Shown here: positions 1 through 64,000 of the stretch, in pieces
Layout of the letters: the number at the start of each line of letters is the position of its first letter
Position numbering within the stretch: the first letter of the stretch is position 1
Origin: a virus
Lineage: Duplodnaviria > Caudoviricetes
Virus record (IMG/VR): IMGVR_UViG_3300035696_000004
Span: 32,001-96,000 of that record
Length of the DNA: 64,000 bases
Direction: 5' to 3' (one strand)
Program-made: the position numbers and the translations under genes
The notes under the pieces: generated by a model
Database searches by the model: none
What the model saw: the letters and a program-made list of their open reading frames with translations, nothing else
What the model was told of the DNA's origin: nothing

Positions 1-19
1 CGTTATTCTTCAACAGGCC

Positions 20-2026
20 ATGAACGGTATCCAACAACTCCGCGACAATGAAATCGACAATGTGCTTCTCGACGGAGAGCACACTCATGTTTTTCTGACA
101 CGCTCCAATCTGGATTCCTTCAAACCGCTCATTGAATCCATGAGTGCCAATTTCCGGCGGCACGCTCTGTCCGAAGCGCCGATGGCTCTTAAGCACCATA
201 AAGACTTCATGGAGCGCTGCACGCTCGCGCTTGACGTGATATCTCATGTTGTTGGCGAGGACGCGGATACATTCGAAGAAGCAGCAAAGCAGCTTTTTGC
301 TCAAGAAATGGCGGCGTATCGCCGTGAACTGGGTCCGAAACCCGCAGCATCCGGCAGAGCGATGGTGTTCGATCTTACCAAAGATGTTTTTGCGTACGAT
401 GATGATCTCATCCGAGACATTTCGAATTGCCTCAACAGCGTCCGCAAAGACGAACTCGAGTGTGTCATCTTGATCGGTTCGAAAGGACAGCTCCCTCTGA
501 GCAAGGGGTTTGATAAAAAGCTGAATGAAACACGTTCGGAAATCCGTGCCCGATTCGACGCCTACGTTCATCGTCATCAAGGCGCCGCGTCGGATGAAGA
601 AATCAAAGACCTGCTGGATGTCTTCGGCCCCGTATTGGATGCCGTGTCCTTGGTGTCCGAACACGAACAAGTCTTCTTTCTGAAACAGATGAAGAAGATG
701 TACGACGGTGTTCGGAAGCCCCAAGAAGCGGAACCGATTCCGCACAGTTCGATCCTCGCCCCGGAGTCGGCAAACACCAGAGTGTCGACAGTCATTCTTC
801 AGCTGCGCGCGAATCCCGACAATATTCACGAAGCTTCGGTATACGTGAAAGATCTGATGAAACCGGAAGAGGCGCCCTCTGTCGTACTGCGCAGTGTGGA
901 AGAGCTCATCGCCACCCTACGTTCCGGCAAGTACGCCATGAAGCTCGTTTCGGATAACGGTCAAGCGCAAGATCCTTCCCCTGCCGAACCCGCTGCACCC
1001 GAAGCCAAAGCCGAACTCTTTCCGGCCACCAAGAAACTGGATCCCGAGCCGATTAAAAAGACGAGGATCAATCCTTACCCGGTGAATGTGGAATGCGGCA
1101 TCAAAGATACGTCCGCTGATCCGATCGCCCCCGGACGTATTGACGTCCAGACCAGCCGACCTTTCTGGGTGACGGGCGTGAACCCGATGTCGCGAGTGTA
1201 TCTGAGCGCTATCCCGGGTCACTATCCGTCGGTTGATCTGCCTGTCTCTGGTGGTCGGCAAATCAAGTGCAGTTGCGGTTTCGAAACTCGTGTGTACTAT
1301 GCGAGCGAAACCATGGAGGAGGTTAACGGGGTTCCGACTCCGCATCCGGCGCTGGTACTTTGGCAACAGCACATTGATGCCGCCGCGCACGCCTATCGCA
1401 ACAACCAACGTGCAATGGTCGCCGAGAAGACCTTTGGTGCGACCCAGGCGCCGGAAGTCGCTCATGTATCGGAAGGACCTCATGTCACCGTGGTTCCCGG
1501 TAACCTGGTCATTGATGCGCTCAACACGGCTCGTACTGCGCTGGTCCAGGCACGGGATCACACCAAACTCGCAATGGAGAAAGGAAAGGTAAACGATGCG
1601 GATGAAGCGAACAAGCTCCGGAAGACCCTTGTTAACGATTTCGTTGGTCCTGACAGTATGTTTGTTCGCTATCTGTCTCCTGACGTGTTTGTCGGTGGTC
1701 GGGGCCTTCTTGGGATTAAAGAACTTGGGTTCGAAGTCTATCAAGACGATATCGAGGTGGTGCCGTGGCGGATTCTCTCGTCTTACGTAGAGGGTGCTTA
1801 TACACGGCGCAATGGCGCGCGTCAACTGCTCTTCAAACTCGGTGACTACCAGCTTGCCCACAGGAACTGCGATGACAACCTCGTGGAACCTTGGCTTCTT
1901 GAGTCTAACAGCGAAAAGACGACCAAGTCGCCTGTCTTGCAACTCTCGACCCCGGAGCTGGCTCAGCTGCATGGCGCGCTCCTGAAGCGTTTCCAAGACT
2001 GCCTGGGTAGCGGTATTTCGATGTAA
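20..2026 (+). CDS. hypothetical protein (668 aa)
   Basis: Long ORF ending just before a hairpin at 2042; contains a CxC (KCSCGF) element; no family recognised. Confidence 0.75.
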   Translation: MNGIQQLRDNEIDNVLLDGEHTHVFLTRSNLDSFKPLIESMSANFRRHALSEAPMALKHHKDFMERCTLALDVISHVVGEDADTFEEAAKQLFAQEMAAYRRELGPKPAASGRAMVFDLTKDVFAYDDDLIRDISNCLNSVRKDELECVILIGSKGQLPLSKGFDKKLNETRSEIRARFDAYVHRHQGAASDEEIKDLLDVFGPVLDAVSLVSEHEQVFFLKQMKKMYDGVRKPQEAEPIPHSSILAPESANTRVSTVILQLRANPDNIHEASVYVKDLMKPEEAPSVVLRSVEELIATLRSGKYAMKLVSDNGQAQDPSPAEPAAPEAKAELFPATKKLDPEPIKKTRINPYPVNVECGIKDTSADPIAPGRIDVQTSRPFWVTGVNPMSRVYLSAIPGHYPSVDLPVSGGRQIKCSCGFETRVYYASETMEEVNGVPTPHPALVLWQQHIDAAAHAYRNNQRAMVAEKTFGATQAPEVAHVSEGPHVTVVPGNLVIDALNTARTALVQARDHTKLAMEKGKVNDADEANKLRKTLVNDFVGPDSMFVRYLSPDVFVGGRGLLGIKELGFEVYQDDIEVVPWRILSSYVEGAYTRRNGARQLLFKLGDYQLAHRNCDDNLVEPWLLESNSEKTTKSPVLQLSTPELAQLHGALLKRFQDCLGSGISM

Positions 2027-2041
2027 GGTCTGCTGATGCAA

Positions 2042-2077
2042 TCATAGAGCCCGGGGCGTTTGCCCCGGGCTCTATGA
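2042..2077. terminator. bidirectional hairpin between convergent genes
   Basis: Perfect 16-bp stem TCATAGAGCCCGGGGC / GCCCCGGGCTCTATGA with a 4-nt loop. Confidence 0.8.
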
Positions 2078-2079
2078 CA

Positions 2080-3315
2080 TCAGATATCCGCTCCAATCTT
2101 TAAGAAGAAGGCGTAGCTGTTTTCCATCGTCAAGTCCGTCTCACATGCATCCGAAAGGCACACCTGATTCATGGCGTCTACCGTGTGATAGAGTCGGTTG
2201 TAGACAAAGTTGTCTACAACGTATAGTGCCCACTGACCATCTTCCCATTGCGGCCAGTACTCCGCACATTTACCCACACCATTGATCAAGAGATGTTCTG
2301 GATCCTCAAAGGCAATCAGTTGACCCGGGAATGGGGTCGTCTGAACAAACCCGCGTTCTTTGAACACATTGGGATTATCCAGAATAACAAAGAATGATTG
2401 AGGGAGTTGTACATACGCCAGCAAGTTCTCATCGCTCAGAAAGTCATCAACAACGATCTGAGAGGCATTGTTTCGTGTCCGCTGGATAGGAAGACTCGAG
2501 AGGTCGATTGTTTTCCATGATTCGTAATAGCGATCGAATAACGGAATGTTTTCGAAGTCAATAGCCACTTCCGTCGTCCCGACTTGATAGAACGATTTGT
2601 TGTCAATGAGATGGAGATACCCGCCCAACACCAACATCACAGTTTTATTCGTGATATCGATACCGAGATCAACAAACATCCGGTTCCGATACGATTGTGT
2701 GGAATCCTGCTTATAGATCATGGACGAAGTAATCGGAAGTTGTGTCAACGTTCCGAGCTTCTGGAAGTTCAAGATACCGACTTGATTTTTGTTCGCCAGT
2801 AAGCAGGACTTCATCCCTTCACGGATGTAACAACCGTTGGGATCCTCTACAGTCTGATGAAAGAAACCATTGACCGACACCAAGCAACTCTTTGCAAACA
2901 AGGAGAAGTCAACACCCGACTTCTCGAGGTAGAGCCATTTCTTGTCACCGGCTGGCAATGTTACGGTCGAAGAGATCGTAGGTTTGACCGGTGTAACACT
3001 GTAACCCGCCAAGAACGCATCTTTGAATCGAGCGTAGCGGGTATTTAGCGTCGTGAGTGTCGTGCTCGCAGGGAGCGTTGTAGCCCCATTAGCAGCCAAG
3101 AACGCATTGAAGGTAATCGCTTCACCACCGACCTTATATCGGATGTCGGCGAAGTGCAAGCAGACATTTTGATCGAGAAAGGGGTTCGACAAAATGATGT
3201 AAGCATCGAGATAGTCGCTGACGAGCGTGGAGATCAGCATATCGCCAATGTCGATACTCACCCAACGACCATCACCATCGATGGGTTTTGCAATAGCGGA
3301 TACGACATTATACAT
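2080..3315 (-). CDS. probable virion structural (baseplate/tail) protein, phiKZ-like
   Basis: 411-aa ORF divergent from the fibre genes; synteny with the phiKZ-like baseplate/fibre module (recalled, not searched). Confidence 0.6.
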   Translation of the reverse strand: MYNVVSAIAKPIDGDGRWVSIDIGDMLISTLVSDYLDAYIILSNPFLDQNVCLHFADIRYKVGGEAITFNAFLAANGATTLPASTTLTTLNTRYARFKDAFLAGYSVTPVKPTISSTVTLPAGDKKWLYLEKSGVDFSLFAKSCLVSVNGFFHQTVEDPNGCYIREGMKSCLLANKNQVGILNFQKLGTLTQLPITSSMIYKQDSTQSYRNRMFVDLGIDITNKTVMLVLGGYLHLIDNKSFYQVGTTEVAIDFENIPLFDRYYESWKTIDLSSLPIQRTRNNASQIVVDDFLSDENLLAYVQLPQSFFVILDNPNVFKERGFVQTTPFPGQLIAFEDPEHLLINGVGKCAEYWPQWEDGQWALYVVDNFVYNRLYHTVDAMNQVCLSDACETDLTMENSYAFFLKIGADI

Positions 3316-3420
3316 AGCGATCCCCGTAAAAATTGACTTGAAATACTATGGTTAGAAAGGCGGCCTATAGGATATTTGATCGTAGGCGTGACCTGAAACA
3401 GTCGAAATTTAGGAGGGCAC

Positions 3421-5817
3421 ATGCCTACTGCAACAACTTATGCTTACGATCCGACGGGTGTCCTCCCTGCGAATCTGGTGCCAAATGAGCAGCAAATCCT
3501 CACGCCGAATGTGTTTGCGGAGTACTATTGCATCGTCCCCAACTTCGCTCCGTTCTTTGGCGATTCGTTGTCGATCGTGTTTGTGCCCGCTGATACGACC
3601 CAGGCCTCCAGACCGTTTGTATTGGGTACCGATTTTTATCCGACGCACGAGTTCATCTCGGCGTCCCGAGCGTGCGCCAAACCGATCTATGGGTCGATCA
3701 CGTTCTTCAATACCAGTTTGTCTGGTGTGGCTATCATTTCGTATCAAACACTCGGTGGTCAGTGGCTGATCAACCAGCAAGAAATTGCGACGATACTGGC
3801 TGATACGGAGCACAACCCGAGAACGACCGCTTGGGAAGAAGTGGTCTATGTGCCGAACAACTTCCCTCCGGTTGACCATGAATGGAATCTGGTTGACATG
3901 GTCGGAATGAGCGAAATCGTTACAGCGCTCGGTACTATCGAAACCTCGCTCCGAGATATGACTCAGACAGGGTTGGCTGCTCACCTGGCAGACTATACCA
4001 ATCCGCACCGCGTGACGGCATCGCAAGTCGGCCTCGGGAATGTCGACAACTTCACGACGGCGACGCTGCAAGACGCTTTGGCGGGTACCGCAACGAATGA
4101 ATTCATGACGCCCTACACAACGATGCAAGTCGTTGATACGGTCGCTCTGGAACCGTTGCAAACTCACATGGCGGATTACACCAACTCCCACAAGGTCACG
4201 GCTGCTCAAACGGGAGCCTACACGTCTAGCCAAACCGATGCACTGCTCATAAAGAAGCTGGATTCTACTGGAGTGGCAGCGGATTCGGCGATGTTCGGTG
4301 GCAAGACGCCAGCGGCGTATGCGGCTGCTGTGTTGCTGGGTACCGCTGCGAATGCGCAAGCTCTGGGCGGTGTTTCTCTGGCTACCTTGCAGGCCTCGAT
4401 CACGGCGGCCGGCACGTCCGCGACGACCTTTGGTGGTTTTACCTACAGTGCTGCGAAACAAGACATTCTTTCCGGTACTGCCGCCAATTCGTTGGAGCTG
4501 GCTGGGATGGATGTCCCGACGTTGACCGCACAGATTCTGGGAGGCACAGCCGCTAACGCCTCGGTAGCAGAGAATGCACAGGCGCTCAGTGGGTTGTCGG
4601 TATCGGATCTGACGACGCAGATTTTGGCGGGTACCGCAGCAAACGCTACCCAATTTGCGGGTTTGACGCAATCTGCTTGGGAGCAGACGATTGCGAACCA
4701 AATCACCGAAGCCACGTCGTCGATCTTGGCAGCACCTACGATCGCCGCTACCACTGGTGATACGGTCAACGCAACGTGGTACAAGTTCGCCACGCTCATG
4801 TTCACATCGGGGCAATCGGCTGTTCCTGCTGATGGTGATTCTCAGTGGCTGGTGTCGGGTGGTGATAACGGTACGGCGTCAGGTCTTTACTACGTGCGCC
4901 TCTCGTTGCGCGGAGCGTTGGGATCTGAAGCTAGCATCGAAGTCATCAATCTGAATGGCGTCAGTGCGGATGTGGACTTCGGTTTCAACACGGTTCAAAG
5001 CGCTACCGGTAGCTCGGTGTACAATGTTGGAGTCTGGTTCAAAGCGGGTGCAAACCATAGTCAAGTGACCGTGGTTCAACTGGCGATTGGTCAGGGCTCG
5101 ACTCTTACGACATCGACGATTGCTGAATCGGCTGTGACGGTAGAACCAACCGGAATGACGTACGCCGGCTCCAATACGTTGATAGCTGCCACCACGGCTG
5201 AGCTCAATTCTCTCGATACGACCTTGACTGCATTGATCAACACCGCTCAAACGGCAGCGACCAATGCCGCAGCGGCTGCAACTGTTGCTCAAAACGTTGC
5301 TACCGCTGCGTTGGCTAAAGCCAACAACCTGTCGGACTTGACAGACGTTGTCGCAGCTCGCACCAATCTCGGTGTCTACAGCACCACCCAGGTGGACACG
5401 AGCATTTCGACAGTGACGACGCTAGCTAATCAAGCGAAGTCGTGGGCACAAAACGCTTTGGCATCGGCAAACACTGCGAATAACGCTATAGCGACACCTG
5501 TTGTTACGGTGGATGCTGCAACAAGAACGTTGCTGGCCACGGACCCGTCCTATTCTGGAAATGTCGGGAGCACGTTGCTATTTAACGGCACTACTGACCA
5601 GACTTTCTACGTTGCAGATGATACCGCCGCTGTTGTTCCAGTGTATGCGATTCTCGAAGTGTACAATACCGGATCGGGTAATCTGACGATCACGGTCGCG
5701 GATGCTAGCGTTTCGCTGAATGGTTCGACTACGTTCAGCAAAGTCATCAGTGCGTACACCAAAGCCACGCTCAAGAAGATCGCAGCCAATACCTGGTTGG
5801 TGACGGTTAGCGCTTAA
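3421..5817 (+). CDS. tail fibre / baseplate fibre protein (phiKZ gp131-like N-terminus)
   Basis: N-terminal YDPTG..P.NLV motif, H..DY.NPH.VTA.Q repeats, GTAANA repeats, KANNLSDL..ARTNLGV fibre motif; RBS AGGAGG. Confidence 0.75.
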   Translation: MPTATTYAYDPTGVLPANLVPNEQQILTPNVFAEYYCIVPNFAPFFGDSLSIVFVPADTTQASRPFVLGTDFYPTHEFISASRACAKPIYGSITFFNTSLSGVAIISYQTLGGQWLINQQEIATILADTEHNPRTTAWEEVVYVPNNFPPVDHEWNLVDMVGMSEIVTALGTIETSLRDMTQTGLAAHLADYTNPHRVTASQVGLGNVDNFTTATLQDALAGTATNEFMTPYTTMQVVDTVALEPLQTHMADYTNSHKVTAAQTGAYTSSQTDALLIKKLDSTGVAADSAMFGGKTPAAYAAAVLLGTAANAQALGGVSLATLQASITAAGTSATTFGGFTYSAAKQDILSGTAANSLELAGMDVPTLTAQILGGTAANASVAENAQALSGLSVSDLTTQILAGTAANATQFAGLTQSAWEQTIANQITEATSSILAAPTIAATTGDTVNATWYKFATLMFTSGQSAVPADGDSQWLVSGGDNGTASGLYYVRLSLRGALGSEASIEVINLNGVSADVDFGFNTVQSATGSSVYNVGVWFKAGANHSQVTVVQLAIGQGSTLTTSTIAESAVTVEPTGMTYAGSNTLIAATTAELNSLDTTLTALINTAQTAATNAAAAATVAQNVATAALAKANNLSDLTDVVAARTNLGVYSTTQVDTSISTVTTLANQAKSWAQNALASANTANNAIATPVVTVDAATRTLLATDPSYSGNVGSTLLFNGTTDQTFYVADDTAAVVPVYAILEVYNTGSGNLTITVADASVSLNGSTTFSKVISAYTKATLKKIAANTWLVTVSA
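4324..4650 (+). repeat. intragenic peptide repeats (x-L-x-GTAANA..L/F-x-G), about 4 copies
   Basis: VLLGTAANAQALGG, ILSGTAANSLELAG, ILGGTAANA..QALSG, ILAGTAANATQFAG in the translation; boundaries approximate. Confidence 0.65.
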
Positions 5818-5831
5818 TAAATCATAGAGGG

Positions 5832-5855
5832 CAGCCACGGAAACGTGGCTGTTTT
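5832..5855 (+). terminator. hairpin plus T-run between the fibre genes
   Basis: CAGCCACG-GAAA-CGTGGCTG followed by TTTT. Confidence 0.55.
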
Positions 5856-5859
5856 ATCA

Positions 5860-6888
5860 ATGACCACGTTGATTCAATACCCGCTAGATCCCACAGGGGC
5901 GTCTCCGACAAACCTCGTGGAGAATGAACCCCATACACTGACCACCCGAACGTATCGTTGCTTTGCGACCGATTACGGTGCGTTCTTCGAAACCTCCATG
6001 GTCGTGACCGATGTGGCGACAGGGAAACCACTTACCTCTGACCAGTTCTACTGCGCCGAGATGTACGAGCTTCCGTCGGCACGATACGGCCAAGAGATTG
6101 ATGCCATTGTCGTGATTACGGATAGCGCGATCAGCAACAATGTAACCGTCACGTATCAAGCACTGGGTGGTCCTTACAGTACGGCTGCTACGGCGATTAT
6201 CAGTCAGCTCAATGCGCTCCAGCTGGATGATCGCCCTATCTCGTGGCCGAACATCGAGATGAAGCCGTCCGAATACCCTCCGAGTTTCCACTTGCACGAT
6301 ATCGGGGATGTATACGGTTTCGAATATCTGGTTCATGCCATCGATCGAGTGAGGGCTGCAATCGAGCTGGGTGACGCTGCATCGAACGACGGTATCTACA
6401 AGTACATCGATTCACAGATCGCTGCTCTGAATTCGATTCTGAGTACCGCCAATGCCGCTTTGACAACCCACTTGAACAACTTTTCGAACCCGCATAACGT
6501 GACGGCTGCCCAAACAGGCGCCATGACGGCAGCGGATACTCAGTCGTTGGTATCAGGTGTCGAGTCGGAATTGCAAGCGCACATTCAGAATCAATCGAAT
6601 CCTCACGATGTGACGGCTGCCCAAATTGATGTCTATACGAAGGAACAGTCCGATTCGAACTATCCTTCGATGGCGCAATTTAACGCGTTGCTCGCCGCAT
6701 TCAATCAGCACATCCAAAACCAATCGAACCCGCACAATGTGACAGCGGCTCAATTGGGTGTGACAACGACGGCTTCGTTGACGGCTCTTCTGGCGGGCTA
6801 TCAGCCTCTGTCGAGTGCTGTCAATGCAAGCAACTTCAACTCGTACTGGGATACGCGCTTGAGTCAGCGCATGGCCTTCACGTATTGA
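5860..6888 (+). CDS. fibre-family paralog (virion structural protein)
   Basis: YPLDPTG.SP.NLV N-terminus like the 3421 ORF; three NPH.VTAAQ repeats; ATG at 5860 preferred over GTG 5845, which lies in the hairpin. Confidence 0.75.
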   Translation: MTTLIQYPLDPTGASPTNLVENEPHTLTTRTYRCFATDYGAFFETSMVVTDVATGKPLTSDQFYCAEMYELPSARYGQEIDAIVVITDSAISNNVTVTYQALGGPYSTAATAIISQLNALQLDDRPISWPNIEMKPSEYPPSFHLHDIGDVYGFEYLVHAIDRVRAAIELGDAASNDGIYKYIDSQIAALNSILSTANAALTTHLNNFSNPHNVTAAQTGAMTAADTQSLVSGVESELQAHIQNQSNPHDVTAAQIDVYTKEQSDSNYPSMAQFNALLAAFNQHIQNQSNPHNVTAAQLGVTTTASLTALLAGYQPLSSAVNASNFNSYWDTRLSQRMAFTY

Positions 6889-6907
6889 TAATCAAAGGAG
6901 GTAGTGC

Positions 6908-7441
6908 ATGACAACGCTTTCGTTGAGTACGTTGACACCTGCCTTCTTGAATCGTCCCAATGATTCGATCCTGCGTGATTTGATTTATCACTTCACCAAG
7001 TTCGACATAGGTCGGTACAACAACGTCACCTATGGTCTTCCTACTATCTTGGATATCAAGAAAACGGTAGACCTGGATGAGAACACGTTGTTGACCGTAA
7101 AGATTCCTCGATCGGAGAACTTCCGATTCAATGGAGCGTATCATGCTCTGTATCGACGAATCCGATTCAGTGAAGCCGGTATCAGTTATATCCACGGGAA
7201 CTTCAGTCTTCCGATCAATACGCAAGACCTGGTTCCAATTATCAACAAGCAGTTCAACCTCCAACTGACGACTGACGATATCACCAATATCGAATACACG
7301 TCAGCAACGACAGCTGTTACCTTGAAAGCCAACCCGAATTCGAGAGTGTGGTTCGACTCTCTTCAAGTCGGTATTCAGGATAAGTTGTTTGCTGTCGTGA
7401 ATCTTTCGGGATTCAAAGAAGTCGTCATAGAGCCATTCTAG
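6908..7441 (+). CDS. hypothetical, probably virion-associated protein
   Basis: 177-aa ORF with RBS AAGGAGG; co-transcribed with the fibre genes. Confidence 0.7.
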   Translation: MTTLSLSTLTPAFLNRPNDSILRDLIYHFTKFDIGRYNNVTYGLPTILDIKKTVDLDENTLLTVKIPRSENFRFNGAYHALYRRIRFSEAGISYIHGNFSLPINTQDLVPIINKQFNLQLTTDDITNIEYTSATTAVTLKANPNSRVWFDSLQVGIQDKLFAVVNLSGFKEVVIEPF

Positions 7442-7444
7442 CGG

Positions 7445-7480
7445 CATAAGCCCTCTCCCGTTTGGGAGAGGGCGTCTATG
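7445..7480. terminator. hairpin between convergent genes
   Basis: GCCCTCTCCC-GTTT-GGGAGAGGGC flanked by CATA and TATG. Confidence 0.75.
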
Positions 7481-7484
7481 ACCG

Positions 7485-8105
7485 TCATTCTGTTTCGTTC
7501 AGAAATTGGTTGGATGTAATGAAGTAATCGTCGTAGAGTTTCCGAACAAACCCTTCACGGTCCTCCACGGTATTCTCACCATAACCTTCCGGTGCGATGA
7601 CCTCATCCAGATCAATCGGAAAATCAGGAATGGCGTTGTCCTTATCCTTGACTTCCAGATCAATCTTACACCATGGGTAGTACTTACCCTCGGGGTCCAG
7701 ATAGACGTCAATTTCCCAGACCAATTCACTGTTTTCAACAGGGAAGGCAAAACGATCTTTGATCATCCCGACTTCTGACAGGAATCGGAATTGGTTGAAG
7801 TTGTCCTCATTGGATGGAATGGCGAGTTCGAGCTTGCCATCCTTTTCACCCAATTTGACTTTCGTCGTGAGGACAAACTCTGGTTCAGCACCTTCTTTGA
7901 CCGTCTTGCGAATTCGAACTGACCCCGTCCCTGCGTTCTTCGGTGTCTTGGGGATACGAAGTTCCCATTGCTCTTGGCGTTCTTTGGAAGCGGCTCTTTT
8001 CAGTTGTTCCAGATCAACGATCTTGGCATAAAAGACATGCTCAATTTCCTTGATAGGAACACCGTTGGCCTCTTCCTCCAGAGCGACTGACAATAAACAT
8101 GACAT
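7485..8105 (-). CDS. CYTH-like (triphosphate tunnel) domain protein
   Basis: E-I-E motif near the N-terminus, RIRK..LTTK, K.RF.F, WEIDVY and C-terminal D-L-E-V motifs typical of CYTH; start at 8105 (or 8120). Confidence 0.6.
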   Translation of the reverse strand: MSCLLSVALEEEANGVPIKEIEHVFYAKIVDLEQLKRAASKERQEQWELRIPKTPKNAGTGSVRIRKTVKEGAEPEFVLTTKVKLGEKDGKLELAIPSNEDNFNQFRFLSEVGMIKDRFAFPVENSELVWEIDVYLDPEGKYYPWCKIDLEVKDKDNAIPDFPIDLDEVIAPEGYGENTVEDREGFVRKLYDDYFITSNQFLNETE

Positions 8106-8116
8106 AGTGGCGTCTT

Positions 8117-8581
8117 TCAAGAAAAGATAACGCGCGCAATCTCAGTGACTGTTTTCAAGAGTTCCTGGAGATTCGGGGTCTTCGACAAATAACTGTCCCT
8201 GACACCACGCTGTAAAAGTATCCCTGACATGGCGAGCACAAAAACGATCATCGTGATCGTCACGGTCTTTTTGAACCAAACACGAAAAGCCTTTCGATCC
8301 GGTTCGTCTACTTCGCCGACATAATGCCAGGGGTCATCCTCACTCCGGATCGATTGACGATACGTATACAACAGGTCGATCTGATCTTCAGAGCTCAATT
8401 CAAACAACGCATCCTTGAGATCACGACCGGTTGATTTAGCATGTAATCGAGGGAGTGAGGGATCTTTCTCAGCCAGCGCCGAATAGGATGCTATCAAATC
8501 CCCAAGAGGTGAACGACCCGCTCTTCTGGCTGAGAGTAGGCGGGTGTCGGATATCCCCCGGAGAATATCTTCGATAGGCAT
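8117..8581 (-). CDS. membrane protein, hypothetical
   Basis: 154-aa ORF with one clear hydrophobic segment (TVTITMIVFVLAMSGILL). Confidence 0.7.
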   Translation of the reverse strand: MPIEDILRGISDTRLLSARRAGRSPLGDLIASYSALAEKDPSLPRLHAKSTGRDLKDALFELSSEDQIDLLYTYRQSIRSEDDPWHYVGEVDEPDRKAFRVWFKKTVTITMIVFVLAMSGILLQRGVRDSYLSKTPNLQELLKTVTEIARVIFS

Positions 8582-8591
8582 GTTGATCTCC

Positions 8592-8909
8592 TTACTTCGT
8601 CAGTAAGGTCGTCGACAACCCCGGCGTGTTGAACAGTGCTTTGTGCGCGGCTTTCCAGGCACGGATCTGAACGATGTTGTTCTGGCAGATACCGGTATAG
8701 ACATACTGCTTGTTGAGCGTACTCGTCAACATGTCCTCCTTGTCTTGATCATTCGCCGCCAGGTACGCGTCTTTGGCTGGCGGTGGTGCAAAATTGCACG
8801 ATACCAGCAGCGCATCCGGAAGATCCGAAAACATGGGTTTTTCAACCACCTTTGGGGCTGCACACGCGGTCAGCGTCAAGACGAGACCGACCAGAATAGT
8901 TTTATACAT
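8592..8909 (-). CDS. o-spanin-like outer-membrane lipoprotein
   Basis: Signal peptide MYKTILVGLVLTLTAC with lipobox LTAC; Pro-rich P..LL..C..APPP segment; directly downstream of an i-spanin-like gene. Confidence 0.7.
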   Translation of the reverse strand: MYKTILVGLVLTLTACAAPKVVEKPMFSDLPDALLVSCNFAPPPAKDAYLAANDQDKEDMLTSTLNKQYVYTGICQNNIVQIRAWKAAHKALFNTPGLSTTLLTK

Positions 8910-8923
8910 GAGAAACCCCTTGC

Positions 8924-9382
8924 TTAGTTCGGTGAGGTAGCGCACGACGGGTCGCTCGCGCCAGCGCTTTTACAAAACGTGAACCAGAGTGTGTCGATCC
9001 GAACACTGCTGACCTTTTTGGCTTCTTCAGCCGCATTGGACGCCGTCTTCGGAAGGGTCGCGTAGTGCTGCTGGATATGGGCGATCTTCTGGTCTGCTTT
9101 CACTTGGTTGTCAGACGTATCCAGAACGAGTTGAGTGTCAGCAGCTGATGCCGACGCTACCACCTCCGTATTGATCGCACCACTGCTCGCTGCCAGCTTG
9201 TTGTCGGCGACGACGGTGTTCACTGCGTTCGTCGCGATGTGATTCTCGAGGACGAGGGCTTTGTTCTGGCCCTTGTAATAGACCGCCGCAATGACGATAG
9301 CGGTGATCAAGAGGCCCGCAATCACCCACGCCCCCGTTTCGATTTTGGCTTTGTAGGCCGTAAAGAACCCTGGAAGAGACAT
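8924..9382 (-). CDS. i-spanin-like inner-membrane protein
   Basis: Single N-terminal TM, then an Ala-rich helical region and C-terminal Cys pair; adjacent to the lipoprotein gene. Confidence 0.65.
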   Translation of the reverse strand: MSLPGFFTAYKAKIETGAWVIAGLLITAIVIAAVYYKGQNKALVLENHIATNAVNTVVADNKLAASSGAINTEVVASASAADTQLVLDTSDNQVKADQKIAHIQQHYATLPKTASNAAEEAKKVSSVRIDTLWFTFCKSAGASDPSCATSPN

Positions 9383-9960
9383 CGTTCTTCTCCAATCTGT
9401 TTATAAAGACCGTATGCCACCGCAATGGCATCGATAGAGTGTTCATCTAGCGTGTCCAGCGTATTGGCTGAACTCTCGTATTTCAAATCAGGTAATGCTA
9501 AGACCGCTTCACGAACAGCGTCTTTCTTTGCACTGGACCCTGCTTGGACAGCGAGCTTGACACAGGAGGGGGGCAACAAATGGAGTTGACACCACGAACT
9601 GTACCGCGTGACAGCCTGACGAATAAACGTCATGGTCGTCATCAGCGTCCCGTATGCATACGGTCGCAAGGAATTAAAGAAAGGGGATTCTGTCGCAACG
9701 TAGTCCGGTTGAACATCATTCAGAAGAGAAACCAACTCATCCGAAATCGCAGAGACTCTGGAATACATCTCGCCATGCTGTTCAGCCAACCATAAATCCC
9801 GACCTGGTAATCGTTCGCCGACCAAGGTCCTGGCTTCGGTACTGATGATCTCACCTGTTCGATTACTGAAGACGAGCTTAGCAATACCGAATGTGTTCGT
9901 GCCAGGATCGAGACCGACGATGCAGACCCGGTCACGGAAGTGGGACCGCATCGTCAGCAT
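9322..9960 (-). CDS. ruvC: RuvC-like Holliday junction resolvase
   Basis: IVGLDPG, VATESPF and H..DAIAVA catalytic motifs. Confidence 0.85.
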   Translation of the reverse strand: MLTMRSHFRDRVCIVGLDPGTNTFGIAKLVFSNRTGEIISTEARTLVGERLPGRDLWLAEQHGEMYSRVSAISDELVSLLNDVQPDYVATESPFFNSLRPYAYGTLMTTMTFIRQAVTRYSSWCQLHLLPPSCVKLAVQAGSSAKKDAVREAVLALPDLKYESSANTLDTLDEHSIDAIAVAYGLYKQIGEERCLFQGSLRPTKPKSKRGRG

Positions 9961-9969
9961 AGAGATCCT

Positions 9970-10827
9970 TTACGACGTCGTGGTCGTATTGGAGATGTTC
10001 AGCAAGGGTTCACTTGCTCCGACATCCAGGATCAGTTCCAGACCCGTCGAAGCGTAGACGAGCGGGTACATGCAGTTAACGAACTCAATCACTTGCGCAG
10101 CGATGAGCTCATTGAAGTTGAACGTACTGGCACCACTACCCGATGCGCTGATGGTTTTGTCCACACCGGAGATCAGACCGATCTCCGAAATGATCGCGTA
10201 GTTGGTGTCACCATAGATGACATTGGCGGCATTCAGGAGTTCGGTAATGTCAAAGGCATCCAACGACAGATCCAGTTGACTCGTTACCTTGGCGAGCTGA
10301 CCCGTCGCCACGTTGACACCCGTGGCAGACAACTGCTTGGCGGTCGGGGACAGATTGGTGCTGTCCGGGGCGAATACGACATCCGTCGCTGTACCGTCCG
10401 ATGCTACCGTTTCGATCTGGATGACCGGTGCGATACTGGACGAATCCTGACGTTTCGCATAGTACGCTGCGTAAGCGATTCCGTTCCACTCTTCGATCCG
10501 GCGCAGAGCGTAGTTGGCTTGTTGAGCTGTGGTCAGATCGTTCGTCAGTTCACGAAGAACAAACGGGAGATGATGGAAACAGCACGGGTCGGTCGCTTCA
10601 TGTTGCAGCGGGGTGCTGATCGGAATGTTGTTGGTACCGACCGTGGTGGTATGGCCACCATTGCCGATGACCCAGCCTTTGAACTCCGGAACCGACGCCG
10701 GAACCACGCCGCCTTCGATAGCGAACTTTTCATTCAGGGTCGTGTAGGGAGTCAGTTGAAACGACCCGCCCAGGAGTTCAAGCGATTGCAGGTACGAACC
10801 GTATACGGTACGAGTGAGGTTTTGCAT
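9970..10827 (-). CDS. virion structural protein, phiKZ-like
   Basis: 285-aa ORF in the conserved cluster next to the portal; recalled family resemblance only. Confidence 0.6.
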   Translation of the reverse strand: MQNLTRTVYGSYLQSLELLGGSFQLTPYTTLNEKFAIEGGVVPASVPEFKGWVIGNGGHTTTVGTNNIPISTPLQHEATDPCCFHHLPFVLRELTNDLTTAQQANYALRRIEEWNGIAYAAYYAKRQDSSSIAPVIQIETVASDGTATDVVFAPDSTNLSPTAKQLSATGVNVATGQLAKVTSQLDLSLDAFDITELLNAANVIYGDTNYAIISEIGLISGVDKTISASGSGASTFNFNELIAAQVIEFVNCMYPLVYASTGLELILDVGASEPLLNISNTTTTS

Positions 10828-10900
10828 AATGCCGAATCTCTTTTAAATGAGTTAAAAAAGTGCTCCACAGAATGGGCGTATTAAGTGCGCTTTAGCTCAA

Positions 10901-13231
10901 CTATTCAGGGTCAACCTGAATGTTTTGCTGTACATTGGTAACGACACCTGTCGAACCACCGCCTGTCACGACGACAGGAGTGATATCACCACCAAAGATG
11001 AGATCGGATGTCTCGTGTTCTTCGACTCTCAGGTAAATCTCATTGCCATAAACATCCGGTACCGTGTAACGCTGAGCAGAGGTCAGGCTATTATAGATAT
11101 CGGATCCAAACACCTCGACTTCACCACGGGTATGGCTAGGTAGTGTGTTCTTGGAGATGATCCCTGTGAATCGAGTGTTGAGACGAACCGTTTGACGAAT
11201 AGCACGTTTCCCTAAAGAAATCAGAGATCCAACATCGATCTTCGTGTTCTCTTTCCAACTCCCCTTGACGGTGGCCGTATTGTAATTCCCGACGTCATAC
11301 GTGATCGAGTCTTTAAACTCAGCAGAGGTCCCTATTGCACGAACGCCCAGGTTATCGGCAACAATCGTGTTTTTGAGTTGGCCCGCTTGGTTACCGACTC
11401 GGAAGCACGCCCAATCACCCGATTTGATTTTGACCGTGTTGATGGTAGCGATAAACTGCACGCTATAGCTCGACAACTGCCGCATCAACTTGACCATGGC
11501 GGCTTGGATATCTGCTAGAGATACCGCCGTATTGAGTGATGACCCAGTGGCGTCCGCCAAGATGGTCTGATAGAGCGTTGCCATATCCGTGTTGGCAAAA
11601 TCGCTGATCACGATATCGCGTTCAGCAAACCAACGTGTATACGTCAGACCTACACCATCGGGTTCGCACACCGCATCCTGATAGAGTCGCGTTACCATGT
11701 TGTCCACATAGCCACGAACATCCTTGTGCTCCTGATACGCAACGTACTTACGTTGCGTATTCATTGCCGTGTAGACAGACTTACAGAACGAGTAAAACGC
11801 CGTGATGGAAATCTGTTTGCTCATCGCCGGCATCAAACCCAATAAGTACGTCGCTACACTGTTGTCTACCATCCCTGCCTTTGCCATCGACATGAGATCC
11901 GACGCAGAAGGAAGAGGGTGGCGTTGGATGCGCTGCGTGTAGACAGGTTGCACGATGTCCAGCGTGACGCCGTAAGCTTGCCAGTAAGCGTATTGAGCAA
12001 ACACAAACGCATCCGACATCGACAGAGGGATGCTTTCCCCCGTGGAAGGATTGGTAACATCCACAATGGCACTGTACAGTCCGTTCATCCCCATGTACGC
12101 CCAGTAGTACAGCAGAATGTCTGCCATCGTGTAGGGCGTACTGTCCGACGTGTCAATCATCGCCGATTCAAGGACTTTGGTCGGGAGACGATTCGACAAC
12201 GAATACTGCATCGCTTTCGTTATATCAGATTCGACATACGCTTGAACAGTCGCGTTCTGGGGGGCCGATTCATCCTCTTTGGTCAGTAATGTATCCAACG
12301 TGATCGTTTTGGCGGTGTTGGAGCTATACGCCGTATTGAGCGCTTCGTATTCAAATACGATACCGGGTTTGAGTGCCGCAGGCATGACGGAGGTATCGTG
12401 TTTCATCACGTATCGAGCCAGTGGCAAATTACGAGCCGTCATGACGTTCTCAACGAGCCAGTTAAACGTGCTCGTCATCCCACTGTGTCGGGTGATGTAG
12501 TCGATGTTCTTATAAAAGAAGAGCGATTGATCAAGCGTCAGTGCATCCAGGATGTCATCGCTGAAGTTTCGGCTTGCCAAATATTGACCGACATGGAAGC
12601 TGTGCGCCTCATTTGTTTTGCAAGCGGCTTTCCGAAGATTGATGATCGCTGGTACCAGAAAGATATACTGAAGACCCAGGTTCGATACCATGTTCAGATT
12701 GTCACTAATATTGTACTGGGTGTTTGTCCATCGCGTCCGATACGCAGTCACCCACTTCTGGAGGTTGCTAATCAGACTGTATTCATTACTCTCCACGAGA
12801 TCACTCGGATAGCCGAGAATCGTCCCGTCAACCGCATTGATCGCTGTCGTAATATCGACCGGGTATAGCACACCCAAGATCAACGATAGCTGAGTGGGGT
12901 ATTGACTCAGGAGTTCATTGAAATAGCGAGTGCCATACGCGTAGGCCCGCGCTGTCGCTGTATGAATCGCCAGGTTCGCCAGCGTGAAGTCAATGGTCTC
13001 TAGAGTGTCGAGGGACACGACAGTCATCATGGTGTCGAGGGAGTGATACAACCCCGCGAGGTTCATGTAGTAACGCCACGTCGTAGGATCAGCTGTGTTG
13101 ACACCGGTTGACGGATAATACGTCGTGATGTAGGAATTAATGGCGTCACACTCGAACTGGGACTTAATTCGAATTGTGCTTGCTAGTTGTATGACGCTAT
13201 TGAGGTATATTCCGTATTTATTAGAACTCAT
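10901..13231 (-). CDS. virion structural (baseplate-type) protein, phiKZ gp128-like position
   Basis: 776-aa ORF divergent from the portal; synteny with phiKZ-like genomes. Confidence 0.6.
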   Translation of the reverse strand: MSSNKYGIYLNSVIQLASTIRIKSQFECDAINSYITTYYPSTGVNTADPTTWRYYMNLAGLYHSLDTMMTVVSLDTLETIDFTLANLAIHTATARAYAYGTRYFNELLSQYPTQLSLILGVLYPVDITTAINAVDGTILGYPSDLVESNEYSLISNLQKWVTAYRTRWTNTQYNISDNLNMVSNLGLQYIFLVPAIINLRKAACKTNEAHSFHVGQYLASRNFSDDILDALTLDQSLFFYKNIDYITRHSGMTSTFNWLVENVMTARNLPLARYVMKHDTSVMPAALKPGIVFEYEALNTAYSSNTAKTITLDTLLTKEDESAPQNATVQAYVESDITKAMQYSLSNRLPTKVLESAMIDTSDSTPYTMADILLYYWAYMGMNGLYSAIVDVTNPSTGESIPLSMSDAFVFAQYAYWQAYGVTLDIVQPVYTQRIQRHPLPSASDLMSMAKAGMVDNSVATYLLGLMPAMSKQISITAFYSFCKSVYTAMNTQRKYVAYQEHKDVRGYVDNMVTRLYQDAVCEPDGVGLTYTRWFAERDIVISDFANTDMATLYQTILADATGSSLNTAVSLADIQAAMVKLMRQLSSYSVQFIATINTVKIKSGDWACFRVGNQAGQLKNTIVADNLGVRAIGTSAEFKDSITYDVGNYNTATVKGSWKENTKIDVGSLISLGKRAIRQTVRLNTRFTGIISKNTLPSHTRGEVEVFGSDIYNSLTSAQRYTVPDVYGNEIYLRVEEHETSDLIFGGDITPVVVTGGGSTGVVTNVQQNIQVDPE

Positions 13232-13270
13232 TTGACCGAGTCTCCCATTTGATAACGAGGTGCTTTTAAC

Positions 13271-16129
13271 ATGGCAAAGGATAATTTTGACACTATTCTG
13301 CGAGCCGCAGGGTCTGGGAAAACATTCCCTGCCTTAGGGATCGTGAAAGCCGACGCAGGTATGGTTGCGTTGATGAGCAAGATGGTTCCGTCGAAACGCC
13401 CTTCCTTTTATGGAAAGGACGGTAACCGAGCACCGGAACCTCCGGACTTGGGCCAAATGCGTCAAACGGCAGACCGGATTGCGCAGAATACGTCAGATAC
13501 CCAGACGATCATGCAGATGCTGCCAGACACAGAGTTGTCTGCACAGATTCTGATCAGTTCTATTCTGGCTCCAAAGGATCTCGAAACGACCGAACTGACG
13601 TTTACGGGACCTGAAGGTATTGTTCCGCCTGACGTCGCAGCGGGCGTCACAGCAGCGCTCAAATTGTTCTTTGAGCAAGACTATAAAATTAAGGCCGAGC
13701 TGCCAAAAATCCTCAGGGATGTCTTGTTCGATACCGGTAGCTATGCGGAAGCTATCATTCCTGAGAACGCCATTGACGAAGTGATCAACGGCGAGCAGCA
13801 TCTCTCGTTGGAGAGTTTGGGGATGGAGTTTACCCGAGAAGGCCATATCCGGAACAAAGGATTACTCGGGCCTGTTTTTAATTCTACGCCCACACCGGTA
13901 CAACGTCGTTCCGCATTAGCTCTGGAATCGCTGAGTTATAAACGCGATCCGGGAACAATCGATTCCAATGTGACGCTGGAAGCCGTCTTCGGGAAGCCGG
14001 TTGAGACAGGGATCACCGTCACGGACAACTACAATGTCCTGAAGATCCCAAAGATACAAGACCGTGTGCGAGGACAGCAAGTAGCCTCCAGGATCGGCTC
14101 TCCCGCAATGGAGTCATTGCATGGAATGACGGATAGAAAGCTCTCTAGCCTCATTTACAAGCCGGGAAACACCCATTACAAGCCAATTGTGAGCTTGAAG
14201 ACGCAGGAACAACTGCAACGTAAGACCGTGGGCAATCCGCTACTCCTGCATCTGCCGTCTGAATCTGTATTACCGGTCTATGTCCCAGGGTCTCCTGAGA
14301 ACCATGTCGGGTATTACGTGCTCCTGGATCCCGAAGGGCACCCGCTGAACAAAACGAAGGATATCGATTACTATACGCAACTCGGTAATCGGATGAATTC
14401 GACCGGATCGTTCTCGTCGGCGCTTCTGACCAAGATGCGTACCGATATGGGCGGCTTTGATTTCAGGAATAGCGACCATCTCGATTATAGCGTCAGAGCG
14501 TATGGCGAAATGATCGAACAAGACTTCTTGGCTCGTCTTCGGAATGGCGTATATGGAAACGGCGTAGCCCTTGCCAAACGGGAAGAGTTCTACCGCATCA
14601 TGTTTGCCCGGACGTTGTCCCAGCAAAACACACAGGTGCTGTTTGTTCCTGTGGAATTGATGACGTACTTTGCGCTGCGCTATGCTGATGATGGTACGGG
14701 TCGGTCCTTGATGGACGGTATGAAGATCCTGAACTCGATTCGGTGTATTCTGACGTTTGCCAACACCATGACGGCGCTCAAGAACTCCATCGGTCGGACA
14801 GCGGTGAACCTCAAGTTGGATGAGGATGATCCGGATCCACAAAAGACGATCGAACGGATGATTCACGAGTTCCTGAGGACCCGTGAGCAGTCCCTGCCTA
14901 TCGGGATGAGCAATCCGTCGGACATCGCCGACTGGATGGGTCGTGCAGGCTTCGAATTCACCTTCGAAGGCCACCCGGGACTTCCTGATGTGAAGATGGA
15001 CATCAGTGAGAAATCGTCAGCCTACCCGAAGGTCGACACCGATCTGGAAGAGCTCTATCGGAAACGCGCAATCATGTCTGTGGGTCTTTCCCCTGATTCG
15101 GTTGACGCTACCTTCCAACCCGAGTTTGCTACGAGCGTGGTTGCAAATAACCTGCTCTTGGCAAAGCGTGTCGTCCAGATTCAGGATGAGTTCACCCCTA
15201 TCCTGAATAAGCACTTGCGTAAGATCGCCATGAACTCTGAGCACATCGTGAAGAAGATCAAGGATATCTTGACCGACAACATCGATGCCATCGTTGCCAG
15301 GGCGAAACGTAAGGGCGAGCTGGAAGACAAGGATTACTCGGGTGATGAGAATCAAGCAGCCCGCGAATACGTGATCCATCGTTTGCTACATGAGTTCATC
15401 GAGAACTTCGAAGTATCGTTGCCGAAACCCAACTCGGTGACTCTGGAAAACCAACTCACAGGTCTCCAGAAGTACAGCGAAGCCTTGGATGCCGTTCTGC
15501 CGTCCTACATCAGCACGGACTTTCTCAATAGCGATACGATTGGGGATCTGTCCAACCACGTGGATGCCATTCGTGGTGTCGTGAAAGCGTACTACATCCG
15601 GAAGTATCTCTCCGAAAATGGGATGCTTCTGGAGTTGAACGAACTCATCACGAACGACGAAGAAGGTAAGCCGGTTGTCAACATCTACAATGAGACAGCC
15701 AATCATGTCAACTCCTTGATGGCGTCGCTCTCGTATTGGATGGATAGTGTCCAAATCACGAAGCAAGCTGCCAACAAGGCTGAGCATGCTCGAACTGAAA
15801 CGGACGGTGGCGAAGGCGGTGCTGAGGTTACGACAACCGATACGACCGGTGGTGGTACCACGGGTTCGGACACGGGTAATGACAACGATGACTTCGGCAA
15901 TGACTTTGGTGACGACTTCGGGGACATGGGCAATGATCTGGGCGGTGATGAAGGTGGCGGCCCTAACGATGGTCTGGGTGGCACTACGGGGCCTGCAAGT
16001 AGCGGAGAAAATGAAACACCGGAAAAGACACCGGAAGCTTCCGCTAACACAGAAAAACCCACTCCCGAGAAGGAAGAAGAGGGAGAACCCGAAGATAAGG
16101 GCAACACTGAAGAGAAACCCAAGCCATAA
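13271..16129 (+). CDS. probable portal protein (phiKZ gp129-like)
   Basis: 952-aa ORF; multiple S/A-x-E protease motifs (SLE, ALE, AME); acidic low-complexity C-tail; size and synteny match the phiKZ portal as recalled. Confidence 0.65.
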   Translation: MAKDNFDTILRAAGSGKTFPALGIVKADAGMVALMSKMVPSKRPSFYGKDGNRAPEPPDLGQMRQTADRIAQNTSDTQTIMQMLPDTELSAQILISSILAPKDLETTELTFTGPEGIVPPDVAAGVTAALKLFFEQDYKIKAELPKILRDVLFDTGSYAEAIIPENAIDEVINGEQHLSLESLGMEFTREGHIRNKGLLGPVFNSTPTPVQRRSALALESLSYKRDPGTIDSNVTLEAVFGKPVETGITVTDNYNVLKIPKIQDRVRGQQVASRIGSPAMESLHGMTDRKLSSLIYKPGNTHYKPIVSLKTQEQLQRKTVGNPLLLHLPSESVLPVYVPGSPENHVGYYVLLDPEGHPLNKTKDIDYYTQLGNRMNSTGSFSSALLTKMRTDMGGFDFRNSDHLDYSVRAYGEMIEQDFLARLRNGVYGNGVALAKREEFYRIMFARTLSQQNTQVLFVPVELMTYFALRYADDGTGRSLMDGMKILNSIRCILTFANTMTALKNSIGRTAVNLKLDEDDPDPQKTIERMIHEFLRTREQSLPIGMSNPSDIADWMGRAGFEFTFEGHPGLPDVKMDISEKSSAYPKVDTDLEELYRKRAIMSVGLSPDSVDATFQPEFATSVVANNLLLAKRVVQIQDEFTPILNKHLRKIAMNSEHIVKKIKDILTDNIDAIVARAKRKGELEDKDYSGDENQAAREYVIHRLLHEFIENFEVSLPKPNSVTLENQLTGLQKYSEALDAVLPSYISTDFLNSDTIGDLSNHVDAIRGVVKAYYIRKYLSENGMLLELNELITNDEEGKPVVNIYNETANHVNSLMASLSYWMDSVQITKQAANKAEHARTETDGGEGGAEVTTTDTTGGGTTGSDTGNDNDDFGNDFGDDFGDMGNDLGGDEGGGPNDGLGGTTGPASSGENETPEKTPEASANTEKPTPEKEEEGEPEDKGNTEEKPKP
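15880..15960 (+). repeat. short intragenic repeat encoding (N/D)DFG units
   Basis: NDDFGNDFGDDFGDMGNDLGGD in the portal C-tail. Confidence 0.55.
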
Positions 16130-16164
16130 TCTCGAGTAGGAACCAAAAAAAAAAGAGTGAGGTG

Positions 16165-16199
16165 CATAGACCCCCGGAGCATTGCTCCGGGGGTCTATG
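16165..16199. terminator. bidirectional hairpin between convergent genes
   Basis: Perfect 16-bp stem CATAGACCCCCGGAGC / GCTCCGGGGGTCTATG. Confidence 0.8.
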
Positions 16200-16202
16200 A
16201 TG

Positions 16203-16559
16203 TCAGCTGGGTACGCCGATTTCTTCAAGCAACATGTGGGAGTGTTGGCAGAGATGGAGTTGTTTCCAGGTATCCTTTTCGGTATGCTTGACCACGACAC
16301 GACCGTGATTGTCAAGGGAAACATCTAGCAAGACCGTCCGCGACTTAATGGCGCAGGCTGTCGTTAAAAAGGTTTTGATGAGTTCGGGTAGGTTGCTGGG
16401 TATTTTGGTGAGTTCCTTTTCGTACACGATCTCTCGATATAAGAAAGGTAAGGCATAGGTGTGATTTTTGTCATCCCATGCCACGAATGGAGTGGGTGAT
16501 TCGGGGTCAAACTGTATTCGCACGAGGTCATCTTCGTGCCCATAGATGAGGGCGGGCAT
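16203..16559 (-). CDS. hypothetical protein
   Basis: 118-aa ORF with upstream AAAGAAAG; ends at the hairpin. Confidence 0.65.
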   Translation of the reverse strand: MPALIYGHEDDLVRIQFDPESPTPFVAWDDKNHTYALPFLYREIVYEKELTKIPSNLPELIKTFLTTACAIKSRTVLLDVSLDNHGRVVVKHTEKDTWKQLHLCQHSHMLLEEIGVPS

Positions 16560-16623
16560 TGTTAGGCTTTCTTTTTGAGGAGGGACGTATCCATATCATT
16601 CGTCTGGTGCCCTGGATCAATCC

Positions 16624-17115
16624 TCAGCCGTTGCCATTTTGTTGTTGTTTCTTTTTCTTTTGTCGAGCGTAGTATTCTTTCCAGGCCCGTTTCCCACATT
16701 CCCGACACTGTCGCTGACCGAAACGATTGGGTTCTTCAGGGAGTCGATGACCTCGCTTGCAGAACTCTTTCTGGCCTCTGACGTCTCGTGCGGCCTTTAA
16801 CCAGGAGTTCGGTTTATCCCAGCGAATATTCCCCGATGAATAAGGAGCCGTTTCATCAATTTTCCGTACGACCTCGCTCTTAAGCGGAGGACGAACAAAA
16901 ACCGTCAGGACTGTTCTCCAAATATACAAAGTGTGACGTTTTGCTTGGTGATGCAGTGAGAATGTTTCGACTTTCCCCACTACAATGGGTGCAAGGAACT
17001 TTCCCGCCAGCCTCCGACCTCGTGAATCAAGTCGTGGTAATGACCTCGCTCGTCCCAAATTGGAGATCTCGTAGGCGCCTTCGTACCCAGGGATAGGTCT
17101 CCAGACCTCAGTCAT
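16624..17115 (-). CDS. NUMOD4 domain protein with degenerate HNH and a CKRGH/CxxC motif
   Basis: EVWRPIPGYEGAYEISNLGRARS is NUMOD4; start re-assigned to ATG 17115. Confidence 0.75.
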   Translation of the reverse strand: MTEVWRPIPGYEGAYEISNLGRARSLPRLDSRGRRLAGKFLAPIVVGKVETFSLHHQAKRHTLYIWRTVLTVFVRPPLKSEVVRKIDETAPYSSGNIRWDKPNSWLKAARDVRGQKEFCKRGHRLPEEPNRFGQRQCRECGKRAWKEYYARQKKKKQQQNGNG

Positions 17116-17356
17116 AAAGAACCGCCCATTCATCAAGTGCGGCATCGCAATCGCAATCTGGGCAGATGGAACCGATCGTCTCAGGGTGCAAGTCCGTCCC
17201 ACAAGTCGTACATTGGCGACGCGCCTGATTTGTTGCCAACACATCGGTTTCCGTCGTTGTAGCGACCACATCAAATTCGATAGGGGTCGACGCTGCTTCT
17301 TCGAGCTCTTTGAACAACTCGATTTCTTTGTCGATGTAATCGAACGGGACTTTCAT
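17108..17356 (-). CDS. small zinc-ribbon protein
   Basis: CTTCG...CPDC motifs; RBS AAGGA; stop overlaps the next start region. Confidence 0.65.
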   Translation of the reverse strand: MKVPFDYIDKEIELFKELEEAASTPIEFDVVATTTETDVLATNQARRQCTTCGTDLHPETIGSICPDCDCDAALDEWAVLYD

Positions 17357-17370
17357 TTCTCATTCCTTTA

Positions 17371-17838
17371 TTAACGGAAAATTGCAATCCCTGTACCGGC
17401 CACACGAGCAAACGCCTGCCAGAGAGAATCATAGACCTGCGGATTGATGGCTGTTTGGATCAACTGAGCCCGGCAGATTTCAAAGTCACCCGCGAGCTTC
17501 GAGCATGTTTGAGGGCCGATAAAGCCTTCACAGTCCGTGAAATGAATCAACTCCCGAAAGAGAGTGTCATCGTGATTCAGCAAGGCGATGTCAGAGAGCT
17601 GTCGCCGAAAGTGACGGTAATAGACCCCATTATACGACAAATTCACAGGATCCACTTTTTTGCAGATCAGTTTCTGGGGAAGGCCGTCACCGTGACCGAT
17701 GTACTCGGGGTCATTAATCGCTTGAGTCCACGTATCTTCATCGAGGAGGTCGCCGTTTTCATCGAGAAGTACGGCTTCATTCTCGGGACGAACCAATGTC
17801 TTGTAAAAAGTAATCAGCAAACTCATGGGTTCCTCCAA
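17371..17838 (-). CDS. hypothetical protein
   Basis: 155-aa ORF, likely start MSLL after GGAGG; contains an HF.DCEG motif. Confidence 0.7.
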   Translation of the reverse strand: MEEPMSLLITFYKTLVRPENEAVLLDENGDLLDEDTWTQAINDPEYIGHGDGLPQKLICKKVDPVNLSYNGVYYRHFRRQLSDIALLNHDDTLFRELIHFTDCEGFIGPQTCSKLAGDFEICRAQLIQTAINPQVYDSLWQAFARVAGTGIAIFR

Positions 17839-17850
17839 ATGAAATAAAGA

Positions 17851-17868
17851 CCGGGCCCGAAGGCCCGG
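17851..17868 (-). terminator. hairpin
   Basis: CCGGGCC-CGAA-GGCCCGG (UUCG loop on the minus strand). Confidence 0.6.
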
Positions 17869-17877
17869 CCGTTTCGT

Positions 17878-19812
17878 TTAGTTCACGATACGAATCAGAT
17901 ACGATTCTTCGTTCACGAACCCTTGGCAGATCTCGAGCGTGATGTTGTCACGCGTCCGGATGAAGTGGCGTTCGAAGTCCCACAGCTTTTCCTTCTTCAT
18001 GATCGCCGTCACCAGATCAATCAGACCGTTCGTGAATTCATGAGTCACCAGCGACCCAATCTCACGATCCGTTTCGACTTCGAAGTCATTGAAGTAGCTG
18101 TCCACGAAAGTCATGGAGTACTTCGACGGCATCGGAGCGAACAGGAGGTCCGACGCGACCACCGCTTCTTCCGACCCCAGCAACGCCACGTTCAGCGCCT
18201 TCAGATCGATGTCGATCTTCGGGATTGCGCCACGGATCAGCGTCTTCTCGTTCATGCTGAGACATTCGCTGAACATCTTGCCGTAGTTTTCACGCAGATA
18301 TTCTTGCAGATCGGCGTAGTCTTCGATGAACGATTCCAGATGAACCTCGCGACTCGCGATGCACATCCGGTTTTCCAGTGCCCGGTTGAAGACATCCGTC
18401 AGGCGCTTGTTCGTTGCCGCTTGGATTTCAATCGGAACGTTCTCATCGCTCATGAAGTTGATGATGTCTGCGATCGTTTCTTCCGGGTGTGCCCACTTCA
18501 GATCATCGATTGCAATACCGCGGACCAGAACCGGATTGCTGACGGTAGCCGTCGCACGGAAGGCACGGATATCGATCAGATCGTTGTCCGCGCACGCTGC
18601 CCTCACTTTCGCCCATTCAGCAGCGGCCTTGACCCAGGCATCATCCAGCGTGGTCGAGGTGATGTCACCCGGCAGATGATCGAGATGAAGTTTCACCTTC
18701 TTCTCTTCCGGGATCTTTTCGATCATCGTCTTTTGGTCCGTGACGATGTCCGACAGGCGTACGGCTTGTTTGGCCAGCTCGTATGCGTTCACGCCAGTGT
18801 GATCAACAGGGACAGCCGTCCCACGCCAGTTCGGGATCTTGTGTTTCGTCGGGTCCACTTCCATGCCTTCCCGGTCAATCAGTTGTTGGATGCCATCAGC
18901 GTTGCGTACCACACGACTTTGCCAGAGCGTCGCGTTCCATGCACGCCAGAACGGCTGCAACACGGTCGGTTTCCAGTCGATAGGCTTCAGGACTTCGAAT
19001 TGAGTGTTCACTGTTTCCCTTTCTTCCTGCTGATCGACGGCTCGATCGCTTTGACGAGCTTCGTAACGGCTCGGCGCCCTGGCGGGCTTCGATGTCGCAC
19101 GACTCGTGTTACCGATGAAGGATTGCTCGCCTACAGCCACACGACGTTGAGGAGCATTTCCGGACTGTTGATTCGCCAAGCTCGAACCGAACCGGCCGTT
19201 TCCTTGCTGTTGCGATCCGACCACCGGAGCACCTTGGCGACCTCCGTATCGGGAGTTCACAGGCGGCGGCGCACCGCGACCACCGCGTACCTGTGCCCGA
19301 CTTGTTTGGAAGGCTTCCTGAATCGTGATCGGATTTCGACGATAGCGATCAAGTTCGCTCATCACGCGTTGCATCGAGTCGATGGCGTTCGTGACAGGCC
19401 CCCGAACAGACGGATGGCACCAGTTCAACAACTCCGGATCTTCAGCGGCGCAGATCGCACCGTGCATGGAGACCGCGTCGTCCACCAGGACATCAGCGGC
19501 TTCTTCCACGTTCCGGAATCGGCCATCGATAATCCCCATGGCGATCATGTCGATCGTGTCTTGGAGAAGATAGGTGAAGTCCTGGTTGTAGAAGCCGTTG
19601 ACGGCGTAGCGGTTGAACATATAGATACGAACTTCGCTCGGACTCGGACCAAAGGCCTGATCCTGGATCTCGAGTGCGCAACCCGCCGCAATCGCATCGA
19701 CGTATCGCAGAACTTCGGGATCCCCTTCGACCTGGAAGTACCGGGGCGGTCGATCAACGGAGATGTCCATTTGATTGTACATCAGTCTGTCGATAGGGTA
19801 ACGTGTTTCCAT
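17878..19812 (-). CDS. conserved phiKZ-like hypothetical protein downstream of the nvRNAP subunit
   Basis: 644-aa ORF with strong codon bias and a central G/Q/R-rich linker; synteny. Confidence 0.75.
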   Translation of the reverse strand: METRYPIDRLMYNQMDISVDRPPRYFQVEGDPEVLRYVDAIAAGCALEIQDQAFGPSPSEVRIYMFNRYAVNGFYNQDFTYLLQDTIDMIAMGIIDGRFRNVEEAADVLVDDAVSMHGAICAAEDPELLNWCHPSVRGPVTNAIDSMQRVMSELDRYRRNPITIQEAFQTSRAQVRGGRGAPPPVNSRYGGRQGAPVVGSQQQGNGRFGSSLANQQSGNAPQRRVAVGEQSFIGNTSRATSKPARAPSRYEARQSDRAVDQQEERETVNTQFEVLKPIDWKPTVLQPFWRAWNATLWQSRVVRNADGIQQLIDREGMEVDPTKHKIPNWRGTAVPVDHTGVNAYELAKQAVRLSDIVTDQKTMIEKIPEEKKVKLHLDHLPGDITSTTLDDAWVKAAAEWAKVRAACADNDLIDIRAFRATATVSNPVLVRGIAIDDLKWAHPEETIADIINFMSDENVPIEIQAATNKRLTDVFNRALENRMCIASREVHLESFIEDYADLQEYLRENYGKMFSECLSMNEKTLIRGAIPKIDIDLKALNVALLGSEEAVVASDLLFAPMPSKYSMTFVDSYFNDFEVETDREIGSLVTHEFTNGLIDLVTAIMKKEKLWDFERHFIRTRDNITLEICQGFVNEESYLIRIVN

Positions 19813-19853
19813 GGATTTCCCTTTTTACTTTGTTAGTGGCACGCCTGCCAGTA

Positions 19854-21458
19854 TTAGATACGACGGATAACTTCTTCTACTTCAAGAAGCAAGTCGATAA
19901 ACTCCGGGTTCTTTTGAACCAACCCGCTAGGGGCAACACGGAGGTGTCGATTGATGCGACTGTGACCGCTAGGCTCACTCTTCGGGATATTCAAATACCC
20001 GCCGACTTCAGCGATCGAGGAATGCAATCGCTTAGACGGATCCGACAAGGCAGCGGTATCATTCTTGCCGCCGGTGGACGAGCTATTTGCCTGAGGCACC
20101 ATCAACGCCGTCATCTTGAATGCTTTGTTGTCTCCCGATGTGGTCGTGGTCGATACTTCACCATGACCTTCACGGATAGCAAACACCGCCCCCATTTTGA
20201 TGTACGTCGTCATCAATTGCTCAATCTCTTTACGCGTGATCGTCTTTCCAGATCGAACCAACGTGCCGAGACGGAAGTAGAAGTTATTGATTTGGTTCAT
20301 CAGTTCCACAAAGACATAATACAGGATACTCAATTCCTTATCATACAGGCTATTGATCTTATCCTTGGAACTGTTGCACCAGTCATTGATACGCTCAATG
20401 ACAATCATGAAGAACTCGTACAGATCGTTGACCGGTAGATTGATCTCCTTGAATTTCTTCTTCATGACTTCGTCGACATACTCATCGAGAGATCCGATGT
20501 GGACGCAGACGTCATCATGAATTTTACCGATGTTAACATTGCCCGAATACAGAATGCGACCCAGGAAGGTTCTCCACATGCGCGGTGTGTCGATTTCATT
20601 GACATCCATTTCATGGGAGAAGTGCTCAGCGATATAGAAGAAACCGCCGACCATGCTCTTCATCGTGAGGGTGAACTTATCCCTCGGAATGACAAGAGCG
20701 ACCTTGCTCGGGAACGAGAACTTGTTGTTGAGGAGCTTGGGACGACTGGAACAAATGACCCAGTCTTCCTTAGGATACTTCTCGCGAGATACAGTATCCA
20801 CCATCTCCACAATCGGTACAGCACCCGCTGTCCTGAGAAAGGCTTCCGAGAACCCGAACTTGCAGAACAGGTAATGCGCCAACGTGGTGTTGCATTTCAC
20901 GGCTGGCTTGATCTCGAGCTTCTGAGGGTTCTTGTTGTAGACCAGTGACCACGGAACTTTGACGCTGTCGATGCAATCATCGACGATCAATTGATGGTCC
21001 AGTCGTTCAATCGTGATCCGTGCACGAATCAGACGAACGAATACACTATCCAGTCCCGGGCTCAATACCCGATCCGCCAAGATAGGGCTGATGACAAACC
21101 GACTACCGCTGATATGGAGAATACCCGCTTCTCCTACAAACGGCAGCTTGATGTACCGAACAATCTCTTCGCCCTTGAAATCGAAGATGTACTTCATCAT
21201 GTAGAAGTCTGTTCGGGCCATGTCGAATACCCGGACATTGCTACGTTTCCGGGTTTCTTCATTGAACTCCTCTTGTGCATCGCACCGCTCACACCGAACA
21301 TATTTCAGTTCAGGTGGAAAGCCTTTCGCCACCGCTCGCCAGACCGAGTTGATGTACGATTCGGATAACTCCATATGCGCAACAGCCAAGCCGTTGGCAA
21401 TGAGAGGATTCAGCTGTGGCGTATCGCCAATAGCAATCTCACTAATAAAATCATCCAT
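19854..21458 (-). CDS. non-virion RNA polymerase beta-type subunit (phiKZ gp123-like)
   Basis: 534 aa; YIKLPFV..GIL.ISGSRF.ISP beta-like motif; position two genes from the major capsid gene as in phiKZ. Confidence 0.75.
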   Translation of the reverse strand: MDDFISEIAIGDTPQLNPLIANGLAVAHMELSESYINSVWRAVAKGFPPELKYVRCERCDAQEEFNEETRKRSNVRVFDMARTDFYMMKYIFDFKGEEIVRYIKLPFVGEAGILHISGSRFVISPILADRVLSPGLDSVFVRLIRARITIERLDHQLIVDDCIDSVKVPWSLVYNKNPQKLEIKPAVKCNTTLAHYLFCKFGFSEAFLRTAGAVPIVEMVDTVSREKYPKEDWVICSSRPKLLNNKFSFPSKVALVIPRDKFTLTMKSMVGGFFYIAEHFSHEMDVNEIDTPRMWRTFLGRILYSGNVNIGKIHDDVCVHIGSLDEYVDEVMKKKFKEINLPVNDLYEFFMIVIERINDWCNSSKDKINSLYDKELSILYYVFVELMNQINNFYFRLGTLVRSGKTITRKEIEQLMTTYIKMGAVFAIREGHGEVSTTTTSGDNKAFKMTALMVPQANSSSTGGKNDTAALSDPSKRLHSSIAEVGGYLNIPKSEPSGHSRINRHLRVAPSGLVQKNPEFIDLLLEVEEVIRRI

Positions 21459-21491
21459 GTGCTTTTCTTTATTTTCAAGTGATGAAACCTG

Positions 21492-22727
21492 TCAGGAGAA
21501 TAGAGAGAAGAACCCCCCTATCACGCTTGTCACGCACGACACCATCAACTTAGCGGTTCCGCTAAAGAAGAGAGCTTTCGCGGCGACAATCGCTGCTCCT
21601 ATCCCAGCAATAGCAATAGGCAACCATTTCAAGACTTCGCTAGAATCTTTCCTTTCGATGGAGAGCGCTTCGTAATGATCTTTCACTCGCGTTTTCTCTA
21701 GAGCCTGTTGATGCTCGAAGCGTGCCCGTGCATCATCCAACTCCTTACTTCGCCGTTCGAGTTCAGCCTCACGTTCTTTCGCCTCAGCCGCTCGCTTATC
21801 TTTGAGACGATCGAGTTCAGCCATTTCACGATCAATTTCGGCCTTACGTGCCGTCAAGTCTAGCCTCGACAAGTTTATCTGATGCTCGAGCTCAGCCAGT
21901 TCCTTTTTCTGATTGGTCTCAATATCCCCATTATTCAATGCATCTTCATGCGTCGAAAAGAGCAACAGACTCTTGAAGGTTTCATCCGACAGTTCGTAGT
22001 ACGTATACGTCGTTCCTCGTTTCCCTGCTTTGAGTTCGTCTGATTTCAAGCTGATGTGGACATAAATCCCATCTTTCTTGGTGAGATCTTTCTTAGGATC
22101 AATCAGGTAAACACTCTTGCAATGATTGTAGTACTTCGATCCGTATATCCCCTTGTTATCGATAAACTCGATACACATCCCAAAGTTGGGCGCATTCAGA
22201 TCAATACTGGTGAGCTTGGCTAACTCCTGGAATCGGCCACCCTGACTGTACGGGTGATGCGGAGCAAAGATCGGCTCTTCTTCCAAACTCAGCACAATAT
22301 CTAGGTCGGGAATATAAATACTCTTACCCGGTGCTTTTAATAGTTCTTCCTCCGTGATACGGAAGTACGATGACACTGAGACCGGACCGTGCTTGCGTGC
22401 GTGACCTGTGTTCAACTGATCACGCATGGCTTGTAATTCCTTTGTATCGCTTTCGTCCACATTCCTCAGCAGACTAATGGCGGCCACCTTACCAGCATCA
22501 TCCAGTGTGACGACCGATCGTATTTCAATCGCTCGTTTCCCTAAACTGTGATCTGGTTTGACGGAGAGTCGTAATCCATTTCGATACGACAAGGTAACGG
22601 GTCTCCCTAACCCATTGAGGTATTCAATAGTTGTCTTTACCGGAACATTGATGTTCGAACGTGACAGCAAGTTCACTTCGTACGGTTCCATGAAATGCGG
22701 GTGTTGCGTAAGCTCAGGATATTGCAT
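21492..22727 (-). CDS. conserved phiKZ-like protein with C-terminal coiled coil and hydrophobic tail
   Basis: 411 aa; E/K/R-rich coiled coil, then WLPIAIAGIGAAIVAA; lies between the capsid and nvRNAP genes. Confidence 0.7.
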   Translation of the reverse strand: MQYPELTQHPHFMEPYEVNLLSRSNINVPVKTTIEYLNGLGRPVTLSYRNGLRLSVKPDHSLGKRAIEIRSVVTLDDAGKVAAISLLRNVDESDTKELQAMRDQLNTGHARKHGPVSVSSYFRITEEELLKAPGKSIYIPDLDIVLSLEEEPIFAPHHPYSQGGRFQELAKLTSIDLNAPNFGMCIEFIDNKGIYGSKYYNHCKSVYLIDPKKDLTKKDGIYVHISLKSDELKAGKRGTTYTYYELSDETFKSLLLFSTHEDALNNGDIETNQKKELAELEHQINLSRLDLTARKAEIDREMAELDRLKDKRAAEAKEREAELERRSKELDDARARFEHQQALEKTRVKDHYEALSIERKDSSEVLKWLPIAIAGIGAAIVAAKALFFSGTAKLMVSCVTSVIGGFFSLFS

Positions 22728-22886
22728 TTTTTATTCCTGGTATTCTCGAGGGTACTGAAGGCCGCTAGGCTCTTTTTGCTTTTCGGTCTAGCGTGACAGG
22801 GAAATCGGGCCTCCTTTATCGGAGCGAATAATATTCATGGCAGTATAAGAACTCCTTGGGCTGGATTCAAAGGGACTATCTTTTTA

Positions 22887-22910
22887 GTAATATATGTTTG
22901 AAATATTCTA
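22887..22910 (-). promoter_or_regulatory. early-type promoter (TTCAA-N3-TATATTAC)
   Basis: Minus strand TAGAATATTTCAAACATATATTAC; TATATTAC is the published phiKZ early core; upstream of the nvRNAP operon. Confidence 0.7.
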
Positions 22911-22932
22911 CATGGCGGCATAAGGGCATAAA

Positions 22933-22966
22933 TCCCTCTCTCCACTCGAAAGAGTGGAGAGAGGGA
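22933..22966 (-). terminator. terminator after the major capsid gene
   Basis: 15-bp perfect stem TCCCTCTCTCCACTC / GAGTGGAGAGAGGGA. Confidence 0.8.
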
Positions 22967-23013
22967 CCAGCCCCAATAGCTGAACTTCAACAGCAAGTCA
23001 TTACTGGAACGGA

Positions 23014-25257
23014 TTACACCGTGGTTTCTGCGGCAGCACCGGACGGTACAGCAACAGTCGCCACTTCCAGGGCAACCTTCGAAGCCACCACGTCCTGGAT
23101 ACCCTTCACGTTCAGCACGCCCATGATCGGGGTGTTGACAACGTGACGGAACGACGGTTGTACCGTCAGTTCCTTCGAGGTCTGACCGCCACGGGCGATC
23201 GGCAGTACGGTAGCGACTTCCGGCTTCCAGGCCATGTTACCGAAGTGCAGCGGGTTCGGTACACCATCCTTTTCACCGAATTCACCGAACGCGAAGATGA
23301 TCTTGCCGATCATGTTCTTGTTCATGGTGGACACGATCTTCACATCGAATTCCGGCCCGAACAGGCGGGTATCACCCATGATCTGGAGATACTTGGCCAG
23401 TACGATGTCGGTACCGATGATCACGGTCGGGTTCTTGTCGACACCGCCGTTGATGGCGGTAGCGGCAGCCTTGTAACCGGAGTCACGATAGGCACGATAC
23501 ACCATGTCGCGCAGCTGGTTGATGAAGAGTGCGTGCAGGTCGGAGATGCGATCGGCAGTGGTCAGCGAGTCGAGTTTCATCGACACGTCGAACGGCAGTT
23601 CTTCGAAGAACGGAGTCAGCACGAAACGGCTGATACCCAGCATTTCCGAATCTTCGGTGACCGGCAGGCCGGAGTTCGAAGAGATGTATTCAGCCAGGAC
23701 ATCACGGGTTTCCAGCAGCTTGGCCACGGCCGCATTCGAGGTACGAATGTGGGTGGTGGTGATCAGCGCCGCCAGATCCAGTGCATCGTTTTGGTCACCG
23801 ACGGTCACCGGACGAGCGATGGTGATCGGAGCGAGCAGCGGCACTTGGTAGATCATCTTGAAGTTGGTCAGGTCCAGACGTTGACCGATTTCACGACGGT
23901 TGCTGTTGACGCGACGAGCTTCCACGTCCCAACCGAAGGCATTGCCCGATGCGAACAGGTTCGCAAAGGCCAGGCCTTGGCCGGTGGTCAGATCCATGAC
24001 GTTGCCGTCAGCATCCTTGATTTCGTACGCGCTCACCTTGCCAGCCGACGTGGTGCAGTCGGCGATTTCGAGGTTCAGGTCACCCGTCACCATCACCGCC
24101 AGACGAGCCGAATAGCCGCCAGCAACGAACTGAGCCAGGAGCTTGGAAGCCGAACCATCGATCAGGGTGGTATTCGAGTTCACCGGCAGAGCCTGGGTGT
24201 TGAAGTTCATCACCATACGGCGATAGTTGGCTTGCGGGGCGTACGTGAAGGTAGCACCGGTCATTTGGGCGACGCTCTTGAACTTCACGACTTCGGTCAC
24301 GGCGGCGCCGGTGCTGTCGGTACCGGTGAAGCTCATGTACAGCGCGCTCATGTTGACAGCGGAGTCCAGAGCATCCAGCGGGCCGAGCAGGCCGTTGGCG
24401 ATCAGGGCCGGGGTTTGCGACAGACCCAGCAGGTTCAGCGAGACGCCGATGGCCAGCGGGGCAGTCGAAACGGTTTCGCCTTCTTCGGTGACGATGTTCT
24501 TCGGAGCAACCAGGCTCGGAGATACGAACTTGTTGGCGGACGAATCCTGATACACCGGAACGAGACGGGTGGTGTCGTTCTTCAGGATATCGGGATCGAT
24601 CAGCGCAAACACGACGTTCTTCTTGCGGAAGTTCCGTTCGATGTCGCCGGAGATGTCGCGCTTGAAGTCGTCGTAGACTTGGACCAGGTTCATGGACACG
24701 GTGTAGCCGACTTGGTCGGGGGTCACGGTCACGGTCGGGAAGAAGGCTTCACCGAACTCGTCCTGGCGAGCAGCTTGCATGTTGTACGCGGTGGTGTAGA
24801 CCACGGCGTCTTTGTTGGCACGTTCGTCGTAGGCTTCGAGAGCCGGACGGATACGACGTTCCAGGCCGCCGGAAGCGGGCATCACGGACGCGGATTCCAT
24901 GGCCGGCAGCGCGCGTTGCAGCGGCGAAGCCAGGAAGCCTTGCATGTCGGCGGAAATCAGGGCACCGGTACGAGCCGCTTCTTTTTGAGCAGCGGTCAGC
25001 TTCAGGCCGCGAATGGAGGCGTCGTCGCCACCGAAGTTGTTGACCAGGTTTTCCAGAGCGGTGTTGAAACCATTGATTTCGGTTTCGAGTTCATGCAGAT
25101 CCGGTTCGCTGAGGCTCTCGAACGAAACGGACAGCACTTTGTTTGCGGTCTTTTGCGAAACGAAAGAACCACCTTGGCCGTTCATCGCATCACGGAGGTT
25201 GCGAACCAGGGCGCCCAGGCTGCGGCCGTTTTTGGGTTTTTCCTTGAAAATGCTCAT
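23014..25257 (-). CDS. major capsid protein (phiKZ gp120-like)
   Basis: 747 aa; ALEAYDE putative maturation site; QDEFGEAFFPTV and HFGNMAWKPE motifs; extreme codon bias indicating high expression. Confidence 0.9.
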   Translation of the reverse strand: MSIFKEKPKNGRSLGALVRNLRDAMNGQGGSFVSQKTANKVLSVSFESLSEPDLHELETEINGFNTALENLVNNFGGDDASIRGLKLTAAQKEAARTGALISADMQGFLASPLQRALPAMESASVMPASGGLERRIRPALEAYDERANKDAVVYTTAYNMQAARQDEFGEAFFPTVTVTPDQVGYTVSMNLVQVYDDFKRDISGDIERNFRKKNVVFALIDPDILKNDTTRLVPVYQDSSANKFVSPSLVAPKNIVTEEGETVSTAPLAIGVSLNLLGLSQTPALIANGLLGPLDALDSAVNMSALYMSFTGTDSTGAAVTEVVKFKSVAQMTGATFTYAPQANYRRMVMNFNTQALPVNSNTTLIDGSASKLLAQFVAGGYSARLAVMVTGDLNLEIADCTTSAGKVSAYEIKDADGNVMDLTTGQGLAFANLFASGNAFGWDVEARRVNSNRREIGQRLDLTNFKMIYQVPLLAPITIARPVTVGDQNDALDLAALITTTHIRTSNAAVAKLLETRDVLAEYISSNSGLPVTEDSEMLGISRFVLTPFFEELPFDVSMKLDSLTTADRISDLHALFINQLRDMVYRAYRDSGYKAAATAINGGVDKNPTVIIGTDIVLAKYLQIMGDTRLFGPEFDVKIVSTMNKNMIGKIIFAFGEFGEKDGVPNPLHFGNMAWKPEVATVLPIARGGQTSKELTVQPSFRHVVNTPIMGVLNVKGIQDVVASKVALEVATVAVPSGAAAETTV

Positions 25258-25321
25258 TGCTGTCTTCCTTGCACAGTTGAAGGGATGCTTTTGGGGGCTT
25301 CAAAAACAACTACATCCGGCT

Positions 25322-25912
25322 TTAATTCAAGAGTCGGAGGTAGAGGTCAAACCATTTCGTCTTCGCAACCTCATTGTAAGGGCGATACATAGTAAGTAGC
25401 AGCAGTATCTTCCTCATGAGCGCCAGACGACGTTCCGAAATAGGCAGAGCTCCGGTGTCGCCAGGGTTGATTGAGAAGAACGAAGGATAAAGAACAAACA
25501 TGCCAAATTCACGACATGCGTCATAATCAATAAACAAGGCTCCGGGCACGTCCTCACGACTTTGGTAGGCCGTGTTGTAACCGTTGCCCTGGAACAGACG
25601 AGCATTGAACTCGTTGTCGACGTCTTCGGAGCGAGCCAAGAGTTCATCGATCTCGTTGAGTACGACCATCTCACCGATACGTTCAGCACCTGTCCGCCAT
25701 GCGCAGTACAGAGTGTCTTCAAAGACGTCGTCGCACTTGACGCCTATAATATCCGTGATTTTCCGCTGGAGCCTGAGAAAGCAGGCCATATCGAATTTCG
25801 ACAGGCACCGTCTGGCTTTCTCATAATCGAGTAAATCCTCGCACGAAAGCTTGCTTCGTTTGCGGGCTTCATCGACCCAGGGCGGTATAAAAAGGATCAA
25901 TTTATCTGCCAT
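25322..25912 (-). CDS. capsid-adjacent protein (phiKZ gp119-like position)
   Basis: 196-aa ORF between the capsid gene and DnaB; synteny. Confidence 0.65.
   Translation of the reverse strand: MADKLILFIPPWVDEARKRSKLSCEDLLDYEKARRCLSKFDMACFLRLQRKITDIIGVKCDDVFEDTLYCAWRTGAERIGEMVVLNEIDELLARSEDVDNEFNARLFQGNGYNTAYQSREDVPGALFIDYDACREFGMFVLYPSFFSINPGDTGALPISERRLALMRKILLLLTMYRPYNEVAKTKWFDLYLRLLN
25388..25395 (-). promoter_or_regulatory. candidate late promoter (TTACTATG) for the capsid gene
   Basis: TATG is the phiKZ late consensus; similar (A/T)TACTATG near 26020 (minus) and 3343 (plus), each upstream of a structural gene. Confidence 0.4.
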
Positions 25913-26112
25913 CGGGTGGTTACCTCAAATAGTAGAAATATTTTTTATCTACCACTGCCATTATGTATGAACCGAGCTAAAATCGCATACCTTCCGATAC
26001 CCTGGCACTGGACCGTGTTGTCATAGTAATATTGCCTAGGGATCCCTTCTATAGAGTGGTTTGATACCTCAATCAAACTCAAGATCAACGCACCTCTTCG
26101 ACGACAATAAAA

Positions 26113-27669
26113 ATGAATTCGAAATTACTCCTTGTCAAAAGCATCACTCTCTTGTACAGAGAGTCACAGCTGACCACGAAGAATGATCGCTCTGTGGGTC
26201 TCGTCCGAGAAGTCACTCGGAAGATCAAAGCACCCGAGATCAACCTAGGCCTCGATCCAGAAGCTGAAACCATAGAAGGCTTGAAGCAAACCGTACTCGC
26301 TATGTGCGAAGATGGTGACGAAACAGAATACGAGATTACCGAGCTCCTCCAGCGAGTGAAGGTCGCCGCAGGTGAGGATGCTACGCTCTACGATGCTATT
26401 AAAGATGGTCTCACAGCTAATCTGGAAGAGCAAGGGATCAAGAAAGCCTGTATCAGTCTGCGTCGTGCTATTCAAAAGCACTTTCGAGACGAGGCCGTCA
26501 AAGAAATCATCGGCAAAGCCAGCGTCAAGCTGAAATTCAATCCGGATGATATTCCGGACATGAAAGACTTTGTTCAAGAGCTCTGCACGCAACTGGAACC
26601 GTTTCAAGGTGATGTGACGGGAGCGAATGATCCGGCCATCATTTCGGAAGTCGACTTCGATAACGATGATTCGATCGCTGAGATTTTCAGTGTCATCCGA
26701 AAAGATGAAGATGGCACAGGGATCATGCGCACCGGATGGCAAGCACTCAATCGAATGATCCGTGGGGGATTTCGTCGAGGAGAGTGCGCCGTCGTCTCAG
26801 CGTTGCAACACAACTTCAAAACAGGGATGATGATCAGCCTCTTCCGGCAGTTTGCGCTGTATAACAAACCGGAGATGCTGGATCCGACCAAGAAACCCAT
26901 GTTGCTGTTCTTCTCCTTCGAGAACGAAATCAGCACAAACACGCACCTCCTTTATAAGTACATGAAGGAGAACGAGACAGGTGTCGAAGTCACACCTCAA
27001 GAGATCGAGCAGATGTCGGATGCCGAGATGGCAGCCTATACGCGTGAACGTATGGCAGTCAACGGCTACCACAGTCGCATGATCCGGATCAACCCAAGTC
27101 TGTGGACCTATAACGATGTCTTTAATAAGATCATCGAAATTGAGTCCGAGGGCTACGAGATCCATGTCTTGATCCTTGACTACCTCGCCATGCTCCCAAC
27201 GACCGGATGTCGAACAGGGACGATTGGTGAGGACATTCGTGATCTCTTCCGACGCTGCCGTAACTTCTGCTCAGCACGAAAGATTTGCATGATCACCCCG
27301 CATCAAATTTCGACGGATGCCAAGCAGTTGGTCCGCGATGGTGTCAACGAGTTTGTGAAACAGATTGCCAACAAGGGATATTACGACGGTTGCCGTCGTC
27401 TTGACCAAGAAGTCGATCTGGAAATCTACATGCATATCGAGATTGTCAATGACCTGTCTTTCTTGACCTTGCAGCGTGGTAAGCATCGTACCGTCGTGGG
27501 ACAGACACCTCGTGAACACCTCTATACGGTCTTGCCATTCGAAAAGGTGGCGGCGATACCGGATGATGTCGATAAACACGACAGAAGTCGAAGGAAGCCT
27601 GGAGCAGGACCGCGTGGTGCGGCAAATGAACAGCCGGTCTGGATGACCGATATGGAAATGGCTGCATAA
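26113..27669 (+). CDS. dnaB: DnaB-like replicative helicase (phiKZ gp118-like)
   Basis: GFRRGE...SALQHNFKT Walker A variant typical of phiKZ helicases; LILDYL Walker B; TPHQ; QEVDLE..RGKHR. Confidence 0.88.
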   Translation: MNSKLLLVKSITLLYRESQLTTKNDRSVGLVREVTRKIKAPEINLGLDPEAETIEGLKQTVLAMCEDGDETEYEITELLQRVKVAAGEDATLYDAIKDGLTANLEEQGIKKACISLRRAIQKHFRDEAVKEIIGKASVKLKFNPDDIPDMKDFVQELCTQLEPFQGDVTGANDPAIISEVDFDNDDSIAEIFSVIRKDEDGTGIMRTGWQALNRMIRGGFRRGECAVVSALQHNFKTGMMISLFRQFALYNKPEMLDPTKKPMLLFFSFENEISTNTHLLYKYMKENETGVEVTPQEIEQMSDAEMAAYTRERMAVNGYHSRMIRINPSLWTYNDVFNKIIEIESEGYEIHVLILDYLAMLPTTGCRTGTIGEDIRDLFRRCRNFCSARKICMITPHQISTDAKQLVRDGVNEFVKQIANKGYYDGCRRLDQEVDLEIYMHIEIVNDLSFLTLQRGKHRTVVGQTPREHLYTVLPFEKVAAIPDDVDKHDRSRRKPGAGPRGAANEQPVWMTDMEMAA

Positions 27670-27676
27670 AGCAGCC

Positions 27677-27710
27677 GGCAGGGACGGGCATTCCGTCCCT
27701 GCCCCCTATG
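27677..27710 (+). terminator. hairpin after dnaB
   Basis: GGCAGGGACGG-GCATT-CCGTCCCTGCC followed by TATG. Confidence 0.7.
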
Positions 27711-27726
27711 ACACGGAGAATAAAAA

Positions 27727-29010
27727 ATGGTACAATTTTGCGATACGAACATGATTCCACCCAACCCGAAAATAGCCGTTGTTCTGTTGGGCGTTCGGAA
27801 ACTCAATATCTGGGACGCAGTATTACGACCGAAGCTCATCGAGGACATCAGGATTCTCTTTGAAGAAAAGGTGGTCATAGTTTCTGGATTAACACCCGGA
27901 GGTATTGAACCCGATTCGGATGCGGCGATCGTAAAACCGAAGGTGGTCGTCGGTTTCAGCAAAGACTACAGCCCAGTGGAGACGATCCAGTGGATGGAAT
28001 CGATGAAAGACGGTCTCCGATACGACATCTTGTTCATTGAAACGAATGATACGTATTCGGACGTCGGTCGAGTATGGTTTTGTTCGGACATTAGTTTCCA
28101 AAGCGTATCAACAATACCTGAGTTCGAGAAGCCAGCAAGAACCCTGAAGTTCAGTTCTAACAACCTGAGTAAGGCGCCGCCTCGTAAGTTTGTTGAAACA
28201 CTTCTGCGTAAGTTCAAAAACAAACAGTCTGGCGAAAAAGAGACCGAAGATTCGATCGGTATTCCCGGTATCCCGTATCACATCGATGAAGGTCATGTAT
28301 TTGGTCCGGTTCGGTCCATCATGAAGTTTGTCGACATCATGGACGCGATCAAACTCACTTCCCGCGATATCTCCATCAGAGCCACTCCAACCGAGGCGCC
28401 TCCGGCTGAAGTTAGTGCCGCTGTCAGAAAAATCAAAATGGATTTTGAAGACACGGTCAAAAATGCACCGTATGTTCCTTCCCAACTGAACGTCTTGGTT
28501 CTGGATGTACATGAACCGGTAGGAGAGGGTGACAGAGATCTTGAGGAACACGAGAACTTCAAGCAAGCATTCAAAGCCGTGGTTGAAACGCAAGCGATCA
28601 AGATTACGGGGTTCAATACGCATTACGAACCCAGTCCGGGGAACCCCGAATATCTTGACAATATGGCGGAACCTTCGTTTACGTTCTGCGAATCCTTCGG
28701 AAAGCCCATTACGCGCATGACAACGCGGATGGCAAACTTCTCCAAAGACCTCTCGTACGACATGATCATCTTTGAACTGGACGTCACAAAGACGATCGTC
28801 CAAGACGCTTGGTTGTGTCGTGGGATGACGCTCAGGAAAGTGGATGGGTTCACCGCTGAACGTGATCTGGAACGTGGTGTTTCGAAAGGCAACAAAACAC
28901 CGTGGGTGCGCATTACATTCAAACCCGTCAGGACCGAACGAGGAGAGTACGCTAACGACGTGGCCCAAAAAGAATTCAATGCGCAGATCACGGAGAAAGC
29001 ACCGGATTAG
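27727..29010 (+). CDS. hypothetical protein with an internal domain duplication
   Basis: 427 aa; KDGLRYDILFIE..WFC versus KDLSYDMIIFE..WLC. Confidence 0.75.
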   Translation: MVQFCDTNMIPPNPKIAVVLLGVRKLNIWDAVLRPKLIEDIRILFEEKVVIVSGLTPGGIEPDSDAAIVKPKVVVGFSKDYSPVETIQWMESMKDGLRYDILFIETNDTYSDVGRVWFCSDISFQSVSTIPEFEKPARTLKFSSNNLSKAPPRKFVETLLRKFKNKQSGEKETEDSIGIPGIPYHIDEGHVFGPVRSIMKFVDIMDAIKLTSRDISIRATPTEAPPAEVSAAVRKIKMDFEDTVKNAPYVPSQLNVLVLDVHEPVGEGDRDLEEHENFKQAFKAVVETQAIKITGFNTHYEPSPGNPEYLDNMAEPSFTFCESFGKPITRMTTRMANFSKDLSYDMIIFELDVTKTIVQDAWLCRGMTLRKVDGFTAERDLERGVSKGNKTPWVRITFKPVRTERGEYANDVAQKEFNAQITEKAPD

Positions 29011-29030
29011 ATCTCAAGATCTTTTTTAAG

Positions 29031-29059
29031 AAAGAGGGCGCCTTCGGGCCCCTCTTTTT
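29031..29059 (+). terminator. rho-independent terminator
   Basis: AAAGAGGGC GCC-TTCG-GGC CCCTCTTTTT. Confidence 0.75.
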
Positions 29060-29109
29060 ATGCTTGCAGATCTCAATTTTATGATCATTGATAACTAGAG
29101 GTTCCCCCC

Positions 29110-29853
29110 ATGTCTGCCGTAGACACTTTGAAGGAGCATTCTCGTTCCTATTCCGAATTAGTACGACGCAATATCCAGTTTGTTACTCCGGCAGATGTCC
29201 CTGATGGACGCCTCTACCATATTTCGACCAATACGGACATCAAGAGCTTTGTCCCGTTAATCGGTCGTAGACAGATGCTGAAGGAAGATAGGACTGTCCC
29301 TCGGATTTGTACCGCAGCAACGCTCCTAGGGTGCTTTATAGGCTACACAAAGGCACTCTCGTCTGACTTTCGCATCCCTTCCACGGGTAAGGAAGAAAAC
29401 GAGTTCTATAAAGGAGGCTGGAAGATCTACGGTTTTCCTTTTGAAGCCGGTATTCGTCCGAAGGAAGCACTGCTCCCCGATGGAGACGAAAGCGATGAGC
29501 ACTGGCTCGTCTCTTACGATCAAGCGACTGCCGAATATGAACCGGTCGTGATCGGTAAAATGTTCATTCGAGAAATTCGAATGGTGGCCACGTCCGGGAA
29601 ACGTCCAAAGACCGATATCCAGCTGTACCTCGAGAACATGAGTGATGCCCCGGTCTCTTTTTCGAAACGTCTCGTATTAGAACCTGGCTACCACTGCGTC
29701 ACTGGTCCTGGTTTTAATGAGGTCAGTCATTGGGCCGATGATGCCGAGTACCAAGATAGCATCATCAGTAAAACCGAATACACGGAAGCAAAACTCCATT
29801 GTGCCAACCTCCTGGGTCTAGAAGATCAGATGCCAGGCTTCTTCAAATGGTGA
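29110..29853 (+). CDS. conserved jumbo-phage protein (YHIS...EDRTVPRIC motif)
   Basis: 247-aa ORF heading the inner-head operon. Confidence 0.7.
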   Translation: MSAVDTLKEHSRSYSELVRRNIQFVTPADVPDGRLYHISTNTDIKSFVPLIGRRQMLKEDRTVPRICTAATLLGCFIGYTKALSSDFRIPSTGKEENEFYKGGWKIYGFPFEAGIRPKEALLPDGDESDEHWLVSYDQATAEYEPVVIGKMFIREIRMVATSGKRPKTDIQLYLENMSDAPVSFSKRLVLEPGYHCVTGPGFNEVSHWADDAEYQDSIISKTEYTEAKLHCANLLGLEDQMPGFFKW

Positions 29854-29858
29854 CAGAA

Positions 29859-31256
29859 ATGAATGGCGATCCTCACACCAAGGTCATACCGCCTTCCATG
29901 GCGTTTGTTTACTACCTCCCGGTAGAAGATGAAGAGAAAAAGCACAACACTTACATCCTCAAAGGGTTGAATGACGGGCATACGTTGCTCAATGATCTTC
30001 ACCAAGCCCTTGAGAACTTGGGATCGTTGTCGAATGCGATCAAACAAGAAGGTCGACTGACGACGGAACTCGCGCTGGAATCGGAGTTGGTCCTGGGAAG
30101 CAACTCGCTTCTTTCGTCGCACTTTGCAGCGGGTACGCAAAGCGAAAAGTACAAGGCAGCCCTGGAGTCCATCAACGGCGGGATCGCCGCAGGATTGGTG
30201 GCTATCTTTGCTGCAATGGCTGCTCTGATCGTGAAAATGATCAAGTGGTTACGTCACCGACACAGCAGCTCGGAATTTCAAGGTTCGACCGAACAGATCA
30301 AGCACGTCGAAGATATTCTGGGATCTCAGGAATTACAGAAAGCTATCCCGGCGTCGATCGATAAACTGGTCGAAGAAGGTATCAATGGTGGCGGGATTGG
30401 GACGGAAGATTTCCGGATGGTGCCGGATGACCAACTCAAGACGATCTACCAAGGCTACATCGAATCCTTGTCTGATCCGGAAGTCGACTTCTTGACATCC
30501 GGTCACCGTTATACTGCCATCAAGGAAGCGATTGGTGAGTTCTCTGCCGGCCACTTCCCGGAATACGTGAAAGGTGTCGATACGGACATCACGAAATGGA
30601 TGTTGGAGGTCTTTCAAAAGACCCGAAACGTCGGTCGGGATGAAGACATCGTGGAGGAATTTGTTCAGGAGCAGAAATCTGAACTGGGTGAACTGAAGTC
30701 GAAGTATCGGCGTCACGAAGAAACGATCGAGAAGCTGAGCAAGAAATACGTCAACTTCCCGCCATCTCGAAACACGAGCTCGTTGCAGCGGTTCCTTGTG
30801 AAACCCAGCACCCTATTCCCGGAGCTGGAGAACCTCTGGAAGGCGATGCGGTTCGAACAGGTGAGTCAGGATGACCGGAAACTCCTCGCGACGCTGGAGG
30901 ACTTCCAACGCCGCATTGAACGGGATATCACGCACTTCAAGAATCGGCGTGATAGCGGTGAGACGACGTGGCCTGCCGAGATTGCAGCATTGAATCTGGC
31001 CAAGAGCGTGCATGAAGAAATCTTGGAATCGGTGGTAGGTCTTGTAAAGATCGCTGCTTTCATTCAAGACTCTTCGATTCTGGCGTACCATGCTACAAAG
31101 AAATCATTCGGATACATCATCCGAATCCTCTCGATTATCGTCAAGAACCCCAAAGTGGATCGCGACGAAATCAAAACCTGCCTCGACAAAATCCAAAAGA
31201 AGCGCAAGGAGCTCATGGATGTCTTAGGCGTAGACGAAGAAGGAGTGCAACAATGA
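29859..31256 (+). CDS. internal head (ejection-type) protein, paralog 1
   Basis: ALE motifs, then an amphipathic/hydrophobic helix ending in W (ALES..GIAAGLVAIFAAMAALIVKMIKW); start re-assigned to 29859. Confidence 0.75.
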   Translation: MNGDPHTKVIPPSMAFVYYLPVEDEEKKHNTYILKGLNDGHTLLNDLHQALENLGSLSNAIKQEGRLTTELALESELVLGSNSLLSSHFAAGTQSEKYKAALESINGGIAAGLVAIFAAMAALIVKMIKWLRHRHSSSEFQGSTEQIKHVEDILGSQELQKAIPASIDKLVEEGINGGGIGTEDFRMVPDDQLKTIYQGYIESLSDPEVDFLTSGHRYTAIKEAIGEFSAGHFPEYVKGVDTDITKWMLEVFQKTRNVGRDEDIVEEFVQEQKSELGELKSKYRRHEETIEKLSKKYVNFPPSRNTSSLQRFLVKPSTLFPELENLWKAMRFEQVSQDDRKLLATLEDFQRRIERDITHFKNRRDSGETTWPAEIAALNLAKSVHEEILESVVGLVKIAAFIQDSSILAYHATKKSFGYIIRILSIIVKNPKVDRDEIKTCLDKIQKKRKELMDVLGVDEEGVQQ

Positions 31257-32704
31257 GTTTGCTTCATATGGCGTTAGAGGCTGAAGAACTGACGATCGTC
31301 GAAGAATGCCCTATCACGGATGAACACATCAGTGAAGTTTCGGCAATTCTGCATCAATCAGAAGCTCTGGAGGCACTTCGAGATCGACTTCTTCAAAGAC
31401 AAACGTTGGAAAAATCGGTGGCACTCGAGTCGTATAGACTGCTCGGCAACGAAACTGTCGTCGACGCGTTTTACACGGGCGATCAATCACAATCGTACCG
31501 TGTCGCCCTTGAAGGTATTGTCGGTGGAATTATGTCGGCAGTGACGGGCGCTATCTCGAAAGTCATCGAGCTGATAGGCCGATTCATCAGCTGGGTTTTC
31601 GGTGGCAGCGGTAGTAACGGGGATGGGGTTTCGTCGTCGTCGGCGGCTAGCCAGGTAACTCCAGCGGAATGGAAAGCTGCTGAAAAGAGTCTTCAAGACG
31701 TCAATCGAGCTACTCCCAAAAACACAATCGTTGGAGCGGGCCCTGAAGAAACCTCTCGGCGTGATGCTGCTTTCGCAAAAGCAGCAAAACCCGCGGAACA
31801 AACCAAAAAGAAAGCGGAGGATTTAACCGCCGAGTTAAAATCCAACAAGGAAAAATTCTATCGTAGTCTCGCGGCACATGAAGTTTGGTTGGGATATAAG
31901 ACGGGGTCTGAATACCCAGCGCAAATAATCGGTGCGTTGAAAAAACCAAATATCTTCAAACGCCCCCTCGACACGATTGTTTCTGACTTTATCAAAAGCA
32001 TCAAGGCTTTTAACTCGGAAATGGTCGGCAAGATCAAAGAAACCGATCCGGCTGATTTCAAGAAGCATGCCGATGAAGAGTTCTTGAAAATAGCCGACAC
32101 GTTTAAAAACGAGACGGGTGTGGAACTAACCGGTAATTTCGCAGAGACGACCTCTCCATTCGGAGATATTAATGCGTTGCTGAACTATACGGGACCAAAA
32201 ACCGAATTCAACAACACCGAAGAACTTCTGGTAAATCTCGAAGCTCTTGGCTCGAAACTTCCGCACCCGGGGGATTTTCCGATCTCTGACCACCTCAAGA
32301 CAAATCTTGAGGAACTTCAGGATAGTCTTCATGCGTTGTCGAAACACATCGACGAGGATATCGCCGGGGACTTGTACGAAAATTCACCGAATACTCGGTC
32401 CAGTCAAATGTGGGTCAAAAACCTTATTCAAAGGGAGAATGATTACATTCTGCGGATCGTGGTGTTCCTTCGGCATGTCATTCTCACGCATCACGAGTGC
32501 AGCCGTATTTATCTCGGTGCGATTCGAATCACGATGAAAGTGCTCGAGTGGCAAATTCGTGATTGCAATGCTGTCCTCAGGGATAAATCTGATCTTCCTC
32601 CTGAGAGAGTTACCGAAGTCGAAAACATCAAAGCAGGGTCTTCCGAAGGCATTAAAGGCTTGAAAGAGGTCTTTGCACGTAAACGCCGGGGAGTCTTTTC
32701 TTAA
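31253..32704 (+). CDS. internal head protein, paralog 2
   Basis: MALE, VALE and VALEG..ISKVIELIGRFISW; ATGA overlap with the previous gene. Confidence 0.75.
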   Translation: MSLLHMALEAEELTIVEECPITDEHISEVSAILHQSEALEALRDRLLQRQTLEKSVALESYRLLGNETVVDAFYTGDQSQSYRVALEGIVGGIMSAVTGAISKVIELIGRFISWVFGGSGSNGDGVSSSSAASQVTPAEWKAAEKSLQDVNRATPKNTIVGAGPEETSRRDAAFAKAAKPAEQTKKKAEDLTAELKSNKEKFYRSLAAHEVWLGYKTGSEYPAQIIGALKKPNIFKRPLDTIVSDFIKSIKAFNSEMVGKIKETDPADFKKHADEEFLKIADTFKNETGVELTGNFAETTSPFGDINALLNYTGPKTEFNNTEELLVNLEALGSKLPHPGDFPISDHLKTNLEELQDSLHALSKHIDEDIAGDLYENSPNTRSSQMWVKNLIQRENDYILRIVVFLRHVILTHHECSRIYLGAIRITMKVLEWQIRDCNAVLRDKSDLPPERVTEVENIKAGSSEGIKGLKEVFARKRRGVFS

Positions 32705-33978
32705 TGGACACCTCACTCAAACAGGATTGGGATACGGTACTGGTTCTTGAGTCAGAGATCACCCACTTGGTTGAGTTGTCAAAAGAAATCAAAGGGGACA
32801 GCGGTTTGACGCAAGAGATCGCGTTTGAATCCGAAGTCCTCTTTGGTGACAACTCACTTCTCAACACGTATTTCTCTTCTGTACCGTCCTCAGTGAAACA
32901 GCAAGCCGCACTGGAGGCGCTCGGGAAAGGTGTCTGGACCGCTATCATTGCTGGGTTGGTCGCCCTCGTAGCGATCTTCACAAAGCTCTGGAAATGGATA
33001 CGCGGGGATTCGCAAGATTCTCCTGGATCGCATTTCCTATCGGAAACCGCCATCAAAGAACTGGAAAAAGAATCGAATGACATCGCCATGCACTCGGTTC
33101 CTCTCTCGGACTTGATGCGGGAACCAAATGATTCGATAGGAGCGGCTGCTCACGCCATGATTCAGAAAGGAGAACATGATGGTGTTCTCTTGAAGCCTTC
33201 TCCTGAACATGGCGACTTCATGATCAATGGCCCGTACTTTGTTGCACACCATCAGGCGATTGCGACACTCAGAACGCTCAAGTTATCGAGGACGTTGTCT
33301 GATTGCGTACAGCTGGTGGACACGTGGGACAGTCGGACAGTCAACCATAATCAGGAGGCGCTCGAGAAAGAGTATGCGATGTTAGCTTCACATGCATCGG
33401 CTATCGATGGTCACGTGGAAACACTACACTCGAGTATCGTCCAAGCCCTGGCAAAGGCAGAATCGACCCTCGTGACACCGGAAACGATTGATGAAATGGT
33501 TCATCGTGCCAATGTCAATCTCACAGCTCTCAATATCGGTGACATCGGTAAAGAGAAAGGTGACATTCGGGATAAACTCGGGATCGTAACGGAGCGCCTT
33601 TCCAAGAAAGTTGGATCGCTGGATTCAGCGGCCAAACTGGAAGCCGGTAAGATGTTTGAAGATGGTGCTGAAGCGGATAGCGTGTTACGCGCTAAGCACT
33701 ATCACGCTGCCGTCGCTAAGGTAGCCTCCACCTCGACAAAGATGCTGCATCTCTTTAACGAACTGGATCGTTACTTCTTATCGGGTATTGCAGCGATCGT
33801 AGAACTCCACCAACATCGTATCAAGTGGGCAGAGTCAGCGATCAGTGAATCCGGTGCTGATGCACAGGCGCAAGCCAAAGCCAGAAAGAAATGGGCAGCG
33901 TACAAGGCGCAGTTGGCGACATTCAAGAAGAATATCGTTGACAATACCGGCGACAATGCCAAGAAAAAAAGAAAGTAG
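32704..33978 (+). CDS. internal head protein, paralog 3
   Basis: AFE, ALEAL..AIIAGLVALVAIFTKLWKW; TAATG overlap. Confidence 0.75.
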   Translation: MDTSLKQDWDTVLVLESEITHLVELSKEIKGDSGLTQEIAFESEVLFGDNSLLNTYFSSVPSSVKQQAALEALGKGVWTAIIAGLVALVAIFTKLWKWIRGDSQDSPGSHFLSETAIKELEKESNDIAMHSVPLSDLMREPNDSIGAAAHAMIQKGEHDGVLLKPSPEHGDFMINGPYFVAHHQAIATLRTLKLSRTLSDCVQLVDTWDSRTVNHNQEALEKEYAMLASHASAIDGHVETLHSSIVQALAKAESTLVTPETIDEMVHRANVNLTALNIGDIGKEKGDIRDKLGIVTERLSKKVGSLDSAAKLEAGKMFEDGAEADSVLRAKHYHAAVAKVASTSTKMLHLFNELDRYFLSGIAAIVELHQHRIKWAESAISESGADAQAQAKARKKWAAYKAQLATFKKNIVDNTGDNAKKKRK

Positions 33979-33979
33979 C

Positions 33980-34016
33980 CATAGCCCCAGAGAGCCTAGG
34001 CTCTCTGGGGCGTATG
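33980..34016. terminator. hairpin between convergent blocks
   Basis: GCCCCAGAGAGC-CTAG-GCTCTCTGGGGC flanked by CATA and TATG. Confidence 0.8.
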
Positions 34017-34022
34017 ACGCTA

Positions 34023-34415
34023 TTAGTTCAAGATATCGTAGAAAAGAACATCGATCACCATGGCGCGGCCGCGATGATCAGTGACCGGTATGGCGACCGC
34101 GTTGGCCTCAAGGCGGACTCTGTTATAAAAACTACTGTCGGGACGAAAAGTGATGTTATCGCTGAAAGCAACATCACCGATATCCGAACTTGTTGGGATA
34201 CGCGTAAGTCCGAGGTCGAGGAGCTCGTCATAAACGGCATCGCTGATCATAGCGCAGAAATGACTCTCCGACGGAAGACCAGCCGGAATCTTCGGGTTTC
34301 TCCGATCCAGCAAAATGTCCACCAAATAAGGTGAGTAGATAATCGGCGGTGTATCGCCGCTATCAAGGAAGTTGGAGATGCGTTTGTAGAGTTTGGCAAT
34401 TTGTTCTTTGGTCAT
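34023..34415 (-). CDS. hypothetical protein
   Basis: Start re-assigned to MTKEQ (34415). Confidence 0.6.
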   Translation of the reverse strand: MTKEQIAKLYKRISNFLDSGDTPPIIYSPYLVDILLDRRNPKIPAGLPSESHFCAMISDAVYDELLDLGLTRIPTSSDIGDVAFSDNITFRPDSSFYNRVRLEANAVAIPVTDHRGRAMVIDVLFYDILN

Positions 34416-34440
34416 GATAGACAGACTTTCTTGAGTGAGG

Positions 34441-34833
34441 TCAGTTTTCGAAGACGCGGTAGTTGATGTTGACGTGACCGTAGTACGGGTCGACATGGAT
34501 ATATTTCGTTTTAAAATCATCCGGCCAAGACTCCTCAAAATCCGGCCCCTTCAAAATAGCCAACGCCTTACCGAATATAACGGCGTTGTGAGGTGTTCCG
34601 CGGAGGTCGAAAGACTCCTCGATGAACCCCCACTTGAGGAGATCATCGTAGAAACAGGACTTAATCCAGATCGGGAGGACAGAGATGTCCTCTTCGAGAG
34701 TTTCGCGCTCGGGGTATGGCGTATTAAGAAGATGAGCTGCTTCCGGGCTGTCAATGACGGAAGCGCAATATCCGTCATCGCGAAGCAGGTTGTGGAGGCG
34801 TTGATGCAGTTGGACGACATGTTCGGTTTTCAT
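34441..34833 (-). CDS. hypothetical protein
   Basis: 130-aa ORF co-directional with its neighbours. Confidence 0.65.
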   Translation of the reverse strand: MKTEHVVQLHQRLHNLLRDDGYCASVIDSPEAAHLLNTPYPERETLEEDISVLPIWIKSCFYDDLLKWGFIEESFDLRGTPHNAVIFGKALAILKGPDFEESWPDDFKTKYIHVDPYYGHVNINYRVFEN

Positions 34834-34906
34834 GGTATTCTTTCATGTGATCATAAAGGGCGGCTCGAAAGCCGTCCGATGTTTGGTTGTCTTAAAACTG
34901 AAAGAA

Positions 34907-35860
34907 TCACGGAGCCATCGGGTCGTGGTTCAATCCAGAAAACGGATGCATGGAAGCCGCGCCACTGCATCCGCCCCAAACGGGAGGGAAGTCGATGAAT
35001 CCCGCTTCATCACCATTGGAATCATCGGAATAGTCAAAGAAGTCGCTTTCCGAAGCCCAGTATTCGGCTTCCTTCTTCAGGAGTTCTTTCTTGGGAGTGA
35101 TGAAACGATTGGCATTCTGCTTCGCCCATCGCCGGAAGCGTTTCTTGTTGATGCGGTATCGGGGCACTTGACATGTCATGCCCATGAAGTCGGGTATATC
35201 CGGCGATGACCTCATCTCGATCGTCACGATGCCGAGCTTTTTCAGCGTTTCCACGATAGCTTCAACGTCCCAGACCAATCCGGGGTTGTTTCGGAAAGTC
35301 ACCTGTGAAAGATAGGTCTCGACGAAGATTTCCGGGCCACGCACGTAATGAACGTTTCGACTCGGCGTTGAGTGAAACCAAACGACGAATTGTTTCTTAC
35401 TCTGAGAATAGCGCCGACCATTGTACCGTACAAGACCATAATTCCTCAACAGCGGAATCACATCCCGACGGATATGCTCCCCGACCCGTTTCGGATTGAA
35501 GATCGTACCGTCCCCAACAATTTTTTTGACAATGGGCGCGGTGCCGTCCCAGCGGCCAACAAACTCGACAGCGAAGTCCGTATTAACAGCTGAGCCTATC
35601 GGGATCGTTTGTTTTTCGGGGGAGTCGGATACCAACAAGTCATCGAAGAGCTGTTCGAGTCCTTTTTCGTCAGCATCGGCCGTGTTCGGGGCTTCACGCC
35701 AGATGAAGTCGACAACATAGCTGTCAACACCGTTTGCTGTCACGCCCGCGACGCATCCCAGGAACGGCTCTTGGGGAGAGTGTGTCGGCCCTACATGGAA
35801 ACGCCAGATATCGCCATGGCGAAAGACTTCAGGCGGGAAAAAGGTTTCTTTGGTCGTCAT
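34907..35860 (-). CDS. hypothetical protein (FPPEVFR.GD.W family, copy 1)
   Basis: N-terminal motif shared with the upstream ORF; ATGA overlap. Confidence 0.7.
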   Translation of the reverse strand: MTTKETFFPPEVFRHGDIWRFHVGPTHSPQEPFLGCVAGVTANGVDSYVVDFIWREAPNTADADEKGLEQLFDDLLVSDSPEKQTIPIGSAVNTDFAVEFVGRWDGTAPIVKKIVGDGTIFNPKRVGEHIRRDVIPLLRNYGLVRYNGRRYSQSKKQFVVWFHSTPSRNVHYVRGPEIFVETYLSQVTFRNNPGLVWDVEAIVETLKKLGIVTIEMRSSPDIPDFMGMTCQVPRYRINKKRFRRWAKQNANRFITPKKELLKKEAEYWASESDFFDYSDDSNGDEAGFIDFPPVWGGCSGAASMHPFSGLNHDPMAP

Positions 35861-36594
35861 TTTGATATCTCCTCGTCGAGCTGATCCAGATAGGTGTAAT
35901 AAAGTTGCATTTCACGAGCACGATCTTCTCGCTCGAGTCTCACCAGTGTGGACTCGGAAACCAGCATTCGGTTGATATTCTGACTCAGCCACTGGTAGAA
36001 GCGGGCCTTTTTGGCTTTCGATCCAGACCAGTAAATGTCGTTTGCAAAGAGGCCGGCAGCCTTCGCTTTTTCCGAGAGGCGCTCGAAGTCAATTCTGTGC
36101 AGCGTACTGAGCGCATCGAGATCCCGCCGCTTGTGTTTGATAAAGTCCGACACCATCCGCCAGAGCAAGGTTTCCTCGTAATACCAGTAGCTGTCAAAAC
36201 TTCGAGGGATGCGCGTGGAGTCCTCCAGGAGATACGTTCCGAACGTTTCCGGAGGGAGCTGACGTATCCGAGTGATAAATTTCACGGGGACCGGAAAGTC
36301 CAACATGCGACCTACGAAACGGGTCGCCCAACGGATGTTGGTAGTGGTTTGCGACTGCCTCGCCTCGTGGTCGTTTTTGAAATATACAAACCCTTCTTTT
36401 CGGTGGTTCTGGGTCCAAAGGAATTGCACGAGATAATTCTCCCGATCAATTCGGATGACTTTATCGACACAGCCCAGAAAGCTACCGATGCTGGTGCCGA
36501 AGACAACGAAAGCCCAGACGTCGCCACGTCTGAAGACTTCCGGGGGAAAGCGTCCTTTTGATTTCTTTTGAGGGCGCAGGCGCTGGATAGACAT
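35857..36594 (-). CDS. hypothetical protein (FPPEVFR.GD.W family, copy 2)
   Basis: Paralog of the 34907 ORF; RBS AAGGAG. Confidence 0.7.
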   Translation of the reverse strand: MSIQRLRPQKKSKGRFPPEVFRRGDVWAFVVFGTSIGSFLGCVDKVIRIDRENYLVQFLWTQNHRKEGFVYFKNDHEARQSQTTTNIRWATRFVGRMLDFPVPVKFITRIRQLPPETFGTYLLEDSTRIPRSFDSYWYYEETLLWRMVSDFIKHKRRDLDALSTLHRIDFERLSEKAKAAGLFANDIYWSGSKAKKARFYQWLSQNINRMLVSESTLVRLEREDRAREMQLYYTYLDQLDEEISK

Positions 36595-36619
36595 TTGTGT
36601 ACTCCTTTATTAATGGGGA

Positions 36620-37045
36620 TCATTCTTCAGCCAATAACCCAAGTAGTCGGTTTTGAAGGATTTCGATGACTTCTTTGTCTTCGGGTCGACCCATTACTTG
36701 GAGCTGGTGCAGGATCGTCTTGAGCGAGTAGACCCACACATCACACATGGCCCGCTCGTAATCCTCCGACATGATGGCGTTCGGGTGGTATGTCAGATGA
36801 AGTCGGATGTCTTTCGAAAATTGAACAACCTTATGGCCGTTATAGTCGGCCAGATCGAACTGGTTCATTTTGAGGATGTGTTCGAACATGCACGGGGCGA
36901 CCTCAATCTCCAGGCACGTAGCCTCGTTCAAAACACCATGAAAAACGCAGGCGGCTTCGCCACTGACGATAGCGTCCGAGGTCACTTCGATACTCAAGAG
37001 AGTGCAGAAACGATCGTAGAGGTTAAGCAATTCAGTTTTGGTCAT
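36620..37045 (-). CDS. hypothetical protein, possibly nucleotidyltransferase-like
   Basis: VSGEAACVFHG....LEIEV loosely resembles an NTase motif; RBS AAAGGA. Confidence 0.6.
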   Translation of the reverse strand: MTKTELLNLYDRFCTLLSIEVTSDAIVSGEAACVFHGVLNEATCLEIEVAPCMFEHILKMNQFDLADYNGHKVVQFSKDIRLHLTYHPNAIMSEDYERAMCDVWVYSLKTILHQLQVMGRPEDKEVIEILQNRLLGLLAEE

Positions 37046-37099
37046 GGTAAATCCTTTCTTAGAAATGAATGATGCGGATGACTACGCAATGTCATTCCA

Positions 37100-37123
37100 A
37101 TTATATATTCTTGAAATATTCTA
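37100..37123 (-). promoter_or_regulatory. early-type promoter variant
   Basis: Minus strand TAGAATATTTCAAGAATATATAAT. Confidence 0.6.
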
Positions 37124-37125
37124 GG

Positions 37126-37611
37126 TTACATCGAATACATCCGACCCATGATGTCTGCAAAAGTCTCTTCTTCAACTTTGACAGTCGGTTTGTCAATCAT
37201 CCGACCGCACTGTGAGATTTCTTTGAGCTTGACTTCCCCGTTCCGAATGAGTGTTCGAAAGTCTACCCATCCTACCGGTGCTGCACCCGAATGCACCGTC
37301 ACCCGCACGATTCCCTCTTCCCCTGAACGCTTGGCTTCTCGAACGACTTCGATAGAGAAGACGAGAGAATCAAACTTCCCCTCGTTGTAATGCTTCTCCA
37401 TCAATTCTGCTGTTTCAGCTTTATGCGTCGTGGTTTGATCGAGGACCCAATTACTCTTGGGGGAGTAATGCATCGTGTCCCAGACGATGCTCAGGAAGTG
37501 ATACTTCATGGCAGTACGCCACACACCAGTGTTGAGAGAAGTCGCTCCCAAAGCCTTCAGGAGGGCGTCTATGGCGATTCTTTTGTCCAATACACGGTTC
37601 AGGTATTTCAT
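37126..37611 (-). CDS. hypothetical protein
   Basis: 161-aa ORF with RBS GGGAG. Confidence 0.65.
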   Translation of the reverse strand: MKYLNRVLDKRIAIDALLKALGATSLNTGVWRTAMKYHFLSIVWDTMHYSPKSNWVLDQTTTHKAETAELMEKHYNEGKFDSLVFSIEVVREAKRSGEEGIVRVTVHSGAAPVGWVDFRTLIRNGEVKLKEISQCGRMIDKPTVKVEEETFADIMGRMYSM

Positions 37612-37674
37612 TTTTGTATACTCCCTGGTCTATCTCCTCTGAAAGGAAATAAAAAATAAATCAATGATGCCCGA

Positions 37675-37995
37675 TTACTTGAAGAGCTTGAAGAAGTCGT
37701 CATTCTCTTCTTCAAACGCTTTATTGATCGTGTATTTATACCGGGATGTAAATCGACGTTCACCGCGCGAAGCCCAAGTATGCGGACGAATAACGGTTGC
37801 CGGTTCATGGAGCCGGCTGATACAACCAATCTTCAACATGGCGTTGAGATCACTTTGCGCCGTACTGGTCGGTGTCGAAGATTTCATGTAGAACTTTTCA
37901 CCCAGGAACCGGGCCGTAAAACTCTCGTCGCTGTTCTCTTTCAGGAAAGTATAGAGGGCAAAACGTCGGGCTTGTACTTGTCTGTGCGTACTCAT
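37675..37995 (-). CDS. winged-helix-like DNA-binding protein
   Basis: LYTFL....FTARFLGEKF...AQSDLNAM.K.G.I.R wHTH pattern. Confidence 0.55.
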   Translation of the reverse strand: MSTHRQVQARRFALYTFLKENSDESFTARFLGEKFYMKSSTPTSTAQSDLNAMLKIGCISRLHEPATVIRPHTWASRGERRFTSRYKYTINKAFEEENDDFFKLFK

Positions 37996-38016
37996 TATTT
38001 TCTTTCAGCTGTTATA

Positions 38017-38044
38017 GAGCTCTGAGGCAAACGCCTCAGAGCTC
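38017..38044 (-). terminator. hairpin
   Basis: GAGCTCTGAGGC-AAAC-GCCTCAGAGCTC. Confidence 0.7.
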
Positions 38045-38052
38045 GTGTGATG

Positions 38053-38328
38053 TCAAGGTGTCTTTATCGAATACTGATACTTCATTTTTCGAACGTACGG
38101 TTTACCTTCCGGGTTCTTGCAATGTTTCACATGAACCGCCGGTGTCCGGACCACGACACCCTGATCAACCATGGCCGATAGGTCGGACCATAATGCAGAA
38201 GGGCGATCGTACCCCAAGAACAAACACAGTTCATCAGAAAAGAATTGACGTCCTTTGTTCTTCGAGAGGTACTGCCGTAAAACATCCCTTCTCTGTTCAG
38301 CCTTCTTGGCGATTAGGAAAGTCGCCAT
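38053..38328 (-). CDS. winged-helix-like protein, paralog of the 37675 ORF
   Basis: LRQYL....FFSDELC..LWSDLSAMV..G.V.R; C-terminal KYQYSI versus KYTI. Confidence 0.55.
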   Translation of the reverse strand: MATFLIAKKAEQRRDVLRQYLSKNKGRQFFSDELCLFLGYDRPSALWSDLSAMVDQGVVVRTPAVHVKHCKNPEGKPYVRKMKYQYSIKTP

Positions 38329-38334
38329 GCAGAC

Positions 38335-38826
38335 TTAGACCGGGTCAGTGGACTTTTCTTCGGCTTCCGGCGTCGACTCTTGGTCGAACCGATCTTCAGC
38401 GTCATCGAGCTTTTTACGCATTTCATCTTCCAGGGCTTGCAGAGCAGCCGCACGGTCTGCACCTTCTTCAGCCGGGATGAAGATTTCCTTGCCGACTTGG
38501 AAGTCAGTCGGAACGACGCCGCCGTTGGCCAGGGTTGCACGAATCAGATCTTCGGAGATTTCAGTATCGGTCGGTACCGACACAGCGATTTCGGGGTCAT
38601 CAATCTTTTCGGCTTTGGCGAAGAGCGGATCGACCGGAAGCTTTTCAGCCGAAGCGAAGGCCTTTTGCATGGCCATGACAGCGATCATGCCGCGCTGAGT
38701 CATGCGGGACAGACCAGCACGGGGATTGACAGTGACCGGTGCTTCACCGGCTTCGGTGACCGTTTTCAGAGCAGCAGCTTGTTCTTTGCGATGTTCGAAC
38801 GAACCGCGGAGTTTGGCTTGACCCAT
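38335..38826 (-). CDS. hypothetical protein (MGQAKLRGSFE N-terminal peptide)
   Basis: Strong codon bias; the N-terminal motif is recalled from small phage proteins. Confidence 0.7.
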   Translation of the reverse strand: MGQAKLRGSFEHRKEQAAALKTVTEAGEAPVTVNPRAGLSRMTQRGMIAVMAMQKAFASAEKLPVDPLFAKAEKIDDPEIAVSVPTDTEISEDLIRATLANGGVVPTDFQVGKEIFIPAEEGADRAAALQALEDEMRKKLDDAEDRFDQESTPEAEEKSTDPV

Positions 38827-38849
38827 TTTTTTCATTCCTTGATTTGGTG

Positions 38850-39230
38850 TTACGCGAGTTTGATAAAGGTGTCGAGTATAGCGTCGACTAGCATTCGAAC
38901 GAGGACGGCGACGAGGGCGTACCCAGCAATAGGAAAGTGCCTCGTGATCAACGCAAGGAAGCCCGCCAGTAACAACATCTTGATGATTTCTGTGCTTTCC
39001 CTCACGAAGTCGCCCGTTTTGGTGTTGATGTGAAACCGGCTATTGCGAACTTGAACTTTCCGAACGAAAGCCCGTACCGCAACAAAGCAGATCCAATCAC
39101 ACCGGAGAAAGAGCAATGAACCCAGTGTCAGCACCCAAAGTACAGCACTGACACTGATGTCGATCATGAGCAGGCATCTGACCACTTGATCGATGTACCC
39201 GATAACATCAGAAAAGACCATGGTGATCAT
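38850..39230 (-). CDS. membrane protein
   Basis: 2-3 hydrophobic segments. Confidence 0.6.
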   Translation of the reverse strand: MITMVFSDVIGYIDQVVRCLLMIDISVSAVLWVLTLGSLLFLRCDWICFVAVRAFVRKVQVRNSRFHINTKTGDFVRESTEIIKMLLLAGFLALITRHFPIAGYALVAVLVRMLVDAILDTFIKLA

Positions 39231-40093
39231 TCCAGAAGTTTAACAGGCCAACCCGGTTCTTTCCATGTTGCCGGAATGGGCTTGAAGGCCAACGGACTGT
39301 AGGCGATAGAGAGCGCGTTCAACGCCGCAATGGAGACACGGGAAAACTGAGCGGCACGCGTAACCATTTGCATACCGATCTTCACCGCTTTCAACTTTTG
39401 ATAGAAGAAGAGGTCATCGAAAGCCGGATCATCCGGATGTGTTTCCAGGTAGCTGATGTACTTGGTCAGCACCGGCAGAGGTGTGCTGATATGCACAAAC
39501 CACGCGTGAACCTGTGCTCGCCATTCTTGTTCAGCCGCTGCGATCTGCTTCGGGACGTTGGGATCGTGATCCGGACCGAGAACGAGCCAATCCAGATTCA
39601 ATTCCAACGGCGTGACGTGGAAGCAGTGTTCATCGATTCGGTTGTCTTTCAGGCCTCGGCCGTTCCAAACGGCTTTGGTCGAATAGACCGGTTTCAGAAT
39701 CTGACTATCCTTGAGGAATGACGCGATCACGTCAGATCCCTTGTAACGCTCGAGGTCAGCAGATGCCTCCTTGAGTGTTTGCATCGATGGCCAGATCGCC
39801 GGTATGAGTTCGCCTGTCGGCAACAACCCCACGATGTGTCCGTACTTCTTCACGAAGCGCCGGCAGCGATTGCAGTTGTGCTGCTGACGGACATCTTCCG
39901 GAAGGTTGGCTAAGAACGTATCGAATAGATCGACCGTTTTGTGAGGTTGCCCCTCGCGCGGCAACCATTTCGGGAGTTCGACGTAGTAAAGGCGCCCGCC
40001 AGAGAGATGCATGCAGGCGTCGAGCTGCTTCTGCATCTGTTCGCGGAAGAGGTTGAAGATCGGGTCTTCGTTGTGTTTGAAAGGTTTGGCCAT
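39227..40093 (-). CDS. RQxHNCxxCRxF family protein (short paralog)
   Basis: RQQHNCNRCRRFVKKYG...IPAIW. Confidence 0.75.
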   Translation of the reverse strand: MAKPFKHNEDPIFNLFREQMQKQLDACMHLSGGRLYYVELPKWLPREGQPHKTVDLFDTFLANLPEDVRQQHNCNRCRRFVKKYGHIVGLLPTGELIPAIWPSMQTLKEASADLERYKGSDVIASFLKDSQILKPVYSTKAVWNGRGLKDNRIDEHCFHVTPLELNLDWLVLGPDHDPNVPKQIAAAEQEWRAQVHAWFVHISTPLPVLTKYISYLETHPDDPAFDDLFFYQKLKAVKIGMQMVTRAAQFSRVSIAALNALSIAYSPLAFKPIPATWKEPGWPVKLLE

Positions 40094-40095
40094 GG

Positions 40096-40272
40096 TCAGT
40101 CCTTTTTGAACCGTTCCACGAGCTTGTTCAGCGCCGCCGGCGAAGGAGTGTGATCAACACGCGGTTTCTTCTTGGGTTGATCGATGTCTTTCGCGACGAT
40201 AGCACGCTGCACGTCCGGACGCTTCATGAGGGTTTCGAACGATTCTTCTTGATTCCGTTGTCCTTCGGACAT
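40096..40272 (-). CDS. small hypothetical protein (58 aa, not in the ORF track)
   Basis: MSEGQRNQEESFETLMKRPDVQR...; RBS AAGGGG; fills the gap between neighbours. Confidence 0.6.
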   Translation of the reverse strand: MSEGQRNQEESFETLMKRPDVQRAIVAKDIDQPKKKPRVDHTPSPAALNKLVERFKKD

Positions 40273-40353
40273 TCTTACATCCCCTTATTGATGATGAAAA
40301 GATACGAGGCGAAAGGGCTACACAAACCATTTCGCCTCGCTGTTTAAATTGGC

Positions 40354-41202
40354 TTAGCTGAACAACCGATGCAGTTCAGCAAAGTATTCAGCCTTATGCG
40401 CTTTGACCAGGTCCAGGTCTTTACGGATGGAGTTGTACGACGAGCGTGCGGCTTGCACCACGTAGTTGATCTCAGCTTCCTCGACCTCTTGATCAGACGG
40501 ATAGTTTTCACGGCAACTGAGATAGTCGTCAATCTCACGCTCCATTTCTTCTATCGCGTGGTGGATTCGCTCAAACTGTTCGAATAGCCGCATATTCAGT
40601 TTGGTAGGGAGAAAGGTCTCGATCTTCAACGCCACTTCATGGTACTTCACCAGGATATCGTGATCACGAGGGAAGAGCATCACCAGCACAGACGCCCAAT
40701 TGATATCTCGGCTGATCGCGTACCAACCATGTTCGGACTTTGTGCGGGTTTCCCAGGTCCCGAGAGGGCCTCTTTTTTCTTGATGTTTACCGAGGAGTGA
40801 TTTCTTCGTGATATTGAGAAGAAGAACCGATGTCACCGCAGGCATTGTCAGAAGGTCTTCGAACGCCACTTTGAGAGGACAATCCGTTTCTTTCGAAAGG
40901 GCTATTACTGCTTCGACGACTTCCGGTTGGAGCAGGCGGATCAGCAACTTTTCCGTCAGGTTTTCAATCCGGTAGAAGTAATCGATCGGCGCCCCCAAAA
41001 TAGCTGCCTGAATCGCGTCCTGCCGACCTCTCAGATATCGCTCGAAGTGAGTCAGTTCTTCGATGAGGGACAGGGTCGCCTTGAGGTGCTCAGCGGGCAG
41101 GTCTGTCATTCCTGTTTTCCAGTAGGCGACGATGCCTCGTTTATGACGCCGATACCAGCTGAATAGCCAGAGACCCGCCGGACCAGTGTGGATAGGATCC
41201 AT
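40354..41202 (-). CDS. hypothetical protein
   Basis: 282-aa ORF with RBS AAGGAA. Confidence 0.7.
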   Translation of the reverse strand: MDPIHTGPAGLWLFSWYRRHKRGIVAYWKTGMTDLPAEHLKATLSLIEELTHFERYLRGRQDAIQAAILGAPIDYFYRIENLTEKLLIRLLQPEVVEAVIALSKETDCPLKVAFEDLLTMPAVTSVLLLNITKKSLLGKHQEKRGPLGTWETRTKSEHGWYAISRDINWASVLVMLFPRDHDILVKYHEVALKIETFLPTKLNMRLFEQFERIHHAIEEMEREIDDYLSCRENYPSDQEVEEAEINYVVQAARSSYNSIRKDLDLVKAHKAEYFAELHRLFS

Positions 41203-41291
41203 TTCTTGGTTTCCTTATTTTAATTGGTGTGCCGATGTTCTTATCGGTCGCTGCGACCGTCCGGAAAGAGTTTGATCGTCATTGTTTTCTT

Positions 41292-41681
41292 TCAGGACAA
41301 GAGGAGACTAGTAATATACAGAAAGATCACTGCCGCTACAGAGAGCACTACAGTCAGTAGAAGGCCAATAATAGACGAATACACCCAATCCTTTTGCGGA
41401 ACTTCCGTTCTTTTGTGGTGGATACACGTAATCACAACGAATGCAAGAATGATCGCGATGTAGATCCCCGCTACGATGTGATTTGAACGGGCGCTATTCG
41501 GAACAGGATACAAATAGTTCACACATTCGCTGTACCCTCTCATTTCTTCGACAGACGGCTTTGGATTGTGGTAGTTTGCGATCGTGCTTATACATGCTGC
41601 CTTGTGGGCTTTTTCTGCATCGATAGCAGCCTGAGTCGCGATAACAGTGGTTGTTACCGCGATGGCAGTTCCAATAGGCAT
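41292..41681 (-). CDS. membrane protein
   Basis: Two C-terminal TM segments; Cys pair (ACISTI..CVNYLYP). Confidence 0.7.
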   Translation of the reverse strand: MPIGTAIAVTTTVIATQAAIDAEKAHKAACISTIANYHNPKPSVEEMRGYSECVNYLYPVPNSARSNHIVAGIYIAIILAFVVITCIHHKRTEVPQKDWVYSSIIGLLLTVVLSVAAVIFLYITSLLLS

Positions 41682-42262
41682 AACGAATTCCCTAAGTTAG
41701 TCGATCTCTGATGCAAGAAAATGGTGATGCCTTGATCGGATGCGATCAGGTCATACTTCGGAAGAGGCTCGTTATGTTTACGAGCACGGGCCTCAACTTC
41801 ATGGAGTTCTTCCACTACCTTTGTTAAACCAATTCGATCTTCGACCGAAAGCAGCTTCAGAACCACTCGTAGTCGAGCGTTAATGAGGATAGACTGCAAC
41901 GTAACGACCCCTCTGATGTCAGTGTACTCCGTTACACCAGAGACGCTCCTGAGGGCTTTGCGGTCATCCAGAAAGAATTCAAATTCAGCCAGGACGTCTT
42001 GTTCATCTACCGTGTCGTTGATAACGAAGACCTCGAGTACGAGTTTTTTGCCAAAGAGGAGCGACTCTTTGACACGATAGATCCCACGGATCAAATCCCG
42101 CTCGTCAATATGACGTGCTTTAACTCGATCATCGCGTGCCACCATGACTTGATGAACCAACCCCGCCAGCACGAATTCATCCAGGTGTGCTTTCAACGGG
42201 TAAAACACATCCGGTATACGCACCAATTCCACATTCAGAAATTCCGTATCGATAAACCGCAT
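41654..42262 (-). CDS. hypothetical protein
   Basis: 202-aa ORF with RBS AAGGA. Confidence 0.65.
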   Translation of the reverse strand: MRFIDTEFLNVELVRIPDVFYPLKAHLDEFVLAGLVHQVMVARDDRVKARHIDERDLIRGIYRVKESLLFGKKLVLEVFVINDTVDEQDVLAEFEFFLDDRKALRSVSGVTEYTDIRGVVTLQSILINARLRVVLKLLSVEDRIGLTKVVEELHEVEARARKHNEPLPKYDLIASDQGITIFLHQRSTNLGNSLCLLELPSR

Positions 42263-42293
42263 GATAACCCATCCTTATTAATGAAGTATCGGC

Positions 42294-42326
42294 TCAGAGG
42301 GAGGGGTCAATGACCCCTCCCTCTGA
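42294..42326 (-). terminator. hairpin
   Basis: 15-bp perfect stem TCAGAGGGAGGGGTC / GACCCCTCCCTCTGA. Confidence 0.7.
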
Positions 42327-42347
42327 TAGGTTTTAGTGTTCAATCAA

Positions 42348-42371
42348 GTAATGTAGGTTTGAAATATTCTA
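42348..42371 (-). promoter_or_regulatory. early-type promoter variant
   Basis: Minus strand TAGAATATTTCAAACCTACATTAC. Confidence 0.6.
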
Positions 42372-42373
42372 GA

Positions 42374-42655
42374 CTACCGCTCCGTATGGCTCTTGACAGC
42401 GACGGCTGCACTGACACTCAGGATCACACTGGACGATCCTGTTGCACCAGCAGCAAAACCAACGTAGTTGAAGCTCCCAGTCTTCAGGGTGCTATACACC
42501 GTCCCGAAGATAAACAATAGTGCGACAGCAATGCAAAACGGATACCCTACGACCCGTGCAGGATCGTAATCCCCATGCATAGTCGTGGCGCAGTCGTTGA
42601 TGACTTTATACAGGATCATTTTGAAACGATCCGTATCGATACCAAACAATTTCAT
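42374..42655 (-). CDS. small two-TM membrane protein
   Basis: Two hydrophobic helices; ATGA overlap with the AAA ATPase. Confidence 0.65.
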   Translation of the reverse strand: MKLFGIDTDRFKMILYKVINDCATTMHGDYDPARVVGYPFCIAVALLFIFGTVYSTLKTGSFNYVGFAAGATGSSSVILSVSAAVAVKSHTER

Positions 42656-43938
42656 GTTGATCCTTTCGTCACGAGTTCCCCGATGAAGGCAGCAGGGTCA
42701 TTTCGATGCTTCATGAATTTGGCTTGCAAGGTGCTTCCAGGGCAGTCTTCAAAAACCGCACCCTCAGGAACAACGCAGCCCGGAAATACCAGATCGATGT
42801 AACGACGAATCGCTTCATCATCCAGAGGCAGGATTTCGAACTGATGGTCGCATCGACCATCCCGCAAGATATTGTCAGCGATGATTTCTTTTCGATTGGT
42901 GGTGAGAAAGATCACTGTTCGATTGAGTTCTTGGACACCATCCAGCGTATTCAAAATTGTCGTTAACGAAACGCCATCGTCGAATAAGCTCCTGACCGAT
43001 TCTTTCCCGTAAGGATCGTAGGTCGTGATCGCATCACTATCAGGGTTATGAACAGCTGGAATTTTAACTTGGGCTCCGTTCTTGTGGGTAGCGGGGCAAG
43101 AGTCAAAATCTTCAATAGCCACGATACCGCCATACGCCATGGTCATCAGTTTCGGGAACATGGTGTCCGAGCAGGTATTCAGATTGACCGCGTACACGGA
43201 TCGATCGAAGTGCCCTGCGATACTTTTGATCAACGACGTCTTACCGGTTCCTGGAACACCGTATAAAAGGATGACGAGCTTGTACGGAATCCCCCGAAGC
43301 CGATACCAGGATTCACTGGCGTAGAATTCTTCGATCAGCTTGACGATGTCTTCTTTAGTGGTGTCCCGTGTCACAATGGTCGATAGTGGTCGCTTAGGAG
43401 CACCGACAGCAGCCGCGAAATTATAGCCTTCATTGGTGTGCACATAGGAGAGATCTTTCGCATATCGCCACCGGAAAGCCTTTGTCAAGTCCTCCATGAC
43501 TTTCTTCGATCGTGTCAGGCAGTAAATGACACTTTCCATCTTTTCTTTTTCCGTCCCTGTCGAAGCTAGACGTGAATTGACGACCCAGAAGAATCGTTTT
43601 TTGTAAAAGAAGAAGTGCGTGCCGTATCCGGGCACCAAGATACCTTCTTCGAGACCATAGTCTCCTTTGAAAAAGAATTCACGACTCAACGCTAGCAACG
43701 TTTTGTCTTTGACCCATATGTTGAATTCCTTGAACTCACGTTCAAACTCCGAGGTCGAATTATTGAGCATGATCGTGGACGTACAGGCTTTGAAGATCGT
43801 GCGTCCCAGTTGATTCGGTACGCTACGCAGAGCCCAGGTCAAAATACCACCGATCCAGATCCCGATAGCCCCCGATAACATCGGGTTGGATTTAGTGAGT
43901 GCGTAGAAGGATTGCATGAAAGAAAGTGGTGTACTCAT
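42652..43938 (-). CDS. BCS1-like membrane-anchored AAA+ ATPase
   Basis: N-terminal TM; BCS1_N-like PGYGTHFFFYKKRFFWV; Walker A GVPGTGKT; Walker B IEDFD; LLN-like ILNTLDGV; TTN; RDGRCD arginine finger. Confidence 0.8.
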   Translation of the reverse strand: MSTPLSFMQSFYALTKSNPMLSGAIGIWIGGILTWALRSVPNQLGRTIFKACTSTIMLNNSTSEFEREFKEFNIWVKDKTLLALSREFFFKGDYGLEEGILVPGYGTHFFFYKKRFFWVVNSRLASTGTEKEKMESVIYCLTRSKKVMEDLTKAFRWRYAKDLSYVHTNEGYNFAAAVGAPKRPLSTIVTRDTTKEDIVKLIEEFYASESWYRLRGIPYKLVILLYGVPGTGKTSLIKSIAGHFDRSVYAVNLNTCSDTMFPKLMTMAYGGIVAIEDFDSCPATHKNGAQVKIPAVHNPDSDAITTYDPYGKESVRSLFDDGVSLTTILNTLDGVQELNRTVIFLTTNRKEIIADNILRDGRCDHQFEILPLDDEAIRRYIDLVFPGCVVPEGAVFEDCPGSTLQAKFMKHRNDPAAFIGELVTKGST

Positions 43939-43996
43939 GTTGCCCCCTTGATGGTTTCATAGAAGAACACCGACAAATAAAAAAAGAAAGAGGCGT

Positions 43997-44023
43997 CATA
44001 GAGGAGACCCGAAGGCCTCCTCT
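43997..44023 (-). terminator. imperfect hairpin with A-run (U-tract on the minus strand)
   Basis: AGAGGAG..CTCCTCT preceded by an A-rich run. Confidence 0.55.
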
Positions 44024-44032
44024 AGACTGAGA

Positions 44033-44455
44033 TCAGGAGTCGTCACTTTCCAGTTTTACGACACTTTTAGGAAAGGGTGGATCACCTTCATTCTTTATTT
44101 CGAATACACCTTTCAGTTCGTGCAGGGGTGATGCACCCAGGAGATGCAAAATGGTGTACCAATCACCATCTCGCTCATCCCCGTGAACTCGCCATCCTTC
44201 ACGGGTTCGAATAAAGCACGCAACCGTCTTCATGTCATCATCGCGGATGACTAAGTACCGCCGCCCAAATAGTTCAAACTGCTGAATGTTTCCGCCGAGC
44301 CGTTCTACTTGGTCCATCATGGCGATAAAGGCAGCCCGAGAATTCAACTTGATGCTCTCGATCCGCGCTGCATTCTTGAACGATTTGTAGATGACGTAGA
44401 TCAGCAGGGCGTCGCTGATCCCGAGACAAATCATCAGAAAGGATACGATATTCAT
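44033..44455 (-). CDS. protein with an N-terminal membrane anchor
   Basis: Hydrophobic N-terminus; RBS AAGGA. Confidence 0.65.
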   Translation of the reverse strand: MNIVSFLMICLGISDALLIYVIYKSFKNAARIESIKLNSRAAFIAMMDQVERLGGNIQQFELFGRRYLVIRDDDMKTVACFIRTREGWRVHGDERDGDWYTILHLLGASPLHELKGVFEIKNEGDPPFPKSVVKLESDDS

Positions 44456-44467
44456 TTTCCGTCCTTT

Positions 44468-45442
44468 TTAAGGGTGTGACCAGGCATTCAAATAGTCACG
44501 ATCGCGGAAGGGTTCCACCAAGAACGCTTCATTAAACTGCTCAGCCTGCAAGAGGCGTTCACGAATCCTCCAGAGTTCTTCGGCCTGACACGCATGACCT
44601 TTCTGACCAAAGACATCCGAGAAGCCGGTTGCTTTTTTCAGAATTTCTTGGAGTTCGGGGTTTTCGTAGATGTAGAGTATCCAAAGATGCTCGTAATACT
44701 TCCGGCATTCCTGGATATTGATCGGGCATTTTCCTTTGGCTTCTTGCCAAGAGAGTCCGGTCTGACCTCCTTCAAACACTTTGTAGCGCTGATAGAGTGT
44801 TTCGATCGACATATTCCCATACTTCTTGACCCGTGCGTAAAACGCGCTGAGTCGACGATCCCCTTTACTGCTGCACTCGAGATACGGTGCCTCACCAAAA
44901 CGCAACATGTCATTTCCTTTCTTTACTAAGCGATCCGCAATCGCCACAATTTGATCATCTGTTAAGTCGTCGACATCCATCCCCGGTGGCAAGATATGGA
45001 ATCGATCAACGTGGTGCGCTAGTAGAAAACCCCCTGCATCCCCGTCGCACATAGAGAGCGTGCGGTTAGGAATCGCTCTAAACCATTGGGTGAGGTTTAG
45101 AGGGTCTGCCCCAAATACGGCAACAGCGTTATAGCCCAGCCGTTTTAGCCGATTTGCATCGAATATCCCCTCCTGAACAAATAAGGGCTTTTTCGGATCG
45201 TACGTTTCAAGACCCCACATACCGAGCTCAACATTATGCCATCGATACCGAGAGAGGTAGGTGTAGTATTTCGCCAATTTAGGGTTGTCGGGATTGTGTT
45301 TTGGATAGGACGGGTTGTAAACCTGGAAACCAATCAATTGTCCCGATAGATTCCAAACCAAAAAGGTTGCATCCACATCCGTCACTGTCAATCCAGGGTA
45401 ATCGTCAGGATTGAGATGTCTGGAGAGGAGGTGTTGATGCAT
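44468..45442 (-). CDS. Toprim primase-like domain fused in frame to a NADAR-like domain
   Basis: VQEGIFDA and CDGDAGG Toprim motifs; C-terminal LSAFY..SIE.LYQ.YKVF..ENPEL..SDVFG; internal RBS and ATG at 44908. Confidence 0.7.
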   Translation of the reverse strand: MHQHLLSRHLNPDDYPGLTVTDVDATFLVWNLSGQLIGFQVYNPSYPKHNPDNPKLAKYYTYLSRYRWHNVELGMWGLETYDPKKPLFVQEGIFDANRLKRLGYNAVAVFGADPLNLTQWFRAIPNRTLSMCDGDAGGFLLAHHVDRFHILPPGMDVDDLTDDQIVAIADRLVKKGNDMLRFGEAPYLECSSKGDRRLSAFYARVKKYGNMSIETLYQRYKVFEGGQTGLSWQEAKGKCPINIQECRKYYEHLWILYIYENPELQEILKKATGFSDVFGQKGHACQAEELWRIRERLLQAEQFNEAFLVEPFRDRDYLNAWSHP

Positions 45443-45902
45443 GTTCGAGTTCTTTCTTTCTTTTGGCTCTGAGAGCCTGTCGGGTGATCGACCGGCAATA
45501 GGGGCAATATCGGCGCGTCTGATTCCCTTTAGGCATACGCAAACGATGTCCTCGTTTGCAATAGTCTTTGGGACAAGTCCGACCTAGTCGCCATGTCAGA
45601 TTATCGAGCGTGATCGGCTGGTCCAGATCAACGATGGTTCCGACCTCACCTTTCACGGGCGGCCTGACAAACGTCGACAACATCAGAGCATAGAGCATCT
45701 TGCGACGATAGACACCATCGATGCAGAGGCTTACACCAGGATAACCCTGGGTGTCATACGTCACCTTGAGTATTTTACCGGGGAGCATCTGCCCGTGTCG
45801 ACCGATGTGTTCCTTTGAACGGAAGTTCCCTAAGTTGGAGATTTCGTAAATTCCTTCACTCCCATATGCGGGTTTCCAGATTTCATTCATATCGAGTGTC
45901 AT
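45405..45902 (-). CDS. NUMOD4 protein with degenerate HNH and a CKRGH/CxxC motif
   Basis: EIWKPAYGSEGIYEISNLGNFRS; paralog of the 16624 ORF. Confidence 0.75.
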   Translation of the reverse strand: MTLDMNEIWKPAYGSEGIYEISNLGNFRSKEHIGRHGQMLPGKILKVTYDTQGYPGVSLCIDGVYRRKMLYALMLSTFVRPPVKGEVGTIVDLDQPITLDNLTWRLGRTCPKDYCKRGHRLRMPKGNQTRRYCPYCRSITRQALRAKRKKELEHASTPPLQTSQS

Positions 45903-45938
45903 TCAGTGTTCCAAATAAAAAGTATGGATGGGTCATAA

Positions 45939-45960
45939 GGAGCAGCCCGAAGGCTGCTCC
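45939..45960 (-). terminator. hairpin ending the ribozyme-containing interval
   Basis: GGAGCAGCC-CGAA-GGCTGCTCC (UUCG loop on the minus strand). Confidence 0.7.
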
Positions 45961-46243
45961 CGTAGTATCACGTAAAGAGGCACTCCATTGCATCGTATTC
46001 CTCCACTGGCCATCTGGATCGATACGATGCAACAGGCTGCTTCCTAAAGCCAAGCTATTCGGGTGCGGCAACGGACCCGATGGCCAGACTCGTGTAGAAA
46101 ACAACTTCTCGGGGATAGCGCCCACGAGCGTACGATTAAGTCAGAAGCGGTCTCGCTACAAACCACTCCGACACCTCTGATGATACATCGTGAGGTCTCA
46201 TTTGCCGCTGCCACCGCCGCATCTCGGGCAAAATGGCGCGCGG

Positions 46244-46309
46244 CGCTTGACGCCACCAGATACGATGGCGTTTCGTTCCTTTATACGTGGCCGGAACTCA
46301 TCAGAAGCG
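46244..46309 (-). ncRNA. type I hammerhead ribozyme
   Basis: Minus strand CGCUU-CUGAUGA-GUUCC(loop 13)GGAAC-GAAA-CGCCA(loop 10)UGGCG-UC-AAGCG: all core nucleotides and three perfect 5-bp stems; predicted cleavage after GUC, between 46249 and 46248. Confidence 0.9.
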
Positions 46310-46368
46310 TAGCCTTGTGTCTGTGCACATCATTGCGTAGCTGTGTAAAAAACCACTCGCCGGACCTA

Positions 46369-46710
46369 CTACCCACGATCAATTTCGATCGTGGACGGGA
46401 TCACGCCATTCCCTTGGCCGAGGTAGCGAACGAGAGCGAATTCGATCGACTTGAGCGGGTTCGGATCGGATTCATCGATCAGGATGCGGTATACTTGTCG
46501 TTTCGGGGTATCCGGTTCGGCGTCAGCGGTTTGCTCGTCGCCGGTGCCCAGGATGGTCTTGACGATTTCTTTGGCACGTTCTTTGATCGTGCTGGAAATC
46601 TGTTCGTCGAGGGCGCCGAGGTCGTCCGCGATGTTCCGGACCCTAATCAGGGCGTCCAGCTCGACTTCCAGGGCTTCGAATTTTTGTTTGAGGGGTACGT
46701 GTACTTGCAT
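46369..46710 (-). CDS. hypothetical protein with an N-terminal coiled coil
   Basis: Start re-assigned to MQVHVP (46710) after AAAGAAAG; immediately upstream of the ribozyme. Confidence 0.65.
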   Translation of the reverse strand: MQVHVPLKQKFEALEVELDALIRVRNIADDLGALDEQISSTIKERAKEIVKTILGTGDEQTADAEPDTPKRQVYRILIDESDPNPLKSIEFALVRYLGQGNGVIPSTIEIDRG

Positions 46711-46772
46711 GGGTGTTTTCTTTCTTTCGTTGTGTGGAGTTTGGACATAGTAAAGCCAACTGATGTAAAAAA

Positions 46773-47003
46773 TCAGTCCGCTTTGTAGGTGTGGTATGCA
46801 CAGATCGTACAATACCTTCCCTCACCTGCGACTTGGGCGTATTTGAAATCATGCCCTTGTTCACCGCATTCTCGCTGGAGTTCTTCCAGTTCGAAACGAT
46901 GTGTGTTCGCGAGCTCTTGGCGTTCTTTGTCTTGCTTTGCGCGGAGACACGATACTCTCACCGCCATGATGGTCCTATGCGTCATCAATGCCATTCCATC
47001 CAC
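46773..47003 (-). CDS. small protein with a C..GH...C.IC motif
   Basis: ECGEQGHDF...YCTIC; start possibly at 46994. Confidence 0.6.
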   Translation of the reverse strand: MDGMALMTHRTIMAVRVSCLRAKQDKERQELANTHRFELEELQRECGEQGHDFKYAQVAGEGRYCTICAYHTYKAD

Positions 47004-47209
47004 CCTTCCGGAGGTTGAGTAGGGATTGATAACCCTTCGCTGTGGGATTCCGAGGCAGGACTGGACGAGCTTTCGCTTTCCTTTTTCTTTTTGTCTGCTT
47101 CGATAAACTCACGTGCGACCTTCTGGTCAATTCCATGGGCATCAGCGAACTCTTTATCATGAGCGGCGATCTCCATGAACTTGTGCTGCTTTTCCGATTT
47201 GCTAGGCAT
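46985..47209 (-). CDS. small phage protein (MPSKS..Q..FM..AAH family)
   Basis: Motif recalled from many phages; RBS GGAG; start re-assigned. Confidence 0.7.
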   Translation of the reverse strand: MPSKSEKQHKFMEIAAHDKEFADAHGIDQKVAREFIEADKKKKESESSSSPASESHSEGLSIPTQPPEGWMEWH

Positions 47210-47223
47210 TTTCGTTCTCCTCG

Positions 47224-47517
47224 TTACGAGGTTAGAAAACCCAACTCCTCCACGGCAACCTTGAAGGACTTGTTCTTCTGGGGTTCCAACGGGAAGTGCC
47301 CCCAGCGCACCCATTGCGTCGTCACATACGGGTCTGTAATGACGGCGTCGGTATTCGGTACGGCTTTCGCCAGCACAGATGGATCATCCAGCCTCGATAC
47401 CAAACGAGGGACACCCGTCGTGCCCCATTGTTCGGCGACATCCAGACACTCGATTCCGGATTCGAGAATCGTTCCGTCCTCTTTCAGGAACGTCACGAAA
47501 ATAGTCGGGTCGCTCAT
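47224..47517 (-). CDS. hypothetical protein
   Basis: Co-directional ORF; ATGA overlap. Confidence 0.6.
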   Translation of the reverse strand: MSDPTIFVTFLKEDGTILESGIECLDVAEQWGTTGVPRLVSRLDDPSVLAKAVPNTDAVITDPYVTTQWVRWGHFPLEPQKNKSFKVAVEELGFLTS

Positions 47518-47804
47518 TGGAGTGCTTTCGTAACATCACCCAGTAACCCGAGTGCTTTCTGTACCAGAGGAAGATCGCGTTCAGGATCACTAGGGATCCC
47601 CAGGCTGTCAGACGCACCGAAGACACTGACTTCGAACGTCGACTTGTCAATCATCAGGAAACCCGCGGATACCGCATCACGACCCCGGAAGAAAGACGCT
47701 ATGTCGTAATGGCTGACACTACGAGGAAAGACCAGAGCGATGAGGTTTTCCCCGTCAATCGATCCGGTGACGTATTTCCCTTGAATGCATGGATCACTGT
47801 ACAT
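47514..47804 (-). CDS. hypothetical protein
   Basis: FP..VSH.D...VSAGF...FG.SDSLGIPS.PERD motif recalled from phage proteins. Confidence 0.7.
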   Translation of the reverse strand: MYSDPCIQGKYVTGSIDGENLIALVFPRSVSHYDIASFFRGRDAVSAGFLMIDKSTFEVSVFGASDSLGIPSDPERDLPLVQKALGLLGDVTKALQ

Positions 47805-47810
47805 CTTTTT

Positions 47811-48134
47811 TCACCTTAAAAAGTAACAGACTCCGCTTTTCAGACGGACATGGACCATGTTTTCAGCCGCCGAGGTAGCCTCCACGACTTCTGCGTTCGC
47901 ATACGTCATGAAGAGTTCAACGACGTGCTTTTTCCATTCCGTCATCCATTGGATATGCAAATATCGCCATACCTGCATATCGTCGTACTGACTCGGATGC
48001 GGGGCCGGTTTCAGTTTGCAGTATTCCCGCAACTGGTAGTCACGGAAACGTTTCCAGTCGGGATGTGCGGATTCATAATGCTCCGCCATATACTCCACGG
48101 GTTCAGAAGGAAACACGAGTTCGATGGCATTCAT
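47811..48134 (-). CDS. hypothetical protein
   Basis: RBS GAGGA; co-directional. Confidence 0.65.
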   Translation of the reverse strand: MNAIELVFPSEPVEYMAEHYESAHPDWKRFRDYQLREYCKLKPAPHPSQYDDMQVWRYLHIQWMTEWKKHVVELFMTYANAEVVEATSAAENMVHVRLKSGVCYFLR

Positions 48135-48206
48135 ACATTCCTCTCATCATTGAGTTCTGAATCAAAGAATTACGTCCCCGTGTTTCTTTTTATTAGCCGA
48201 GCCCCG

Positions 48207-48980
48207 TTATTCCCGTTCGAACCATTCGGAAGGTTCGCGTTCTACAGGTTCGCGTTCAAACGGCTTGACATCCGTGACGGTGAGCGAAGACATGTCAGAC
48301 AATACTGAAAAGGCTTTGACCAGCGTCGCATTGATGAGACTTTCCACGGCCTCAGCGGTGACTAATCCTTCAAGCCCGGGAATCCAGTGAAGAGGGAGCC
48401 AATTGACGCCGATCAGTACGGCATCAGGCCCTATTTTTCCACTAAATATTTCAATATGCCCAGGGTATTTGGCGGCATCCGACGATTCTTTTTTGATGGT
48501 GCATACCAGGCTACCCGGGCAGCGAACCACCAAGCCCGGCTGAGGACCGGTACGGATCGAAATATCGAAATCGGGACGGTGCCGGAAACTTGACATTTCA
48601 AATAGATTTTGATCAATCGGACGCGGCAGAATAAGAAGACCTTTTTCATTTATGAACTCTTTGATCTTGAGGTCGAGCGCCTTGAATAAATGTTCATTGC
48701 TGAAAGAAATTCCGGTCATCCCCTTCGTGTACAATACCAGGTCGATTTTTTGCTCGGTTGCAGCGCGCTGAGTGCAGCCAACCATAACCTTATAATCAAG
48801 CAAGTAGCTTGCCGACAAACCGACCTTCCGTATGCAATCGATGACATCCGTCTTCTTGAAGATGTCGACTACGTAGGATCCGTGACTGACCGTGCCCAGA
48901 CGTTTTTCCAGGAGTTCAGCCGGAAACTCAATCGTCGATTCAGGTGCGTTCATTTTGCTTCTTTCTAATGTAGATGGCAT
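48207..48980 (-). CDS. hypothetical protein
   Basis: 257-aa ORF; likely start MNAPES. Confidence 0.65.
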   Translation of the reverse strand: MPSTLERSKMNAPESTIEFPAELLEKRLGTVSHGSYVVDIFKKTDVIDCIRKVGLSASYLLDYKVMVGCTQRAATEQKIDLVLYTKGMTGISFSNEHLFKALDLKIKEFINEKGLLILPRPIDQNLFEMSSFRHRPDFDISIRTGPQPGLVVRCPGSLVCTIKKESSDAAKYPGHIEIFSGKIGPDAVLIGVNWLPLHWIPGLEGLVTAEAVESLINATLVKAFSVLSDMSSLTVTDVKPFEREPVEREPSEWFERE

Positions 48981-48982
48981 AG

Positions 48983-49008
48983 AGGACTACGGGAAATCCC
49001 GTAGTCCT
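48983..49008 (-). terminator. hairpin after dcd
   Basis: AGGACTACGGG-AAAT-CCCGTAGTCCT. Confidence 0.75.
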
Positions 49009-49019
49009 AAGAGGGCGGA

Positions 49020-49787
49020 TTACAAACGTGCAGTGGTGACGCCGGTCTGACCTTGATACTTCCCGCCACGATCCTTGTAACTGGTTCGGCACGGATTACC
49101 GCGCAGGAAGACCACCTGTGCTACGCCTTCGTTGGCGTAGATCTTTGCCGGGAGCGGTGTCGTGTTGGAGAACTCCAGCGTGACATATCCTTCCCATTCC
49201 GGTTCGAACGGCGTGACGTTCACGATGATACCGCATCGTGCGTATGTCGACTTGCCGAGGCAAATCGTCAAGATATTCCGAGGGATACGGAAGTACTCCA
49301 CCGTTCGTGCCAGAGCAAACGAGTTCGGCGGGATGATGCAGTAGCCTTTCCCGGACACTTCCACGAAAGAGGTCGGATCGAAGTTCTTCGGGTCGACGAT
49401 AGCGCTGTTGATGTTCGTGAAGACCTTGAACTCATCAGCGCACTGGATGTCGTACCCGTACGAGCTGAGTCCGAACGAAATGACTTTCTCACCGTCGACC
49501 TCGCGGATCTGTTCCCCGTGGAAAGGTTCGATCATCGGTTCAAACTTGTACGAGCTATCGTACGGTACATAATCGACCGTCACCGGTACGACACTACTCC
49601 AGGTGTCGCGCATCGCTTCCATGACTCGACGGGCTTTAAAAACACCATCGTAGATCGGAATCGTCTGAATGATAGCCCCTTCCAAATCTTTAATGATTAC
49701 CCGGCCAGTTTCCGGGGTGCAGCGCGCTTCGATCTCGAAGTCAGCGAGCAAGATACTCTCAATGTAATCCGAAGCCGTAGGTTCCAT
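49020..49787 (-). CDS. dcd: dCTP deaminase
   Basis: [60 protein letters not shown]. Confidence 0.95.
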
Positions 49788-49802
49788 CTTCTTATACCTT
49801 GT

Positions 49803-50150
49803 TTAACGAACACTTTCCAGATACACCAGGCAGCGTTCAATGTGTTTATCTGTCAAACGATCCGACAGTTTGGAAAAGAGGAGCGCCAGGTCACGAAAAC
49901 CCTCGTATTCCTTCTCACCAAACAAGACGATATCCAGTTCATCACTGAAATGCCCAATCGCCTTACGTGCACGATTAAAGGCATTCAACGCCGTATCACT
50001 GTGTCGCCGTCCGCCGACTAAGCGAATACCGTGTAGGGCGATGATGATGTAGTCTCCAAATGCTGAGAGACTGGTTGCGGTGAAACCTGGATCACGACAA
50101 TGGTCCAGGAGTTCATACAACACGAGTTCTACTGATTGCGTCTGCGTCAT
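49803..50150 (-). CDS. hypothetical protein
   Basis: ATGA overlap with the upstream ORF. Confidence 0.6.
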   Translation of the reverse strand: MTQTQSVELVLYELLDHCRDPGFTATSLSAFGDYIIIALHGIRLVGGRRHSDTALNAFNRARKAIGHFSDELDIVLFGEKEYEGFRDLALLFSKLSDRLTDKHIERCLVYLESVR

Positions 50151-50515
50151 CCGAGGACGAGCTCCGCGTAATGCTGGGCGCTTTGGAAGAGCTCCGGCGT
50201 GAGCCGTTTCTCTACTTTGGTGTAGGTTTCAGCGAGGGTCTGAATACGCTTAAACAACACCGGGTCAAACTCCAGCGTGGATTCATCATCCGACATACTG
50301 GGGTGGTTGATGATATCGGTCATGGCTCGAAAGCCCTGATCGGCATCTTCAGCTAGGAATCGACTACCGACCTTCTTGACCGCATACGCTGCGACCGAGA
50401 GGATTTTAGCGAACGTCTCCTTATTCGCATTACTGAGCCAACCATTGTTGTACGTGACAACCTGTTGATGCAGCTTGATTTCGAAGTCTTCGAACATGCT
50501 GTTTTCTTTGCTCAT
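50147..50515 (-). CDS. hypothetical protein
   Basis: Co-directional ORF. Confidence 0.65.
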   Translation of the reverse strand: MSKENSMFEDFEIKLHQQVVTYNNGWLSNANKETFAKILSVAAYAVKKVGSRFLAEDADQGFRAMTDIINHPSMSDDESTLEFDPVLFKRIQTLAETYTKVEKRLTPELFQSAQHYAELVLG

Positions 50516-50548
50516 TTTGTCATGACCCTTGTTAACGAGTGGAACGTT

Positions 50549-50953
50549 TTAATACAGCGGATATTGATACAGCGGAATGGAATTCGGTAATACCAGTTCT
50601 TCTTTTCGATGCGACTTCTTTTTTACAGCGATGACACTCAGCAACGTGTTGGAGGGCCCACTGGTATCGAAGACCGGTTCGATTTCAATCATGTCATCGA
50701 TGACCGTCGTTGACCAGCCATCCAGTACGGATTTGGGTAACGCACCGCCGTCGACCATTGCCAGCACATATTCCCAAAATAACTGGCGCAGTTTGACAAT
50801 ACTCACGAGATGTAGCGCCGGGGACCGGAGCGACTCATCAGCGAGTGATCCGGTAAGCGACATGATGAACTGGGCTTCAAAACGATCACCCCACTCCACC
50901 GCATGATCATTCAACGAAACAATGCTGACGATCCCCTTAACACGCACTTTCAT
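50549..50953 (-). CDS. hypothetical protein
   Basis: ATGA overlap with the upstream ORF. Confidence 0.6.
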   Translation of the reverse strand: MKVRVKGIVSIVSLNDHAVEWGDRFEAQFIMSLTGSLADESLRSPALHLVSIVKLRQLFWEYVLAMVDGGALPKSVLDGWSTTVIDDMIEIEPVFDTSGPSNTLLSVIAVKKKSHRKEELVLPNSIPLYQYPLY

Positions 50954-51444
50954 GGCAAATCCTTTTTAAGTGATACGATAGCGTCCCTATCAAAGTACCA
51001 ACCCAATCCACCTGTCTCACCATATTTTTGGATGACGATCGTCCTCCAATCAAGCCAACTATGAAATCGGTAGAATGCGTACCCCTCTTTATCACGCAAC
51101 GTCAGCTCGTCATAAAGACCGGAAACCTTCTCGGCGACCTCATGAATAAAGAGGGCGATTTCTTCAATGTCCGCAGTGGGCTTGTGATCGACACCGTTTG
51201 TATCCTCGGGGGGTTTCGCAAGCTGAGAACGAACGCCCTCAATCATGTCATCTAGCGCATCTGGCCAATTTCGTTTACAGACCAGTCCATCAAAGATCCG
51301 AGTCAAGAGACTCGTCATGTTGAGGGTATACTTTTCCCCGAGCAATATTTCAAACGCGACCCATGGCTGTCGGACAATCGGTTCGATATCCAGAACGAGA
51401 TAAGCCGGGCCTTTTATTTTTTTCATTTCTTCATCGTAACTCAT
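50950..51444 (-). CDS. hypothetical protein (P.Y.VLDI family)
   Basis: PAYLVLDI..YRFHSWLD..TIVI; resembles the 51431 ORF. Confidence 0.65.
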   Translation of the reverse strand: MSYDEEMKKIKGPAYLVLDIEPIVRQPWVAFEILLGEKYTLNMTSLLTRIFDGLVCKRNWPDALDDMIEGVRSQLAKPPEDTNGVDHKPTADIEEIALFIHEVAEKVSGLYDELTLRDKEGYAFYRFHSWLDWRTIVIQKYGETGGLGWYFDRDAIVSLKKDLP

Positions 51445-51829
51445 TATTCTTGCCCCAATGCATCAGAGTGAACGTCTTGGTATCGAAACGACACGAGTAG
51501 ACATAGTCATGACTTCCAGCGAGATGGTAGACGCCCAATCTCACCAGCTCGGAATAAAAAGCAAACCCTGCCTCCATCACCGCTCTCGCTACCGCCTCAC
51601 CGACTTGAGCACTGTAGGCACGACCATACCGATCTTTCATTCTGATCGATTGGTCCATCATAGCTGATGTTGCTAAGTTTTTATTTACGAGGGCGGTCAT
51701 GACACCATCGATACAATCGTCCACGATCGCTTCTCGCGCCACCTCATCAGGCAGGACGTTGTAGAGCATATCGAAGACGTTAGGAATCTCGAGGATGATG
51801 TATTTGGGGTACTTCACAGGTGTATTCAT
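51431..51829 (-). CDS. hypothetical protein (P.Y.ILEI family)
   Basis: PKYIILEI..YVYSCRFD..TFTL. Confidence 0.65.
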   Translation of the reverse strand: MNTPVKYPKYIILEIPNVFDMLYNVLPDEVAREAIVDDCIDGVMTALVNKNLATSAMMDQSIRMKDRYGRAYSAQVGEAVARAVMEAGFAFYSELVRLGVYHLAGSHDYVYSCRFDTKTFTLMHWGKNNELR

Positions 51830-51850
51830 TTACGCCCCCAGATAGTCACA

Positions 51851-52102
51851 TTACCGATACGGATACGTGACCGAAGTCACCTCGACCGGGTTGTTGGTCA
51901 AGAAGAACTCGATCTCAGCGATCTTTTCCAGAGGCAGATGACCCGGCCATACGCATTTGCCATCGACAAAGTACGCTCGTGCAGGACGCATGGAGCGGTT
52001 GTACTCGATGTTGCCAGCGAGGTCAAAGTCGGCCACGCCATTATCGACGATATCGCCATTGGGGTACACACCACGGGTGTGATGAATGTGTTTTGCTTCC
52101 AT
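51851..52102 (-). CDS. small conserved phage protein
   Basis: RGVYPNG..IEYN..RP.RAYFVDG.C motif; start re-assigned to 52102; directly behind an early promoter. Confidence 0.7.
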   Translation of the reverse strand: MEAKHIHHTRGVYPNGDIVDNGVADFDLAGNIEYNRSMRPARAYFVDGKCVWPGHLPLEKIAEIEFFLTNNPVEVTSVTYPYR

Positions 52103-52200
52103 ACAGGCTCCTTTTTTAGTGTCATTGAAAACAGAGAACATAAGAATAAAGATGTCGTGTGCTTATTTAGCTTTATGAGCACGAGCCTATGCTCACGTTA

Positions 52201-52224
52201 GTAATATATATTTGAAGTTTTTTA
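52201..52224 (-). promoter_or_regulatory. early-type promoter
   Basis: Minus strand TAAAAAACTTCAAATATATATTAC. Confidence 0.7.
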
Positions 52225-52255
52225 CAATGAGATAAAAAAGAAAAAAGAAGCCACT

Positions 52256-52283
52256 CCTCCTACTCCCTCACGGGAGTAGGAGG
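52256..52283 (-). terminator. rho-independent terminator
   Basis: CCTCCTACTCCC-TCAC-GGGAGTAGGAGG with an A-run to the left (U-tract on the minus strand). Confidence 0.75.
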
Positions 52284-52289
52284 GTATGA

Positions 52290-52409
52290 TCAACGCGGTG
52301 TCACCACCACGTTTAATCCACGCGATTGAGCGTAATCAATGAGCGCCCTCAATTGATTGACATACTGTTGCTTCGCTTTGAAACGCGTCGTGACTTTTTT
52401 GTTCTTCAT
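52290..52409 (-). CDS. small basic peptide (39 aa, not in the ORF track)
   Basis: MKNKKVTTRFKAKQQYVNQLRALIDYAQSRGLNVVVTPR; ends just before the terminator. Confidence 0.45.
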   Translation of the reverse strand: MKNKKVTTRFKAKQQYVNQLRALIDYAQSRGLNVVVTPR

Positions 52410-52424
52410 GGTATCGCTTCTTAT

Positions 52425-52976
52425 TTAGAGTTTGGTATTCAGGTGTTTCCAGGTACGACCTTTTACAGCAACGACGACAGTGGCGGCGCTGTAGCCCTCA
52501 TCCTTGGCTTTCTGAACGAGTTCAGCGCGCGTATGGTTCATGGCGTACTGTCGAAACTCGAGGACTTTCTTGCCATCAAGCTTTTTCCTAACCGTGTACG
52601 TACTCGCATCGTGGAGATCGCCGACAAAGCAGTTCTCCGGACCAAAGTCCAGATCCGTATTACGACGGCGAAGAGAGAAGACTTTCCCGAAGGTGGCTTT
52701 CTCCCATTCATCGACGGCTTCGGTGATCCAGCGAGCGAAGTTGGCAAAGCCTTCGGGGTTGTCCTTGTGCCACTCCCATTCGACTTCGATCCCATGCGCG
52801 CCGACCGCATGGTACATTTCAGAACCTTGATTGTAGCAACTGGCATGCATACGTGACCACCGATGATAATGCGGGTGCAGACTGCGACGGTCACGCGTGG
52901 CTGAATTGGTGCGAGAGCTTTTCTTACTCTCTTGGATTTCCGCTTCAGTCGGAAACAGGTTAGCAAGCGATAGCAT
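52425..52976 (-). CDS. HNH-homing-endonuclease-like protein (degenerate) with C-terminal HTH
   Basis: Y.RW..M...CY......Y...GA.GI.V..EW and P.NC motifs; start re-assigned to 52976. Confidence 0.7.
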   Translation of the reverse strand: MLSLANLFPTEAEIQESKKSSRTNSATRDRRSLHPHYHRWSRMHASCYNQGSEMYHAVGAHGIEVEWEWHKDNPEGFANFARWITEAVDEWEKATFGKVFSLRRRNTDLDFGPENCFVGDLHDASTYTVRKKLDGKKVLEFRQYAMNHTRAELVQKAKDEGYSAATVVVAVKGRTWKHLNTKL

Positions 52977-53514
52977 TGTTGGATTCCTTTTTACGTTCTT
53001 CTTTGAGTAATACCCTCGGTTCGACCGCGTCCACATTCGCCCAGTGTTGACTATTGAGGGCCGAAACGAGCGTTCTGTATTTGAGGGAAAACAGAGCCGC
53101 CAGTTCTTTGAGCGAGGTCATGGGATGGACACGAGCGTATTGTCTGATTTCAACGACCTTGTCGAATGTCAGTACACAACGGCTAGCACTTTGTTGTGTC
53201 TCGATATGCGACAAACGAATGATGCAGTTGTCAGGTGAGAAATTCCCTTTCGGATCCTTACGACCGACTTCAAACGTGGAGCCAGGGGTCCAGCCTAATT
53301 GATTCAATTCCTTTTCGATCCACTGCATGTAGTTGGCAAATCCCAGATAGTTATTCCGGGACCACTCCCATTCGACGCGTACCCCTTTGGCACCGTAGCG
53401 TCGATACTGTTCATTGCGCGGACTATAGCAACGACCGTGCATGCAGATCCAGCGGCGATAAAACGGATGCTTACCTACCGCTTCGAGTAACTTGCTATTC
53501 GGAAAACCGCCCAT
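52960..53514 (-). CDS. HNH-homing-endonuclease-like protein, tandem paralog
   Basis: HPFYRRWICMHGRCY..YGAKGVRVEWEW..GNFSPDNC; C-terminal HTH; start at 53514 after AAGGAA. Confidence 0.7.
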   Translation of the reverse strand: MGGFPNSKLLEAVGKHPFYRRWICMHGRCYSPRNEQYRRYGAKGVRVEWEWSRNNYLGFANYMQWIEKELNQLGWTPGSTFEVGRKDPKGNFSPDNCIIRLSHIETQQSASRCVLTFDKVVEIRQYARVHPMTSLKELAALFSLKYRTLVSALNSQHWANVDAVEPRVLLKEERKKESNNAIAC

Positions 53515-53568
53515 GATCGGTTCCTTGTTATTAAGAATATCTAACACAACATTTTTAAAGACGGCTTT

Positions 53569-53934
53569 TTAAATGATCGGGACACCTAGCGCACTGAAGA
53601 CGCTCACGATCAACGCGGTACCGATCATGACGAGCAGATGCACGTATTGATCGAACCCGAAGGACAACTTGTTTTTTATCTTCCAGTAGTCGGTGATCCC
53701 ATGGGTCAGGATCTGAACGACCATCGCGATGATGCTCCCGGTGAAGAGCAGAACGAACCCCGCATGGATCATGCAGTGTGCGAAGAGGGCGTGCGGCCAG
53801 ATGTCTTTACCTTCAACAGTCGAAGGGTTCTTGGCTTTTTCGAGGAAGTACCCTTGCAACGGGAAGTCCGCCAGGTAATGTCCAAAGACGAGCCACATCA
53901 AGAGCATGAAGAAGTTCGGATGGAAAAAGGGCAT
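53569..53934 (-). CDS. DUF3307-like membrane protein
   Basis: GH.LADFPLQ...H..IH...H.I.D..K...DQ..H motif pattern with TM helices. Confidence 0.75.
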   Translation of the reverse strand: MPFFHPNFFMLLMWLVFGHYLADFPLQGYFLEKAKNPSTVEGKDIWPHALFAHCMIHAGFVLLFTGSIIAMVVQILTHGITDYWKIKNKLSFGFDQYVHLLVMIGTALIVSVFSALGVPII

Positions 53935-53966
53935 GATTGTTTTTACTTTCCCTGAGTGAGTTAAAT

Positions 53967-53984
53967 AGGGGGCGTGAGCCCCCT
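53967..53984 (-). terminator. hairpin
   Basis: AGGGGGC-GTGA-GCCCCCT. Confidence 0.5.
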
Positions 53985-53989
53985 GATGG

Positions 53990-54421
53990 TTAGACGTTGT
54001 CCGGGATGTACCCGTCGATCAGCGCTGTTCTGATCGCAATGCAGGTCACGATGGGTGCGTTCAGATCGCTCAAGATATTGCCGGTCTTGACTTTCGGAAT
54101 GATCACATCGAAACGTTCCGGTACGATATCCGTATCGTTGTACGTCACGATGTCGCCTTCCAGAGTACTCGCCATCGATACATTGATGGAGGTTATGACC
54201 GTCGGCGCATCACTGTCAACGAGGGTGAGGTTGTAGTCCCCGGAATAGCCGTAGCGCATGGCGAAGGTGTTCATGACCGAAGTCAGACGAGCCTTGAACT
54301 CCATAGGCTCGATATGGGTTTCGTTATCATCCTTGAGACCCGAAAACATCCCGACGAAGGATCCGAAGAATGCCGGACCCATGCTGACATCTTCCATAGT
54401 ACGTGCAAATACCGAAATCAT
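53990..54421 (-). CDS. hypothetical protein
   Basis: RBS AAGGGG. Confidence 0.6.
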   Translation of the reverse strand: MISVFARTMEDVSMGPAFFGSFVGMFSGLKDDNETHIEPMEFKARLTSVMNTFAMRYGYSGDYNLTLVDSDAPTVITSINVSMASTLEGDIVTYNDTDIVPERFDVIIPKVKTGNILSDLNAPIVTCIAIRTALIDGYIPDNV

Positions 54422-54473
54422 TTTTTACCCCTTAACGGTTTGATGGTAGAAGAGAACTTAACAAAGGTTGTAT

Positions 54474-54743
54474 TTAACGCTTCATCACCTCGGGTATACG
54501 CAAGCTTTTGACATGCGTACGCGGATTAAGAGGGACACTCTCGTCCGGTGAGATGATCACGACCTCAAAAGGACACGTCCCTTTGATACGTGTTCGGACC
54601 CAACTACTGACGGTGGTCTTGCCACCGATGGCCTTTTCGAAGTGGTATCCGGGACCTTCGATTTTTGCTTCCCTGGGGGCTCTGATGACGATCCAGATCC
54701 CTTCGACTTCCCGAACCCTAGCCTCATATTCAGTGACGTTCAT
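54474..54743 (-). CDS. small conserved hypothetical protein
   Basis: E..V.EVEGI.IVIRAP motif. Confidence 0.65.
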   Translation of the reverse strand: MNVTEYEARVREVEGIWIVIRAPREAKIEGPGYHFEKAIGGKTTVSSWVRTRIKGTCPFEVVIISPDESVPLNPRTHVKSLRIPEVMKR

Positions 54744-54749
54744 TATTTT

Positions 54750-55580
54750 TCAACCAAGTGGATGCTCTCTTTTCATGAATGCTTCGTAGAAGGTACCCTC
54801 AGGCACCCTCAGGAGAGACGGGTAACCCAGGTCGTCGATATAGTCCACTAAGGACTTTCGAGAGTCAGCGTAACGCATCAAGACCGAAACACTGGTCCGG
54901 ATATAACGGCACCTCGTTGCAGGATCGAGTTCACGGAATATGGAGTCGGCCATGTTAAAGACGTAATGCACCAGCATGAACTCGGCCGTCAGGCCCGGTA
55001 AAAATGACGACCATCTGCCCCCAAGATACTCGGTCATCGGAATTTCATCAACGAATTGTGGCATGATACCCGCGTCGCATTGGAGCACTGCCGTTTTCAT
55101 GCGTTTGAGGATATTAACTTCCAAAAAGAGAAGATCTTTCCGCTTATCTTCCGGCACATCAAAAAGATCGACGATGATCCGGGAAAAGTTGGCGCTTTCA
55201 AAAAAGTGAGAACGGTCCTTTGGGGATAAATTACGCGGGGCCAAGTACGGGCGCTGCGTCGATGCGCCAAATGGTTCGTTCGGTTGATGGGCGGTGGGTT
55301 GGGGGGCGTAATCGGAACGACACCGGATCTGACGAATACGAGCCAGGGTATAGCCCGTGAGTTTTTGGATGTTCTCGTCGCTTTCGGGTGTGTTCCTGAC
55401 AAAGTCTTCCAGGGTTTGGCCGATATCGGCGTGGATACCGACAAGGACGCGAGCACTCGCGTTGAGGTCGTCTTGAGTCGCGCCGCCGGCGCCAGCACGC
55501 ACGCCTTCGGCAAAGTAACGACGGCATTTGGTGAGCTCGGACTGAATGGCCATGATGAAACTATTGATGGTTCCCGACAT
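54750..55580 (-). CDS. hypothetical protein
   Basis: 276-aa ORF directly downstream of the ACP-like gene. Confidence 0.7.
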   Translation of the reverse strand: MSGTINSFIMAIQSELTKCRRYFAEGVRAGAGGATQDDLNASARVLVGIHADIGQTLEDFVRNTPESDENIQKLTGYTLARIRQIRCRSDYAPQPTAHQPNEPFGASTQRPYLAPRNLSPKDRSHFFESANFSRIIVDLFDVPEDKRKDLLFLEVNILKRMKTAVLQCDAGIMPQFVDEIPMTEYLGGRWSSFLPGLTAEFMLVHYVFNMADSIFRELDPATRCRYIRTSVSVLMRYADSRKSLVDYIDDLGYPSLLRVPEGTFYEAFMKREHPLG

Positions 55581-55581
55581 G

Positions 55582-55830
55582 TTAAGCCTTTCTTACGATA
55601 GTATTGATAATGTCCTGGACAGTTGTCCAGTCATCTGCGTCAACACCGAAGAAGCTGACTTCGGTGACACACTCCAGCTCCATCATCAGCTCATCGAGCT
55701 CGATGACCATGTCAAAGTACAGATCATCGACGAGCAAGGTATCCGGTTTGATCTGGTCCGCGTCAAATCCGAAATCCTCGACGAATATTTTCTGGACGAT
55801 TTGGAAAGCATCTTGTTCGCTGATCGACAT
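55582..55830 (-). CDS. acyl carrier protein-like protein lacking the attachment serine
   Basis: V.KI.VE.FG....IKPD..LVDDL..D...ELMMELE..F....D....TTVQD.I; DSL is replaced by DMV (checked in DNA: GAC ATG GTC). Confidence 0.8.
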   Translation of the reverse strand: MSISEQDAFQIVQKIFVEDFGFDADQIKPDTLLVDDLYFDMVIELDELMMELECVTEVSFFGVDADDWTTVQDIINTIVRKA

Positions 55831-55841
55831 GAGGGGTCTCT

Positions 55842-56165
55842 TTATTCAGTGAGTGTCGGGATTGTGATTTCTTGGAGCACCCTGAAAAGCTTTTCACCGC
55901 GGGCTGTGCAAGCATAATTAACGAGCTTACCGGTTGTAGCGATGAGAACGATGTAGCCGTCCTTGATCAAGTCGTCGACAGACTTATGATTCGGAAGGCT
56001 TGTTATCGGCATCGGACCGATCGTGTAGGTATCGAAGATGACACTGATGCTGGCTTTGTTCATGGTGTCAGAAAAGTCGATGATCTTGGCGGCTTCACGG
56101 ACCTCTGCGATCGATGCGGTCTCGATGTCCGCACCGACGACACTCAGGAGTTTGGTGATATTCAT
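55842..56165 (-). CDS. hypothetical protein, possibly with a C-terminal winged helix
   Basis: L..DGYI......Y..T.RGE.L pattern. Confidence 0.6.
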   Translation of the reverse strand: MNITKLLSVVGADIETASIAEVREAAKIIDFSDTMNKASISVIFDTYTIGPMPITSLPNHKSVDDLIKDGYIVLIATTGKLVNYACTARGEKLFRVLQEITIPTLTE

Positions 56166-56168
56166 TTT

Positions 56169-56606
56169 TTAACCTTGTTTGAATTCAGGGAGTTCGCCAA
56201 AGAGGCGTTCGGCTTTGAATCGAGCCACCCCAACGACAGCAGCAGCGTAAGCGACCCACGGATTACTCGACATGACAACCTCGTCGTAGTAGTCGCCAAC
56301 ATCCTCAGAGCGAAAAGCAGTATGCAACACAGAGTACGCCAGATAGTACTTGTACTCATTGGTGGCAGTTTCTTCGCAGATCTTCGCGTGAATAATACAC
56401 GGATTATCTCCATCGATCTCGATGCTGAGTTTTCGAGCGAGTTCGAACACATCCGCGGGGTTGTTTCTCGGATCCCAATTACATTCCCGAGTACCCCGTT
56501 TGATCATCAGGTGCGGTGCTGTCGATCCCACACCCTCCACGAATTGGATCACACCCAACCCGATCAATTTGGCCATCAATCGGAAATCACGTTCAACTGT
56601 CTTCAT
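56169..56606 (-). CDS. phage ABA-sandwich-like protein
   Basis: WDPRNN.AD.F.LA.KL.I.I motif. Confidence 0.6.
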   Translation of the reverse strand: MKTVERDFRLMAKLIGLGVIQFVEGVGSTAPHLMIKRGTRECNWDPRNNPADVFELARKLSIEIDGDNPCIIHAKICEETATNEYKYYLAYSVLHTAFRSEDVGDYYDEVVMSSNPWVAYAAAVVGVARFKAERLFGELPEFKQG

Positions 56607-56630
56607 TATTGCACCCCTTTCTTCATTTGC

Positions 56631-57065
56631 TCATTCCGAGCAGTCAAAGTTCGACTCGATAAACCGATCGAAGCTCGCATCATCAGCTTCCAGAATCTGG
56701 CTAGCTACTCGAATGACCGCTGTGACCAAAGCGACCACACCCTTACCTGCCGGAATGATCTCTAGCGAAGGGTCGAAATAGCGTTCACGCGGCGGCCAGC
56801 CGAGCCGCACCCCAACACTCCCAAGTACGTTCTCGCTCGCAATATACTGACCATGAACACCGACATACTTGTCGTTGTCATACAGGAAGGGATCATTACA
56901 GGATGTTCCCAACCCAAGCAACGTAATCAGTTCGAAGCAGTCTGCGCTAAATTCACGCAATTCACGCAAATTCTCAGGGCTGCTGAACAATTCCGTTTCG
57001 AGAAAACTCGAAACTTTTTCTTTGTCCGGCCGGCAGGCCAGGAAACCGAACAGGAGAGGGCTCAT
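56631..57065 (-). CDS. hypothetical protein
   Basis: ATGA overlap; KYVGVH..Y..S. Confidence 0.6.
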   Translation of the reverse strand: MSPLLFGFLACRPDKEKVSSFLETELFSSPENLRELREFSADCFELITLLGLGTSCNDPFLYDNDKYVGVHGQYIASENVLGSVGVRLGWPPRERYFDPSLEIIPAGKGVVALVTAVIRVASQILEADDASFDRFIESNFDCSE

Positions 57066-57559
57066 TTGAAATTCTCCGGATTAAACTCGGGAAGGTGCCC
57101 GAAGAGTTTCTCAGCCTTCAAAACCGCGACCCGAAAGATGGCGCGCCGCACGGCAAAGACCTTGATTTCGGGTTGTCGAAGTTCATGAGCCGTCAGATCA
57201 CCATGAAGCTTCCATGACACACAGCGGCGTTCAAAGCGCCGCTCCAAGGAATCGGTATCGATTGTGATCCAGGCCTCGACGCTATGTAAAGCTGGGTTGG
57301 TTTCCAACTCGATGTCTTGTGCGACCATCAGATCAAAGGCTTGTGCCGAAAGGTCGTCAGGATTCCATTTCAGTTCGTCCCCGTTAGAAACCCGATAATA
57401 CACACCGTCGCCCGCGATGATCTTAAAATCAAGACCCATCAACTTGGCAGTCAGCGCAGTGTCCCGCATGCTCACCGAGCCACTAACCACCGCTAGCGGT
57501 TTTGTTGATTCTTTTACGGGTCTGACAATGAGATCAAACCCTTCATTCTCTTCGCTCAT
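57062..57559 (-). CDS. ABA-sandwich-like paralog
   Basis: WNP.D.SA.AF.LM; C-terminus KAEKLFGHLPEF matches KAERLFGELPEF of the 56169 ORF. Confidence 0.65.
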   Translation of the reverse strand: MSEENEGFDLIVRPVKESTKPLAVVSGSVSMRDTALTAKLMGLDFKIIAGDGVYYRVSNGDELKWNPDDLSAQAFDLMVAQDIELETNPALHSVEAWITIDTDSLERRFERRCVSWKLHGDLTAHELRQPEIKVFAVRRAIFRVAVLKAEKLFGHLPEFNPENFK

Positions 57560-57615
57560 TATTCGCCCACCCCCATGCGTTTGTTGATCGCTTTGACCGT
57601 ATCATTTTGCGTCAT
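57559..57615 (-). CDS. candidate 18-aa micropeptide
   Basis: MTQNDTVKAINKRMGVGE; RBS AGAGGA; TAATG coupling to the next gene. Confidence 0.45.
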   Translation of the reverse strand: MTQNDTVKAINKRMGVGE

Positions 57616-57668
57616 GGCATTTCCTCTCTAGGAAAAAGGCGGTAGGGACGAACCCTACCTAGATTAAG

Positions 57669-57689
57669 CCCTCCCCGTTTCGGGGAGGG
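57669..57689 (-). terminator. hairpin
   Basis: CCCTCCCCG-TTT-CGGGGAGGG. Confidence 0.65.
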
Positions 57690-57704
57690 TGGTACAACAG
57701 GATG

Positions 57705-59366
57705 TTATTCGAAGCGATCCAGTCGATACGACGTCCAGCCCAGATCTGTCTTCACTTCGAGGAGGACGTTGGGGTCAAAGCTCAGGAACCACCCCAGCGC
57801 CATCTGACCGCCGACGTCTCGGCCAGCGGCCTGATGAGTCGACGAATAGGCTTCGATCGTGGCACGGACCCCGTGCAGTTCCGAACGAAGAATCTCCGGG
57901 AAGAGACACGAAGCTATCTGGATATGTTCTTTCGGCACAGCGCCTTCGAGGACGAACAGGTGGCTTTCCTTGAAATTGTGCTTCGTTTCCGGATCTTTCC
58001 AGGTCGGAACCGACGGCAACACGGCCAGTACTTCAACCGTGCGATTCAGCGAGTAATCGGTAAACACCGGATGCGTCACATGGACGTACCAGTTGAACGG
58101 ATTCCGGGCCTTGTCCGTTTCGTAGCTGAACAACCGGCCAGCAGCCGGATCGACCCCGGTCAAAATACCGCCCAGGTTCGTACGCGGTACGTTAAAGTGC
58201 AACCGGATTCGTTGTGCCGTCGGGAGGATGGTCCTGGCGAACACGTCGAAGGTTTTGACGCCGCCATAGACTTCGCTGACTTCGTTCTCGGCTTTCGGTT
58301 TTTGATCGTCCCCTTTTCGAGCGATATCCCCGAAGATGCCGCCTTTCGATTCCTTGGCGGGTTCGGGAGTTGTGCTCCAGAGAGGCGTCGTAAACGCCAG
58401 GACTTCATCGAGCGTTGCGAAACGACGTTGCAGTGCCGTCTCCAGACCCAGTTCAGCGATGAGCTTTTCAGCTTGCTGGACGTTCCCTTCCGTCGGCGCG
58501 GCAGTCGGCCGTTGATAGACCCACGGCGCGACGATCTTGTTGTGGAAACGAATGATCTGGTCGGTCGACATCCCGCTCTGGATATTCTCGAGCAGAGTAC
58601 CGACAGTGCTATCTCGGAACTCGCACCAGCCGTTCGGAGCGATGGTTGCTTCTTTGAAGAGCAGGTTCGACAGATGAAGTTTGTTCTTCACCGTGTCTTT
58701 CATCGTGCTGACCTTATAGAGCCATTTAACCCAGGGGATGAACTTTTCGCCGCTTTGAATCTCTGCGGATTGCAGGATCAGGAGCGCTTTTTTGAAGAGT
58801 TCGGTCCGTGCTTCGCCGAGCTTGAACAGTCCGCTGACGAGGACGCGATGGCGTTCGCGATACGCTGCTCGGCAGGTGCGATTCGTTTGACGGGTGCTCG
58901 AGAAGGACCTGGTGATTTCTTCCGGAACATAGAGGTGGTTGAAGCCACCGCTTTCATGAGCACCCCATTCACCGCCAGTGGCGCTATTGCCGGGGTAGTA
59001 GAACGTCGTGTCCACGACACCGGCACTTTCAACACTGTGTTTGAGTGTTGCCAGCGCATCTTCGAAACCGGCCGGGGCATCTTCGGGATCCCAGAGTGCC
59101 GACTTCAGGGAACCGTCTTCGAGAATGTATACGGCGTTGCCGTACATGGAAATGAACCGGCGGCAGGTCGAGCAGTTGTGTTCTTGGCGGTACGCTTCTT
59201 CAAAACTTTCGAGGAAAGCCGAAGAGAGGTGCTTGATCTTGACCGTGAACAGATCACGACCGTGGAGCTCGATGTTCTTTTCGAGAGTGGCTCGCACATG
59301 GGCGGCCAGTTCCTGATACGAGGCCCGGATCGAATCATTTTTGGATTCAGCTTGGAGAGCTTGCAT
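57705..59366 (-). CDS. RQxHNCxxCRxF family protein (long form)
   Basis: RQEHNCSTCRRFISMYG..ALW; C-terminal LFPEILRSELHGVRATIEAYS. Confidence 0.8.
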   Translation of the reverse strand: MQALQAESKNDSIRASYQELAAHVRATLEKNIELHGRDLFTVKIKHLSSAFLESFEEAYRQEHNCSTCRRFISMYGNAVYILEDGSLKSALWDPEDAPAGFEDALATLKHSVESAGVVDTTFYYPGNSATGGEWGAHESGGFNHLYVPEEITRSFSSTRQTNRTCRAAYRERHRVLVSGLFKLGEARTELFKKALLILQSAEIQSGEKFIPWVKWLYKVSTMKDTVKNKLHLSNLLFKEATIAPNGWCEFRDSTVGTLLENIQSGMSTDQIIRFHNKIVAPWVYQRPTAAPTEGNVQQAEKLIAELGLETALQRRFATLDEVLAFTTPLWSTTPEPAKESKGGIFGDIARKGDDQKPKAENEVSEVYGGVKTFDVFARTILPTAQRIRLHFNVPRTNLGGILTGVDPAAGRLFSYETDKARNPFNWYVHVTHPVFTDYSLNRTVEVLAVLPSVPTWKDPETKHNFKESHLFVLEGAVPKEHIQIASCLFPEILRSELHGVRATIEAYSSTHQAAGRDVGGQMALGWFLSFDPNVLLEVKTDLGWTSYRLDRFE

Positions 59367-59426
59367 TCTTTTCTTCCCTTGTTTAGTTGGTGGAGCAAAC
59401 TATTTGTTAGCACAATAAAAAATCAA

Positions 59427-59473
59427 CGGCATAACCCCCTACAGACCTGGAGAGGAATCCAAGGTCTGTAGGG
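59427..59473 (-). terminator. hairpin after the adhesin gene
   Basis: CCCTACAGACC...GGTCTGTAGGG; A-run further left. Confidence 0.6.
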
Positions 59474-59496
59474 TAATATATGCTTGAAAATTGTTT
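59473..59496 (-). promoter_or_regulatory. early-type promoter
   Basis: Minus strand AAACAATTTTCAAGCATATATTAC. Confidence 0.7.
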
Positions 59497-59501
59497 AAAT
59501 C

Positions 59502-60908
59502 TCAACAATTATTGCTGTTGTGGGTGAGGGTGCCATTGGCAAAGAACGTACTGATCGAATCCAATTCGAGCGTATACGTCTTGATCGTACCCGGAACCTT
59601 TACGATCTCAACAACAATGTCATCACTGTTCTCAAACATCTTGAGATGCGACCCAATTGTCAATGTCGCCGAGACGAGGTTGTCGTACGGTTCAGCCGAT
59701 GCCAAAGGATCGATAGACTTCCAGACACCGTCCTTAGGATCAAAGAACGGGTGGTCGTCTGTTGCACCAATTACAGTTCCTCGATCGCTCGTGATCAAGT
59801 AGTGGCAATCGCGTTCGACTTCGATCCTGCGTTTGACACGTGTGGTGACGTACTGCATCTTCACCAGATCAAACGATGTGACGGCGTAGCCATGGACCAT
59901 GACTTCAACAGGCGTATCGCCGAATGGTGTCTTGATCAACGTCCCCGAGATCAAGCAGCAATGACCGGTACTCGATCCAGATGATGTCGGGACAGGATAC
60001 ACAATCGGAGCAGCGCCTGATGCCGAATACGCACCTGCGGTAGAACCATAGATCGTACCGACATTACCCCATGTGATCGTGTGGCCATTAGGAACGATCG
60101 CTGGTGCACCATAGCCACCGGCTCGACCCTCACCATAATACGGTGTCGAACCACCCCAACCGCCAGGTGCACCCCAACCACCGCCGCCGCCACCGCCTGC
60201 GCCACCGCCGTACACCTTACCGCTCGAGTTACTGGTTCCATCGCTACCTGCGGAACCATTTGCTCCAGCAACACCGCCCGAGTAACCACCGTGCTCAGCG
60301 ACACCACCGACACCACCACTGCCGGAACTCCCCCAACCGCCTATGTAGCGGAAGTCGCCATCCCATACGACCTCACCAGGCGGTGGGTTGTTGAACCCTT
60401 GACCGCCACCACCAGGACCTCCGGAGCCGCCGCTGTCGTAGGATTGCTGACCACCACCGCCGCCACCGCCACCGCCAGCAAAGTAGCCGTAGTTGTAGAT
60501 TGTGATGTCAGATCCCAAGCTAATAGCCGGCCCCCCATTTTGACCTACTGAGAGATCATTACGGTTATCTTGACCATCACCACCGTAGCCACCCGCTCCG
60601 GTTACTCCACCATAGTTGTAAAGCGTCAGCCCGTATGGATACGAACCCGCAAAATCGAGACCGGGTACATTGACATTATCGGAATAGATAATGACACCGG
60701 CGTTCACGGTAACAATCAGCTGTTGGCTACCATTCCATCCTGCTTGCAAGGCGTAACTGTGCAGAGCGAGTTTATTTTGGTTGCTCGCAATCGTCAGATA
60801 AAACTTGTTTTGGTACACCAATCGTGAATCGAGGTATGCTGTCTGGACGGTCTTGTTATCCAAAACCCAGCCAGCAACCAATTTCCCATCTACTCTGGTA
60901 GTTGGCAT
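59502..60908 (-). CDS. gp38-like glycine-rich adhesin with a C-terminal Hint (intein-like) domain
   Basis: LTLYNYG.V.G.GG.GG and FAGGGGGGGGG polyglycine motifs; Hint CLISGTLI.T...YTLEL...FFANGTLTHN; RBS AGGAGG, start 60908. Confidence 0.8.
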   Translation of the reverse strand: MPTTRVDGKLVAGWVLDNKTVQTAYLDSRLVYQNKFYLTIASNQNKLALHSYALQAGWNGSQQLIVTVNAGVIIYSDNVNVPGLDFAGSYPYGLTLYNYGGVTGAGGYGGDGQDNRNDLSVGQNGGPAISLGSDITIYNYGYFAGGGGGGGGGQQSYDSGGSGGPGGGGQGFNNPPPGEVVWDGDFRYIGGWGSSGSGGVGGVAEHGGYSGGVAGANGSAGSDGTSNSSGKVYGGGAGGGGGGGWGAPGGWGGSTPYYGEGRAGGYGAPAIVPNGHTITWGNVGTIYGSTAGAYSASGAAPIVYPVPTSSGSSTGHCCLISGTLIKTPFGDTPVEVMVHGYAVTSFDLVKMQYVTTRVKRRIEVERDCHYLITSDRGTVIGATDDHPFFDPKDGVWKSIDPLASAEPYDNLVSATLTIGSHLKMFENSDDIVVEIVKVPGTIKTYTLELDSISTFFANGTLTHNSNNC

Positions 60909-60958
60909 CGCGCACATCCTCCTGATACCAAAAAAAAAAGAATGATCCAAAAAGGATC

Positions 60959-60978
60959 GGGGAGCCCGTAGGCTCCCC
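60959..60978 (-). terminator. hairpin plus A-run
   Basis: GGGGAGCC-CGTA-GGCTCCCC. Confidence 0.65.
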
Positions 60979-60996
60979 TCAAAAGATTACTCTTTT

Positions 60997-62370
60997 TTAT
61001 CGAAGGATAGAAGCACTGTATCGGAGAATCGCATCAACCGATTTTCTTCCGTGGGTCGTCAGGCTATATCCACCCGAAACTGAATAGAGAATACCGAGCG
61101 CCACGAAGGCTGCTTGAGCACTCCTCACCGCAGGAGAATCGTACTTGTAAGCCGGAAAAGGCGTATGGTAATAGTGCATCAGCAGTTGCATTTCCAAGGG
61201 GGTAAGAACATTCTCGGTACGATCGAGCAGACCCGGATCGTCCGGAGGGCACTTGCCCGTGTAGCCCTTTGGCAGTTTTGGCCAGCTGAACATGGGTTGC
61301 GCCTTATTTTCGGGATGTTTACTGAGGGACACCGGAGCGCGAGAGTGTTGGCCGCGAGCGGTGTGAAGTTTTTCAAGAGCTGCTCGCATATGAGCGCTGT
61401 TGTCCCGAGGGATCTGATCCTCCAGACCCATGCTTCCGAGAACCGCCATGTAATCAGTGAATGCTTTGTTGTCCCCCGAGCGCCCTTGGTTAATTTTTTC
61501 ACCGAAGCTGACGAGTTCTTTCCATTTGAGTGGGATGTGCTCATGAAGACTATCCACATCCGAAGGCAGGCCGTTTCTGATACTTCGAAGACCCTCGAGA
61601 AAGTTTGCATGGATGTGGTCGTTACCAGTATAAAACTCGCTGTCGCCGTTTTCGAAGGAGGAAATCACAAAGAGATGCCATAATTCAGTTATCCAAACTG
61701 GACCACGTCCACTGAGCAGCCAGCATGTAAATAAAAAGCGATCTGGGACAGCAAAACGCACAGCGTTGGACTGTCCTGCATTGGAATAGACAACGCGTAC
61801 GTTCTTTTCCTGAAATCCTGCAAAGGTGATCAGAAAAGATTTGAATCCGGCAGCTATCTGCGCTTTCCCGATATCAATAAACCCAGGGTTTAGAGCGAGA
61901 TGAATTTCCGGTTCATCTTTCAGACCGATTTCGACAGCCACGACTTTCAGGAGCTGGAGAAGCAGAGCAACCCGCTCGTAGATCTTACCTGCTTCGGGCG
62001 AAACAGGTTGCACCCAATATTCCGGCAAGAAGAAATTCTCTAGTGGTATATCCGTCCTTGCCCGGAGCCTGCTCAAGCATACTGCCAGATCTTCGGCAGG
62101 CAGACCTTGAATTACTTCGCAGATCATTTTAACAGCGGGTGTGTTGATGAAACGATGGTCTATTAGTCCCTGATGGGAATCGTTATTAAGATCCCGATAC
62201 CATAGGCGGCACTGGCCGATATTTGGCCAGGTCGCTGCCCTGGGGTGTTCCCGGACGGGCATCCCGTAAAATTCAATCAAAATTCGAATGAGCATGGCTT
62301 GCTGCACGAAGGCCTCGTTACTGTTGTTAGAAGTTCCAACCGTGTACACCCTATTTTCAGTTTGGGTCAT
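60997..62370 (-). CDS. hypothetical protein
   Basis: 457-aa ORF with RBS AAGGAA. Confidence 0.7.
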   Translation of the reverse strand: MTQTENRVYTVGTSNNSNEAFVQQAMLIRILIEFYGMPVREHPRAATWPNIGQCRLWYRDLNNDSHQGLIDHRFINTPAVKMICEVIQGLPAEDLAVCLSRLRARTDIPLENFFLPEYWVQPVSPEAGKIYERVALLLQLLKVVAVEIGLKDEPEIHLALNPGFIDIGKAQIAAGFKSFLITFAGFQEKNVRVVYSNAGQSNAVRFAVPDRFLFTCWLLSGRGPVWITELWHLFVISSFENGDSEFYTGNDHIHANFLEGLRSIRNGLPSDVDSLHEHIPLKWKELVSFGEKINQGRSGDNKAFTDYMAVLGSMGLEDQIPRDNSAHMRAALEKLHTARGQHSRAPVSLSKHPENKAQPMFSWPKLPKGYTGKCPPDDPGLLDRTENVLTPLEMQLLMHYYHTPFPAYKYDSPAVRSAQAAFVALGILYSVSGGYSLTTHGRKSVDAILRYSASILR

Positions 62371-62382
62371 TTCAGTTTCCTT

Positions 62383-63213
62383 TTAGTAATCGTTGACGGG
62401 ATCCGGATACCCGCACTGGACCAAATGGTCGGTGGGTATCTTTAGTTTTGTCGAATGATCCTTTTCTTTTTTGCGGATCGTGCGGTAACGTTTCATGAGT
62501 AACGGAAGTTGGCTTTTCTTCTGCTTTCTGAGAATCGCCTCTTGGAGGGCCATTTCGTGATCAACACACGAGGTGCAGAGACCACAAGGAAGAATAGGAA
62601 TGGAGTCGTCTTTCTCCAGTTTCTCGACGGCTTCATGGGTGAATTCAACTCCCACGCCATTTTCATCGACAGGTAATTCACATACCCAAACCAGATCAAG
62701 AAGTTCCAACGGGAGTTCATCGATCAACCGGAACTTGTCCCAAAGCGCCAGTGGAGTCGCAAGAGGAACCGGATCTCCTATTTTCGTAAAGTATTGGAGA
62801 TGTTTCCAGGCCTCCTCCATCGAGTGTTGATAGAGATTGATTCCGTCCCCGGCCACCGTCCCGATTTCAAGACGTGAATGTCGATTGCCATTAATCATCA
62901 TCAGGGCACCAAACATCCAGTGGTTCATCTGGCTAAATTTAGTATTGACCCCGATGTAGTCCTGACCGATGGACAGGTTGTTCATTTTGCGAATGTGTCT
63001 CTCTTTTGAATGGTCAGCAAACCACCTGGTGATTTTACGAATCGCCCTCTGCTCGGCGACTCTTTTTGCACCGTGTTGATATCCGTCAACGTAGAGGATA
63101 TCAACATCAGTATCGTCAGACCCCATGAGATTTCGGTAAAGCAATGTTGTTGAGTCCAGACCGCCACTCATGAGGACGAGTGGGATCTTCTCATTATTAT
63201 CGGTATCAGACAT
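62383..63213 (-). CDS. QueC-like PP-loop ATPase (7-cyano-7-deazaguanine synthase family)
   Basis: LMSGGLDST PP-loop; WVC...CGLCTSC zinc cluster. Confidence 0.75.
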   Translation of the reverse strand: MSDTDNNEKIPLVLMSGGLDSTTLLYRNLMGSDDTDVDILYVDGYQHGAKRVAEQRAIRKITRWFADHSKERHIRKMNNLSIGQDYIGVNTKFSQMNHWMFGALMMINGNRHSRLEIGTVAGDGINLYQHSMEEAWKHLQYFTKIGDPVPLATPLALWDKFRLIDELPLELLDLVWVCELPVDENGVGVEFTHEAVEKLEKDDSIPILPCGLCTSCVDHEMALQEAILRKQKKSQLPLLMKRYRTIRKKEKDHSTKLKIPTDHLVQCGYPDPVNDY

Positions 63214-63245
63214 TCGAAAATCCTTTATAGATGAGATGAGCTTTT

Positions 63246-63734
63246 TTAATCGACTTCGAGCGAAAATGTCAGCTTGAGACTTTCCAGCTTGTCATTGACG
63301 GGGTAAGTATGGTTCCCCGAATAGCCAACGAAGACCGGGTCTTTCGATTCAGCGTCGTCGTCTACTTCGTACACAACGAACTCTGCGATCACCGGCGTGG
63401 TACCCGTACCGAACGCTGCCACGTAAGAACGCCTGTAGCATTCGAGTTCTTCCTTGTTAAGGGTGAGGAGGACGTCACCGGACTCGAGCATTTCGAGATA
63501 CTTCTCATCGTACTCGACGACTTCGTTGAGTTTTTCATCATCCCATGTCTTGGATACCCGATAGTCCTCGATCTTCAAGGTAGCGGGTGTGTCAATCGAA
63601 TAGAAACGGCCCAACGGAACCGGGCGCGCAAGTTGGGTTCGATGAAGTGATCGAAAAGTTTCCAGTATGAAATCATACGGATGCTGAATGAGTTCGAGAC
63701 CCGTACCCACTTTTACAAAATAACGTTTTGTCAT
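63246..63734 (-). CDS. hypothetical protein
   Basis: RBS AAGGAG. Confidence 0.65.
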   Translation of the reverse strand: MTKRYFVKVGTGLELIQHPYDFILETFRSLHRTQLARPVPLGRFYSIDTPATLKIEDYRVSKTWDDEKLNEVVEYDEKYLEMLESGDVLLTLNKEELECYRRSYVAAFGTGTTPVIAEFVVYEVDDDAESKDPVFVGYSGNHTYPVNDKLESLKLTFSLEVD

Positions 63735-63759
63735 GTCAACTCCTTAAATGAGGGAATAG

Positions 63760-63788
63760 CCCCTGTACCGGCTAAGCCGGTACAGGGG
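63760..63788 (-). terminator. hairpin
   Basis: 13-bp perfect stem CCCCTGTACCGGC / GCCGGTACAGGGG. Confidence 0.7.
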
Positions 63789-64000
63789 TGTGGACTTTAT
63801 GATTTGTCAACTTCCACCACTCGCACAGCGGGTCGCCACATCCAATCGGATCCGGATGAAGGACGTGCCTTCCGAAAATTCTTACGATTGAATTTACGGA
63901 ACGGCTGGGATGGTACACGACCTGGAAGAATGTTGCATCCCAAAGGGATGTTCCGGACGCTCCGAACAGCCAGTATCCTTTTGTGAGGGCGTCCCCAAAA

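Follow-up and report, generated by a model that had tools for sequence, protein, structure and literature searches.

An in-frame fusion of a DnaG-type primase core homologue to a compact NADAR domain in a chimallivirus-like jumbo phage from peat

The window analyzed here, a 64,000-nucleotide stretch of virus DNA (positions 32,001 to 96,000 of IMG/VR record IMGVR_UViG_3300035696_000004), carries on its minus strand an open reading frame of 324 amino acids plus a stop codon (P0001, 44468-45442) in which a Toprim domain is followed directly by a NADAR domain. An earlier note, made from the letters of the sequence, had described a single frame, and the frame indeed contains zero internal stops. 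The motifs that it named were located within the protein (EGIFD at residues 91-95, DGD at 133-135, LECSS at 188-192, SIE at 212-214, YKVF at 220-223 and SDVFG at 275-279), and chance resemblance is excluded by the PHROG and Pfam scores given below. The real start is the ATG at 45442, in place of the GTG 19 codons downstream picked by the gene caller, since the alignments of 50 homologues begin at residue 1 and R8 never varies. The fusion gene therefore overlaps by 38 nt an upstream NUMOD4/HNH-type homing-endonuclease-like gene on the same strand (45405-45902; Pfam NUMOD4, 5.5e-13; PHROG HNH endonuclease families); its other neighbors are a BCS1-like AAA ATPase and an ORF of 140 aa that matched no family. 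At the opposite end, residues 297-324 (44471-44554, minus strand) form an unconserved tail modeled with low confidence (pLDDT 54-60), and tails differ from relative to relative among the NADAR homologues.

The record, a virus genome of 219,772 bp, has direct terminal repeats. It encodes a chimallin homologue (phiKZ gp54 against a 636-aa frame at genome positions 181151-183058; phmmer 1e-20; tblastn 22% identity over 461 aa), a PhuZ-like tubulin homologue (genome positions 192547-193329) and a phiKZ-type capsid protein that matches 254 phiKZ-like records, the best at 53% in Burkholderia phage FLC9. By these homologies the peat phage is classed as a chimallivirus-like (phiKZ-like, nucleus-forming-type) jumbo phage of ∼220 kb. 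A gene for a macrodomain resembling phiKZ gp104 (AdfM) lies elsewhere in the genome (33% identity, E = 3e-21). Among the flanking ORFs scanned, none had an ART domain and, as no DarT gene adjoins it, the NADAR is treated as an orphan, as in AdfN.

The N-terminal domain (residues 1-178; 44909-45442, minus strand) has the primase motifs and Toprim fold region of a DnaG-type primase catalytic core. It matched the PHROG DNA primase family phrog_849 at 2e-28, over profile positions 150-343 of 435. Profile A3, made from an alignment of the query domain with 49 homologues (50 proteins), retrieved six DnaG primase cores from the PDB and nothing else (3B39, 1EQN, 1DD9, 5VAZ, 4E2K and 2AU3; E = 2e-4 to 8e-3), and Pfam Toprim_2 was matched by 23 of the 50 proteins. 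The acidic residues E91, D95, D133, D135 and D156 are intact, with E91/D95 and D133/D135 aligned to the E-G-x-x-D and D-G-D motifs of DnaG in 3B39. Stand-alone Toprim relatives are 171-200 aa long and cover the same region, and this half of the protein is a complete copy of a phage family with homology to the DnaG catalytic core, whose members stand alone.

Other parts of a primase were not found. A zinc-binding Cys/His cluster is absent from the N-terminal half, and the zinc ribbon models PF01807 and PF08273 had no match genome-wide at E ≤ 1; there is also no C-terminal helicase-binding domain or fused helicase, the Toprim family ending near residue 178 with the NADAR directly after it. The earlier note's account of a Toprim core without a zinc-binding domain thus agrees with the motifs, the phrog_849 and DnaG structure matches, and the missing Cys/His cluster. 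Its naming of this half as a primase stands as far as a DnaG-type core homologue goes, and is weakened by the lack of a zinc ribbon and a helicase-binding domain and by non-replication neighbors; judged by sequence, the half is classed as a core homologue, not a complete primase, and a primase role for it is doubtful. Stand-alone Toprim relatives sit among RNA-repair, NAD-salvage and accessory genes, not replication genes, and zinc-ribbon-like proteins made up 2 of the 155 small neighbors beside them. PhiKZ-type jumbo phages are said to have no DnaG-type primases (PMC7824862). Together with the singleton status of the fusion, described below, these missing domains, this genomic context and this reported absence weaken the proposal that the protein works at replication forks. 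A complex prediction pairing the Toprim domain with a DnaB-like helicase (window positions 26113-27669) scored 0.00 against a mark of 0.32 and weighs neither way.

The C-terminal half had been proposed to be a NADAR domain, and profile, fold and catalytic residues all support this. The NADAR core (residues 179-296; 44555-44908, minus strand) matched phrog_9995 at 2.7e-31 and Pfam NADAR-DarT1 (PF22397) at 32.4 bits, above its cut-off of 27 (the genome search gave a summed 33.5 bits), and its relatives reach 55.9 bits on PF22397, over profile positions 46-201 of 212. When the PDB was searched with the single sequence the only match was a chance one to ferritin; profile A1 found the Geobacter lovleyi NADAR 8BAT (E = 4e-6), the S-I/V-E..Q..K, EAK and S/T-D motifs lining up in that match. 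An AF2 model of the core (pLDDT 91) gave as its top three matches among 48,161 chains the three solved NADARs: 8BAT (Z 11.1; 126 aa, 3.4 Å), YbiA 2B3W (Z 8.3) and 8BAU (Z 7.0), the next chain scoring Z 4.3. Foldseek, which the earlier note had suggested as a check, likewise placed 8BAT and 2B3W as its top two matches. The full-length AF2 model, made with a mixed alignment, fell below pLDDT 50 at residues 62-150 and was used neither for the Toprim core nor for domain packing.

Catalytic-type residues are present at E214 (44801-44803), K221 (44780-44782) and D276 (44615-44617), and a conserved EAK motif lies at K236. In E. coli C7 NADAR, E88, K95 and D171 are needed for guanine-ADP-ribose hydrolysis (PMC11543638), and these were mapped by motif, following that work, to E214, K221 and D276. 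The E214-K221 spacing is +7, as for E88/K95, D276 of S-D-V-F-G aligns to T-D-I-E of 8BAT, and in a 90-sequence alignment E214 and D276 each reach 90% conservation or more. Both halves of the fusion retain all family-invariant residues. The canonical NADAR model PF08719 (YbiA-type) had no match genome-wide at E ≤ 0.1, and from its profile matches the domain is not filed under that type. Sequence and model together identify it as a compact NADAR and place it in the DarT1-associated (BC4488, Asp-type) branch. Because it spans ∼120 aa, as against 160-210 aa in characterized NADARs, its substrate range may differ from theirs.

The phrog_9995 NADAR clade comprises 345 representative clusters at E ≤ 0.001 in a representative search covering 1.8 billion proteins. 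Its members are found fused to Macro, YpsA/YAcAr SLOG, DprA-like, DUF4326 and DUF488 domains, which are known ADP-ribose-processing partners, and its genes adjoin DNA replication and repair genes encoding 5′-3′ exonuclease, RNase H, UDG, helicases and a DnaG zinc ribbon with DnaB. Zinc-ribbon tails occur on 8 of 149 NADAR relatives, too few to build on. To our knowledge, no member of this compact clade has been tested experimentally.

The junction between the two domains has the features of a former gene boundary. Toprim homologues terminate within a few residues of position 178, the majority of the 150 listed NADAR homologues have their own residue 1 aligned to M179, and the two domains abut directly, without a linker. 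The internal ATG that encodes M179 (44906-44908, minus strand) is preceded by AAAGAAAGGAAATGAC, which contains a Shine-Dalgarno-like AAAGGAA (44914-44921, minus strand) with AGGA at -10 to -7, and the two remaining frames have TAG, TAA and TGA in the 25 nt before it. This internal start, ribosome-binding site included, had been noted before; what the comparison adds is that its position coincides with the start of stand-alone NADAR relatives. In this genome AGGA, GGAG or GAGG is found at -16 to -4 of 47% of gene starts and of 3.7% of internal in-frame ATGs (44/1199), figures that support a retained ribosome-binding site before M179. As stand-alone NADARs start at M179 and such a site is rare among internal ATGs, the junction is taken to be an old boundary, M179 having once been the start codon of a separate NADAR gene. 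In a related 221-kb phage, the alignment of P0003 begins at its M76 (ML-R...), at 65% identity. One stop-loss or frameshift event between adjacent genes would have produced the fusion, and translation is probably initiated at both 45442, giving the fusion protein, and 44908, giving free NADAR, a two-product scheme that is plausible but unproven.

An A-rich stretch around the junction and the homing-endonuclease-like gene that abuts and overlaps the 5′ end raise the concern that the fusion is an artefact, arising either from a sequencing or assembly error or from an HNH element that splits a primase gene, with its zinc-finger exon elsewhere. The earlier note had itself named an assembly error hiding a stop as grounds for rejecting the fusion. 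Contigs from three peat metagenome runs, each belonging to a different study, span the junction with neither a difference nor a gap, although one of these runs may be the source of the IMG/VR record itself, and another ENA contig of 91 kb carries a 305-aa version of the fusion product between the same neighbors. The ORF is real and is reproduced across these assemblies. The idea of a primase gene split by HNH insertion was rejected: 50 stand-alone homologues share the same initial Met and conserved H4, L5 and R8, a zinc ribbon was found neither upstream nor elsewhere in the genome, and an Rfam search of 44000-47600 returned no intron and no other RNA match. An artefact is already largely refuted, and the probability that we would still assign to it is very small.

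The fusion is also rare. Paired NADAR and Toprim genes, fused or adjacent, were found at none of 80 NADAR, 80 Toprim and 21 prokaryotic loci (0/181); alignment A4 took the place of A1, which was too diverse for a locus scan. The large protein search returned no second full-length match to the fusion, a megablast of positions 40-50 kb of the window against the phage collection gave no match, and no close relative of P0001 was found among viral contigs. The nearest relative found has a NADAR without a nearby Toprim gene; for the related 221-kb phage, Toprim content was examined at locus L005. The fusion is genuine and lineage-specific, being known from a single uncultured lineage. Its singleton status also weighs against the explanation that we prefer, and selection for the fused state is therefore no more than a possibility.

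That explanation, which we hold with moderate confidence, is of a real fusion bearing a probable orphan NADAR counter-defense enzyme, with two likely translation starts and a possible capacity for holding the enzyme on ssDNA. The protein is most likely a DNA de-ADP-ribosylase of the anti-DarT1 type, an AdfN-like orphan that became fused, recently, to a primase-like accessory protein. The NADAR would remove ADP-ribose placed by DarT1-like host toxins on guanines of phage ssDNA, acting as an orphan-antitoxin counter-defense like AdfN and complementing the AdfM-like macrodomain, a candidate anti-DarT2 factor. The least supported step is a possible role of the primase-like half in keeping the enzyme on phage ssDNA; tethering to forks through this half is plausible but unproven. 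Phage orphan NADARs neutralize DarTG1, and T4 AdfN, which needs a phage factor for full activity, is fully active only during T-even infection (PMC11825919). Recruitment by a phage protein is therefore a live idea. An E. coli rpsU-dnaG-rpoD operon also carries a NADAR (PMC11125620). Other activities credited to NADARs include removal of soluble ADP-ribose derivatives and RNA-repair by-products (PMC9503650) and, more recently, action on cytidine-ADPr (PMC12945103).

The preferred explanation has to be weighed against a neutral one, in which one stop-loss or frameshift mutation merged two accessory genes that were adjacent but functionally unrelated, free NADAR is the main product, and the fused form has no targeting role and is perhaps transient. 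A singleton among 181 loci with no other full-length match, a junction with no linker that retains a Shine-Dalgarno sequence and ATG and has stops in both other frames, and a nearest relative whose NADAR lacks a nearby Toprim gene are all as expected of such an accident. However, the fused allele is the sole one in three peat studies, with zero junction variants, and every family-invariant residue is kept in both halves; the independent NADAR-primase link in the E. coli rpsU-dnaG-rpoD operon (PMC11125620) and the phage factor required by T4 AdfN (PMC11825919) also argue against it. We regard a neutral accident as somewhat unlikely, though it carries real weight.

A different substrate is envisaged if the Toprim-like half belongs to an RNA-repair or tRNA toolkit and the NADAR clears ADP-ribose derivatives, not DNA adducts. 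Example sources of such derivatives are Tpt1/KptA-type RNA end healing, NAD caps and ADPr-derived immune signals. The nearest neighbors of the Toprim relatives include CCA-adding enzyme (3/60), HD domains (3), T4-type RNA ligase 1 (2) and PNKP phosphatase (2), although these counts are small and lack a matched control. A tRNA nucleotidyltransferase adjoins the Toprim match in Vibrio phages eugene and helene, a tRNA gene adjoins it in T5-like phages, and NAMPT, NMNAT-Nudix and Macro genes lie near Toprim relatives on other contigs; phage NADARs have also been argued to target mostly soluble ADPr derivatives (PMC9503650). Against this, all phage NADARs tested act on guanine-ADPr DNA and counter DarTG1 (PMC11825919; PMC11125620), the closest match in both sequence and fold is the DarT1-associated antitoxin 8BAT, the NADAR-clade neighbors are DNA-metabolism genes, and the N-terminal half resembles primases, unlike RNase M5 or OLD Toprim nucleases. 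An RNA or small-molecule role is, in our judgment, quite unlikely. We consider it very unlikely, too, that the fusion is adaptive in the full sense, forming a dedicated module for ADP-ribose lesion tolerance or repair in which the DnaG core would bind, and possibly re-prime on, phage-nucleus ssDNA, bring the NADAR to the DarT1 substrate and maybe aid its import. If true, it would explain both the phage-specific partner need of T4 AdfN and the presence of a NADAR in a bacterial dnaG operon.

Under the preferred explanation, a counter-defense NADAR joined to an accessory primase-like protein, the enzyme type is already known and its fusion with a primase-like core is what is new. The first descriptions of phage NADARs erasing DarT1 damage date from 2025 (PMC11825919). 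As to what steers such enzymes to phage DNA, a NADAR covalently linked to a primase-type ssDNA enzyme offers a candidate answer, namely recruitment via the priming or replication apparatus, of which the rpsU-dnaG-rpoD NADAR of E. coli would be an independent echo. The gene also puts a DnaG-type core into a phiKZ-type genome, a group reported to be without such primases, and gives a chimallivirus-like phage, with its macrodomain and NADAR genes, candidate counters to both known DarT classes. Known from a single uncultured lineage, the fusion protein is nevertheless a convenient entry point to the compact phrog_9995 clade.

Among known systems, the AdfN proteins (T4 gp30.3, AdfN-Bas32 and AdfN-Bas60; PMC11825919) are likewise phage NADARs without a toxin partner, with the same fold, the same Glu and Lys of S-x-E..Q..K and the same expected activity, removal of ADP-ribose from DNA guanine. 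Unlike them, the fusion draws its NADAR from a different, shorter clade (phrog_9995, ∼120 aa) and has a primase-like domain attached, and at a distinguishing position it has Asp, like DarT1-linked antitoxins, where T4-type gp30.3 has His (PMC11125620). The DarG1/DarT1-associated NADARs (E. coli C7 and Geobacter lovleyi 8BAT; PF22397; PMC11543638) are the best match in sequence and fold, and equivalents of their E88, K95 and D171 and of the EAK lysine are present in the fusion. In contrast to these antitoxins, it has no adjacent DarT, is phage-borne and fused, and its NADAR is ∼40% shorter than 8BAT (219 residues).

The Sigma-70/dnaG-operon NADAR of pathogenic E. coli shares, independently, a genetic link with a DnaG-type primase and partly rescues DarT1 toxicity (PMC11125620), but it is bacterial, is an operon neighbor and not a fusion, and belongs to a different NADAR subtype. 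DnaG-type cores themselves (E. coli DnaG, 3B39/1DD9), together with the stand-alone DnaG Toprim proteins of jumbo phages (PMC7824862), have the same pre-Toprim primase motifs, EGIFD Glu and DGD; compared with DnaG primase, the fusion lacks both a C-terminal helicase-binding domain and a zinc-binding domain, the latter also going undetected elsewhere in the genome, and it lies in a phiKZ-type genome with relatives outside replication modules. AdfM (phiKZ gp104, a nuclear DarG2-like macrodomain; PMC13309987) likewise comes from a nucleus-forming phage and, to counter DarT, has to work on phage DNA, whereas it has an unrelated macro fold, targets thymidine-ADPr and is unfused; a homologue of it is carried by this same genome.

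The fusion gene is a single open reading frame of 324 codons on the minus strand (44468-45442) that runs without an internal stop, as the earlier note had described, and every motif named there was found in its product. The source virus record is 219,772 bp long with direct terminal repeats and is rated complete, the window corresponding to its bases 32001-96000. A second, separate 91-kb ENA contig encodes the same fusion product in a matching gene order (NUMOD4 gene, fusion, 140-aa ORF, BCS1-like AAA ATPase); there the gene caller chose as start a GTG that lies 19 codons further in. The region also occurs in contigs of three peat metagenome runs, each from a different study and one possibly the record's own source; those that reach across the junction (44908) show 0 differences and 0 gaps. 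Because the second ENA contig and the peat-run contigs agree, an assembly or sequencing artefact is very unlikely. The true start of the gene is the ATG at 45442 and not the gene caller's GTG, since the conserved residues H4, L5 and R8 precede the latter. With this start, the fusion gene overlaps the last 38 nt of the gene directly upstream (45405-45902, minus strand), which is of the HNH homing-endonuclease PHROG type; NUMOD4 was the sole Pfam domain detected there, and an HNH Pfam domain was not. The ∼460 nt beyond (45903-46368) contain no convincing ORF on the gene strand, and Rfam returned nothing for them by gathering scores (whole window) or at E ≤ 1 (44000-47600). Downstream of the fusion lie a 140-aa ORF without a family match (44033-44455, minus strand) and a 428-aa BCS1_N plus AAA ATPase (42652-43938, minus strand; phrog_7485, 4e-105), an unusual pair for a phage.

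Residues 2-176 match PHROG 849 (DNA primase) at 2e-28, covering only profile positions 150-343 of 435. A truncated primase gene was ruled out as the origin of this half by dozens of stand-alone homologues, 171-200 aa long and found in phages as well as metagenomes, whose alignment begins at residue 1 and extends to about residue 175; among them are the 171-aa “DNA primase” of Escherichia phage vB_Eco_K-02 and, in Vibrio phage eugene, a protein of 173 aa. R8, G38, Y42, K48, Y59, G77, E91, G92, F94 and D156 are invariant in the Toprim-family alignment, in which 23 of 50 proteins match Pfam Toprim_2. Against the PDB, the family profile matched DnaG primase catalytic cores only, with E. coli DnaG aligned at the KY-x-N/T motif, the Toprim glutamate (EGIFD) and the DxD (DGD). 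The zinc-binding domain is absent, in agreement with the zinc-less Toprim core proposed initially, and Pfam primase zinc-ribbon models had no match in the whole genome. The fusion protein lacks a helicase-binding domain as well, and we therefore regard its N-terminal half as homologous to the catalytic core of DnaG and as a candidate primase at most.

The second half (residues 179-296) matches PHROG 9995 (function unknown; 2.7e-31) and, above the curated cut-off, Pfam NADAR-DarT1, while the canonical YbiA-type model PF08719 gave no match. The predicted NADAR identity held in profile and structure comparisons. A profile of 60 clade members matched the Geobacter lovleyi DarT1-associated NADAR 8BAT (E 4e-6), and an AlphaFold model built on the family alignment (pLDDT 91) retrieved 8BAT and YbiA first in Foldseek; in an independent fold ranking of 48,161 chains, the three solved NADARs came top (Z 11.1, 8.3 and 7.0; next chain 4.3). 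E88, K95 and D171 of the E. coli C7 NADAR, required for guanine-ADPr hydrolysis and DarT1 rescue (PMC11543638), correspond to E214, K221 and D276 of the fusion, with a Glu-Lys spacing of +7 in both, and the 8BAT EAK motif aligns with the fusion's EAK lysine, K236. The distinguishing position holds Asp, as in the DarT1-linked BC4488 branch and unlike the His-type T4 gp30.3 group (PMC11125620), which places the NADAR half in the former branch. At ∼120 aa it is shorter than characterised NADARs. An exhaustive search recovered 345 representative clusters at E ≤ 0.001. The compact clade also occurs in Microvirga, Rhizobium, Bosea, Methylobacterium and Bradyrhizobium genomes (Alphaproteobacteria; loci L180-L199), where the copies are probably in prophages; in agreement with these copies, it is present in phages of Rhizobium and Sinorhizobium, 16-3 among them. 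Cys-rich, zinc-ribbon-like segments, possible nucleic-acid-binding add-ons, were seen in 8 of 149 relatives, mostly after the NADAR core (proteins P0091, P0114, P0117, P0120, P0131 and others).

Most of 150 listed NADAR homologues have their own first residue aligned to M179, and Toprim relatives terminate at position 178, give or take a few residues; the fusion thus joins the end of one complete gene to the start of another through a connection of five residues. The nearest relative found opens its NADAR block with the same Met-Leu-Arg (65% identity). The proposed Shine-Dalgarno motif and ATG at 44908 are present: the upstream sequence is AAAGAAAGGAAATGAC, with AGGA at -10 to -7, a motif found in this genome at 47% of 208 gene starts vs. 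3.7% of 1199 internal in-frame ATGs. Within 25 nt upstream, one alternative frame contains TAG and TAA and the other TGA. The junction thus looks like a former gene boundary after one stop-loss or frameshift change, and these retained features make internal initiation plausible.

A search of 5.8 billion clusters, limited to proteins of 178-567 aa, returned no second protein covering both halves. Longer NADAR-clade members have other fusion partners, namely YpsA/YAcAr SLOG, Macro, DprA-like, DUF4326 and DUF488 domains, the known associates of ADP-ribose-processing domains in viruses (PMC9503650, PMC7824862). The partner domain was never present within 3-4 kb of 80 viral NADAR, 80 viral Toprim and 21 prokaryotic loci (positive controls, 80/80 per viral set; the NADAR model matched all 21 prokaryotic loci). 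Both genes were found together on one viral contig, about 15 kb apart. Given no other two-half protein or flank pairing in the searched sets, the fusion is specific to one lineage and does not represent a recurrent architecture.

The genome shows several features of chimallivirus type. Outside the window, a chimallin homologue (C1:181151-183058, minus strand; phmmer 1e-20 to phiKZ gp54), found only by phmmer or with low-complexity filtering off, and a PhuZ/TubZ-like tubulin (C1:192547-193329, minus strand) indicate a nucleus-forming phage. The major capsid protein is phiKZ-type (best 53% to Burkholderia phage FLC9), and a phiKZ-type DnaB-like helicase adjoins its gene, as in phiKZ. Jumbo phages of this group lack DnaG-type Toprim primases, according to Iyer et al. 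(PMC7824862); the N-terminal half is therefore an accessory acquisition and not core replication machinery. A further chimallivirus-type feature, also outside the window, is a 152-aa macrodomain protein (C1:148839-149282, minus strand; L172:1447-1905) with 33% identity (E 3e-21) to phiKZ gp104; many phiKZ-like phages of Pseudomonas and Erwinia encode homologues. As gp104 is AdfM, which acts as a macrodomain in the phage nucleus and clears DarT2 adducts (PMC13309987), this phage, with its NADAR, seems equipped with candidate erasers for the two known DarT chemistries.

The earlier note's observation is confirmed; its interpretation, a fork-tethered anti-DarT enzyme, is partly supported. Tethering to the fork by the N-terminal half is attractive as a hypothesis, since DarT1 acts on ssDNA, T4 AdfN depends on some further phage factor and the E. 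coli rpsU-dnaG-rpoD operon contains a NADAR gene. NADAR-clade neighbours lean to DNA metabolism (5′-3′ exonuclease, RNase H, UDG, helicases, DnaG zinc ribbon with DnaB, methylase, HNH), and distinct Toprim-only genes have no replication proteins among their 60 nearest large neighbours, which include 3 CCA-adding enzymes, 3 HD domains, 2 T4-type RNA ligase 1 and 2 PNKP phosphatases; both sets of counts are small, without matched control, and are treated as leads. One main rival gives the protein a role in RNA repair or on small molecules; the other is a neutral weld, with free NADAR, the product of internal initiation, as the working form. Individual Toprim contigs carry NAMPT, NMNAT-Nudix, Nudix, a weak Macro match or Tad3 close by, and the Toprim gene adjoins tRNA nucleotidyltransferase or tRNA genes in Vibrio and T5-like phages. 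Zinc-finger-less DnaG-core stand-alones of large phages lie among tRNA/RNA-repair and NAD-salvage/ADPr genes, not beside helicases or polymerases (loci L089-L168, L169-L171, L004), and may in fact serve a function other than replicative priming.

The best-supported reading is that an orphan, DarG1-like NADAR would act in counter-defence against guanine ADP-ribosylation of phage DNA and would recently have been joined to a primase-like accessory protein. The enzyme is of a kind already known from phage counter-defence, and its domain architecture, seen so far in a single uncultured lineage, is what is new: AdfN proteins have been shown to counter guanine ADP-ribosylation of phage DNA (PMC11825919), and orphan phage NADAR counter-defence is likewise proposed for the NADAR half of the fusion.

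Follow-up and report, generated by a model that had tools for sequence, protein, structure and literature searches.

A probable hammerhead-released structured RNA in a phiKZ-like jumbo phage, with a two-helix core that appears to recur in other phage lineages

Hammerhead ribozymes occur between the genes of phage and prophage operons, where their presumed role is to divide polycistronic transcripts into shorter messages (PMC3088659). Self-cleaving ribozymes of phages have been known since 2011. Phages and prophages also carry the large ornate RNAs GOLLD and ROOL, often near tRNA genes, of which ROOL is about 580 nt long and GOLLD is larger (PMC5737381). The ribozyme described here resembles the type I hammerheads of phages and prophages (Perreault et al. 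2011, PMC3088659; Rfam clan CL00010) in its core, its GUC triplet, its open helix I, its flank/loop II pseudoknot and its position between phage operon genes. It differs from them in that it scores far below the Rfam threshold, and in that it appears to head a conserved structured RNA rather than merely to separate genes. We think it probable that the product of the locus is a separate, structured non-coding RNA some 310 nt long, released by the hammerhead and containing a conserved core of two helices, H1 and H2. The ribozyme is here tied to a conserved folded RNA, and the apparent recurrence of this RNA across unrelated phage groups and hosts makes a ribozyme of obscure purpose a testable unit.

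The window, the whole stretch of 64,000 nt that was analysed, comprises bases 32001-96000 of a 219,772-bp record (219.8 kb) with direct terminal repeats. Because this record encodes a fragment of a multisubunit, split RNA polymerase beta subunit, a tubulin homologue and a divergent DNA polymerase of the phiKZ type, the source genome is, as judged by its gene content, that of a phiKZ-like jumbo phage. Three sequencing runs only hold the sequence, all of them DNA and all from peat metagenomes, and they hold it in identical form, so that they offer no variants usable for covariation. Every credible gene around the locus is on the minus strand, the order of transcription being dCTP deaminase, several small genes, a 147-aa ORF, a gap of 466 nt, a NUMOD4/HNH gene and a Toprim-NADAR fusion (Table 1). 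No protein family and no homologues were found for the 147-aa ORF, and the 165-aa HNH-like protein has distant homologues only and was treated as an orphan. As both flanking proteins are orphans, the use of single flanking proteins as anchors for related loci gave nothing useful; none of 50,697 phage records was matched when the locus was used as a blastn query.

Table 1. Features of the locus in the window, in order of transcription, followed by the flank/loop II pseudoknots of the hammerheads
Feature	Position	Strand	Basis
147-aa orphan ORF, final protein gene of the upstream operon	46369..46812	-	ORF list; codon score +0.201
Type I hammerhead ribozyme, complete	46243..46314	-	Read from sequence; structural scan
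Predicted released RNA, ~310 nt, with 5'-OH at A46248 and 3' end at or just past the UUCG hairpin	45939..46248	-	Fold z, coding score, boundaries
Variable 5' domain, four predicted hairpins (46244-46204, 46195-46174, 46172-46140, 46128-46108)	46108..46248	-	MFE fold
AAGUUGU (46107-46101) and helix H1 (G46105-C46036, 11 closing pairs), with a variable hairpin inside	46036..46107	-	Motif and model alignment
CUGGCCAUC inside H1, complement of GAUGGCCAG (46014-46006) in the H2 loop; candidate lineage-specific pseudoknot	46079..46087	-	9 bp exact
Motif GCAGCCUGU (46040-46032) and helix H2 (C46035-G45985, 13-14 pairs)	45985..46040	-	Model R1, covariation
Terminator-like UUCG hairpin (45960-45939, perfect 9-bp stem), then U and TATG (45937-45934)	45934..45960	-	Genome-wide hairpin+TATG units
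165-aa NUMOD4/HNH-type homing-endonuclease-like protein gene	45405..45902	-	PF07463 NUMOD4 5.5e-13; PHROG HNH endonuclease families
Flank/loop II pseudoknot, window: GGCU/GGCC, same register	46314-46311 (GGCU); 46292-46289 (GGCC, start of loop II)	-	
Flank/loop II pseudoknot, G001 and Deimos-Minion: CGUCG/CGACG			
Flank/loop II pseudoknot, ZC03 type: AGUCG/CGACU			
Flank/loop II pseudoknot, AH06: CGUCU/AGACG			

The hammerhead can be read directly from the sequence. Helix I (CGCUU/AAGCG, 5 bp, open, with its 5' strand at 46310-46305) leads into the core CUGAUGA, which is followed by helix II (GUUCC/GGAAC, 5 bp), GAAA and a helix III of 8-9 bp, helices II and III being closed by loops. The elements that mark a hammerhead, namely CUGAUGA (C3-A9), GAAA (its GAA being G12-A14), the A15.1-U16.1 closing pair and an NUH triplet (GUC), are all present, and the three-helix layout with an open helix I is found here as in the homologous hammerheads described below. 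The triplet ends at 46249, with the predicted cut between C46249 and A46248. A structural scan of the whole genome returned one complete hammerhead and one far weaker relaxed match elsewhere, compared with a single relaxed hit in 40 first-order Markov genomes, a chance rate of about 0.025 per genome. At gathering level Rfam gives no hits over the window, and it also misses the homologous hammerheads of cultured phages; for the hammerhead described here the highest score, 16.5 bits where the threshold is 48.5, comes from a permuted alignment to Hammerhead_3. To judge from its sequence the ribozyme looks competent, and it would be expected to cleave itself in vivo.

From the cut to the start codon of the HNH gene (46248..45903, 346 nt) the RNA has a minimum free energy (MFE) of -142.4 kcal/mol, compared with -115.8 +/- 5.9 kcal/mol for shuffled versions (z = -4.53; 0 of 100 as good). 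The region has no credible ORF and no coding signal: on codon-usage log-odds trained on the source genome its ORFs score -0.009, -0.181 and -0.171, compared with +0.08 to +0.20 for the neighbouring genes, and a reading as a small protein was rejected. An earlier note on this DNA, made from the letters alone, had proposed a ribozyme-matured, ORF-poor structured phage RNA, and the analysis supports that proposal, the predicted RNA having a hammerhead at its 5' end, a UUCG hairpin at its 3' end and a fold far more stable than that of its shuffles. The sequence features which that note listed are likewise all present where it placed them, on the minus strand. The inverted repeat 45988-45998/46022-46032 is exact over 11 bp and forms the core of the 14-bp hairpin H2, which has a loop of 23 nt (46021-45999) and closes on UGG(AG) at 45987-45983; the 6-bp repeat 46059-46064/46075-46080 and the pair ACCUC/GAGGU are both present and both paired in the MFE fold.

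Related loci were sought with a DNA pattern for hammerheads having the helix II of the source phage. This identified five viral contigs, one of which (L006) belongs to G001 (IMGVR_UViG_3300031933_000215), a 231,818-bp phage that has 87 ORFs in common with the source genome at 25-63% amino acid identity and in syntenic blocks. The single hammerhead of G001 has a helix II identical to that of the source phage and is followed by 287 ORF-poor nt, a UUCG hairpin with CTATACC and, about 30 nt further on, the next gene; the counterpart RNA has a fold z of -5.0. The two loci are alike in having a homologous hammerhead, an ORF-poor RNA that runs to a UUCG hairpin, an H1/H2 core and a dCTP deaminase gene in the vicinity, in both phages within a few kb of the RNA. 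They differ upstream, where G001 has some 230 nt of extra non-coding sequence and a terminator-type hairpin about 65 nt before the ribozyme, whereas in the source phage the ribozyme comes directly after a protein gene. The 5' domains can barely be aligned; a weak similarity is confined to the third hairpin, whose offset is the same in both (local alignment z = 2.6, a score reached by 7 of 300 shuffles). A 221-kb contig, L007, has only the dCTP deaminase and NADAR parts in common with the source phage.

When the G001 locus was used as the blastn query, the same hammerhead was found in unannotated gaps of cultured phages. The matches comprise 17 records of Erwinia Agricanvirus, the Klebsiella phages Miami, YC1, KPN8 and phiKp_32, one Stenotrophomonas phage, one Raoultella phage and the N4-like Pseudomonas phages ZC03 and ZC08; a second hammerhead pattern scan added further IMG/VR lineages. 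Common to these homologous hammerheads is a covarying pseudoknot in which the bases immediately 5' of helix I pair with the beginning of loop II (Table 1). Judged from such sequence comparison, the hammerhead of the window is homologous to those of G001, ZC03/ZC08, L139 and Agricanvirus. The element is patchy among phiKZ-like phages, since the hammerhead pattern occurs in none of 41 other phiKZ-like records, which are possibly fragments. Broader searches added little: a metagenome scan for the same helix II gave 62 loci and no close relative of the RNA except G001 itself, and a long three-part pattern gave 23 loci in viral contigs, of which only L139 is real and the others are chance matches in coding DNA. 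Single-sequence nhmmer searches of the genomes with these RNAs returned nothing at E up to 10, owing to the weakness of the similarity outside short motifs.

The likely 3' boundary is the UUCG hairpin. The source genome recurrently carries perfect GC-rich hairpins with TATG(A/C)C a few bases later, and 69 such units were counted, compared with 7-16 in Markov controls (an excess of about 57). Most are intergenic (47 of 69), and they usually lie 30-50 nt past stop codons, which includes both orientations at convergent gene ends; on account of this placement after genes we regard them as terminator-like. The UUCG hairpin, with its TATG, is itself one of the 69 units. TATG is known as the late-promoter motif of phiKZ, with the G as +1 (PMC4666361), and conserved terminator motifs have been reported for phiKZ-like phages (PMC11512511). 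The equivalent hairpin of G001 matches features annotated 'terminator' in phage Goslar. The hairpin of the window is not a canonical intrinsic terminator: it is followed by UUAUGACCC, has no U-tract and is not listed by a simple terminator scan, and as the U-tract is lacking we infer termination only from the genome-wide placement of such units. This hairpin stands 435 nt past the last stop codon, compared with the usual 30-50 nt, so that the RNA would be a long 3' extension of the operon transcript, and a separate start is possible for the HNH-like gene. The hairpin thus probably ends the RNA or protects its 3' end.

Behind the homologous hammerheads lies a module with the order AAGUUGU, H1, GCAGCC(U)GU, H2, UGGRG, in which H1 is closed by the pairing of GUUGU with GCAGC, and H2 by that of CC(U)GU with a downstream (R)UGG. 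The AAGUUGU motif is common to the source phage, G001, ZC03/ZC08, L139, L169 and Agricanvirus, at an offset of 170-197 nt from the ribozyme core; in Agricanvirus, where helix III has an insertion of about 95 nt, the offset is about 290 nt. AAGUUGU and GCAGCC(U)GU are collinear in independent lineages, with a spacing of 44-60 nt. That three independent RNAs should share a 9-mer and, at the matching offset, a 7-mer has an estimated chance probability of less than 1e-5.

A covariance model of this module, R1, was built with ZC03, ZC08 and L139 as its only seeds (11 + 13 pairs) and searched with filters off. When applied to 4 kb around the locus its best match is the window site 46108..45981 (17.6 bits, E 0.0015), at full length and with no non-standard pair. 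When applied to 87 kb, the best match outside the seed phages is L006:1801-1925 (E 0.009), followed by the same window site, the best match in the window, at a modest E of 0.03; noise begins at E of about 0.9. The model also matches L169, about 190 nt past the hammerhead, and L166. It does not match the Agricanvirus phages, where the motifs are kept but AAGUUGU can pair locally with ACAGC, and these phages appear to share the motifs only, not the detected H1/H2 core.

In both the window and G001 every one of the 24 model pairs is standard (11/11 in H1), though the stem sequences differ. Over four non-seed lineages 96.6% of the pair cells are standard, compared with 36-48% when the partners are slid, both sides have changed in 12 of the 24 pairs (8 of 13 in H2), and none of 500 shuffles reaches any of the observed measures, all of these counts being taken from an alignment that was fitted to the R1 structure and is biased towards it. 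Both helices are also predicted when the window RNA is folded by itself (MFE). The window has each of the features by which the family was delimited, that is, a hammerhead with the flank/loop II pseudoknot, the collinear motifs and covarying H1 and H2. Comparison with related phages, which the earlier note had suggested as a check, thus speaks for a conserved structure: the predicted core fold, with compensatory changes in the four non-seed lineages, is found again after related hammerheads in four or more other lineages of phage. Some carriers of the ribozyme family are in culture (ZC03/ZC08, Agricanvirus and Miami), and the core is detected in ZC03/ZC08, which brings it within reach of the bench.

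One listed feature does not belong to this core. The 9-bp repeat 46006-46014/46079-46087 is exact, and a pairing of that length was matched by 1 of 300 loop shuffles. It had been read as mutually exclusive with the 11-bp hairpin, and thus as a possible switch, a reading that fails since 46006-46014 lies in the loop of that hairpin, which gives the topology of a pseudoknot, and since the 9-bp pairing is not conserved. It has no counterpart in six other sequences compared, and as it is seen only in the source phage it was rejected as a family feature. Palindromes in the H2 loop were considered as a dimerisation signal and also rejected, since one 6-nt palindrome is expected by chance in every 75 nt or so.

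The proposed sequence of events is as follows. The locus would be read from the minus strand, as a 3' tail to the operon whose last gene is the 147-aa ORF. The type I hammerhead, stabilised by the pseudoknot between its 5' flank and loop II, would cut itself after C46249 while transcription proceeds, to give an RNA with a 5'-hydroxyl end, and the UUCG hairpin (45960-45939) would set or protect the other end. The RNA would consist of a variable 5' domain and a conserved 3' core in which H1 and H2 are adjacent and the junction (AAGUUGU, GCAGCC(U)GU and UGGRG) is invariant. From these predicted elements we infer that both cleavage and termination take place in vivo.

What lies next to the RNA varies between lineages, and this bears on the alternatives. 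The RNA is followed in ZC03/ZC08 and L139 by a tRNA-Asn, in L169 by a tRNA-Thr, in G001 by an acidic 80-aa ORF and in Agricanvirus by gp209. In several lineages the family lies inside tRNA gene clusters, and directly after a tRNA in ZC03 and L167; it is also present in two jumbo phages without tRNA genes, a tRNA scan having found none in the window and none in either jumbo genome (source phage and G001). It is conceivable, but in our view unlikely, that the hammerhead does nothing more than process the operon, cutting between messages as hammerheads in phage operons are thought to do (PMC3088659), and that the 310 nt are an untranslated leader or control element of the NUMOD4/HNH gene. The start of this gene, only 37 nt past the UUCG hairpin, would suit such an arrangement. 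Homing endonuclease genes are often tightly regulated, which would also suit a leader. However, the H1/H2 core is kept where the downstream features differ, which argues that the RNA is not the leader of the HNH gene; a strong terminator-type hairpin with TATG stands between the two, the HNH-like protein is an orphan, and its gene appears, from these comparisons, to lie outside the RNA family.

The same variation can be put to the idea of a cis-acting 3' element of the upstream operon, in which cleavage would remove the terminator hairpin and so tune the decay of the mRNA, the released piece being a by-product. The ribozyme is well placed for this, as its helix I begins 59 nt past the stop codon of the 147-aa ORF, with no terminator-type hairpin between it and the operon. 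A by-product, however, would not retain a covarying two-helix core across phage families, and the upstream context is not conserved, since in G001 a terminator-type hairpin already precedes the hammerhead, and in ZC03 and L167 a tRNA does so. We therefore find this account quite improbable.

That the region is degenerate, a decayed gene or intron or scar DNA left by a mobile HNH gene and devoid of function, seems very improbable. It does adjoin a homing-endonuclease-like gene, and the Toprim gene downstream covers only the later part of the primase profile (positions 150-343 of 435). However, the homologues are typically stand-alone Toprim proteins some 180 aa long, so that there is no split gene to explain, compensatory changes show the core to be conserved, primase features are absent from the upstream ORF, and no group I or group II intron model matches; an intron and a split primase were rejected as candidates on the same grounds.

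Least credible of all, and barely to be entertained, is the earlier note's suggestion that a second ribozyme has decayed here, as in a retrozyme-like circular RNA. A 9-nt repeat of the ribozyme start, CGCUUCUGA, at 46149-46141 would speak for it: the repeat is real but carries no weight, being at chance level (a repeated 9-mer is expected an estimated 0.35 times or so in about 430 nt), it is followed by CUUAAUC and not by UGA...GAAA, has none of the remaining core and forms part of a hairpin arm, the 219.8-kb genome has a single complete hammerhead, no other ribozyme family matches at E up to 10, and no related locus has a second ribozyme at the corresponding position.

If the locus does give rise to a discrete hammerhead-released RNA, its product may act in trans. 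By analogy with what has been proposed for GOLLD and ROOL, we tentatively suggest a stable RNA that would engage, through its conserved junction, a partner shared by many hosts or phages, a possibility that we take seriously but would not yet call the expected outcome. A wider and more speculative idea, on which we would place rather little confidence, is that hammerhead-capped structured RNAs form a widespread class of phage non-coding RNA: the H1/H2 family would span nucleus-forming jumbo phages and N4-like phages, GOLLD would be headed by the same kind of hammerhead, the 5'-OH end would be made independently of the host and resist decay, and the junction would bind a shared partner, for example a component of RNA processing or of tRNA-directed defence or translation. 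Were this so, such RNAs would amount to a general counter-measure or takeover device of phages.

Among catalogued RNAs the family has no counterpart. A search of 45700-46600 with the 4227 families of Rfam, at E up to 10, gave only the 16.5-bit hammerhead and chance miRNA-like hits, so that the Rfam comparison which the earlier note had called for yields a below-threshold ribozyme and no catalogued family. The H1/H2 RNA is thus absent from Rfam, and we found no paper describing it, hammerheads in phage operons being already known. The HEARO element (IscB omega-RNA) is similar in being a structured RNA of about 300 nt immediately upstream of an HNH-type ORF. It differs in that the H1/H2 family occurs elsewhere without any HNH gene. 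An IscB-type guide RNA was rejected as a candidate: there is no match to RF02033, and the neighbour is a 165-aa protein of NUMOD4 type, not IscB (RuvC+HNH).

Closer parallels are offered by GOLLD and ROOL, which like the present RNA are borne by phages, free of genes and strongly folded, and whose tRNA-cluster context is found in several of the H1/H2 lineages. In contrast to them, the H1/H2 RNA is only about 310 nt long, has a two-helix core with a conserved junction and shows no sequence similarity; neither GOLLD (RF02032) nor ROOL matches within 45700-46600 at E up to 10, and the same search method detects GOLLD at 190-202 bits in two contigs (L002 and L004). Two IMG/VR contigs carry a hammerhead whose helix II is the same, some 373-380 nt ahead of an Rfam GOLLD match, and our literature search on GOLLD with hammerhead or self-cleaving found no paper describing such a link. 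Capping by a ribozyme may be something that the H1/H2 RNA and GOLLD share, and the hammerhead upstream of GOLLD in these two contigs hints at a common maturation route for the 'ornate' RNAs of phages.

Two IMG/VR viral contigs carry a type I hammerhead upstream of an Rfam match to GOLLD (RF02032), a large phage and prophage RNA, with ribozyme and match on the same strand and 373-380 nt between them. Because the spacing is constant, the arrangement suggests that the ribozyme sets the 5' end of the GOLLD RNA; no mention of a hammerhead upstream of GOLLD was found in the literature searched.

Other hammerheads follow tRNA genes, beginning within 2 nt of the tRNA 3' end in contig L167 and about 15 nt from it in ZC03, so near that in such lineages the same sequence would serve both the folding of the ribozyme and the 3' maturation of the tRNA. 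Those of the Agricanviruses, located in a 1.27-kb unannotated gap, hold an insertion of about 95 nt in helix III. A YrlA-like (Y RNA-like) match in Deimos-Minion is sub-threshold (44.5 bits; threshold 69). Besides one of the hammerheads, the 50.9-kb viral contig L003 carries a pistol ribozyme that exceeds its threshold at 42.1 bits.

Coordinates of the features discussed
Feature	Location	Strand	Remark
Type I hammerhead	L002:7025-7087	-	helix II as in the window's hammerhead
GOLLD	L002:6186-6653	-	Rfam match
Type I hammerhead	L004:6519-6574	-	helix II as in the window's hammerhead
GOLLD	L004:5724-6146	-	Rfam match
Hammerheads following tRNA genes	L167:772-882; L135:1411-1565		L135, ZC03
Agricanvirus hammerheads	L133:1512-1655; L134		L133, Erwinia phage Deimos-Minion; L134, AH06
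YrlA-like match	L133:348-411
Pistol ribozyme	L003:7407-7472	-
NUMOD4/HNH-type protein gene	window 45405-45902	-
Toprim + NADAR-like fusion, one ORF	window 44468-45442	-
HNH/AP2-type endonuclease-like genes, three paralogues	G000 (whole phage genome) 166770-167705, 200051-201265, 217139-218329		outside window
Hairpin+TATG examples	window 49008-48983 (-); 43997 (-); 16165-16199; 34011-33984
(CGA)TTCTAGAATATTTCA copies	genome 104873, 161238, 54927, 212252, 148794	-	window coordinate = minus 32000 where applicable

The NUMOD4/HNH-type protein has IVDLDQPITLDNLTW at the place of the H..N..N of HNH_3 proteins and, judged by its sequence, seems to be without the usual catalytic histidines; its C-terminal CxxxxC...CxxC motif is retained, and the 3' end of its gene runs 38 nt into the next. 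Such a protein may be a homing endonuclease that has been domesticated or has lost its activity. One of the three HNH/AP2-type paralogues is 61-63% identical to a protein of the distant jumbo relative IMGVR_UViG_3300031933_000215, far above the genome average, a sign that the two phages may have exchanged homing endonuclease genes recently. The Toprim part of the fusion ORF lacks a zinc-binding domain, and homologues of its two halves are mostly separate proteins of about 180 aa each.

GC-rich hairpins followed after 0-6 nt by TATG(A/C)C number 69 genome-wide, against 7-16 in random controls; across the whole genome the majority lie 30-50 nt past stop codons, and many at convergent gene ends are bidirectional CATA...TATG palindromes. 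Upstream of genes, 20-40 nt past several of these units, a second string recurs, (CGA)TTCTAGAATATTTCA, which is a candidate for the promoter of a different temporal class. The hairpin+TATG units themselves look like terminators, with the late promoter motif of the phiKZ type overlapping them.

What the first reader, a model, noticed from the sequence alone, without database searches (positions are those of the whole stretch)
46244..46309. Complete type I hammerhead ribozyme inside an accessory-gene operon
Seen: on the transcribed (minus) strand, stem I CGCUU/AAGCG, core CUGAUGA, stem II GUUCC/GGAAC, GAAA, stem III CGCCA/UGGCG and a GUC cleavage triplet. Stem I can extend (GGC/GCC) across a bulge that could contact loop II. 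It lies about 60 nt after the stop of the 46369 ORF. Known: this is the canonical hammerhead consensus, and hammerheads do occur in phages and bacteria. Inference: self-cleavage separates the upstream mRNA (2',3'-cyclic phosphate end) from a downstream structured RNA. This would be a protein-independent RNA-processing module in a nucleus-forming jumbo phage; I cannot confirm from here that it is undescribed.
Basis: partly seen in the sequence, partly recalled or inferred. Interest (0 to 1): 0.9.

Follow-up and report, generated by a model that had tools for sequence, protein, structure and literature searches.

The report
Hammerhead ribozyme in a jumbo phage
A textbook self-cutting hammerhead RNA sits between two genes of an uncultured 220-kb phiKZ-like phage from peat and probably trims the front end of an unknown, strongly folded 310-base RNA; such ribozymes have been known in phages since 2011, so it is a good new example, not a new kind of thing.

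Summary
On the minus strand, 46309-46244 carries a complete type I hammerhead: stem I 5 bp, CUGAUGA, stem II 5 bp, GAAA, stem III 8 bp, GUC. The predicted cut lies between 46249 and 46248.

It is not chance. Simulated genomes gave 0.04 hits at 3 bp per stem and none at 4 bp. A covariance model built only from foreign type I hammerheads scores it 45.6 bits (E about 2e-11); the next hit in the 220-kb genome scores 11.8. Rfam's own models miss it, but they also miss five control phage type I hammerheads.

It is the only hammerhead in the genome. I found none in five phiKZ-like relatives.

Context refines the reading. The cut would release an ORF-free, strongly folded RNA of about 310 nt. That RNA ends at a UUCG hairpin plus TATG, one of 34 such units that punctuate this genome. 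The HNH gene behind it starts a new unit.

Five foreign contigs place a type I hammerhead at the 5' side of GOLLD RNA, the same logic. This scan has noted hammerheads in front of a phage tRNA and Y RNAs on other DNA.

Cleavage is untested, no homologues exist and no RNA data were found. Verdict: new member of a known kind, moderate interest.

The parts
46369..46812 (-). Upstream ORF (147 aa from TTG; 113 aa from the internal ATG at 46710). It is an orphan protein and the last coding gene of the transcription unit that holds the ribozyme.
   Evidence: No Pfam or PHROG family. No homologue among 5.8 billion proteins except itself. Called as a gene in an independent ENA assembly of the same phage.
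46310..46368 (-). 59-nt spacer between the stop codon and the hammerhead. It contains TTTTTTACAC (46352-46343), a possible phage promoter-like element, and the 5' tail GGCU (46314-46311), which can pair with loop II or with GCC 46237-35.
   Evidence: TTTTTACA occurs 9 times on the minus strand against 2.9 expected. Promoter function is only a conjecture.
46244..46309 (-). Complete type I hammerhead ribozyme: stem I 46309-05/46248-44; core 46304-46298; stem II 46297-93/46279-75; loop II 46292-80; GAAA 46274-71; stem III 46270-63/46258-51; U16.1 C17 46250-49.
46248..46249 (-). Predicted scissile phosphodiester between C17 (46249) and A1.1 (46248). The upstream product would end in a 2',3'-cyclic phosphate and the downstream RNA would start with a 5'-OH.
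   Evidence: Position follows from the motif. The chemistry is established hammerhead knowledge (PMC3088659) and was not tested here.
45962..46248 (-). Body of the released RNA (about 287 nt): ORF-free and strongly structured. It has a 5' hairpin (about 46244-46204) and a large multibranch domain (about 46190-45962). It contains UCAUCAGA (46183-46176), complementary to the ribozyme core, and CGCUUCUGA (46149-46141), a copy of the stem I 5' strand plus the start of the core.
   Evidence: MFE -118.9 kcal/mol against shuffles at -97.3 +/- 4.9, z -4.4; genome background z has mean -1.1, sd 1.3, with 2 of 47 windows below -4.2. With the terminator included, z is -4.8. No Rfam family at E up to 10. 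No protein family for any overlapping ORF. Repeat and anticore statistics are weak: 33/500 and 11/500 shuffles.
45938..45961 (-). GC-rich hairpin with a UUCG loop, the predicted 3' end of the released RNA. It is one of 34 similar hairpins in the genome that are followed by (U)UAUG.
45934..45937 (-). TATG directly after the hairpin, a candidate phiKZ-type late promoter start for the next unit (HNH, Toprim-NADAR and following genes).
   Evidence: The phiKZ late promoter consensus is 5'-TATG-3' with G as +1 (PMC4666361). Function in this phage is inferred.
45405..45902 (-). NUMOD4/HNH-type homing-endonuclease-like ORF (165 aa). It is the first gene after the hairpin and is not demonstrably linked to the ribozyme.
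   Evidence: Pfam NUMOD4 5.5e-13; PHROG HNH endonuclease 5e-15. tblastn hits to mycobacteriophage HNH genes. A paralogue at 17115-16696 has no ribozyme or leader.
44468..45442 (-). Toprim (primase-like) - NADAR fusion ORF. It is a downstream neighbour and context only.

Best explanation
This is a genuine, catalytically competent type I hammerhead ribozyme. It is transcribed on the minus strand near the 3' end of a transcription unit that runs from about 48983 to the hairpin at 45938. As soon as stem I is completed it folds and cuts itself between C46249 and A46248. The ribozyme body stays on the upstream mRNA as a compact 3' end with a 2',3'-cyclic phosphate. The downstream product is a discrete non-coding RNA of about 310 nt with a 5'-OH (46248 to about 45936). 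It has its own 5' hairpin and a large multibranch domain, and it ends at a phage terminator hairpin. The ribozyme's job is therefore to make the 5' end of this structured RNA without any host or phage nuclease. Type I hammerheads appear to do the same in front of GOLLD RNAs in other phages. Shown: the motif, its uniqueness, its statistics, the unusual foldedness of the downstream stretch and the hairpin family. Inferred: cleavage, co-transcription, termination at the hairpin, and any function of the released RNA.
For: The consensus is full, with canonical closing pairs G10.1-C11.1, A1.1-U2.1 and A15.1-U16.1. It is unique in the genome and far beyond chance. It scores 45.6 bits, E about 2e-11, with a model built from foreign type I hammerheads. 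The hammerhead fold equals the MFE of the 66-mer and is near-optimal in context. Downstream there are 340 nt without a credible ORF in a tightly packed genome, with z -4.4 to -4.8. The 3' hairpin plus TATG belongs to a 34-member genome-wide family, and TATG is the phiKZ late promoter. The next such hairpin upstream on this strand is at 49008-48983, so the ribozyme and the RNA are the tail of one unit. As a precedent found here, five independent contigs place a type I hammerhead 370-390 nt upstream of the conserved GOLLD domain on the same strand; two of them have a sigma70-like promoter directly before the ribozyme. Perreault et al. 2011 showed that prophage hammerheads cut polycistronic RNAs in vitro and in vivo.
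Against: There is no experiment and no RNA-seq run. No homologous locus exists anywhere, so neither the ribozyme nor the RNA has covariation support. Rfam models score it below threshold. The tertiary contact needed for fast cleavage at cellular Mg2+ is not convincing: the best loop II to tail pairing is 4 bp with one G-U, against a shuffle mean of 3.2. The U-tract after the hairpin is only UU, so read-through into the HNH gene is possible. About 4% of random genome windows fold as well as the released RNA.
Confidence: 0.55

Rival explanations
1. It is an active hammerhead, but only a generic mRNA-processing and insulation site. Cleavage uncouples the stability and translation of the upstream genes from what follows. 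The 310-nt stretch would be a structured untranslated tail with no function of its own.
For: This is the role proposed for most prophage hammerheads that flank genes (PMC3088659). Metagenome contigs show tandem type I hammerheads between small genes: L053 has seven in 3 kb, and L045 and L056 have three each. The released RNA has no homologues, and 2 of 47 random windows fold as well.
Against: A 340-nt ORF-free stretch with z -4.4 is unusual in this compact genome. A plain terminator right after the ORF would be enough to end the unit. The ribozyme sits at the start of the structured stretch, exactly as in the GOLLD cases.
Confidence: 0.25
2. The hammerhead and the structured stretch are the long 5' leader of the HNH endonuclease mRNA and belong to one mobile cassette. 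Cleavage would give the endonuclease message a 5'-OH end, functionally like the capping ribozyme of twin-ribozyme introns.
For: The HNH ORF starts 346 nt after the cut site on the same strand. The hairpin's U-tract is short, so read-through is plausible. The whole neighbourhood is accessory and absent from relatives.
Against: A member of the genome-wide hairpin plus TATG family lies between the RNA and the HNH gene, which marks a unit boundary. The paralogous HNH gene at 17115-16696 abuts its upstream ORF with no ribozyme or leader. HNH homologues elsewhere are too distant to test the link. There is no group I intron signal.
Confidence: 0.1
3. The motif is an inactive relic or a regulated ribozyme. 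The downstream anticore (UCAUCAGA, 46183-76) and the stem I copy (CGCUUCUGA, 46149-41) would trap or switch the fold, so cleavage is partial or conditional.
For: An 8-nt perfect complement to the catalytic core and a 9-nt copy of the stem I 5' strand plus the start of the core both lie within 110 nt downstream. Tertiary contacts are weak.
Against: Both features are statistically weak and were found post hoc: 11/500 and 33/500 shuffles. The ribozyme is complete 65 nt before the anticore is transcribed, so co-transcriptional cleavage should win. The core has no deviation at all, unlike the inactive hammerhead-like RNAs listed by Perreault et al..
Confidence: 0.08

Closest known systems
Type I hammerhead ribozymes of phages, prophages and metagenomes (Perreault et al. 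2011, PMC3088659; Rfam clan CL00010, RF00163)
   Same: It has an identical catalytic core, three helices, an open stem I and a GUC cleavage triplet. It lies in an intergenic position inside a co-directional phage gene block. Stem II (GUUCC/GGAAC) is identical to dozens of environmental phage hammerheads.
   Different: It is a single copy, not a tandem array. Loop II is long (13 nt) and stem III has 8 bp, which push it below the Rfam thresholds. There is no clear loop II to tail pseudoknot. The host genome is a phiKZ-like jumbo phage, for which I found no reported hammerhead and none in five relatives.
Hammerhead in front of GOLLD RNA (arrangement seen here in L001, L003, L022, L025 and L057)
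   Same: A type I hammerhead with the same stem II lies directly upstream of a large structured phage non-coding RNA on the same strand, so that cleavage would define the RNA's 5' end.
   Different: The RNA here is about 310 nt, has no similarity to GOLLD (no Rfam hit at E up to 10; no nhmmer hit), and is not next to tRNA genes.
Lariat-capping (GIR1) ribozyme of twin-ribozyme group I introns
   Same: A small ribozyme lies upstream of a homing-endonuclease gene and creates a new RNA 5' end.
   Different: The fold and the chemistry are different. There is no intron here. A terminator-like hairpin separates the ribozyme product from the HNH gene. This is a functional analogy only.
HF1/HF2 halovirus hammerhead at the 5' end of an early transcript (discussed in PMC3088659)
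   Same: It is a phage hammerhead whose cleavage site coincides with a mapped transcript 5' end.
   Different: There the downstream RNA is an mRNA (helicase operon), and that ribozyme is a core variant.

Membership tests
Hammerhead ribozyme (class consensus, Perreault et al. 2011) | Conserved core: C3 U4 G5 A6 N7 G8 A9, G12 A13 A14, the A15.1-U16.1 pair, and H17 (not G) at the cleavage site | tested here: met
   The sequence has CUGAUGA, GAAA and U-C, with no deviation.
Hammerhead ribozyme (class consensus, Perreault et al. 2011) | Three helices around the core with no mispair next to the core (N10.1-N11.1, N1.1-N2.1, A15.1-U16.1) | tested here: met
   Stems have 5, 5 and 8 bp. The closing pairs are G-C, A-U and A-U. 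The MFE of the 66-mer is this junction.
Hammerhead ribozyme, type I topology | Stem I is open, stems II and III are closed by loops, and the cleavage site is 3' of stem III | tested here: met
   Model R1 of type I hammerheads scores 45.6 bits, E about 2e-11, and it is the sole significant hit in 220 kb. Part of the score is by construction, because 10 of the 12 training sequences were retrieved through the same stem II.
Hammerhead ribozyme (natural, fast-cleaving) | Tertiary contact between loop II and stem I (a bulge or a tail pseudoknot) | tested here: inconclusive
   The best pairing is GGCU (46314-11) with GGCC (46292-89): 4 bp including one G-U, against a shuffle mean of 3.2. Other family members show 5-6 bp Watson-Crick pseudoknots. 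A stem I internal loop 5 bp from the core exists.
Rfam Hammerhead_1 (RF00163) covariance model | Score at or above the gathering threshold (34 bits) | tested here: not met
   It scores 12.6 bits, and RF00008 gives a partial 16.5 bits. As a control, none of five clear phage type I hammerheads (L001-L005) reached any Rfam hammerhead threshold, so this reflects the model's reach and not the motif.
Hammerhead ribozyme | Mg2+-dependent site-specific self-cleavage giving 2',3'-cyclic phosphate and 5'-OH ends | not testable with these tools
   No RNA run holds the locus. Only DNA contigs could be laid on it.
Hammerhead ribozyme | Conservation with compensatory changes at the homologous locus | not testable with these tools
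   No homologous locus was found in the phage, IMG/VR, metagenome or protein collections. The three runs that hold the locus are identical in sequence.
Group I intron carrying an HNH gene | Group I catalytic core, and flanking ORFs that are halves of one gene | tested here: not met
   There is no RF00028 signal in 44000-47400 even at E up to 10, while two real introns elsewhere in the genome score 76 and 67 bits. The upstream ORF has no zinc-finger or primase features.
GOLLD / ROOL and other known large phage ncRNAs | Match to the Rfam model | tested here: not met
   There is no hit at E up to 10 over the released RNA, and no nhmmer similarity to the GOLLD 5' halves.
phiKZ-like nucleus-forming phages (Chimalliviridae) | Chimallin shell protein | tested here: inconclusive
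   tblastn with phiKZ gp54 gave no hit at E up to 1e-3. The 747-aa major head protein matches phrog_3231 (9e-188) and is 53% identical to Burkholderia phage FLC9, and it also matches Ralstonia, Pseudomonas and Erwinia jumbo phages. Chimallins diverge fast, so absence by BLAST is weak evidence.

The most novel reading that the evidence does not exclude
The about 310-nt RNA released by the ribozyme is a new class of structured non-coding RNA of phiKZ-like jumbo phages. Hammerhead cleavage would then be a general, nuclease-independent route by which phages make the 5' ends of large structured RNAs. Examples would be GOLLD in five contigs here, the tRNA and Y RNA cases noted elsewhere in this scan, and this orphan RNA. 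In a phage that transcribes inside a protein shell lacking host RNases, a self-processing RNA would make particular sense.
Probability: 0.3. Interest if true: 0.65.

Novelty: new member of a known kind. Interest (0 to 1): 0.4.

Why it matters
The biological role of bacterial and phage hammerheads is still largely unknown 15 years after they were found in bulk. This locus gives a clean, single-copy case in which the product of cleavage is predictable: a 5'-OH RNA of about 310 nt bounded by a terminator. It lies in a phage lineage that brings its own transcription machinery and may shield its RNA synthesis from host enzymes. Together with the hammerhead-before-GOLLD arrangement seen in passing, it supports a testable general idea: phage hammerheads serve as built-in 5'-end maturases for structured non-coding RNAs. 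The ribozyme itself is ordinary. The value lies in the context and in the unknown RNA behind it.

Tried and rejected
**Rfam searches.** At gathering threshold the window and the rest of the genome gave no hammerhead and no other small ribozyme, only two group I introns outside the window. At permissive threshold there were only sub-threshold partial hammerhead hits and chance miRNA hits.

**Split-gene or intron hypothesis.** The downstream ORF matches a primase profile only from position 150, which suggested a split gene. I rejected this. The upstream ORF has no primase or zinc-finger features, there is no group I signal, and standalone Toprim proteins of 178-200 aa are common.

**Search for relatives to obtain covariation.**
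- blastn and tblastn against 50,697 phage records.
- IMG/VR with the three flanking proteins.
- The 5.8-billion protein set.
- Encoding contigs: the same phage without DNA, plus a non-syntenic phage.
- Contigs of three peat runs, all identical in sequence.

None gave a homologous locus.

**Pattern scans of IMG/VR, JGI metagenomes and GTDB genomes.** These returned many type I hammerheads with the same stem II, but none with related loops, stem III or downstream RNA.

**Link to the HNH gene.** The paralogue lacks any leader, and the homologues are too distant to test the link.

**Phage-encoded RNA repair.** There was no match to RtcB (PF01139) or PF09414. The PF09511 search was uninformative because its control matched nothing.

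**Hammerheads in phiKZ-like relatives.** None was found in FLC9, RP31, RsoM3USA, SURPRISE13 or phiKZ, by pattern or by model R1.

**Chimallin.** tblastn and pairwise BLAST found nothing. Pfam on large orphan ORFs found nothing either.

**RNA evidence.** No RNA run was listed.

**Anti-ribozyme and decoy idea.** The sequences are present but statistically weak.

**Alignment.** The first MAFFT alignment of six hammerheads (A1) was too poor to model and was replaced by A3.

Full report
**1. What is in the sequence**

Read on the minus strand, bases 46309 to 44 spell out a complete type I hammerhead:
- Stem I is CGCUU paired with AAGCG.
- The core is CUGAUGA.
- Stem II is GUUCC paired with GGAAC, closed by a 13-nt loop.
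- GAAA follows.
- Stem III has 8 bp.
- U-C follows, with the cleavage site after C46249.

The pairs next to the core are G10.1-C11.1, A1.1-U2.1 and A15.1-U16.1. These satisfy the acceptance rules of Perreault et al. 2011 (PMC3088659). The motif starts 59 nt after the stop codon of ORF 46812-46369.

**2. Is it more than chance?**

- My own descriptor asks for CUGANGA, GAAA, U-H and three helices. In the whole 219,772-bp genome, which is complete with terminal repeats, it found this site (5/5/8 bp) and one marginal 3/3/3 hit.
- It found no type II or III motif.
- Eighty simulated genomes with the same dinucleotide statistics gave 0.037 hits per genome at 3/3/3 bp and none at 4/4/4 bp. The best chance hit had 13 paired bases against 18 observed.
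- A covariance model (R1) built from 12 type I hammerheads of unrelated contigs scores the site 45.6 bits, E about 2e-11. The next hit in the genome scores 11.8 bits. Ten of the 12 training sequences were retrieved with a pattern that contains the same stem II, so part of that score is by construction. Stems I and III and the topology are independent.
- The 66-mer's minimum-free-energy fold is the hammerhead junction. With 80-170 nt of context, the enforced hammerhead fold lies within 0.2-2.3 kcal/mol of the optimum.

**3. Why Rfam is silent**

Rfam reports nothing at gathering thresholds. RF00163 gives 12.6 bits against a threshold of 34, and RF00008 aligns only to the core and stem II. Five clear type I hammerheads from IMG/VR contigs (L001-L005) also reach no Rfam hammerhead threshold. 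In the same kind of run, type III hammerheads, GOLLD, pistol and tRNAs were detected. The miss therefore reflects the short eukaryote-derived type I model, which penalises long loops. It is not a defect of the motif.

**4. The genome and the neighbourhood**

The phage is uncultured and comes from peat metagenomes. Its 747-aa major head protein matches the phiKZ-type family (phrog_3231, 9e-188). It is 53% identical to that of Burkholderia phage FLC9, and it also matches Ralstonia, Pseudomonas and Erwinia jumbo phages. I could not verify a chimallin gene, so 'nucleus-forming' remains an inference from kinship.

All genes from about 54 kb to 38 kb lie on the minus strand. In transcription order the locus reads:
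- orphan ORF 46812-46369;
- a 59-nt spacer;
- the hammerhead;
- 346 nt without a credible ORF;
- a NUMOD4/HNH endonuclease-like ORF, 45902-45405;
- a Toprim-NADAR ORF, 45442-44468;
- a 140-aa ORF;
- a BCS1-like AAA ATPase.

The Toprim ORF matches a primase profile only from position 150, which suggested a gene split by an intron. That idea failed:
- The upstream ORF has no primase features.
- There is no group I signal, although two real group I introns elsewhere in the genome are detected.
- Standalone Toprim proteins of this size are common.

**5. What the cut would release**

The stretch from 46248 to 45933 folds to -139.7 kcal/mol, against -112.3 +/- 5.7 for shuffles (z -4.8). Without the terminal hairpin, z is -4.4. 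Forty-seven random windows of the same length from this genome average -1.1 (sd 1.3), and two of them fall below -4.2. None of the overlapping ORFs has a protein family, and no Rfam family matches.

The stretch ends with a 10-bp GC-rich hairpin with a UUCG loop (45961-45938), followed at once by TATG. A scan of the genome found 34 such hairpin plus (U)UAUG units, mostly between genes (first hints). In phiKZ, TATG is the late promoter of the non-virion RNA polymerase, with G as the start site (PMC4666361). On this strand the previous unit boundary is at 49008-48983 and the next is at 38044-38017.

The ribozyme and the folded stretch are therefore the tail of one transcription unit, and the HNH gene is the head of the next. 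This argues that the released RNA is a discrete product of about 310 nt and not the leader of the HNH message. The short U-tract (UU) does leave room for read-through.

**6. Is it tied to the HNH gene?**

- The only paralogue in the genome (17115-16696, 34% identity) abuts its upstream ORF with no ribozyme or leader.
- The nearest HNH homologues elsewhere are below 46% identity over part of their length.
- The region is accessory. The Toprim gene is absent from four related phages, and the AAA ATPase is present in three of them at other places.

I see no evidence for a ribozyme-HNH cassette.

**7. Precedent found on the way**

A pattern holding the core plus this stem II retrieved 5 viral, 62 metagenomic and 5 genomic stretches. 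My descriptor calls a type I hammerhead in about half of them, several in tandem arrays.

In five independent contigs the hammerhead lies 370-390 nt upstream of the conserved GOLLD domain on the same strand: L001 (= L033), L003, L022, L025 and L057. That spacing fits the variable 5' half of that roughly 800-nt RNA, a size I give from memory. In L001 and L003 a sigma70-like promoter directly precedes the ribozyme. Two full-text searches found no paper that links GOLLD and hammerheads.

Earlier notes of this scan describe hammerheads fused to the 5' ends of a phage tRNA and of Y RNAs on other DNA. I did not test those notes. The window's arrangement follows the same logic with an unknown RNA.

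**8. Mechanism and its weak points**

Established hammerhead chemistry predicts a 2',3'-cyclic phosphate on the upstream fragment and a 5'-OH on the released RNA. The upstream fragment keeps stems II and III as a structured 3' end.

After cleavage, G46244 and the following bases can join a new 5' hairpin, which should disfavour re-ligation. I found no phage RtcB or PF09414 RNA ligase; the PF09511 search was uninformative.

The weak points are these:
- No convincing tertiary contact. The best loop II to 5'-tail pairing is 4 bp with one G-U, whereas relatives in the family show 5-6 bp pseudoknots.
- No comparative support at all.
- No RNA data.
- An 8-nt anticore and a 9-nt copy of the stem I strand lie downstream. 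They could modulate folding but are statistically weak.
- A T-rich TTTTTTACA element 40 nt upstream of the ribozyme is enriched on this strand (9 against 2.9 expected). It might be a promoter. If so, the ribozyme would trim a short leader, as in the GOLLD cases, instead of cutting a polycistronic RNA. The product would be the same.

**9. Novelty and verdict**

Hammerheads in phage and prophage intergenic regions have been known since 2011, with shown cleavage of polycistronic RNA. The class, the topology and the general role are therefore not new.

I found no report of one in a jumbo or phiKZ-like phage. I also found none in FLC9, RP31, RsoM3USA, SURPRISE13 or phiKZ, either by pattern or by model. 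This is a lineage-specific acquisition.

It is a new member of a known kind. The added interest comes from the orphan structured RNA it appears to release and from the wider pattern of hammerheads placed at the 5' ends of structured phage RNAs. I put the probability that it self-cleaves at about 0.85. I put the probability that its role is 5'-end formation of a discrete non-coding RNA at about 0.55.

Noticed in passing
L001:7084-6186 (-), L003:6571-5724 (-), L022:5026-4118 (-), L025:6436-7310 (+), L057:1642-2551 (+): In five independent viral or metagenome contigs, a complete type I hammerhead lies 370-390 nt upstream of the Rfam GOLLD match (172-202 bits) on the same strand. In L001 and L003 a sigma70-like promoter lies within about 10 nt before the ribozyme. 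This suggests that hammerhead cleavage makes the 5' end of GOLLD RNA. Two literature searches found no paper stating this.
   Followed up: partly
window 45961-45934 and 33 other sites in the genome (e.g. window 49008-48983, 38044-38017, 34011-33984, 22968-22931, 7473-7450): There is a genome-wide family of 34 GC-rich tetraloop hairpins directly followed by (U)UAUG(A/C)C, on both strands and mostly intergenic. They look like combined terminators and phiKZ-type TATG late promoters.
   Followed up: partly
window 42371, 37123, 22910 (minus-strand starts); five more copies outside the window: A conserved 24-nt motif, CTAGAATATTTCAAACCTATATTAC, occurs in eight copies, all on the minus strand. It is a candidate phage promoter, possibly the early class used by the virion RNA polymerase.
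   Followed up: no
L001-L005 and the window: Rfam's hammerhead models reach gathering for none of six clear type I phage hammerheads, while type III examples in L049 and L063 are found. This is a sensitivity gap for phage type I hammerheads with long loops.
   Followed up: yes
L053:763-3792 (-), L045:1250-2558 (+), L056:46-964 (-), L002:7472-7407 (-): Metagenome contigs carry tandem type I hammerheads: seven in 3 kb in L053, and three each in L045 and L056. L002 has a pistol ribozyme about 1 kb upstream of its hammerhead.
   Followed up: no
genome 166442-166804 and 216786-217164 (outside the window; L096:11242-11604, L099:2186-2564, minus strand): Rfam detects two group I introns (76 and 67 bits). 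Together with the hammerhead, the phage carries three ribozymes. No tRNA gene was found in the window (ARAGORN), and Rfam found none in the rest of the genome.
   Followed up: no
window 45405-45902 and 16696-17115 (minus strand): There are two NUMOD4/HNH paralogues (34% identity). In the one behind the ribozyme, the HNH_3-like segment appears to lack the usual histidine (IVDLDQ...DNLTW), while a C-terminal CxxxC..GH..N..CxxC segment resembles a zinc-bound His-Me finger.
   Followed up: partly
window 46183-46176 and 46149-46141 (minus strand): Inside the released RNA there is an 8-nt perfect complement of the ribozyme core (UCAUCAGA) and a 9-nt copy of the stem I 5' strand plus the start of the core (CGCUUCUGA). 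They occur in 11/500 and 33/500 shuffles, which is suggestive only.
   Followed up: partly
window 46352-46343 and 46771-46763 (minus strand): TTTTTTACA elements lie about 40 nt upstream of the hammerhead and about 60 nt upstream of the internal ATG of the orphan ORF. The octamer TTTTTACA occurs 9 times on the minus strand against 2.9 expected. It may be a promoter element; compare the phiKZ middle motif AAanTTACc.
   Followed up: no

Follow-up and report, generated by a model that had tools for sequence, protein, structure and literature searches.

The stretch of DNA considered here (the window, 64,000 bp) corresponds to bases 32001-96000 of a viral genome of 219,772 bp (219.8 kb; GC, 51%) that carries direct terminal repeats and is rated 100% complete. 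The 747-aa major head protein of this genome was assigned to phrog_3231, and its nearest cultured relatives are those of phiKZ-like jumbo phages, namely Burkholderia phage FLC9 (52.7%), the Ralstonia phages RP12 and RP31 (39%) and the Chiangmaivirus group (about 34%). The closest cultured relatives of the phage infect Burkholderia and Ralstonia, and the sequencing runs holding the DNA of the region are peat metagenomes, with no RNA run among those listed. The locus under study encodes a small protein related to acyl carrier proteins (ACPs), and its features are the following:

55582..55830, minus strand: coding sequence of the serine-less ACP-fold protein, 82 aa, net charge -16 (ORF list, phmmer, AF2, Foldseek, ESM Atlas)
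55708..55710, minus strand: ATG codon of Met41, at the Ppant-Ser position of the DSL motif (alignments A1 and A2, hmmalign, reading of the DNA)
55663..55707, minus strand: helix II, by which ACPs are recognised (residues 42-56; H42-56 in the DSSP assignment of the AF2 model)
55842..56165, minus strand: upstream 107-aa gene, possibly winged-helix (PadR/MarR-like; no Pfam or PHROG match, lead from the Atlas)
54750..55580, minus strand: downstream 276-aa orphan gene (ORF list, sequence)

The ACP-like gene belongs to a tight co-directional array of small minus-strand genes of no known function: its start lies 11 nt past the upstream 107-aa gene, and its TAA stop is located 1 nt before the ATG of the downstream 276-aa gene. 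Plus-strand ORFs overlapping the ACP-like gene were unsupported and were treated as shadows. Searches of Pfam and PHROGs with the ACP-like protein and nine neighbours were uninformative as regards the ACP-like gene and the genes directly beside it. For the 107-aa protein encoded upstream, the Atlas model resembled PadR/MarR winged-helix clusters at a TM of 0.6-0.7, which is considered as a lead only; for the downstream 276-aa protein, no family was found in Pfam or PHROGs and no relative among viruses, and its Atlas model was poor.

Just upstream of the ACP-like gene, two minus-strand genes (56169-56606 and 57062-57559) encode paralogous small proteins (30% identity, E = 3e-9) that have a C-terminal LFGxLPEF motif in common, the longer one matching phrog_5086 (unknown function). 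At 57705-59366 on the same strand, a 553-aa protein was assigned to phrog_1735 (and to DUF8224 on an identical contig); its full-length relatives, at about 33% identity, were found in more than 500 phage records, all annotated as hypothetical, and span very different phages (of Pseudomonas, Xanthomonas, Stenotrophomonas, Salmonella and Bacillus). The block downstream of the ACP-like gene ends with an HNH endonuclease-like gene (52960-53547, minus strand, phrog_3377) and, at the same end, with the gene of a DUF3307 membrane protein (53569-53934, minus strand, phrog_2470).

The earlier note on this DNA had described the product of the gene as an acidic protein resembling AcpP over its full length, a description that was borne out. 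The ORF contains the motifs LLVDDLYFDM, DELMMELE and TTVQDII, and a phmmer search against PDB sequences aligned residues 4-81 with the Thermotoga maritima ACP (6lvt/6lvu, E = 6.1e-5), ACPs accounting for 42 of the 44 matches listed. An exhaustive phmmer search of 1.84 billion representatives returned the protein itself, followed by stand-alone ACPs with E-values from 9e-6 to 8e-4. Multi-domain matches of 773-2,879 aa, which contain tandem canonical ACP repeats and look like PUFA-synthase-type arrays, owed their high scores to summation and were set aside as irrelevant. No Pfam family, PF00550 included, matched the 82-aa protein at E = 0.1 or at E = 10 (the protein lies below the gathering score), and a PF00550 scan of the whole genome does not report the ORF. 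The profile phrog_5934 (“acyl carrier protein”) could be aligned over the full length of the protein with E = 0.067 (14.3 bits), and gave no match at E = 0.01.

Structure prediction, proposed in the earlier note as a check, yielded an ACP-like fold. The AF2 model built on an alignment of 14 sequences reached a pLDDT of 93.1, a value that leans on the ACP alignment, and comprises helices at residues 5-20, 42-56 and 71-81 with a short turn at 65-67; it superseded a poor model obtained from the single sequence (pLDDT 48.6). Foldseek comparison of the retained model with the PDB gave the T. maritima ACP as best match (6lvu_A, TM 0.88/0.92, rmsd 1.3 A), and 50 of the 50 matches listed were ACP chains or ACP subunits of complexes. 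The ESM Atlas model, which is alignment-free, had a pLDDT of 0.84 and a pTM of 0.80 and matched PP-binding clusters at a TM of 0.82-0.88, and numerous phage ACPs, among them those of phiCbK, PhiW-14, ViI and pf16, came up in a fold search of BFVD. At the level of structural models, the 82-aa protein is confirmed as a real ACP-fold protein, with the four-helix fold predicted to be present.

These fold matches bear on a reading in which the ACP scaffold happens to underlie an acidic decoy of a general kind that has nothing to do with ACP biology and that, for instance, mimics DNA or inhibits a nuclease or defence protein of the host. Such a role would agree with a net charge of -16 in 82 residues and with a location amid the small accessory genes of a jumbo phage, but we consider it very unlikely, as the strong fold matches are all to ACPs and none is to a known DNA-mimic fold, and as a charge of this order is typical of ordinary ACPs (pI of about 4, PMC3340395). 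Compared with DNA mimics of the Ocr/ArdA type, the window protein has no DNA-mimic fold, ACPs being the only confident matches in the fold searches.

When compared with type II AcpP (PF00550; T. maritima 6lvu, E. coli 1l0h), the window protein is alike in length and in its topology of four helices, and likewise has an acidic helix II, the DSL Asp and a C-terminal helix with TVxDI, whereas it differs by a Met in place of the Ppant Ser, an insertion, Tyr/Phe in place of Gly/Ala and a Trp at the position of Ile62, as well as by the lack of a Pfam match and of cognate enzymes in the genome. In all HMMER and MAFFT alignments D40 falls on the Asp and M41 on the Ser of DSL, and the ATG codon of M41 was read directly in the DNA, so that the replacement of this Ser by Met reported in the earlier note holds. 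The loss of the serine is independent of the exact alignment, since neither Ser nor Thr is present from residue 32 to residue 55 (direct reading). Helix II begins at residue 42 in the AF2 model, which places M41 at the N-cap, the position that Ser36 occupies in E. coli AcpP. A one-residue insertion lies within the first turns of helix II (the extra residue being V42 in most alignments), the small Gly-Ala preceding the motif is replaced by the bulky Tyr38-Phe39, and the Trp at the position of E. coli Ile62 was placed by our own mapping from HMMER alignments to solved ACPs.

Contigs of four sample accessions (ENA ERZ27256877, JGI 3300033402, SRR9711195 and SRR9711196) encode an identical 82-aa protein. 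The ERZ27256877 and 3300033402 contigs match the window at 100% DNA identity, over 8,249 and 1,037 bases, respectively, although the window itself may derive from some of these samples. Because identical DNA occurs in assemblies filed under other sample accessions, a one-off assembly or sequencing error, which had been named beforehand as a possible refutation, appears an unlikely cause of Met41; the ATG codon (55710..55708) is moreover at least 2 nt away from all six Ser codons.

As judged from the sequence, the combination of Met41, the adjacent insertion and Tyr/Phe leaves no site for the prosthetic group, hence none to which an acyl chain could be attached, and a carrier role is excluded by known chemistry. 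The earlier claim that the protein cannot be phosphopantetheinylated is supported as far as the known chemistry goes, the Ppant Ser being absent. We regard it as extremely improbable that the protein has remained a carrier through modification at a different residue or through the action of an unusual transferase: the intact fold, and nothing further, speaks for it, and against it stand the facts that S2, S4 and S59 are the only serines, none of them at the N-terminus of helix II, and that the genome has no PPTase (PF01648). Searches of the complete 219.8-kb genome with Pfam profiles found, besides the lack of PPTase, no ketosynthase (PF00109), no AMP-binding/adenylating enzyme (PF00501), no PlsC-type acyltransferase (PF01553) and no second PP-binding carrier protein, so that the phage has no pathway in which a carrier could be used. 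A weak PF00550 match at 119273-119857 corresponded to a 194-aa Ser/Thr-rich protein that is not carrier-like, and was discarded.

No ortholog of the 82-aa protein was found in about 15 billion proteins; word-indexed searches, the exhaustive search of representatives, an IMG/VR scan and tblastn against GenBank phages all gave none. The single candidate ortholog from IMG/VR had only the word FVEDFGFD in common, with no ACP motif in the stretch translated, and was discarded. The closest phage, FLC9, possesses the 553-aa DUF8224 gene, but with different genes beside it, and no synteny of the ACP-like locus was found with FLC9 or with the Chiangmaivirus ACP-like locus.

The Ser is present in 118 of the 118 best profile relatives, which indicates that Met41 is not ordinary variation. 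In a survey of IMG/VR with a canonical ACP alignment, DSL was found in 80 of the 80 best phage ACPs, a count that is not a measure of the frequency of Ser-less proteins since, of the two search patterns, one includes the Ser. The window protein was matched by phmmer to 64 ORFs from these 80 loci with a best score of 32.9 bits, the best solved bacterial ACP scoring 27.2 bits. Compared with the orphan phage ACPs of PHROG 5934 (e.g. ORF32 of Erythrobacter phage vB_EliS-R6L), it is likewise a stand-alone small ACP amid small accessory genes, and it differs by its Met, where the best 80 IMG/VR phage ACPs have DSL, and by its distance to the profile (only E = 0.067). Phage-encoded ACPs are known and their function has been called unclear (PMC5463345, PMC13573597), that of ORF32 included (PMC5463345).

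Among the 13 nearest stand-alone proteins from the exhaustive search, three are without the Ser, with Glu in P0007 and P0011 and Ala in P0017. P0007 (73 aa, 6001-6222 of a phage-like 46-kb Logan SRR30965925 contig) carries Glu for the Ppant Ser (DLYADE-LD), is a firm member of phrog_5934 (E = 4e-17) and has typical phage early genes as neighbours (Lar, DUF3799 and AAA_24); P0007 is itself an orphan, and DSL is present in the viral protein nearest to it in IMG/VR. The 91-aa ACP-like protein of Chiangmaivirus (phrog_31629) has DAL in RSF1 (NC_028899.1, 193146-193418) and DSL in seven sister phages (FLC6, FLC8, FLC4-4C, FLC4-11C, RSL2, RsoM3USA and SURPRISE13), the RSF1 protein being 78-79% identical to most sisters and 68% to that of SURPRISE13. 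The Ser-to-Ala change of RSF1 is a natural variant in cultured phages and is directly testable. This family (RSF1, RSL2, FLC6/8, RsoM3USA, SURPRISE13) resembles the window protein in its phiKZ-like jumbo phage carrier and, for RSF1, in the loss of the Ser, but identity is 18-19% and the N-terminal half and the neighbours are different, so that it is not an ortholog. Judging from these sequences, loss of the Ser recurs sporadically in phage ACP-like proteins that are otherwise conserved. Phage ACPs and the Ppant-less mitochondrial ACPs of apicomplexans are known, whereas our literature search found no paper on serine-less phage ACPs.

An 80-aa ACP-like protein (3167-3409 of a Logan SRR13489926 contig) has Ala for Ser (DLCFDA-LD) and adjoins PGA_cap and acetyltransferase-like genes; it is not obviously from a phage, which suggests that serine-less ACP-like proteins are also found in cellular loci.

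This distribution has to be weighed against the state of the gene when considering that it could be the decaying remnant of a phage auxiliary ACP gene, whose Ser disappeared through drift and whose ORF has persisted by chance, with no function. The lack of any ortholog in about 15 billion proteins, the location in a variable block absent from FLC9, scores that miss the Pfam threshold and are not significant with phrog_5934, and the fact that the other Ser-less phage ACPs are single tips among Ser-bearing relatives (RSF1 is one of eight, P0007 an orphan) speak for decay. The ORF is however intact and tightly packed in its operon, its fold is predicted with high confidence whether or not an alignment is used, the pattern of the hydrophobic core and the acidic helix II have been kept despite a divergence of more than 50%, and the motif is surrounded by several coordinated changes rather than by one single change; we judge decay to be quite unlikely. 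That a protein diverged by more than 50% from every known ACP is still given a confident fold, by AF2 as well as by the alignment-free Atlas, argues for selection on the predicted fold after the loss of the Ser.

ACPs dock via their acidic helix II onto basic patches of partner enzymes. According to our own mapping from HMMER alignments to solved ACPs, all of which are without the extra residue after the Ser position, E44, E47 and E53 of the window protein align with D38, E41 and E47 of E. coli AcpP, and D40 with D35. D46 and E51 are additional acidic residues of helix II, and E48 and E49 of E. coli AcpP are not kept, being replaced by Cys and Val. The acidic recognition helix II is, by this mapping to E. 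coli AcpP, retained in the 82-aa protein. The residues of E. coli AcpP in contact with AcpS are D35, E41 and E47/E48, and mutating D35, E41 and E47 abolishes modification by AcpS through the loss of ion pairs (bioRxiv 10.1101/2025.01.28.635281); ACP also binds SpoT, MukB, IscS and YbgC (PMC3340395). AcpS and other partners approach an ACP exactly at the site of the inserted residue and of the bulky Tyr38/Phe39, and these residues might block docking rather than mimic it.

We consider it probable that the protein is a carrier-dead ACP fold acting by protein binding, either as a decoy or as an adaptor. That a serine-less ACP can be functional is known from the mACP of Plasmodium falciparum, which has no Ppant and works by protein binding, since it binds and stabilises Isd11-Nfs1 and has an essential role (PMC8547962). 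The window protein and mACP are alike in keeping the ACP fold without the prosthetic-group Ser; mACP differs in being a eukaryotic organellar protein with a LYR-type partner, and the homology between the two is that of the superfamily only. This precedent supports an adaptor or structural subunit, i.e. an ACP fold that works without the cofactor as a binding module, stabilising or regulating some complex of the phage or of the host, as do the tight operon, with a stop 1 nt from the ATG of the 276-aa orphan, and the Foldseek matches to non-lipid complexes that have ACP as a subunit (MukBEF, complex I and MmpL5). We nevertheless hold the adaptor role to be unlikely, as no partner was found and the neighbours are lineage-specific orphans without a co-occurrence signal.

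The reading that we tentatively put forward, as a possibility still short of an even chance, is that of a non-loadable competitor for the ACP-docking sites of the host, i.e. an inhibitory apo-ACP mimic. A member of the ACP superfamily would have lost its carrier function and kept the ACP core and the acidic helix II; made during infection, the protein would occupy ACP-docking sites on host enzymes, and host ACP-dependent reactions would be depressed. The most direct candidate target would be the AcpS-type phosphopantetheinyl transferase, because AcpS naturally binds the apo form, and further candidates would be fatty-acid and lipid acyltransferases that dock via helix II. Apo-ACP inhibits glycerol-3-phosphate acyltransferase more than holo-ACP does, and growth stops. 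The binding of host ACP partners, the choice of these partners and the inhibitory effect are what we infer here.

The targets named for such a decoy are not equally plausible. Some of the ACP partners named depend on the holo form; the MukB and PlsB interactions are described in E. coli-type systems (enterobacteria). SpoT has been reported not to bind apo-ACP, and the proposal in the earlier note that SpoT-mediated (p)ppGpp signalling could be blunted is accordingly unlikely. The SpoT and MukB versions of the decoy idea are the least likely ones, the former because SpoT needs the holo form and the latter because the nearest cultured relatives of the phage infect Burkholderia and Ralstonia rather than enterobacteria.

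A broader proposition, which we hold to be rather doubtful, is that carrier-dead ACP mimics form a class of proteins with which phages take over their hosts, and that the losses of the Ser, which would be repeated and independent among unrelated phage ACPs, are convergent evolution towards this role. ACP is among the most connected and most abundant bacterial proteins, and apo-ACP is toxic to E. coli. If the proposition is true, such a class would jam the host ACP hub, for example at the activation of AcpP by AcpS, at the lipid and lipid A acyltransferases, or at acyl-ACP-dependent signal synthases, and it would account for the orphan ACP genes that many phages carry with a function called unclear. 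One orphan gene on its own is too little evidence for such a class; taken with the further serine-less phage ACPs, it makes up a set that can be tested cheaply. A natural, genetically fixed apo-ACP mimic would represent a simple new way for a phage to shut down host lipid metabolism or ACP-dependent signalling, and would provide a ready-made probe of the interfaces between ACP and its partners.
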